The notes below the pieces were generated by a model. It worked only from the letters and a program-made list of their open reading frames with translations. It was not told the DNA's origin and made no database searches. From the IMG/VR virus record IMGVR_UViG_3300016467_000186, positions 1 to 26,168 of that record: a DNA stretch of 26,168 nt. One strand, given 5' to 3'. The stretch comes from a virus. Taxonomy: Duplodnaviria; Caudoviricetes. Every line of letters starts with the position of its first letter. Position 1 is the stretch's first letter. The position numbers and the translations under genes are program-made. Shown one piece after another: positions 1 through 26,168 of the stretch.

Positions 1-135
1 GATGCCGCTTCATATCTTGCCTTTGCCGCGCAATTCTCAAATCCTGAGCCGACCGAGAAAATGCCTGCCGTTACTCAATTCAATCTTGAAGCCGTAAAGA
101 TGAAGATGGCTGATGCAATGCAGGAGAAGAAATGA
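1..135 (+). CDS. Partial CDS (5' end outside window), DUF6378-like phage protein C-terminus
   Basis: Frame 1 is open from base 1 (DAASYLAFAAQFSNPEPTEK...QEKK*), TGA at 133-135 overlapping next ATG (ATGA). DAASYLAFA resembles the DxxxYxAxxxE end motif of DUF6378. Confidence 0.5.
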   Translation, partial: DAASYLAFAAQFSNPEPTEKMPAVTQFNLEAVKMKMADAMQEKK

Positions 136-326
136 TTGAAAAAGATTGGAGCGATGTTGAAACCATAAATCAGTTAAAAGCTGAAATCATTGAATTACGC
201 CACGCATTAAAATGTGTGGTAACTTATTGGAATGAATGGAAAGATGCTCCAGATGGTGATCCAGTTGCACTATCACTGTTCGAAGTTGTTTTAATTGCTC
301 AATCAACATTGAATGGAAAGAAATGA
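132..326 (+). CDS. Hypothetical protein, 64 aa
   Basis: AGGAG SD at 122-126; ATGA overlaps at both ends. Confidence 0.75.
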   Translation: MIEKDWSDVETINQLKAEIIELRHALKCVVTYWNEWKDAPDGDPVALSLFEVVLIAQSTLNGKK

Positions 327-712
327 CTAATTTCTGGAAACAATACGCAATAAACGTAAGAAGGAACCTAGAAATGTTCTATAAGAAATATGCGAATAAA
401 TATTATTCGGGAGAGATTCAGTTTGAATTTGAGGAATTGGAATTCGTAGTTGAAGGAAAACCGTATTACGGAAACGGAACTGCGATTATCAATTACGAGG
501 CTGAATCAGATGATTTCGGTCGGTTATTCGTGAAAGATTATGAAATATATCAAATCCATGATGCTGATGCGACCGATTACGATGGACACGATGTTCCAGT
601 TTCAAAGGAGATGATTACTGAGATTGCAAAAGTCATAGATGACACTCCTCGAAGGCAAGAAGCGATCTATGAAAAAATCTTCGAGGATATCGATTGGTCT
701 AAGCGAGATTGA
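323..712 (+). CDS. Hypothetical acidic protein, 129 aa
   Basis: ATGA coupling to upstream ORF; converges on the endolysin with a 14-bp 3' overlap. Confidence 0.75.
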   Translation: MTNFWKQYAINVRRNLEMFYKKYANKYYSGEIQFEFEELEFVVEGKPYYGNGTAIINYEAESDDFGRLFVKDYEIYQIHDADATDYDGHDVPVSKEMITEIAKVIDDTPRRQEAIYEKIFEDIDWSKRD

Positions 713-1304
713 TGAAATTAGCGTATGATCCGGCGAGTTTCGTGTCATACGCATTTTTCGCATAAGCGGGACCGTTATAACCCTTGGCGAATGCCGCCCA
801 ATCCTTCGCCTTCAGCTTGTCGAGCAATCCCGCAGATTTGATAAATCCTGCCATATGCCGGAGCTGATTTGCTTCCGATTCCATAGCTTCCGCGACCATG
901 TTCTCAACCGAGTCGCACCCTGTCATTTTCCAATTTGATCCCATGATCTGCCCGAGGCCCCAACTGGTCGCCATTAGAGCCGCCTCAGGCCGCATTTCAT
1001 AAGCCGCTTCGATCTCCGCATACACCGCATCCGACCCTTTTGGATAAGGCCGTTCGCCCCATTTAGGATAGGCCAATCCTGCCGCCGCCGCTTGGTCGAG
1101 AAGGACAGGATCATCCTTGATAAATTTATAGAAATAATGCCGCTCAAAAAGCGCCTTAGGCCGCCCTGATTTATCGAAGCCACTACCACCCGTCTCGACC
1201 GCAAGAACCGCTCTCAGAGCCGCTAATTCAACGCCTATGGCATCCGCAATCACGCCGATATCCTGAAGCGTCATTTTGAGCGCAGTTCCTTTGAATCCGT
1301 TCAT
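699..1304 (-). CDS. Endolysin, N-acetylmuramidase (DUF3380 family)
   Basis: Motifs AVETGGSGF, ALFERHYFY, SWGLGQIMGSN, WAAFAKGYNGPAY..NAYDTKL; GAGG SD; no cell-wall-binding domain apparent. Confidence 0.9.
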   Translation of the reverse strand: MNGFKGTALKMTLQDIGVIADAIGVELAALRAVLAVETGGSGFDKSGRPKALFERHYFYKFIKDDPVLLDQAAAAGLAYPKWGERPYPKGSDAVYAEIEAAYEMRPEAALMATSWGLGQIMGSNWKMTGCDSVENMVAEAMESEANQLRHMAGFIKSAGLLDKLKAKDWAAFAKGYNGPAYAKNAYDTKLAGSYANFINLA

Positions 1305-1308
1305 TTCC

Positions 1309-1839
1309 TCAGTCCTTATTCGGCGTTGAGTTGTAGATCATCTGATCTTTCTTCTGGCTACCAGATGATGAGCCAAAATAAAACGCGATAATGCCACCCC
1401 ATGCGGTTTGTAATGCTCCAAGCAAGAGCAGGAGCGCTTCGTTACCCGTAGTCGGCAGACCATAGACAAGCATATAAAGCAGGATCGCAAAAAAGCCGAC
1501 CGTGACCGAGACAGCCAAAGCGCGAGGAATCCAATCTTTTGTTTCCTTCTGCATATCCCGCGCAGATGCTCGATCTCCTGCCGCGATCCGTTCAAGATCG
1601 ATATCAAGAGCCTTCATCTGAACTGCGAAATCAGAATCAATCTTTTTCAGAGCCGCAAGCTGATCGCCTGTCGGATTGGCGAGTGCGGTCATAATATCAT
1701 CTTTGCTTGCTTCATCGTGTCCGAATAAAGCGCCGCTCAGAGCCTTTACTGCCATCCCTGCCACTGGTCCCCCGAGAGCGGTTGCAATCGTAGGAGCCAC
1801 CGATCCGATCAATGGTCCGAATGTTTTGAGAATATCCAT
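1309..1839 (-). CDS. Holin-like membrane protein (3TM/GTA-holin type)
   Basis: APTIATALGGP N-terminus, DRASAR motif, two C-terminal hydrophobic segments, FYFGSSSGSQKKD tail; directly upstream of endolysin. Confidence 0.75.
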   Translation of the reverse strand: MDILKTFGPLIGSVAPTIATALGGPVAGMAVKALSGALFGHDEASKDDIMTALANPTGDQLAALKKIDSDFAVQMKALDIDLERIAAGDRASARDMQKETKDWIPRALAVSVTVGFFAILLYMLVYGLPTTGNEALLLLLGALQTAWGGIIAFYFGSSSGSQKKDQMIYNSTPNKD

Positions 1840-2114
1840 CAGTCATCTCCGTGGTTTTTATGACCCTTTGAGGCAAGCATAATACCGGAAAGCGTTCCGG
1901 TCAGGAAAGTTGCTATTGGTGCTATAAGTTTGAAGAACTCTCTATCATTCGGTGCTTGAACATCGACAGGCTGAGTGACGAATATGAGCGAATATAAAAC
2001 CGCAAAAACGGTTCCTGTGAGCGTGATACAGAGGCTAATCCCAATGATAAACTGAAGTAGAGCGTGCAGATCATTCTCGTTTATTCGCTTCCTTCTGTGG
2101 TGATGATGCCGCAT
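1839..2114 (-). CDS. Two-TM membrane protein of the lysis cluster (start re-called at 2114, MRHHHHRRKR)
   Basis: Basic N-terminus, TM FIIGISLCITLTGTVFAVLYSLIFV, QAPND loop, second TM LIAPIATFLTGTLSGIML. ATG at 2114 reduces the overlap with the lipoprotein gene. Confidence 0.65.
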   Translation of the reverse strand: MRHHHHRRKRINENDLHALLQFIIGISLCITLTGTVFAVLYSLIFVTQPVDVQAPNDREFFKLIAPIATFLTGTLSGIMLASKGHKNHGDD

Positions 2115-2287
2115 GGATTCTTTTGCAATCTCTTTATCAACTCGTTTGAGCAAGTCCCTGTCGCTCGGCATTTTGGCTCCCGACATTCCTCATTCTCCCA
2201 ATTTGCAGGGTCTTGGCAAGCATAGCGATATCGATCTTCGCATCCGATCAGCATAATCGAAATAATCGAAACGACCAGAAACCGCAT
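2081..2287 (-). CDS. Small Cys-rich lipoprotein (o-spanin candidate)
   Basis: Signal peptide MRFLVVSIISIMLIG followed by lipobox Cys (LIG-C); mature part has five further Cys; GAGG SD upstream. Confidence 0.75.
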   Translation of the reverse strand: MRFLVVSIISIMLIGCEDRYRYACQDPANWENEECREPKCRATGTCSNELIKRLQKNPCGIITTEGSE

Positions 2288-2288
2288 C

Positions 2289-2753
2289 TTAGCCTCGAAG
2301 CGTTAAAACCAGACCGACGACTCCGATCCCGACAATAATGAACAGAACGATCCCGCCAATCATCAGCAAGTCCTTCTGTGCTTCTTCTTTTTCCTTCAAG
2401 GCAATCGCCGCTTGCCGAGCCGCCTGTTTGCGCATCTCGATCACCTCTCTCTGGATATTATCCCAAGCCGCCGGACCATACCGCGAAATGAATAGGTTCT
2501 TCACTTCGAGCGCCATCTGATGTGCTTTTTTCTTTGCCGCAAATAGTTTGACCGCCTCAGCCTCGAAATCAGCTTGAGATTCGAATAGTTTCCGCTTCCG
2601 AGGAGTTGCCGCAATCTGCGTGATTTGAGCGACTTTGGAGAACAACCCACCGAGTTTCTCGGCAGTCTCCATAACATCAGAACCCGCATCGACAGCGGAT
2701 TTTATGCCATTATAGAGCGCCGTTGCTCCCGCAAGGATGGTGAAAGGGTCCAT
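2289..2753 (-). CDS. Helical protein with C-terminal TM anchor
   Basis: MDPFTILAGA start, charged helical middle, hydrophobic C-terminus LLMIGGIVLFIIVGIGVVGLVL; AAGGA SD. Confidence 0.8.
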   Translation of the reverse strand: MDPFTILAGATALYNGIKSAVDAGSDVMETAEKLGGLFSKVAQITQIAATPRKRKLFESQADFEAEAVKLFAAKKKAHQMALEVKNLFISRYGPAAWDNIQREVIEMRKQAARQAAIALKEKEEAQKDLLMIGGIVLFIIVGIGVVGLVLTLRG

Positions 2754-2757
2754 AGCA

Positions 2758-3474
2758 TTATTCCTTCACCAGAAGCCCATTCACATAGACCGTAAATTCA
2801 TTCGTCGATGACGAGGATTTGCATTGAAACTCGAAATCCGTCTTTTCAGGAATCTTGAACGGAACTGGCGGCTCATATTTCAACTGCGATGTGACGAAGG
2901 TTGTTTCAAAAAACCTCAATGTCGGACCATTGAAGAATCTTAAAACTGCGCGACCAAACCCGTATTTGTTCGCGTTAATCGTGCCGGATGTAAGATCGAT
3001 CTGAGTCATATAGAACGTATGCCCTGCCGGAACCGTATACACTGTGGATTGCTGAACGCCATAGGTTGCCGAAATATGACCGTAAGTCGTTCCGCCATTG
3101 GTGAAACTGATCTCTCCGACATTGCTACCCGTAACGAGTTGAAGATCATTGATTCGCAGGAAGGATTTTGTGGTTGTAACGGGAGTTAACCCCGCAAGCG
3201 TGATCTGCTCTGTGATTGGCATATAAGAGCCGTCCAGACCCGTAATCAGGACAGCCATAGTATCAGCCGCAGAAGTGGAAACTGCCGTCAGAGCGACCGC
3301 TGAGGCAGGATAGGCATAAAGACCGCCGCCATTGTCCCAGATTGTTTCGTAAGTGATGCCAACATCGCTGTTAAAAGCAAACCGATGAACGCCTGAGCAA
3401 TCAGGATGAATCCCGCGAACCGCATCCAGATAAACATTTCGGCTCGAGGAGCCATTCAGGACTTGGATCGCCAC
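2758..3474 (-). CDS. Hypothetical beta-rich protein, probably virion-associated, 238 aa
   Basis: GTG start with AAGGA SD; Thr/Gly/Ser-rich, lies in tail fibre to lysis junction. Confidence 0.7.
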   Translation of the reverse strand: MAIQVLNGSSSRNVYLDAVRGIHPDCSGVHRFAFNSDVGITYETIWDNGGGLYAYPASAVALTAVSTSAADTMAVLITGLDGSYMPITEQITLAGLTPVTTTKSFLRINDLQLVTGSNVGEISFTNGGTTYGHISATYGVQQSTVYTVPAGHTFYMTQIDLTSGTINANKYGFGRAVLRFFNGPTLRFFETTFVTSQLKYEPPVPFKIPEKTDFEFQCKSSSSTNEFTVYVNGLLVKE

Positions 3475-3480
3475 CGGATA

Positions 3481-3669
3481 TCAGTCCTTTTTCTTGATCT
3501 TCGCAAGCCACCCTTGGAAGGTTTTGGTTTCATAAATTCGAATTATCGACCAAATCAAAGAGAATAAAGCCGCCAAAGCAGGTAACGCACCCCATAGGGT
3601 TCCTATAACTGTCGTAATTGAGGCAATGTCGAGCATCGTTTTTGCGTGTTCGTCGATATAATCTAACAT
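3481..3669 (-). CDS. Small holin-like membrane protein (start re-called at 3669)
   Basis: GGAGG SD then ATG at 3669; hydrophobic core, IRIYETKT motif, basic C-terminus. Confidence 0.7.
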   Translation of the reverse strand: MLDYIDEHAKTMLDIASITTVIGTLWGALPALAALFSLIWSIIRIYETKTFQGWLAKIKKKD

Positions 3670-3720
3670 TTCAGCCTCCAATTTATGCCAGTTTTACCCT
3701 AGATTTGCCGTCGTCAAAAG

Positions 3721-4182
3721 TCAGGAAATTACAGGAGCATTCGGATCGAGAGGCCATGTCAGGCTCGTTGCCACCGAAACAAACGCATCGAAATCAGCCG
3801 CGCCATTCAAGTTTGCTTTATGCGCTGTCGCCGCTGTCCGAACTGCCGAGCGATATGTCAGCCAATCCGCAGGAATATCCGTTCCGACTTCCTGTTTCCG
3901 AACCACCATCCAATCACTCGGTTGAAGAAGCGTATAAGCCGTTTGATCGACCTGAGCCGTCCAAGTTTTCTTGAGATCAGCTAAATCCTTCGGAACACCG
4001 TGACCATTTGAATCAACCCAATAGAAACGATCATCAGGCCGCACCGGATCAGCCACCTCTGTAATCCCAAGTGCTTCCTTATCAGCCTGTGATGAAAGCC
4101 GAAGCCAGTTCGATGGATATTTCACACCATTGTAGGTGAAGGCTACATCGATCTGTAATGGTGAACCGTGAAGAAGAAACAT
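3721..4182 (-). CDS. Tail fibre assembly/accessory protein
   Basis: AGGAG SD; YPSNWL, DDRFYW, LLQPSDWMVVRKQE...WLTYRSAVR, terminal WP motif typical of genes following tail fibres. Confidence 0.7.
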   Translation of the reverse strand: MFLLHGSPLQIDVAFTYNGVKYPSNWLRLSSQADKEALGITEVADPVRPDDRFYWVDSNGHGVPKDLADLKKTWTAQVDQTAYTLLQPSDWMVVRKQEVGTDIPADWLTYRSAVRTAATAHKANLNGAADFDAFVSVATSLTWPLDPNAPVIS

Positions 4183-4190
4183 GATGACTC

Positions 4191-7184
4191 CTATCGAGCG
4201 CGAGAAAGGTTAAATGGATTTTCTGCAAAACAAGCATACACATAAGAATTTCCATTATTATTTATGCCACCATATTGACCAGTCCCGCGCAATTTGAATC
4301 CATTTGATAAAGCATCAATAGAATATGTTGCATCTGTTTGTTCAGCGCTAGATGAACTTGGTTGCAAATATGTTGACATAACATTGTATGTCATTCTTGA
4401 TGAATCCCATTCAAGCCAGTTAGATGTCTCAACCGTTGATTTAATCAAAATGTAACGAGGCCTAAAGCCCGTGTAGATCATAGGCCCATCGCTCGAACCA
4501 TTTCCCGTATATTTCCCAAAGGCCGAAAAACCCGCGACTGCGGAGAAGCAGTAGGCGACGAAATTTCCCGATCCATTTGATTCACTACCACCTGTCCCAA
4601 GACTGAATACTGTAGAAGTAGGAGCAGTGCTATTCCATAAGGTTGGGAAACTACCCTGTGCATCTGTTTTGTTAAGATACAACGCATAAGCGGCACTTGT
4701 TAGATTTGCGTGATAAACAGGCCACGAAACAACAGAACTTCTATTTTTTACAATAATCATGCTCGGCGCAACACCAAGACCATGTCCTACAGTCGCGTTA
4801 GCACCCGTTCCCGTATAAGTAACAATACTAAATCCCGCTGTCGTATTAGCGGATACAGTAGATGTGATAGTGCCGGAGTTGTTAGTGACAGCAGTGCCGC
4901 CACCTTTCCATGCCCAATCCACATACGTCTGGCCAGAACCAGCGTTGTTAACTGTTGAATCTGATGAAGTTCCAAGCGTGTATCCGTTTGTGTCAAATGA
5001 CATCAAACCCTGTGTCTCAGTGCTCTCTGCATCGGTAGCGTTAGATGACAACACCTTGTTTGCACCACGCGCTTTGTCTAACAGTTTGTGGTAGTAAGCA
5101 TTTGTTCTGGATTTAATCCATACAAAATCAGGTGCAAAGCGATAACTGCTAATTGCAACAGATGCGCCAGTGCCAGCACGAGTCACAATGTCAAAATTAT
5201 TTGCACCATTAGCAATGCTTGGAGCAGGGAGATTGTATGTGTTTAGTGCTTTGTAGCCTGATGGTGGTGTGTAGGAGAATGGGCGTTGACCGAAGTTGGC
5301 ATTAACATCAATTCTATTGACGCTATCATTGTATCCTTCGACAAAGAACATAGCCGGAGCCGTTAAAGACGTTCCACCAGTTCCAGCCGCAGGGTCTCCA
5401 GTAAACGTCCCATTGGTTCCAAACCAATACAACCCATTAGTAGCATCATACGCAATTTGAACAATGCTTGCTGGAGCAACTTGGGTATATGCACTAGTAA
5501 AATTAGAAGCAATATAATTGCCACCATTGTAGTTAAACGTAAAATTATTAGTCAATCCAAATTTAGTTGACCCACCAGAACCGCTTGCATAATTAGCAAT
5601 AAACTCTGCGTAGTATTTTCCAGACTGCATTGCCATTGTAGAAAATGCGTATGAAAAAGAACCAGGCGATCCAGCACCGCTAGTTGTAGTTGTAAGTTTA
5701 AGATTGCCATCTACAATCGTAGCTGGAAGTGACGATGTGGAACGATTAAGTGGATTCAACACCGCATAATTAGACGAACTTGCACTCACCGTAGGCGAGT
5801 CAATCATGCTGTCGTAGGTTGTGCCAGCCGTCAGCGAGATGTTGTTAGGTGTCCAGTTATTTACATTTCCAGAATAATCAGCCGCAATGTCAGGATCAGC
5901 AAAAGGAGTTGCCGCAGACATAGTGACAGAACCAGTGTTTGTAATTGAAGTGCTATTACCGCTATTATCAACCACAGTTGCGCTTTGAAGCGTCAATAAA
6001 ATAGAGCCACTGATGGCAGATAATGGAGCCGCAGAAGGTATAAAATTAGATGTATATACTGCTGTATTTGCTAACCTTAAGTTGCTCATAGAGGCATTAA
6101 GAAACTCTTGCGTATTATCAAGGCTACCAATGTAAAAACTGGTTGCACTAAAGTTTGTTGATACTGTAGCAGTTGCTCTGGCAATACCGTTTAGATACGC
6201 CGTAAGAGTTGTTCCATTTCTGACAAATGCAATGTGTTGCCATTGGTTTGTTTTCATTACTCCTGCGACATCAATTTGACGCGCACTTGAAGAATAGAAA
6301 ACTAAATTACCGCTAGCATCAGTGCCAATGTTGAACCCACCCGCGCCGCGAGTAATTGCAAACCATGTTTGATAGTTTGTTAAAGTATTTTGTCTTACCC
6401 AACCTTCAATTGTAAAATTGCCAGAACCAATTGCAGAAGCAAGAGTTCCACTCAAAGATTGAGAAGAGCCATTAAATCCACCCGCATAAGATGAAGTAGC
6501 GCTTAACGAGAACGGCAAATAGAACCCATTAGTTCCATAGGTTCCACTGTATTTCTTTGGTTGCCATACGCCATTAGTGTCGTATGCGCCGAATGAGGAT
6601 GGGGTTAAGGCTTGGCCGTCGATGAAGTTTACTTCGGCAAGGTAGCCGTCAAAATAGTTTGTTGTAGAACTATAACGACCAATTGTATGAGATACAGTAT
6701 TGTTTACAAGAGCTGACGTATTTTGTGTTGGATAAGAAGATGTTCCAAATGCAGTGACTTCTACACCATTTACATATAATCTCATTCTATTTGATGAGGT
6801 TGCGTCAGTTGTATTCCATACTGCTACAATGTGATACCAAGCTGAAGGATCACGGTAAACAGGAGTAGAAACAAGATTTCCGTTAAGAGCAGAACCCGTA
6901 TAATATACAAACCTTAATGTGTCTGCTGTTGCACCTGTGTTGCCTTCAAAAACAATATCTAAAGTTTCTAAACCAGAAACTGCTGAAAACAATCCTTTAC
7001 TTGTTGTTGTAAGTAATCCGCGTTTTACCCAACCACTCCAAGTCCAAGTAGTCCGATTAGATGCACTCGCAGGCGTTCTATTCAAATACGCACTTGCAGA
7101 CGAGCGGAAGCGGAGAGAGCGGCCTACGGTGTAGCCGCCCAATGAACCAAGCATGAGGTTATTAACTTCTACAGGAAGTCCCAT
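4191..7184 (-). CDS. Receptor-binding/tail fibre protein with two ConA-like lectin (LamG) domains, a SPRY-like domain and C-terminal repeats, 997 aa
   Basis: TWTWSGWVKRG, RDPSAWYHIV, YFDGYLAEVNFIDGQAL; second LamG FTIEGWV...WQHIAFVRNG; SGKYYAEF...ANFGQRPFSY; repeated FSIVTYTGTG/FGKYTGNG units. Confidence 0.85.
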   Translation of the reverse strand: MGLPVEVNNLMLGSLGGYTVGRSLRFRSSASAYLNRTPASASNRTTWTWSGWVKRGLLTTTSKGLFSAVSGLETLDIVFEGNTGATADTLRFVYYTGSALNGNLVSTPVYRDPSAWYHIVAVWNTTDATSSNRMRLYVNGVEVTAFGTSSYPTQNTSALVNNTVSHTIGRYSSTTNYFDGYLAEVNFIDGQALTPSSFGAYDTNGVWQPKKYSGTYGTNGFYLPFSLSATSSYAGGFNGSSQSLSGTLASAIGSGNFTIEGWVRQNTLTNYQTWFAITRGAGGFNIGTDASGNLVFYSSSARQIDVAGVMKTNQWQHIAFVRNGTTLTAYLNGIARATATVSTNFSATSFYIGSLDNTQEFLNASMSNLRLANTAVYTSNFIPSAAPLSAISGSILLTLQSATVVDNSGNSTSITNTGSVTMSAATPFADPDIAADYSGNVNNWTPNNISLTAGTTYDSMIDSPTVSASSSNYAVLNPLNRSTSSLPATIVDGNLKLTTTTSGAGSPGSFSYAFSTMAMQSGKYYAEFIANYASGSGGSTKFGLTNNFTFNYNGGNYIASNFTSAYTQVAPASIVQIAYDATNGLYWFGTNGTFTGDPAAGTGGTSLTAPAMFFVEGYNDSVNRIDVNANFGQRPFSYTPPSGYKALNTYNLPAPSIANGANNFDIVTRAGTGASVAISSYRFAPDFVWIKSRTNAYYHKLLDKARGANKVLSSNATDAESTETQGLMSFDTNGYTLGTSSDSTVNNAGSGQTYVDWAWKGGGTAVTNNSGTITSTVSANTTAGFSIVTYTGTGANATVGHGLGVAPSMIIVKNRSSVVSWPVYHANLTSAAYALYLNKTDAQGSFPTLWNSTAPTSTVFSLGTGGSESNGSGNFVAYCFSAVAGFSAFGKYTGNGSSDGPMIYTGFRPRYILIKSTVETSNWLEWDSSRMTYNVMSTYLQPSSSSAEQTDATYSIDALSNGFKLRGTGQYGGINNNGNSYVYACFAENPFNLSRAR

Positions 7185-7187
7185 TTA

Positions 7188-7826
7188 TCACCCGATGTTA
7201 GTAATCAGTTGTGCCGCGATGCTTGTCGATGAACGGACGGTATAGACCAGAACATCCACCGCATTTGCCGTTGTCGTGAGCGTAGGAGCCGTTTGAGACG
7301 GGAAGTCCCAATAGGATGAATAGGCCAGTGTCCGGCTACCAGTGCCATCCTGAGTGATGAAGATGATACCAGACTGACCCGCTGTGAGGTTCGTAGGATT
7401 GCCGAGCGTCCGGTTGCCACCAAGGGTTACCGAAAAGTTATTACCGACTGACATATCGACCGCGATGGTCGAGGCATCTGTCAGAGTGTCGATTGACATA
7501 TAAGCGTTTCCGCTTGCGACCATTGTTCCTGAGAACGTGTTCGTTCCTGATAGAGTATTTGAACCCGTTAAACTTGGCGTATTTGCAAAGCTAGAAACAG
7601 CATCCGTTGTTTGGTTCAACGTGACAATCGAAATCCATGCATCGTTGTCCTCGTTTCTAATCTTTAGAATATCGTTCGCCGTGTCATACCAAAGCTGATT
7701 GGCGTAAGTCGTCGATGGAGCCGTAGCACCTGACGAAAGCGAAGCTAAAGCCTGTAATCCATCGTTTAGATCGGATCGGAAGGCCGGAAAGCCTTGATTC
7801 GAGATAATGAAATCATGCTGAGACAT
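7188..7826 (-). CDS. Short tail fibre/adaptor protein
   Basis: N-terminal FPAFRSDLN..LQAL...APSTTYANQLWYDT attachment motif; C-terminal ITQDGTGSRTL...PTLTTTANAVDVL beta domain. Confidence 0.75.
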   Translation of the reverse strand: MSQHDFIISNQGFPAFRSDLNDGLQALASLSSGATAPSTTYANQLWYDTANDILKIRNEDNDAWISIVTLNQTTDAVSSFANTPSLTGSNTLSGTNTFSGTMVASGNAYMSIDTLTDASTIAVDMSVGNNFSVTLGGNRTLGNPTNLTAGQSGIIFITQDGTGSRTLAYSSYWDFPSQTAPTLTTTANAVDVLVYTVRSSTSIAAQLITNIG

Positions 7827-10744
7827 TAGACTACAACCTTCCCGTAACCGCGCGCGACATAATCAAAAGTCCTAGAAACCGCTGTTCCCGCCGAATTCCT
7901 GAATACAATATCAAAACCCGTCGTTGATTTCGAACTTATTGAATAATAATCGCCTGTTCCCATATTTTGAGCCGAAATTCCGATCCCTTCGAGAGCCTTA
8001 TAAGCCGGAGAGAATGTGACCGTATAAGTTCCCGCGCCTGAAACAATATCCTCGCCGGATATTACACGATCCGGCATATCGACGCTAACCGAAAGATTAG
8101 TGATAGATGGGGATGCATTCCCGTTCGATGATGTCAGATAGGCCCTGAATTTGAAGGCTCTGGCGCTATAATCGCCGACAAGGAAATTCTGCCAAGATGA
8201 CCATGTAGGAGAACCCGCCGGATCGCCATCGGTCGTCGCAACTTGGAGCGCAACTGAAGTATCATCGAATGCCGTTGCCGAGCCGTCGAAATTACCAGAG
8301 CGGTCATCAAAAAGACCCGTCGCTGAGTCAAAAAGATCAGTGTAATCGATGCGGATATTGTTCAGGCTTGCCGTCACTCGACTCGTATATTTCTCGGTCA
8401 GATCGATATAATTGGCGAATTCATAATATCCGGCAGTCGCAATCGTTCCGCTCCCTGCATCGAATAATCCACCCGCATCGTCAAAATTACCGGAAGTTGA
8501 ATCAAACAGTCCTGCCGTATCCAACTGAATCCAAGTTGATATACCGTCAGTCGTTTTCACAACCGAAGTCTTTGTTCCGGTAAATGCCGGATTTTCTGTA
8601 ACCGTCGCTACGACATTCAGATCATTCACATTAGAGATATTTGTCAGAAGAACGATCTCTGCGGCATTAGCCGAAACATAATTCAGCTTGTCAACTGCCT
8701 TGACGAAATAGGTTCCCTGCTTGGATGGAACGATAACCGAGTTCGCCGGACGAGCAACCTTATCAACCAGATCAATCGCATTTTGATAGGTTGCGCTTGA
8801 TGTCGAAGCTGAATAGCGAACCTTATAATGCGAAAGATCAAGATCAGCGATTGGAGTCCATTGCAGAATAGCACTTCCACCGATTGAGTTAATCGATAAA
8901 CCAGTTACATCCGATGGCGGAGCCGTCTTACCGATTACCTGATAAGCTAATGTCTGATAATCAGATTTCACACCGAGGAATGTAACCGCCCTCGACCGAA
9001 TATCATAATAAACACCATCCTCAACCTTCAGGATTTCATATTTTCCGCTCGTTGATTTATTTGCTTCCGTATAAACAGAATCGCTCTGCTTCTTATAGGA
9101 AACCTCATAATCAGTCACAAAAGGATTTGCGCTTGAAACATTGACAAGCAAGACAGTCACAACGTCTTGATTCACTGCTCTTAATTCATCAGATGCCGTG
9201 ATTTGCGGAACATCTACAGATGAATAATTAGGAAGTGATGTATTATCGCGCTCGATTGCCGTTTCTTCTGCATTCCAATCAAAAACAGACGATGAGATTT
9301 CCCTGAGTGTCAGATCAACACCAAATACAGGAGCGTCATTTGTTCCTTCGATTGCAAAGTTAAAGTTGATGACTTCGAACGGTTTGGAACTGAATCCATA
9401 TCGAGTATTGGTTACCATTATCGTATCGCCGACCTCGATTTGAAACGCAGTCATTTTGCATTTCAGTTCAAGTGTCATTTGCTGACGATGACGATAAAGC
9501 GCAATTTTAGCCAATCTCTGCGCCATTGGAGAAGAAATTGTAAATGGCAGAGTCAGATCAAATGACGATTCAATATTATAATCATCCGCGATGAATGTGG
9601 TTGATTTGATCGCCGGAAAATCAGTCGCTTGCCATCCATCATCAGGCGAAACAAAAACACCTTTTACGATATTGAAGTTATCTCTCTTGGAATGCCGAGT
9701 GACAAGATTGATCGGAGCGCGAAGATCATTGTCTGTCAGAGTGACTGTCGGTGTATTATATGCCGAGGCATTCATGTTCCATTTGCCGCCGGAATAGAAA
9801 ATCATCCCGCCGCATGATGTCAGCAAATCTTCTAATGCTGATTTAGGAGTGCGATCACTCATAATCACGCCATGACATTCATAGCGCTTTTCTGTTCCAC
9901 CAGCCGCCAATGCTACATTCTCATCGCAGATATTAGCCGCCGCATTGAATGTAGTTGTATTGATTTCTGATAAAGTCGCACCAAAACCAAAAGTTGAATC
10001 TCTTAAATAATCAAGGATGCATAATGCAGGATTAGCTGAATATCCGGTTGTTGCTGTGCGAGGATCATAAACCTTCTTGCCTCTTACGATCGCCTTAATC
10101 GTCGGACGACCATTCGGAAAAGCATCCTGATTAAATGCTAATCGCGCATAAATATAAGCGACACCTGTCAACTTATGATTTGTCGTCCATAATCCCGCTG
10201 ATTCAGCAATAAGATCAGGATCGGCAGATTGTGTTGTTGTTCCAAGATATGTCTTGATTCTTGCTTTACCCGCATATTGAGCAGGAGCCGTTACATTACC
10301 TGAGCCATCGAGCGTCAATTCATCATCGTTAAAATAAATCGCATCAAATCCCGCAACTTCATGCCCTGCAACAGGAATAATCATGTGCAGATAATTGTTA
10401 TGATTTGTCGTCTCGGCATAAACAATCGGACCCGCAGTCATCACGCGACCATAGATAATTTGTCGAGCCGCCAATGAATCCGTAAAGTTTTCTTCCCTAG
10501 ATGTTATCCCTTTATATTCTGGAACAGATGGCTGATCTTGTTGAGATAAAAAATAAGATGCCGCAGTAAGTCCTGCTGTAATAACAACTCGACCCAAAGT
10601 AGAAACTGCAAAAGCCGCAAAAGCATCAAATCCCAATGCCGCCGCAGTAGCAGAAATCAGCGTAACCGGATCAGCCTTTGCAGGTTCTGAAATCGTCAGG
10701 CCGACAAGGAATGTCGATGCGAGGAGGAATTTCCTGATCTTCAT
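7826..10744 (-). CDS. Central tail tip protein (TipJ-like) with FN3 domains (start re-called at 10744)
   Basis: IIYGRV, VRGKKVYDPR, NPALCILDYL, AQRLAKIAL, FN3-like YDIRSRAV and PPSDVTGL; ATG overlaps upstream TGA (ATGA, 10741-10744). Confidence 0.9.
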   Translation of the reverse strand: MKIRKFLLASTFLVGLTISEPAKADPVTLISATAAALGFDAFAAFAVSTLGRVVITAGLTAASYFLSQQDQPSVPEYKGITSREENFTDSLAARQIIYGRVMTAGPIVYAETTNHNNYLHMIIPVAGHEVAGFDAIYFNDDELTLDGSGNVTAPAQYAGKARIKTYLGTTTQSADPDLIAESAGLWTTNHKLTGVAYIYARLAFNQDAFPNGRPTIKAIVRGKKVYDPRTATTGYSANPALCILDYLRDSTFGFGATLSEINTTTFNAAANICDENVALAAGGTEKRYECHGVIMSDRTPKSALEDLLTSCGGMIFYSGGKWNMNASAYNTPTVTLTDNDLRAPINLVTRHSKRDNFNIVKGVFVSPDDGWQATDFPAIKSTTFIADDYNIESSFDLTLPFTISSPMAQRLAKIALYRHRQQMTLELKCKMTAFQIEVGDTIMVTNTRYGFSSKPFEVINFNFAIEGTNDAPVFGVDLTLREISSSVFDWNAEETAIERDNTSLPNYSSVDVPQITASDELRAVNQDVVTVLLVNVSSANPFVTDYEVSYKKQSDSVYTEANKSTSGKYEILKVEDGVYYDIRSRAVTFLGVKSDYQTLAYQVIGKTAPPSDVTGLSINSIGGSAILQWTPIADLDLSHYKVRYSASTSSATYQNAIDLVDKVARPANSVIVPSKQGTYFVKAVDKLNYVSANAAEIVLLTNISNVNDLNVVATVTENPAFTGTKTSVVKTTDGISTWIQLDTAGLFDSTSGNFDDAGGLFDAGSGTIATAGYYEFANYIDLTEKYTSRVTASLNNIRIDYTDLFDSATGLFDDRSGNFDGSATAFDDTSVALQVATTDGDPAGSPTWSSWQNFLVGDYSARAFKFRAYLTSSNGNASPSITNLSVSVDMPDRVISGEDIVSGAGTYTVTFSPAYKALEGIGISAQNMGTGDYYSISSKSTTGFDIVFRNSAGTAVSRTFDYVARGYGKVVV

Positions 10745-11196
10745 ACCCGCCACCCGAATTCAGCCTTTTCAATAGAATCGAATTGCAAAGATGCCTCTCC
10801 GACGAGCGCGATCTTTGTTCCCAAACATACCCCAATCGACCCGCCAACTCCATCAACATTCACTGAAAGCGCCGAATTATGGAACACCAGATCGCCCCTT
10901 GAGAGCAGTCGTTTATCCTTCCGATCAAGGAACTGATCGACCGCCGCCGCGAGATCGAGCGTCTTACAGAATTTTTTCAATCCCTTTTGAGCAGATTTCA
11001 AATCATCGTAATCAAACGGTGGGAAAAGATTGATTCCATATTGAGCCTGAAAAGCGCCATCAGCAAAGCGAACGCAATCGAATGAACCCCATGCAAACGC
11101 CTTTTCTCGGCAGGAGCCGATATAAGCATCGAGAGCCGATTCCCAATTCGGAACTTTATTCCCGACCCCAGATAATTTGTTTGGTTTGGAGATCAT
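10741..11196 (-). CDS. NlpC/P60-like tail tip assembly protein (DUF6950-like)
   Basis: FAWGSFDCVRFA motif with candidate catalytic Cys, RGDLV; gpK-like position. Start uncertain. Confidence 0.7.
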   Translation of the reverse strand: MISKPNKLSGVGNKVPNWESALDAYIGSCREKAFAWGSFDCVRFADGAFQAQYGINLFPPFDYDDLKSAQKGLKKFCKTLDLAAAVDQFLDRKDKRLLSRGDLVFHNSALSVNVDGVGGSIGVCLGTKIALVGEASLQFDSIEKAEFGWRV

Positions 11197-11704
11197 TGAC
11201 GAAATCAAAGCCTTTGTCTGTAGGATAAACTCTTTTTTGATCCTCTGATGTATATCGCCAGATTCGAGGCCGTTCGAGATCGATCAGCCGAGATTCCACC
11301 GAAACACCAATCGTCAGCGTCTCGCCAGTGTCGTTGATCGACATCTGATCGATTAGGCCCGAGAATACCTGAACCGCATCAGAAACCATGCCTGACAGCG
11401 AGAAATATATATTCGCCGTCCGATTTTGATATTTCTCAGTCAAGGCAATCGAAAGAGCCTGAGGATTGATGCCGGAGAGCGAGATCGTAATTCCTTTAGC
11501 CGCGATATCAGTCGTATCTTCCATTGAGGAGATCGCCAGAAGCGTTCCCGCTCCCGTATAAGAGAACCCGTTATAAGTGATATTCCCCAGACCTGACCAA
11601 AGCCGAACAGCACCGGAATCGAACTTCAACTCGACAAGCACGATCGGCTGAATCGCCGCGCCTTGAAGCGCACTTGCAAATCCTGCCGCCAGACTGCGTG
11701 TCAT
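11156..11704 (-). CDS. Minor tail/hub protein (gpL-like position)
   Basis: VRLWSGLG..YTGAG, ESRLIDLERP..RYT.EDQ...YPTDKGFDFV..LQ..IIWG; between Dit and peptidase. Confidence 0.8.
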   Translation of the reverse strand: MTRSLAAGFASALQGAAIQPIVLVELKFDSGAVRLWSGLGNITYNGFSYTGAGTLLAISSMEDTTDIAAKGITISLSGINPQALSIALTEKYQNRTANIYFSLSGMVSDAVQVFSGLIDQMSINDTGETLTIGVSVESRLIDLERPRIWRYTSEDQKRVYPTDKGFDFVNDLQTKQIIWGRE

Positions 11705-12330
11705 AGTGCTTCCACCGCTGAGAAATTGATTCCGTAAACCGAGGCATTATCGATCGAGAACGAAGCATCGGAACTGGATAGACGGAATAATCCCTTCGCA
11801 CTCGCAACAACGACAGCCGCATTATCAGCCGGAGATGATCTGAGCGAAGGCCAGATATCGAGCGAAACCTGACCGCTTCCGTTCGAATTTGCGTCAGCCA
11901 GAACTTTATAAAGTTGAGACCCTGATCCGGTTCCCAACTGGATATAATCCCCTGCCTTCAGATATCCTGTCGCGCTATTCGGAGCGCCATCGATGTTCAG
12001 CGTCGATCCTGTCTGAGACCCACCATTCACAAGCGGAGTTCCTGCGGCTGTCGATGCCGAACCTCTCGCAGTCGCACCCATCGGATCGCCAAGCAAAAAC
12101 GTCCCATACGCACCATTGAGCGAGATCAGGAAGGCAATCCATTCCTCAGCCGAGGCTCGTTTCATTGGCGGAAGCGTTACCGAGGCTTCCCATCGTGATC
12201 CTTGGTGTTGCATCACCTGAGTCGTCAACGTGAACGGAGAAGTTGCAACTGCGACGGAGTTTCGAGCCGTGATAACGATATTCGCAATTCCAGTAATCGT
12301 CGGGAGCGAGAGAGGATAAGTGATCGCCAT
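11701..12330 (-). CDS. Distal tail protein (Dit-like)
   Basis: MAITYPLSLP, SPFT...WEASVTLPPM, LKAGDYIQ, IWPSLR; immediately after tape measure. Confidence 0.75.
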   Translation of the reverse strand: MAITYPLSLPTITGIANIVITARNSVAVATSPFTLTTQVMQHQGSRWEASVTLPPMKRASAEEWIAFLISLNGAYGTFLLGDPMGATARGSASTAAGTPLVNGGSQTGSTLNIDGAPNSATGYLKAGDYIQLGTGSGSQLYKVLADANSNGSGQVSLDIWPSLRSSPADNAAVVVASAKGLFRLSSSDASFSIDNASVYGINFSAVEAL

Positions 12331-12332
12331 AA

Positions 12333-14177
12333 TTAGCCCCCGAAGGCATTGGCGAATGAACCGCCACGCCGCTTTGCATCGATGACAGCCGCCTTTGCCG
12401 CATTTGAAATCTGAGGAAGAAGGCTCTGAATTTCAGCGCGAACCGTTTGCTGAACGCCTGTCGAGACATTGATCGTTTGATAGACATTCACGCCGCCGCC
12501 ACTACCTGACATCGATGTATCAGGAATGATCGAACCGGATCGATTTGGCATGAACAATTCAGGACCGTTTTCACCGACCAGATATGGCGAACCAGAAGAA
12601 ACAGAGCCGCCGACAGCGCGAGTGACGATCGGAGGCAATGGAACAGAACCGCCGCCGCCCCCCAATCCAAACATCGAGAGGATATTAAATCCGCCGCCAC
12701 CACCGCCGCCGAAGAACCCGCTCATCATTTGTCTAAATGCAATTCGCGCCATATCTGAGATAATAGAATCAGCAAGAGATTTGAAATCTAACTTTCCGGT
12801 TTTCACGAAGTTCACAAAAGCATCTTCCATGCTTGAAAAAGCATTTGTAAATGCTGAGTTTATTGCACCAGAAACATCGGTAGCCGCTCGACGGAATGTT
12901 TCCATTCCACCTTCAAAACCACCGGATGCGATAGCAAGATCACCATTAAGTTTGAATAATGCCTTGCTATATTCTTGCTGATTCAAAGCACCTTGTTGGA
13001 ATAGGCGATTCAATTCTTCAATATCTTTTCTGATCTGATATGTCGGATCGCCAAGAGCGCGATATTTATCAACAAGACCCGCAGTTGCCGCTCCATTTTC
13101 TTTAATTACATTCGTATTTTTTGAAACAAGAATTGAAAGAGCGTCTGTCGATTGAGACACTCCATTAAATACGTCCTGAGTTTCTTTGAAAATTGTGTTC
13201 AAGTCTTTTTGTTGAGCAAGTCGTTCAGATAGAATCTTATTAACATTCGGAAAATCAAAACTAGTTGCCGCTTTCGTCGCTTCAACAAAAGCACCGATAT
13301 CTCTTGCGACCTCAATAAATGCAGAACCAATAAGATAAACAGCCGCAACAACGCCTCTAAATCCGGCTGATAATCCTTCAGCGATCGGTTTTAGACCTGA
13401 AAATGTTCTATTGAATTCTTGCGTATTATTATTGGCTGTTCCAATTTGTTGAGTAAATGTCATCAATGACGGAACAATTCCTGTCATCAAACGATTCATA
13501 AAACCATCTGCCGCAAGCGACAAGATTTCCATTTGATCGTTGAATTGAGCCGCAGATTCAGCCGATTGACCACTAAATGTTAAACCGAGAGCATCAGCTT
13601 GAGATTGAAGTTCTCTTATTCCTTGCGAACCGAGATTTAAGATCGGAATTAAATCAGCACCTGATTTTCCGAATATTGCCTGAGCAACTGCCGCCTTCCG
13701 AGCGCCATCGCCATAACTTGAAATTCGATCAGCAATTTCTAGAAAAAGATCACTGGTCGGTTTTAATTGACCATTTGTATCACGAAGATCGATGCCAATT
13801 CGCTTGAAATCATAAGCGAGACCGGATTTTGCATTTGAAGATGCTTCATCAACTGCTCTTGAAAATTTAATCAATCCTTTTTCAAGACTATCAAATTCAA
13901 CATTTGCAAGTTTTGCCGCATAAGAAAGACCAGAAATAAATTCTACAGATGCGCCAATTTTCTGAGCCGCATTTGCAAAATCTTCCGCTCGATCAGTTGC
14001 GTTTTTAATACCTTGAATAAATTGACCCGCACCAAAGGCAACGCTGATGGAGGCAAGAGCCATCTTAGCCTTTGCCGTAAAGTTACCCATCTTTGTGAGA
14101 TTGTTATTTATAGAATTGAAAGCCGCCATCGTTTTATCGACAGCGGTCAATTCAATTTTTAATTGCTCACTTGCCAT
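12333..14177 (-). CDS. Tail tape measure protein, 614 aa
   Basis: Ala-rich helical; IFGKSGADLIPILN, FVKTGKLDFKSLADSIISD, RAVGGSV...YLVGENGPELF typical of lambda-like TMPs. Confidence 0.93.
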   Translation of the reverse strand: MASEQLKIELTAVDKTMAAFNSINNNLTKMGNFTAKAKMALASISVAFGAGQFIQGIKNATDRAEDFANAAQKIGASVEFISGLSYAAKLANVEFDSLEKGLIKFSRAVDEASSNAKSGLAYDFKRIGIDLRDTNGQLKPTSDLFLEIADRISSYGDGARKAAVAQAIFGKSGADLIPILNLGSQGIRELQSQADALGLTFSGQSAESAAQFNDQMEILSLAADGFMNRLMTGIVPSLMTFTQQIGTANNNTQEFNRTFSGLKPIAEGLSAGFRGVVAAVYLIGSAFIEVARDIGAFVEATKAATSFDFPNVNKILSERLAQQKDLNTIFKETQDVFNGVSQSTDALSILVSKNTNVIKENGAATAGLVDKYRALGDPTYQIRKDIEELNRLFQQGALNQQEYSKALFKLNGDLAIASGGFEGGMETFRRAATDVSGAINSAFTNAFSSMEDAFVNFVKTGKLDFKSLADSIISDMARIAFRQMMSGFFGGGGGGGFNILSMFGLGGGGGSVPLPPIVTRAVGGSVSSGSPYLVGENGPELFMPNRSGSIIPDTSMSGSGGGVNVYQTINVSTGVQQTVRAEIQSLLPQISNAAKAAVIDAKRRGGSFANAFGG

Positions 14178-14325
14178 TCTTCATCCGCTCCGCGACAATG
14201 TTCAAATAAGCAATCCAACCTATAAATTCTTCAACCGATAGATCATTGATCTCCTCGATTGTCTTACCTAAACGATCCGCGAGTGCATAGCGAGAATAAG
14301 CATCGGGATCGTCTCTTAGTTTTTT
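14167..14325 (-). CDS. gpT-like -1 frameshift extension of tail assembly chaperone
   Basis: Slippery A-AAA-AAC (14325-14319) before TAA; -1 frame gives LRDDPDAYSRYALADRLGKTIEEINDLSVEEFIGWIAYLNIVAERMKNGK*, overlapping TMP start. Not in ORF track. Confidence 0.85.
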   Translation of the reverse strand, partial: KKLRDDPDAYSRYALADRLGKTIEEINDLSVEEFIGWIAYLNIVAERMKNGK

Positions 14326-14651
14326 ATTGTATCTTCCACCGTTGCCGTTGCGATCATCTGATTTGCTATCCGAACGATCACATCAGGATCGACAGAATTC
14401 AGCAAATCCCGCTTGTGTTCGAGTGTGAAAATCGGATCGCCTTTTTGATCTTTTGCTTTCAAGATAAGACAATCAACAAGAACCTTAAGAGATGACTCTT
14501 GAGAACCTTTGAAAATCTTATCTTTCTCGGCGAGAGTGAAAGGAGTGGAATAAATAAGAAAAGGACTTCCTTCTTCACCCCACTCTGGAACTTCGATCAC
14601 ATTTACATTTTGATTCTTGAAGTGCGATTTAGCTTTTTCAATTATGTGCAT
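14316..14651 (-). CDS. Tail assembly chaperone (gpG-like)
   Basis: IEVPEWG motif; position between tube and TMP; ends in slippery site. Confidence 0.85.
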   Translation of the reverse strand: MHIIEKAKSHFKNQNVNVIEVPEWGEEGSPFLIYSTPFTLAEKDKIFKGSQESSLKVLVDCLILKAKDQKGDPIFTLEHKRDLLNSVDPDVIVRIANQMIATATVEDTIKN

Positions 14652-14665
14652 TTATTGAGTCCTAA

Positions 14666-15058
14666 TTATGCGGCAGTCGAAGATGACAATGTGCCTGTGC
14701 CTTGGAATGCGAATGTTGCTTCGACCATGCCATCAAATGAAGCTGTCCGTTCGATCGAAGTCACAATCACCGAACCGCTGTAATATGTATCGCCAGTTGA
14801 TGCACCTTCAGGATAAAGGTTGAGCGTGACCGTCGAGCCAGATGTCAAAGCACCTTGACCTGTCGTGTCTGTCTCATCCCAATAGCAAGTCACCTGACCA
14901 GAAAAGGCCGAGAGAACTGATTTGAATGAGCGCCATGAATCGCCCATCGTCGTGTCCTCGATCGTGTCGGCTGTATTTGTCAGCGTCCAAGAACGAACTT
15001 CTGCGATCGTATTTGTAGAAATCTTAACTACGCCTTCCGAACCTGTATGATTTGCCAT
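14666..15058 (-). CDS. Major tail tube protein
   Basis: AGGAG SD; IAEVRSW, DTIEDTTMGDSWRSF, FQGTGTL; 130 aa. Confidence 0.88.
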   Translation of the reverse strand: MANHTGSEGVVKISTNTIAEVRSWTLTNTADTIEDTTMGDSWRSFKSVLSAFSGQVTCYWDETDTTGQGALTSGSTVTLNLYPEGASTGDTYYSGSVIVTSIERTASFDGMVEATFAFQGTGTLSSSTAA

Positions 15059-15069
15059 TTCAAAACTCC

Positions 15070-15513
15070 TTAAGCTGGCGACTCTGATTCTGTCTCAGTC
15101 GTTCGATAAGTGACTTGAAACGTCATTTTAATCGAGCCGACAGGGGTTTCACCTTCTGCATTATAGTCGATAACCGTTCCCGTCAAAACCGTGTCTTTTG
15201 CCAAGGAGTTACAGGTCGGATCGGCTAGAACCGCTTCTTCGACATCCCGCGCAATGGCATCGAGCGTATCATCTAAGCCGGATGTTCCTTTTGCCATGCC
15301 TTCGAGCGTGAAGTTTACTCGACGCATAATCCGCCGAGGCCGTGTCATCGTATCAGGATCGCTCTCCTCGCTCAGAGTATAAACCAGAAGGAGAGGCTGA
15401 TTGATCGATGCGATCGGATAGAACCGTGTCTGATAAACCCGCGTCGAAGTCGTGGTCAGATTCGAAACATTTGAAACGATCCGATCCCTGATCTGTTTGC
15501 GAAGATGCGACAT
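15070..15513 (-). CDS. Tail terminator/completion protein (gpU-like)
   Basis: MSHLRKQIRD, RVYQTR.YP, LDDTLDAIARDVEEAV; upstream of tube. Confidence 0.75.
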   Translation of the reverse strand: MSHLRKQIRDRIVSNVSNLTTTSTRVYQTRFYPIASINQPLLLVYTLSEESDPDTMTRPRRIMRRVNFTLEGMAKGTSGLDDTLDAIARDVEEAVLADPTCNSLAKDTVLTGTVIDYNAEGETPVGSIKMTFQVTYRTTETESESPA

Positions 15514-15828
15514 TTATTGCTTCTCCAAGACCAGAGTCGTCATTCCAGTGCCATCCGGCTGAATAATCCGAACCTTGTAAGTGACGGATGAAATAACAAC
15601 CGTATCGCCATAATCAGCGCCGGAAGGCAAAGTCGAAGTCTGAACCAAGAACCGAGGCTGTGCCGAAGCATAGGCAACATTGCCCTGCGGATCAGCCTCA
15701 AAGAACTCGTTGTCAAAAATGCCAATAATCGAAGAACTACTACCCGCGACGAGCGTATAGGTTGCCGTTGTCCCGAAATCTGAGACGTTCAGCATATAGG
15801 ATCGATCGGAAGCAGATTCGACAGCCAT
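15514..15828 (-). CDS. Head-tail joining/closure protein (gpFII-like)
   Basis: DFGTTATY, GIFDNEF, IQPDGTGMTTLVLE. Confidence 0.78.
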   Translation of the reverse strand: MAVESASDRSYMLNVSDFGTTATYTLVAGSSSSIIGIFDNEFFEADPQGNVAYASAQPRFLVQTSTLPSGADYGDTVVISSVTYKVRIIQPDGTGMTTLVLEKQ

Positions 15829-15837
15829 CGGTCAGCC

Positions 15838-16065
15838 TTATTTCTTAGCAAAGCGACCCTTGCGGGTTGTGAATTCAGGAGCCTCTGGAGCCTCTTGAAG
15901 TCCGATCGAACGATCCTCGACCGGAGCCGCCGGAGCCTCGATGAACTTCTTCGCCCGACCCATAGCGACAAGATTCTCAGCTTCCCGCGAAGGAAGATCG
16001 CGCACCGTCCCAATATCAGCAAAATCGCCGCTAACGAATGTCGCCTGTGTAAATTCGATTTTCAT
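15838..16065 (-). CDS. Small hypothetical head-associated protein, 75 aa
   Basis: GDFADIGTVRDL...A..LVAMGRA with basic C-terminus, a type commonly found just after capsid genes. Confidence 0.72.
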   Translation of the reverse strand: MKIEFTQATFVSGDFADIGTVRDLPSREAENLVAMGRAKKFIEAPAAPVEDRSIGLQEAPEAPEFTTRKGRFAKK

Positions 16066-16570
16066 CCCACTTTTCCTTCATTGGTCCCGATAGAAATTTT
16101 GCTCTCTCAGGATGTTGAATCGTGATTTGAACTTTTTCCCAAACCCTCAAATCTCTTTGCCAAACGTTCGATTTGTGATTTTCATCCGGTTGATCGTGCC
16201 AATATCGCCGACCAGATTGATAACTATCAAAACCGCATAGCAGAATTTCACTATATCCCAAATAATCCGCAATCCATAGAGCCTTCGCGCCGCTCAATCC
16301 GTAGTCAGGACAGATGCCCGACCAGATATGCCGAGAGTCCTTGATTCGATGATGGGAAGTTTTGAGGCTTGGATGGTCTTTCAATAGTTCCCACATTGGC
16401 TCATCGGAAAAAACGATTAGATCGAGCGGAAGCAAAAGCGAGTGCTGATTTATGCCGATCAGGTCGATTTCTGCCGGAAGATTGTAAAGATCAGCAGGAA
16501 GCGAAGGACCGCCGCCAAGAATTGCCGCTTTTCTGCCTGTTTTGATCGATTTGAACTGATTTAGTTCCAT
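16031..16570 (-). CDS. Sialyltransferase/Maf (DUF115, MptE-like)-fold protein, putative glycosyltransferase
   Basis: AAILGGGPSL, LIGIN, SGAKALWIADYLGYSEILLCGFD match the Rossmann motifs shared by GT42/GT29/DUF115. Start 16570 or 16582. Confidence 0.65.
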   Translation of the reverse strand: MELNQFKSIKTGRKAAILGGGPSLPADLYNLPAEIDLIGINQHSLLLPLDLIVFSDEPMWELLKDHPSLKTSHHRIKDSRHIWSGICPDYGLSGAKALWIADYLGYSEILLCGFDSYQSGRRYWHDQPDENHKSNVWQRDLRVWEKVQITIQHPERAKFLSGPMKEKWDENRIYTGDIR

Positions 16571-16593
16571 TTTATGTTGCATCGCACACAAAA

Positions 16594-16640
16594 ATAATTC
16601 TAAAAACTTGAAAATAGTTGTTTCAAATAATTAGAATTAT
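16594..16640. promoter_or_regulatory. 47-bp dyad containing mirror-image sigma70-like promoters on both strands
   Basis: ATAATTCTAA-AAAC-TTGAAA-ATAGTTG-TTTCAA-ATAA-TTAGAATTAT. Plus: TTGAAA 16608-13, 18 bp, TAGAAT 16632-37. Minus: TTGAAA 16626-21, 18 bp, TAGAAT 16602-597. Confidence 0.7.
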
Positions 16641-16664
16641 GGTAGATTGTTTTTATCAACAAAG

Positions 16665-16676
16665 GCGCTTCGGCGC
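16665..16676 (+). other. 5'-leader hairpin with cUUCGg tetraloop
   Basis: GCGC-TTCG-GCGC in an AT-rich leader, 6 nt before the GGAG SD. Confidence 0.6.
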
Positions 16677-16693
16677 AAACACGGAGAACCAAA

Positions 16694-16933
16694 ATGAAAT
16701 TGACACTTCAATATGTCCAGAAGGCAATCAGCAAAGATAAAAGGTTTTCGAAAGATTGCATCGATATTTTAGAAGAAGGCCAGATCGCGGTTTGGCTCGA
16801 TCCAGAATATACATGGGATAAAGCCGAAGGCCATCGAACTGTAGAGCATTTCTCAATCGAAGATGGGCATAATCCGCAGGATACAGTCGGCGAATTCAAA
16901 TATCGTTTATCATTTATTGAAAAAGCAATTTGA
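16694..16933 (+). CDS. Hypothetical protein, cassette gene 1 (79 aa)
   Basis: GGAGAACCAAAATG initiation site; fills the gap between minus-strand genes. Confidence 0.8.
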   Translation: MKLTLQYVQKAISKDKRFSKDCIDILEEGQIAVWLDPEYTWDKAEGHRTVEHFSIEDGHNPQDTVGEFKYRLSFIEKAI

Positions 16934-16951
16934 AATAGGAGAACCAAAAAT

Positions 16952-17224
16952 ATGAAAAAAATCACTCGTCAAAAAGTGAATATTTTTTGCAAACAAAACG
17001 GTATTGAATTGGAAGTTCATATTCCAGTTAACCGTTTCATTGAAAAACAAACTTTCCATGTTCATGCTTATGCCCCGCAAGGAAAAACTTTTGATGATTA
17101 TTCTCATAATATTTCTTGTTGGGATAGTTATGATGAAAAACCAGATTGGTCATATATCCTTCAAACACTAAACAATCATCCGCTTACAGACTGCACAAAT
17201 CCAGATTGTGAAGTTTGTGAATAA
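16952..17224 (+). CDS. Hypothetical protein, cassette gene 2 (90 aa), possible Zn-binding C-terminus
   Basis: GGAGAACCAAAAATATG initiation site; ends in CTNPDCEVCE. Confidence 0.8.
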   Translation: MKKITRQKVNIFCKQNGIELEVHIPVNRFIEKQTFHVHAYAPQGKTFDDYSHNISCWDSYDEKPDWSYILQTLNNHPLTDCTNPDCEVCE

Positions 17225-17240
17225 AAATAGGAGAAACAAA

Positions 17241-17528
17241 ATGTTCAGCGTTTCAATTCATCTCGTCGATCAGGCTTATGGTGGTCCAGAAGAAGGCGGT
17301 TGGTGGTATCAATATGGATCGCCTGATGAAGATTATTCGAAATTTACTCGCTTCTTCAATACGCGGGATGAAGCCCGTAAATATGGCGAAAAACTTGATT
17401 CAATGATCGCAGAACTGAATAAAAATCGTCCAAGTATTAGTTCTGTCTCCTCGATTGGTCGCTATCAATGGATGATTCAAGACGATCTTCCGCATGAATG
17501 GCCTAAACAAGTTCCACATTACGAATAA
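17241..17528 (+). CDS. Hypothetical protein, cassette gene 3 (95 aa; start re-called at 17241)
   Basis: GGAGAAACAAAATG initiation site; YGGPEEGGWWY motif and terminal PHYE. Confidence 0.8.
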   Translation: MFSVSIHLVDQAYGGPEEGGWWYQYGSPDEDYSKFTRFFNTRDEARKYGEKLDSMIAELNKNRPSISSVSSIGRYQWMIQDDLPHEWPKQVPHYE

Positions 17529-17529
17529 T

Positions 17530-17563
17530 AAAAAAGGCGGGAGATGATCCCGCCTTCTCTATT
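17530..17563. terminator. Intrinsic terminator after the capsid gene, probably bidirectional
   Basis: 9-bp stem AAGGCGGGA (17534-42)/TCCCGCCTT (17548-56); U6 tract on minus strand, weaker TTCTCTATT tail on plus; between convergent genes. Confidence 0.85.
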
Positions 17564-17582
17564 CCAGAACCTAAAATCCGAA

Positions 17583-20465
17583 TTAGGTCGTGGTGTAGTC
17601 CTTAACAGCCGCGAACGACTCAGCATGGCGAACGCCGACATCAACGTCTTGGAAGAAGGCCAAGCGAGTGCCGCCTGAAGTCGAGAGCGAAGCCGTATCG
17701 ACAACCACATCAACGCCGCTCCACATACCGATGAAGATATCGTTGAAGTTACCGAAGATCATCGCCGAGCAGACACCCGAAGAAGTGCCCTTCGTGAGAT
17801 CACTCGGAACAAGGTTCGTCGAGACAACATCGTATCCGAGCAACTTGTTCGCATCGTTGAGGATGAAGTTACCTTCAACACCAGACGACTGACGAGCCGT
17901 TGCGCGGAGTTTCGCAATAACTTTCGGGTTCGTCAGATAGGCGAGATTGCCTGTCGCCGCATTAGCAACTGCAACTGCACGCTCAAGAGCCACAACCGAA
18001 GCCCAAGTAGGAGCGCCGCCGTTCGTGCCGATCGCCACTGCACCGATACCTGAAGTGCCGAGGATACCCGTAGGCTCATTCGAAGAACCGCCTTCGATCG
18101 CCACATCGTCGATCTTCGCCGCGATCTGGCTGATGATGTCGTTACGGAGAACCGCTTCAACCGAAGGATCAGACTGGATCATCATGCGACGAGAGATATC
18201 GACATAACCCGCGACAGTCTTTGGTGTCATGCTGAGTTGACCAAACACCGGAGCGCCTTCGGTCGGAGCAGAAGTTTCACCGACGAAAGCAACCGTTGTC
18301 TTGGTTGCCAACTTAGGAATCGCCACATTGCCTTGGAGACCTGTGAGCATACGAGCGCCGAGACCCGCCATAACAAGCGTATCGCGGAGAGCATCGATAT
18401 AGAGATCGCCACGCTGATCGGTGCCGATCATATAGCCGCCCTTCGATGTGCCTGTGCCTGTGCCGGAGATAACGTCGCGCTTGCTCCAACCGATATCAGC
18501 AGGAACGTAGAAACCGCGAGCATCTTTACCGATACGAGTGCCGATTTCTTGCGAAATTTCACGCTCGAAACCCGCCTTCGACCAATCACCAGTAGCAGAA
18601 GCATTGATCGCGCGAAGGAGCGAATAGGATTGTGCTTCACGCGAATTGAGACCGACATTATTCGGATTTGAAACGATCGCATCCGAACCGAGGCTTTCAA
18701 TCAATTCACCACGGAACTGCTCAACTGAAACGCCACGAGCAATCGCCTTTTCAGCGAGATCGCGTTTATTCAATTTCGCACCGATGGCGAGAATTTCCGC
18801 ATTTGCTTTCGCGATGGACGCGCGGAGTTCGTCCGTTTTAACTTCGGTCATTTCCAGACCCTCCAATGAGTTAGAGATAATTTCAACCGACCGCCCAACA
18901 CCAACCGACATATCGGCAGGAATTGATACAATCGATGCTTCCAAAGGAGTCCAAGAATTGACGCGATAGACCGTCCCGTCCACGCTATCATCCCGAACCA
19001 TTTTATTGACACGATAACCGACAGAAACATTCTGACGAATACCGTCAACGACATCTTGGAAAACCTCTCCTGCAAGCACGCCTTTTCCAAAGCGAACAGT
19101 CGCGCGCATCACACGCGCCGAGCTATCGACGGTCACTTCCTCGATGATTCCGATTTGCTGTTCTGGATCGTGGTCCAAAAGGAGCGGAGCGCGACCAGAT
19201 GCAAGAAAACTAAGATCAATAGAAGCCGGATTATGATCCAAAACTTCCATTCCGAACGACCGTTCGACAGGCAATTCCGAAGAAACTGCGATCTGAACTC
19301 GACGTTCTGATTCATTAACAGGATTAGCCATCATATCGACGGCTCGACGCGAAATAGCATCCTTGTCTGCTCTCATAATCTCGCCAACTGGCAAAGGCAT
19401 TGCCATCGCAGGAGAGGCTTCGAGCGGGTTTAGCTGAACTGGCGGAGCAACATCCATCAATGTTTCAGGAGATTCAGGCTCTTCCATTTCTGGCGGCTCA
19501 TCTTCTGAATACATCTTTTCCTTGGCAAACGTGATGACATAAGTCTCGTCGTTCTCAGCAACATTGAGAATATGCCGCTTTTCAATTTTTGAATCGCTGT
19601 TTTTCATTCCCGTTGCTTCCTCAAAAATCATCGGTTTGAAGTCGTGATCCTGTAACCATTGCCGAGCCTGAGCCGCCGTAAACTTGTCAGCCTTGAAACG
19701 GATCGCTTGAAGTTCCGTTTTTCCTGCCTTCACACCATATATCGCATCTATGCCATCGCCAAAATCGTTATTTTTTCGAGCGAATGAATCATACTGCGCC
19801 GGATCGGTCAGTCTTGCCGCGTGTTCATTCGGATAAGGCCGCATATCCGTATAAGAACGGAGCGATTCAATTTTCCGCAATGTCGAAAATTTGTGACCGA
19901 CTAAAGTATCAGTCGGCTCCCATCCTTCCTCTGTATTCTGGAAAATACGGATCAAAGCCGCCGGATCATCTGCCGAAGCATTGATTGAGAATTCACTATC
20001 AGGAATGCCGAGAACGCCTTCCCGCATGATGTGTTCGATCTGACCTCTGGCTATGCCGCCGGAAGAATCCCATGAAACAAAATCGCCGACGCTGAGAGCA
20101 TCTGGAGCCGCCCGATCCTGATTATCAATCCGATCCATCTGATCCACCTTTCGATTGGCCCATGCCATACCAGAATCGCCGGACCAAAGCGCCCAAGCGA
20201 TCCGACCATTTGAAGGATAGCCATCTTCACCCTGCCGGAATCCTTGCGCCTGTTTATCGACCTCATGCCGAGCGAAGAATGATTTCATTCGCCGAACCGT
20301 ATCGGGAGAAAGATCGACCCTGTTCTTGATATCTCTGGCTCTGGCGATCCCGACCTCAGTTCCGCCACGACCGAATTCCTGCCGCCAAGCAAGGCCGCGT
20401 TCTGCCTCAGCGACCATCGCATCCGTAGGAACAAGATCGATCGAGACTCCCTTATATTCAGCCAT
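17583..20465 (-). CDS. Fusion of N-terminal accessory modules, HK97-type prohead protease, delta domain and HK97-fold major capsid protein
   Basis: Protease motifs LLLDHD, NVSVGY, EASIVSIPAD; capsid motifs MTPKTVAGYVDISRRM, EPTGIL, IFGNF, DVGVRHAESF; ATG 20465 overlaps portal stop. Confidence 0.93.
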   Translation of the reverse strand: MAEYKGVSIDLVPTDAMVAEAERGLAWRQEFGRGGTEVGIARARDIKNRVDLSPDTVRRMKSFFARHEVDKQAQGFRQGEDGYPSNGRIAWALWSGDSGMAWANRKVDQMDRIDNQDRAAPDALSVGDFVSWDSSGGIARGQIEHIMREGVLGIPDSEFSINASADDPAALIRIFQNTEEGWEPTDTLVGHKFSTLRKIESLRSYTDMRPYPNEHAARLTDPAQYDSFARKNNDFGDGIDAIYGVKAGKTELQAIRFKADKFTAAQARQWLQDHDFKPMIFEEATGMKNSDSKIEKRHILNVAENDETYVITFAKEKMYSEDEPPEMEEPESPETLMDVAPPVQLNPLEASPAMAMPLPVGEIMRADKDAISRRAVDMMANPVNESERRVQIAVSSELPVERSFGMEVLDHNPASIDLSFLASGRAPLLLDHDPEQQIGIIEEVTVDSSARVMRATVRFGKGVLAGEVFQDVVDGIRQNVSVGYRVNKMVRDDSVDGTVYRVNSWTPLEASIVSIPADMSVGVGRSVEIISNSLEGLEMTEVKTDELRASIAKANAEILAIGAKLNKRDLAEKAIARGVSVEQFRGELIESLGSDAIVSNPNNVGLNSREAQSYSLLRAINASATGDWSKAGFEREISQEIGTRIGKDARGFYVPADIGWSKRDVISGTGTGTSKGGYMIGTDQRGDLYIDALRDTLVMAGLGARMLTGLQGNVAIPKLATKTTVAFVGETSAPTEGAPVFGQLSMTPKTVAGYVDISRRMMIQSDPSVEAVLRNDIISQIAAKIDDVAIEGGSSNEPTGILGTSGIGAVAIGTNGGAPTWASVVALERAVAVANAATGNLAYLTNPKVIAKLRATARQSSGVEGNFILNDANKLLGYDVVSTNLVPSDLTKGTSSGVCSAMIFGNFNDIFIGMWSGVDVVVDTASLSTSGGTRLAFFQDVDVGVRHAESFAAVKDYTTT

Positions 20466-21942
20466 CGGAGCCACCTGTCACACTCGGATTTGCCGGAAGT
20501 TTCGATCCAAACGGTTGGAAAGCTGTCTCGATGCCATACTGCTTCGCCAGTTCCTTTTCCGATTCGATCTGAGCAAAGACTTCTTCGACATCCCGACCAT
20601 AATGAGAGGCAATATCCTGCATGGTTGTAATGCCGTTTTGGAGACCAATCACATGAGCATTGATTTCCTTCTGAGGATCGACCCAATTCCAACCGCGCGC
20701 CCGATAAATGATATTGTCTGCGAACTTATCGAACTTCGTGACAGGTATCGTAACCTGATTAGTTGACATAGCCAAGGACAGCCATTTGCGGAAAATAGGA
20801 TCGATAAAATGCTCGATCATGAATTGCTGAAGCATCTTATAGTGGTCTCGATCTTCCATCGCGCCTTGGCGAATTGAGGAATACGAAACGCCTTCGAGAT
20901 TATTGGCAAGGCTGACATAGGAGACACCCAAGCCCGAAGCAATGCCGCGCAGAACCGCCTTTTCGAACTCAGCGAAGGCCGAAACCGGATGTTGAGGATC
21001 GAAGGCAGTGAAACTCATTCCCTTCGGAAGCTGTTCAAACGTAGCCGGAGCCGCTTCCATAATTGGAGCGTGATAATCTTCCATATCTACGCCGGAATAG
21101 CCGTCGCCGTCAGGAGATGTGAAGAAACCCATCTTCGAGGCCGCGACTCTCGCCGCGACAAGTTCCGCTTCCTCATATCCATCAAGCATTTTCAAGCGAG
21201 TGAGAGCGGTTGCCATCCAAGGGAACCCGCGAGTCTGTCCCGATCGATCGGATAAGAAGATATGCAGAATTTCATCCGCCGGAACGCGAATGCGTTTTAC
21301 CGAGACACCCGCAGTAAATTGCTGATCTGCCGGATGATTAGCTAATAACCAATAGGCGATAGGTTTCCCGAATTTATCGACCTCGACACCCATCCGAATC
21401 TGATTCCCATTCGGGCCGACAGGCATATTATAATTCTCGTCGAGATAGTCGCTTTCAAAAAATTGAATTGCGAAACCCCAAGGATTATCCCGAGTTTCCA
21501 CAAAGCGAACGATGCACTCACCATCCCGCGCGACATTGGAAATGAACATCCGCTGACAATCAAGCCATGACATCTTGCCATCCATCGTCGGCGTTCCGCG
21601 ACGACCCCAGATATCCCATTGCCGCTCGATGATCGAGTTCCCGACCGTATCGAGAGAGCCGTCTGAATTACGCGCCCGAACTTGAATTCGAACACCTGTA
21701 TCGCCGACCACATTCGTTTCAATCATCTGCAAATAGCGTTTAGCGTAGTCGTTATTACGAGCAACATCGCGGCACCTGTCGCGCACCCTGCGAAGAACAG
21801 GACGAATTTCACTGTCAGCCGATAGAGTGCTTGCCACAAAATCAGCAAAAAGCCGACCAGTTGCCGCCGCAGTATAGGACCGCTTCGGAAATTTATATCC
21901 ATTCGGAGTTCTTTTCTCACGAAAAAAGTCAAATAGACCCAT
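20458..21942 (-). CDS. Portal protein, lambda family
   Basis: RCRDVARNNDYA, IRMGVE, QTRGFPW, VSYSSIRQG, WVDPQKE. Confidence 0.95.
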   Translation of the reverse strand: MGLFDFFREKRTPNGYKFPKRSYTAAATGRLFADFVASTLSADSEIRPVLRRVRDRCRDVARNNDYAKRYLQMIETNVVGDTGVRIQVRARNSDGSLDTVGNSIIERQWDIWGRRGTPTMDGKMSWLDCQRMFISNVARDGECIVRFVETRDNPWGFAIQFFESDYLDENYNMPVGPNGNQIRMGVEVDKFGKPIAYWLLANHPADQQFTAGVSVKRIRVPADEILHIFLSDRSGQTRGFPWMATALTRLKMLDGYEEAELVAARVAASKMGFFTSPDGDGYSGVDMEDYHAPIMEAAPATFEQLPKGMSFTAFDPQHPVSAFAEFEKAVLRGIASGLGVSYVSLANNLEGVSYSSIRQGAMEDRDHYKMLQQFMIEHFIDPIFRKWLSLAMSTNQVTIPVTKFDKFADNIIYRARGWNWVDPQKEINAHVIGLQNGITTMQDIASHYGRDVEEVFAQIESEKELAKQYGIETAFQPFGSKLPANPSVTGGSDG

Positions 21943-21944
21943 TT

Positions 21945-22514
21945 TCAGAACCTCACGCGGATCGTCTGGCCCGTCGCTTGACCAAGTTTTTTCCGATATT
22001 CCCGCTTCTGTTTGACAAGTTCACCCATATAATAATCGCGCCATTCGAGCAGATCAGCGACACCCATCCGAGTCAGCGATCGACCATTGATCGAATAACT
22101 CGCCACATCCTGATCGGCGCGACCTTGCAGAATAGATTCAATTTTCTTGACCATAATCTCGGCATGAGACCGAGGATCAGCCGACCCGTTATCGAGATCG
22201 GCGATAATTGTCCACATTCCGCGCTCGATGACGATCCGGTTAGTGCCATCGCTCATTTCCAACTGCCAATGGTATTCACCCGCAGTGAATCCGGCAGAAG
22301 TCGCGCTCGTTACCGTGAATAGGAAATTACCATCCGAGGCAGTTGAGGAAACTTGAATCTCGGTTGCAGTCGCCGCGATCTTGGCAACATAGGTCGCCGT
22401 GTAGGTCGTCGGCGAATAATCAGGAAAGTTTCTGCGCCAAAGAAGATAATCGCCAACCACGATCTCGGTCGGCGTTTCCATAGGCGATTCAGAAACATTG
22501 AAAAGATTTGCCAT
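21945..22514 (-). CDS. Head-tail adaptor with gpW-like C-terminus and extra N-terminal beta domain
   Basis: SYSINGRSLTRM..ADLLEWRDYY, terminal IRVRF; between terminase and portal; GGAG SD. Confidence 0.72.
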   Translation of the reverse strand: MANLFNVSESPMETPTEIVVGDYLLWRRNFPDYSPTTYTATYVAKIAATATEIQVSSTASDGNFLFTVTSATSAGFTAGEYHWQLEMSDGTNRIVIERGMWTIIADLDNGSADPRSHAEIMVKKIESILQGRADQDVASYSINGRSLTRMGVADLLEWRDYYMGELVKQKREYRKKLGQATGQTIRVRF

Positions 22515-22517
22515 CAA

Positions 22518-24338
22518 TTATCTCCACGAATTGACAAATCCGCCTTTTGGTCTTTGTCGCATCGGTCGTCTGATCGGAGTATTCTGCTCAGATATTTGTA
22601 ACTCATTTCCATCCGCGACAATAGCAGAGGCTCTTTCCTGTCGATCGGCGATCGAATTCACGTTCAAATTCAGGATCGCCAGAGCCGCCATCGCATAGAT
22701 TCGACAGTCGAGCGCCTCATTCCGAGGCCGTATCTTCTGCCATTCGCGCCTCAAAAAGCCCTTATGATAGCGTTTCACTTGCTGTTCAGCCGTCAACTGC
22801 CGGAAATATTCAACATCATAATGATCTGGAAAGTGGCAATATCCGGCTCCTGCTTGAGTAATTTTGAATCTTGAATAGACCGTTTCCTTGGCTGTATCGA
22901 CACCGACAGGAAATAATTTGATCTTCCCGATATTGTTCGTCGATGGTCGAGAAATCAAAGGCTTTGCCTCTCCGCCGACACCCTTGATCGCAAACACTCT
23001 GCGACCTTCGCGCGGTCGAACATAGTTATAGACCGATTGTGTATGATGACCGCCGGAATCCACGCAAGCCGCTCGAACAAATAATTCCTTGCCGCCTTCT
23101 GTCGTCCAAGTTTGATTGAGAGCCGCATCTAAATCTGACCAAACAGCACCGCCGGACGGATCACCATAAAGAGTTCGATAATCGAGCGACCAAGATTCTT
23201 CATTTCGTCCCCATCCGACAATTTCAACTTCGAGTCGATCGTCTTGAACGTCAACTCCTGCGGTTACAATCACAATGCCATCAGGAAGGCTATCGAGATA
23301 ATCTTCTTTTCGATTTATGAGTTCAATATCATCAACTCTTTCGCCTTGTTCTTCCCATGTCTCTCCGAGATATGTATTCACCCACACTCTCAAAGTCGCG
23401 GGTTGCTTTCGCGCTTCAAGAAATTCTCGGACACCGTCTGAAAGCATCATCCAAGGCGAATAAAGAGCGTTCAAATAAAATCCTGCAATGCCTTTGAATT
23501 CGCGTTCAGATCGCCATTCTCCTTTTTTAATCGCTCTCAGTCTCGATGAATCATCCCACTGAGAACCGCATTCCTCGCAAGTATAGACTGCCGTTTCTGG
23601 TTTATCTTTCTCGAAGTTTACATTCGTCCATTTCAGTGTTTGATAATGACCGCAATCTTCACAAGGAACATAGTATTGTCTTTGATCGCTTTCCTCGAAA
23701 GCTATCTCGATGCGCGATGCTCCTTTGATTGTTGGAGTCGAAGCAAGAATGAATTTTCTATTCCAGAAAGTGACTGACCGTTTCTTTGCAAGCAATATCG
23801 GATCGCCTTCCGCTCCTGCCGAAACAGGATAACGATCTACTTCGTCGCAAAGAACAATTCGGATAGGACGAGATGCCAAGTTCGCCGCCGAGTTCGCTCC
23901 TGCCATCGTGATATGACCGCCAGAAAAAACTTTATGCAAAGTTGTATTTCCAGAATCCCTTGTTCGAGGATCAGCAACTTTTCCTTGAAGGCATGGAGTA
24001 TCGCGTAGCATTGGAGCGAGTCGATCCTTCGACCATGCTTCTGCCATCTGCAAAGTCGGCTGAACAACGAGGATAGGAGACGGGTCTTGATCGATGTGAT
24101 AGCCGACGAGATTATTGAGAATCTCCGTCTTCCCGATCTGAGCCGATGACATAATCACAACTTCGGAAACAGTCGGATCAGAAATTGCGTCCATAATTCC
24201 GCGCTGATATTCAGCTCTACTCGTCTGCCATTGACCCGCTTCGGAACTTGCTTCTGGCGATAGCTTTCGATTCTGATCAGCCCAATCACTGACTTTCAGA
24301 TTCGGTGGCGACTTCCATGACTTCACCGTCAGCTTCAT
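22518..24338 (-). CDS. terL: Terminase large subunit, lambda gpA family (start probably 24338)
   Basis: Walker A SAQIGKTE, Walker B VLCDEVDRY, STPT coupling motif, CxxC pairs, nuclease AGVDVQDDRLE, RNEALDC; GGAG SD before 24338. Confidence 0.96.
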   Translation of the reverse strand: MKLTVKSWKSPPNLKVSDWADQNRKLSPEASSEAGQWQTSRAEYQRGIMDAISDPTVSEVVIMSSAQIGKTEILNNLVGYHIDQDPSPILVVQPTLQMAEAWSKDRLAPMLRDTPCLQGKVADPRTRDSGNTTLHKVFSGGHITMAGANSAANLASRPIRIVLCDEVDRYPVSAGAEGDPILLAKKRSVTFWNRKFILASTPTIKGASRIEIAFEESDQRQYYVPCEDCGHYQTLKWTNVNFEKDKPETAVYTCEECGSQWDDSSRLRAIKKGEWRSEREFKGIAGFYLNALYSPWMMLSDGVREFLEARKQPATLRVWVNTYLGETWEEQGERVDDIELINRKEDYLDSLPDGIVIVTAGVDVQDDRLEVEIVGWGRNEESWSLDYRTLYGDPSGGAVWSDLDAALNQTWTTEGGKELFVRAACVDSGGHHTQSVYNYVRPREGRRVFAIKGVGGEAKPLISRPSTNNIGKIKLFPVGVDTAKETVYSRFKITQAGAGYCHFPDHYDVEYFRQLTAEQQVKRYHKGFLRREWQKIRPRNEALDCRIYAMAALAILNLNVNSIADRQERASAIVADGNELQISEQNTPIRRPMRQRPKGGFVNSWR

Positions 24339-24846
24339 CGTCTCCAGTGACTTCGGAGTTGCCGAGTATTGGATTGATGGTTCTGATCTCTGCATTTGCT
24401 AGTTCATCCAGTGCCGAATAAATTTCGTCTTTTATTATATCACGAATTTCGTTTAAGTTTTTAGAAGCAAAAACAACTGGAGCGACTTTCGTCGGAATTG
24501 CGATTAGTCGATTACGAGCATTCGACACAATAGAATTCCAAGCCAACTCAACATCAGTAGAAGGTATAAGCCGATTCTCCATCTGCGCTCGTTCCATTTC
24601 TGTGATGTCTGCTCTTGCTTTTGTGAGTCGTGTTCGATGTGTTGAATAATCGTCTCCATGAACATCTCCGCGAACTGCTCTTTCGCGTAAGAATTTGATA
24701 TATGCGCGAACAACCGGAACAACCTCATACCGACCGCGCTCTTGCCTTGGAATAACACCTTGCGATGTAAGTTGAGAAATTCGCGCAGGAGTTAGATCAA
24801 GAAGTTTGCATATCGTATCAAGAGGAACTGTTGTGACCGCGCTCAT
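24286..24846 (-). CDS. terS: Terminase small subunit, Nu1-like
   Basis: N-terminal winged HTH (LLDLTPARISQL..QGVI...GRY), coiled coil RTRLTKARAD; upstream of gpA. Confidence 0.88.
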   Translation of the reverse strand: MSAVTTVPLDTICKLLDLTPARISQLTSQGVIPRQERGRYEVVPVVRAYIKFLRERAVRGDVHGDDYSTHRTRLTKARADITEMERAQMENRLIPSTDVELAWNSIVSNARNRLIAIPTKVAPVVFASKNLNEIRDIIKDEIYSALDELANAEIRTINPILGNSEVTGDDEADGEVMEVATESESQ

Positions 24847-26074
24847 TACTCATCTCATCAAATGTTTTTCCGGTCTCAGAATGAATAGCTTTCTTTCCAG
24901 TGAAATCCTGCCATCGACGAATGATCACATCACAATATTTTGGATCAAGTTCCATTAAATACGCAACACGACCATTTTTTTCTGCCGCTAATAAAGTCGT
25001 TCCAGAACCTCCAAAACTATCTAATACAATGTCGCCACCTTTAGTATTATTCAGCATTTGATATTCAAATAAGGCAACAGGTTTCATAGTCGGATGTTCA
25101 GCATTTCTTGATGGACGATCAAATTCAAGAATGGTTGTTTGTTTTCGATCAGCCGCCCAAAGATGTCCTGCTCCATCTTTCCAACCATAGAGACAAGGCT
25201 CATGTTTCCAATGATAGTCTTGGCGACCCATCACCATCGTTTGTTTTTTCCAAATGAGGCACTGGCGAACTTTCCATCCCGCATCCATTGCCGCACCGCG
25301 AAAATTAAAACCTTCTGAATCCGCATGCCAAATATAGAAAACAGCTCCTGCCTTCATCACAGCATCTGCGGCGGTATATGAATCTCTCAAAAATTGACGA
25401 AACGAATCATCATCCATTTCATCATTTTTGATTTTAAGAGCGTCTTTTGTCTTTCCTTCATACGCGACATTATATGGCGGATCAGTCAGCCACATATCGA
25501 CGAGCGTTTTATTGGTCAGAGTCTCCATTGCATCGATGCTTGTGCTATCGCCGCACATCAGCCGATGCTTTCCGAGTGTCCAGATGTCACCGAGAACCGT
25601 GATTGCAGTTTCTTGAACCTCAGGAACATCGTCAGGATCGGTCTGTCCTTCGACAGCCTCGACGAGAAGTTTCGCAAGTTCCTCTTCGCTGAATCCGGTC
25701 AGCGACAAATCGAAATCTTCCGATTCTAAATCCTTTAATTCCAAGGCGAGAAGATCGTCATCCCATCCGGCATTGAGCGCCAGTTTGTTATCCGCGATTA
25801 CATACGCCTTCTTCTGGACTTCGGTCAGATGGGAAAGCCGGATGCAAGGAACATCCTTAATTTTCAGGAGATGCGCCGCCGCCAATCTGCCATGACCCGC
25901 GATGATCTGATTATTTTCATCAATTAGAATCGGATTCGTGAATCCAAATTCTTTAATTGAACTAGCAATTTGTTGAATTTGAGCCTCGGAATGCGTCCTA
26001 GAATTCCGCGCATAGGGGAGCAAAATTGCGGTTTTTAGCGTTTCAATTTTCTTTGGAATTGTGGGTTCGTTCAT
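24818..26074 (-). CDS. ParB/Srx-like N-terminal domain fused to beta-class N6A/N4C DNA methyltransferase
   Basis: PYARNSRTH, FGFTNPIL, IIAGHGR, IADNKL; motif IV DPPY precedes HPTMKP and motif I DSFGGSGTT. Start 26074 or 26089. Confidence 0.92.
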   Translation of the reverse strand: MNEPTIPKKIETLKTAILLPYARNSRTHSEAQIQQIASSIKEFGFTNPILIDENNQIIAGHGRLAAAHLLKIKDVPCIRLSHLTEVQKKAYVIADNKLALNAGWDDDLLALELKDLESEDFDLSLTGFSEEELAKLLVEAVEGQTDPDDVPEVQETAITVLGDIWTLGKHRLMCGDSTSIDAMETLTNKTLVDMWLTDPPYNVAYEGKTKDALKIKNDEMDDDSFRQFLRDSYTAADAVMKAGAVFYIWHADSEGFNFRGAAMDAGWKVRQCLIWKKQTMVMGRQDYHWKHEPCLYGWKDGAGHLWAADRKQTTILEFDRPSRNAEHPTMKPVALFEYQMLNNTKGGDIVLDSFGGSGTTLLAAEKNGRVAYLMELDPKYCDVIIRRWQDFTGKKAIHSETGKTFDEMSNERGHNSSS

Positions 26075-26116
26075 TTTTTTAAGTCTCATTTAGGAATCTA
26101 TGGCTAGAAAAAGATC

Positions 26117-26158
26117 GCGGTCGCGCGTTACCCGCATATAAAACCCGTGGAAGGACCC
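26117..26158 (-). other. Putative cos site (cosQ plus cosN)
   Basis: Minus strand GGGTCCT (26158-26152), identical to lambda cosQ, then 16 bp, then GC-rich partial dyad GCGGGTAACGCGCGACCGC; upstream of Nu1/gpA operon. Confidence 0.7.
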
Positions 26159-26168
26159 GCGATAGGGG

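What the first reader, a model, noticed from the sequence alone, without database searches (positions are those of the whole stretch)
16594..16640. Symmetric element that is the same sigma70 promoter on both strands
Seen: two nested exact inverted repeats (10 bp ATAATTCTAA/TTAGAATTAT and 6 bp TTGAAA/TTTCAA) with matching 4-bp spacers around a 7-bp centre. Each strand therefore reads TTGAAA-18bp-TAGAAT. It lies exactly between the plus-strand cassette and the minus-strand head-completion/tail/lysis genes, which are separated from the capsid gene by a terminator. Inference: one overlapping, mutually exclusive bidirectional promoter drives the cassette and restarts the tail operon, possibly as an early/late switch. 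Alternatives are an operator for a dimeric regulator or a recombination site (two arms plus a 7-bp core).
Basis: partly seen in the sequence, partly recalled or inferred. Interest (0 to 1): 0.8.

Follow-up and report, generated by a model that had tools for sequence, protein, structure and literature searches.

The report
Interlocked two-way phage promoter, PhaR box
A 47-base mirror-image sequence in an uncultured phage is likely two interlocked promoters, one predicted to drive a swappable cassette of small genes and one predicted to re-feed the tail and lysis genes, and the tail-side start is covered by a match to the binding site of PhaR, the bacterial sensor of stored carbon (PHB); none of this has been tested at the bench.

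Summary
The dyad is real, at the stated coordinates, and beyond chance (18 of 23 pairs). In 8 haplotypes of related phages the element is under constraint (11 of 47 positions vary, against 32 of 40 silent sites next door), but full symmetry is not: only TTGAAA-N7-TTTCAA is invariant, and no change is compensated. In this lineage the same six base pairs also read as a leftward -35 toward the tail genes; the sister lineage has a separate leftward promoter-like site. The capsid terminator is ancestral and must be read through in 55 of 60 insert-free loci, so it does not call for a restart. Nothing supports an early/late switch or a recombination site. New: a PhaR consensus box (16572-92, 8 of 8 haplotypes) covers the predicted leftward start. 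This scan has noted PhaR boxes on phage promoters before, on other DNA. No start sites could be mapped. New variant of a known kind; interest 0.4.

The parts
16594..16640 (.). 47-bp dyad: 10-bp outer arms, 6-bp inner arms, 7-bp centre
   Evidence: 18 of 23 pairs here, 14-17 in seven other haplotypes
16608..16626 (.). Invariant core TTGAAA-N7-TTTCAA: two -35-like hexamers, each lying in the other's spacer
   Evidence: 6 of 6 pairs kept in 8 of 8 haplotypes
16597..16626 (-). Predicted leftward (tail-ward) sigma70 promoter TTGAAA-18-TAGAAT, start near 16590-16587
   Evidence: intact in 5 of 8 haplotypes; the other three lose -11A and read TG-n-AATTAT three bases further on
16621..16655 (+). Predicted ancestral rightward promoter: -35 TTTCAA, TG-n-TAGATT (16640-48), start near A16655
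   Evidence: TAnnnT six bases before ATCAAC/ATTAAC in 8 of 8 haplotypes; positional match to the sister lineage's TTTACA promoter
16608..16637 (+).
   Evidence: best matrix score, intact in 7 of 8 haplotypes; absent from the sister lineage
16590..16620 (+). Phased A/T tracts upstream of the rightward -35 (UP-element-like; label recalled)
   Evidence: AAAATAATT sits 27 bp before the -35 in both lineages
16572..16592 (.). PhaR consensus box covering the predicted leftward start site and leader
   Evidence: full match to WNWD2NYGCRNYGCRNH2WNW (PMC12542648); only match in the window; 88 of 20000 shuffles of the gap; 8 of 8 haplotypes, changes only at three degenerate positions
16665..16696 (+). 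Leader: small GCGC-TTCG-GCGC hairpin, GGAGA ribosome site, ATG
   Evidence: z -1.9, weak; the GGAGA..AAAATG unit recurs before cassette genes (family D9)
16694..17528 (+). Antisense cassette of three small unknown ORFs (79, 90, 95 aa); content differs among relatives
   Evidence: no Pfam family for any
17530..17559 (-). Intrinsic terminator after the capsid gene, with a weaker T-rich tail on the plus strand; ancestral in the family
16031..16570 (-). First tail-side gene, MptE/glycosyltransferase-like, 179 aa, no clear Shine-Dalgarno in this lineage
   Evidence: PHROG 4603, E 1e-6; PF01973 below cut-off; start fixed by relatives

Best explanation
The dyad is likely a pair of interlocked, divergent sigma70 promoters at the head of an antisense gene-swapping cassette, with a predicted PhaR operator on the tail-ward one. 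Step 1 (shown by comparison): most family members run from capsid gene through a terminator straight into the next gene; this spot is an insertion hotspot. Step 2 (inferred): this lineage took up a cassette with a one-way early-type promoter (A-tracts, -35, -10 at 16643-48, leader, ribosome site) pointing against the late operon. Step 3 (inferred): because late transcription now has to cross an opposing unit, a tail-ward promoter was gained. The sister lineage placed it separately; here the rightward -35 (TTTACA in the sister, TTTCAA here) reads TTGAAA on the other strand, and a mirror copy of -35 and -10 appeared on the left, possibly in one fold-back copying event, since both halves depart from consensus in the same way. 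Step 4 (inferred): host PhaR bound at 16572-92 blocks the tail-ward start when the cell holds little PHB and leaves when granules take it up, so extra tail and lysis transcription would follow the host's carbon store. Two polymerases cannot sit on the element at once, but that is a consequence of the overlap, not a shown early/late switch.
For: Constraint: 11 of 47 positions vary among 8 haplotypes against 32 of 40 four-fold sites in the neighbouring gene. Both TTGAAA hexamers are invariant. The downstream -10 is kept through three diverged sequence types. Sister lineage: same ATAATT-21-(-35) spacing in 4 loci with no dyad, and a separate TTG(G/T)(C/T)G-17-TAATGT facing the tail genes in 6 of the 7 insert-bearing sister loci tested. 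The window's tail-ward site beats shuffles (p 0.017) and outscores all 10 empty-site loci scored (13.0 against 0.6-8.6). The PhaR box matches the published consensus in 8 of 8 haplotypes, at a place used for repression in S. meliloti (between -10 and start). The nearest cultured phages infect Roseobacter, an alphaproteobacterium.
Against: No start site or strand was observed: only assembled contigs were on offer. The leftward -10 loses its -11A in 3 of 8 haplotypes (probably one event). Among 11 insert-bearing sequences scored, the tail-ward site beat shuffles only in the 3 with the intact dyad; the sister and other inserts did not (p 0.19-0.71). The host is unknown. A PhaR match somewhere in the window is unremarkable (31 of 100 shuffles); only its place and conservation count. 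The genes on either side have no known tie to PHB. Regulator binding did not hinder polymerase transit in the E. coli study, so a roadblock on read-through is unlikely.
Confidence: 0.55

Rival explanations
1. One-way promoter only: the element is the AT-rich rightward promoter of the cassette (A-tracts, -35, spacer), the symmetry is a by-product that happens to peak in this haplotype, and tail genes still depend on read-through.
For: Symmetry decays without compensation; the left arm's ATAATT is shared with the non-symmetric sister promoter; the leftward -11A is lost in 3 of 8; read-through is the family norm.
Against: Does not explain why the -35 is TTTCAA, a poor rightward but good leftward hexamer, in 8 of 8; nor the sister lineage's separate tail-ward site; nor a conserved PhaR box far upstream of the rightward promoter but on the leftward start.
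Confidence: 0.2
2. The invariant 19-bp palindrome TTGAAA-N7-TTTCAA is the operator of a dimeric repressor (phage- or host-encoded) that shuts the cassette promoter once late transcription has to cross it, as Aca proteins do at anti-CRISPR promoters.
For: It is the only part whose symmetry is kept in 8 of 8 and it overlaps the -35. Aca operators are 19-22-bp inverted repeats over core promoter elements. TTGACA-N7-TGTCAA recurs in unrelated phage promoters, often with a gene start on one side only.
Against: No HTH hit in the cassette or window, though part of the genome is missing; no second copy in the window but a one-mismatch site inside ORF2; invariance is also expected if both hexamers are -35 elements. 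It can coexist with the best explanation.
Confidence: 0.15
3. One reading: one symmetric promoter that acts as a mutually exclusive early/late switch and restarts the tail operon because the capsid terminator stops transcription.
For: Equal top-scoring sites on both strands in the window; overlap makes simultaneous binding impossible.
Against: The terminator is ancestral and read through (55 of 60 insert-free loci); exact symmetry is not conserved; equal sigma70 sites give no temporal order; competition needs high activity (PMC12825309).
Confidence: 0.08
4. Site-specific recombination site (two arms and a 7-bp core) through which the cassette goes in and out.
For: Arm-core-arm shape; the cassette is mobile among relatives.
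Against: No partner site at the other end of the cassette; empty alleles keep no half-site (L024, L025); gene swaps fall behind the ribosome site, not in the core; no recombinase in the window.
Confidence: 0.02

Closest known systems
Bacterial bidirectional promoters (Warman, Grainger et al.; bioRxiv 10.1101/2020.01.31.928960, PMC12825309)
   Same: Pseudo-symmetric sigma70 sequence predicted to fire both ways; polymerases exclude each other; enriched in horizontally acquired DNA.
   Different: Those share overlapping -10 elements with starts 7-25 bp apart; here the -35 regions interlock, the -10s face outward and the predicted starts are 54-65 bp apart.
PhaR (AniA/PhbF)-repressed promoters of PHB-storing proteobacteria (PMC12542648, PMC6201568)
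   Same: Full match to the S. meliloti 21-bp motif, 11 of 12 to the B. diazoefficiens 12-mer; box next to a core promoter.
   Different: On a phage, before morphogenesis and lysis genes, not phasin or depolymerase genes; single box; binding untested.
acr-aca operons (Aca1 of JBD30, Aca2, Aca7, Aca11; PMC12658196)
   Same: Small unknown genes behind a strong sigma70-type promoter that carries an inverted repeat over the -35; insertion among head genes (that placement for JBD30 is recalled).
   Different: No aca-like HTH gene and no known Acr here; the cassette is antisense to the late operon.
PeSL cassettes of T4-like phages (PMC4122927) and lambdoid morons (recalled)
   Same: AT-rich stretch, sigma70 promoter, ribosome site and start codon as a unit, behind which unrelated small genes are swapped; own terminator. 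The sister lineage's TTTACA fits the PST/T4 PeSL -35.
   Different: One copy in the 26 kb held; the hairpin lies in the leader, not upstream of the promoter; siphovirus-type host genome.

Membership tests
Warman-type bidirectional promoter | Shared or overlapping -10 elements | tested here: not met
   -10 hexamers lie 29 bp apart and face outward
Warman-type bidirectional promoter | Divergent start sites 7-25 bp apart | tested here: not met
   predicted starts 54-65 bp apart; prediction only (definition)
Warman-type bidirectional promoter | Transcripts shown on both strands | not testable with these tools
   only contigs available
PhaR-repressed promoter | PhaR consensus palindrome | tested here: met
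PhaR-repressed promoter | Box overlaps -35, spacer or start of the promoter | tested here: inconclusive
   covers the predicted leftward start; lies 62-73 bp upstream of the predicted rightward starts; starts not mapped
PhaR-repressed promoter | Host encodes PhaR | tested here: inconclusive
   host unknown; nearest cultured phages on Roseobacter; PF07879 in 1 of 2 genomes whose contigs carry a related capsid gene, which may be mis-binned
PhaR-repressed promoter | PhaR binds and PHB releases it | not testable with these tools
   needs a gel shift
acr-aca operon | Inverted repeat over the core promoter | tested here: met
acr-aca operon | HTH aca gene in the operon | tested here: not met
   no HTH family for the three ORFs or four first genes of relatives
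acr-aca operon | Anti-defence genes in the cassette | tested here: inconclusive
   no known family
PeSL | Promoter plus ribosome site unit behind which genes are exchanged | tested here: met
   five unrelated first-gene types among 8 haplotypes, by inspection
PeSL | Stem-loop just upstream of the promoter | tested here: not met
   the hairpin lies downstream, in the leader
PeSL | Several copies per genome | tested here: inconclusive
   one copy in the window; the record is probably incomplete
Site-specific recombination (att-type) site | Partner site at the far end and a hybrid site in empty alleles | tested here: not met

The most novel reading that the evidence does not exclude
A phage built a tail-and-lysis promoter by mirroring its early cassette promoter through a shared -35 hexamer and put it under the host's PHB sensor PhaR, so virion and lysis gene output tracks the host's carbon reserve; and this interlocked -35 design is one case of a widespread, undescribed class (TTGACA-N7-TGTCAA) of phage promoters.
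Probability: 0.2. Interest if true: 0.7.

Novelty: new variant of a known kind. Interest (0 to 1): 0.4.

Why it matters
If it holds, it shows how a phage can absorb an antisense cassette in mid late operon at a cost of about 50 bp, through a bidirectional promoter geometry outside the described -10-sharing class. It would also give a compact, testable case of a host nutrient sensor acting on phage morphogenesis and lysis genes, not on an accessory gene. If only the rightward promoter is real, it is an ordinary moron-type promoter.

Tried and rejected
Start-site mapping: 11 runs listed, all contigs; four laid gave no ends or strand. Extra haplotypes from those runs were not obtained. A 14-bp palindrome in the right arm as a tandem operator: not kept in L019, L027, L037. 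Recombination site: rejected. Hairpin or cruciform role: the element folds at -7.5 kcal/mol as DNA (z -3.6) but relatives break the outer stem without compensation. Irr, sigma32 and CtrA motifs (recalled): half-sites in the wrong orientation or partner element absent; not pursued. Test that PhaR-like hits in other phages are intergenic: inconclusive (26 of 57 contexts against 70 of 134 control places). PhaR motif across 50 related records: 15 match, 5 being this lineage's box; the 8 others inspected lie inside genes. A special 7-bp gap: no peak in 50 viral records (2 of 34 listed matches; 35 matches against 24 control); a weak excess in 71 genomes of one bacterial class (gap 7: 16, control 9; gap 6: 6, control 5; gap 8: 6, control 8). 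Cassette protein function: no family in Pfam, PHROGs (one unknown-function family for ORF3), PADLOC or the Atlas. No DNA-level match for the region among cultured phages except 43 bases of capsid gene. The script stopped after 10 of 12 empty-site loci; L179 did not fit the sister promoter anchors.

Full report
OBSERVATION. The dyad is exactly as reported: 10-bp outer arms at 16594-16603 and 16631-40, 6-bp inner arms at 16608-13 and 16621-26, 4-bp spacers equal in length only, a 7-bp centre. With 18 of 23 complementary pairs it is the best dyad of its size in the window; 2 of 100 whole-window shuffles, 1 of 5000 and 0 of 5000 local shuffles reach it. Both strands read TTGAAA-18-TAGAAT, the two best of 15 promoter-like sites in 10 kb. 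The record is a 26,168-base virus contig with lambda-type terminase, portal, protease-capsid, tail and endolysin genes on the minus strand. The top 7 cultured matches to the portal are Roseobacter phages at 53-56% identity; the host itself is unknown.

THE SITE IS AN INSERTION HOTSPOT. Of 80 viral loci with a related capsid gene, 5 ended too soon. Of the other 75, 60 have no insert and go from the capsid stop to the next gene within about 36-77 bases; 55 of these 60 have a GC-rich hairpin with a T run there, as do 15 of 15 loci with an insert, against 0 of 75 control stretches inside the capsid gene (the loci are partly redundant). The cultured phage CRP-701 has a similar short hairpin gap. 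The terminator is therefore ancestral and must be read through or antiterminated; it is not in itself a reason for a restart promoter. The 15 inserts fall into several independent types.

CONSERVATION OF THE ELEMENT. The window and ten loci give 8 distinct haplotypes. Behind the same promoter and ribosome site sit five unrelated kinds of first gene, by inspection. Only 11 of the 47 positions vary, against 32 of 40 four-fold degenerate sites in the adjacent gene, so the element is constrained. Symmetry as such is not: relatives keep 14-17 of 23 pairs, the outer arm 6-9 of 10, and no pair changes on both sides. The inner TTGAAA-N7-TTTCAA is intact in 8 of 8. The plus TTGAAA-18-TAGAAT is intact in 7 of 8; the eighth has TAGAAA, which alphaproteobacterial promoters tolerate (PMC8407463, abstract). 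The minus one is intact in 5 of 8; L022, L040 and L041 lose the -11A, probably in one event (same side of the gene tree), and thereby read TG-n-AATTAT three bases further on, which may or may not compensate.

Positions 16638-54 come in three diverged types, yet all 8 haplotypes keep a TAnnnT hexamer (TAGATT, TAATGT, TATAGT, TATATT) six bases before ATCAAC/ATTAAC, 16-17 bases after TTTCAA, five of them with an extended-10 TG. I infer that 16621-26 is the ancestral rightward -35. Against making it the main start: a consensus matrix (frequencies recalled from textbooks) scores it at most 8.8 against 13.0 for TTGAAA-18-TAGAAT, so both rightward starts may be used.

THE LEFTWARD PROMOTER. TTTCAA is a poor rightward -35, but the same base pairs read TTGAAA leftward. 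The sister lineage, which keeps TTTACA, has about 90 more bases before the tail-side gene, holding TTG(G/T)(C/T)G-17-TAATGT in 6 of the 7 insert-bearing loci tested; an empty-site control lacks it (the anchor contained the -10, so this shows conservation, not enrichment). The tail-ward site of the window scores 13.0 (shuffle p 0.017) and all 10 empty-site loci scored lie at 0.6-8.6; but of 11 insert-bearing sequences only the 3 with the intact dyad beat shuffles. The case for leftward transcription is comparative and moderate. Both halves depart from consensus identically (TTGAAA, TAGAAT), which suggests a fold-back copy that later decayed; this is inference.

PhaR BOX. Directly left of the dyad, 16572-92 matches every position of the S. 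meliloti PhaR motif WNWD2NYGCRNYGCRNH2WNW (PMC12542648, passages and section 19) and 11 of 12 of TGCRNYGCASMA (PMC6201568, passages; PMC10888616, passages, gives a looser motif). It is the only match in the window (0.36 expected; 31 of 100 shuffles have one) and arises in 88 of 20000 shuffles of the 123-bp gap. All 8 haplotypes match, with changes at the central N, an N and an H only. It covers the predicted leftward start, a repressing position in S. meliloti, and is 62-73 bases upstream of the rightward starts, where activation cannot be excluded. Among 50 related records the intergenic box was seen only in this lineage. A similar 20-mer occurs in about 150 viral stretches; of 120 fetched, 22 of 53 contexts complete the palindrome with ACA, one of 16 allowed triplets, and 2 of 9 neighbouring small ORFs gave weak Phasin_2 or DUF3563 hits below cut-off. 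Eight earlier notes of this scan describe PhaR-type boxes on phage promoters in other genomes; I had reached the reading before seeing them and they are not independent support.

A WIDER CLASS? The generalised interlocked pattern with 18-bp spacers hit 9 viral stretches, 2 of them relatives; with 17-bp spacers about 140, the 120 fetched forming 27 clusters. The free base made TTGACA in 29 of 54 halves and on both strands in 10 of 27 clusters; 7 of those 10 have a gene start 42-48 bases away on at least one side, mostly one side only. Mirrored -35 hexamers thus recur in phage promoters, but because the pattern demanded both -10s and the gap controls were weak, I cannot tell two-way promoters from operators.

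COMPARISON WITH WHAT IS KNOWN. Described bidirectional promoters share -10 elements with starts 7-25 bp apart (bioRxiv 10.1101/2020.01.31.928960, first of two parts of the text); this one works like them but fails that definition. Competition between directions needs high activity (PMC12825309: abstract, introduction, discussion). Aca operators are 19-22-bp inverted repeats over phage promoters (PMC12658196: passages and section 8), but no HTH gene is in the cassette. PeSLs are promoter-ribosome-site units behind which genes are swapped (PMC4122927, passages). Morons, UP elements and the placement of the JBD30 acr locus are recalled. Searches for a phage PhaR site and for this promoter geometry in the open-access library returned no paper whose title or abstract describes either; subscription papers are not covered and no supplements were read (the promoter lists and figures of the PhaR and bidirectional-promoter papers could bear on box position and rare spacings).

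VERDICT. A real, constrained regulatory element, most likely interlocked divergent promoters with a candidate PhaR operator on the tail-ward start (0.55); one-way promoter with incidental symmetry 0.2; repressor operator 0.15; early/late switch as stated 0.08; recombination site 0.02. New variant of a known kind, interest 0.4.

Noticed in passing
L193-L218, L225, L243, L250 (capsid stop to next ATG): In many insert-free relatives the next gene's ATG follows the terminator's T run directly, and a purine-rich ribosome-site-like stretch lies 5' of the hairpin, as if the hairpin loops out between ribosome site and start codon.
   Followed up: no
L325, L320, L311, L294, L312, L324, L360, L366, L388, L392 (about position 701): TTGACA-N7-TGTCAA, often with longer arms, 42-48 bases before gene starts in unrelated phages; one family accounts for about 90 of the 120 loci.
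   Followed up: partly
L178, L183, L186, L187, L184, L043 (upstream of the MptE-like gene): Repeats of AATTCGG/CCGAATT surround the sister lineage's tail-ward promoter-like site (upstream of -35, in the spacer, in the leader): candidate operator array.
   Followed up: partly
L043 and L184 (293-315-bp insert); L020: Gene-free insert of tandem CGTTGCAAG repeats around CCTATAGG at the same hotspot, possibly origin-like; L020's AT-rich insert also has CCTATAGG.
   Followed up: no
L021, L023 (insert of 1465 bp): Independent insert with a 312-aa same-strand gene (phosphoesterase-like motifs, recalled) and an acidic 109-aa antisense gene; before the tail-side ATG, ATTCTAGATT gives overlapping -10 hexamers on both strands.
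   Followed up: partly
L045-L164: PhaR-like palindromes at promoter-like positions in many unrelated phages, next to small helical proteins with weak phasin or DUF3563 similarity.
   Followed up: partly
window 16031-16570: An MptE/glycosyltransferase-like gene follows the capsid gene in much of this family, marine and other lineages alike; function unknown.
   Followed up: partly
window 17583-20474: The 963-aa capsid precursor carries about 370 N-terminal residues before the protease, with an unknown-function PHROG and a weak Hva1 Tudor hit.
   Followed up: no
window 111-125 and 132-712: Plus-strand ORFs at the left end of the contig, preceded by a TGCAATGCA core that does not meet the full PhaR consensus.
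   Followed up: no
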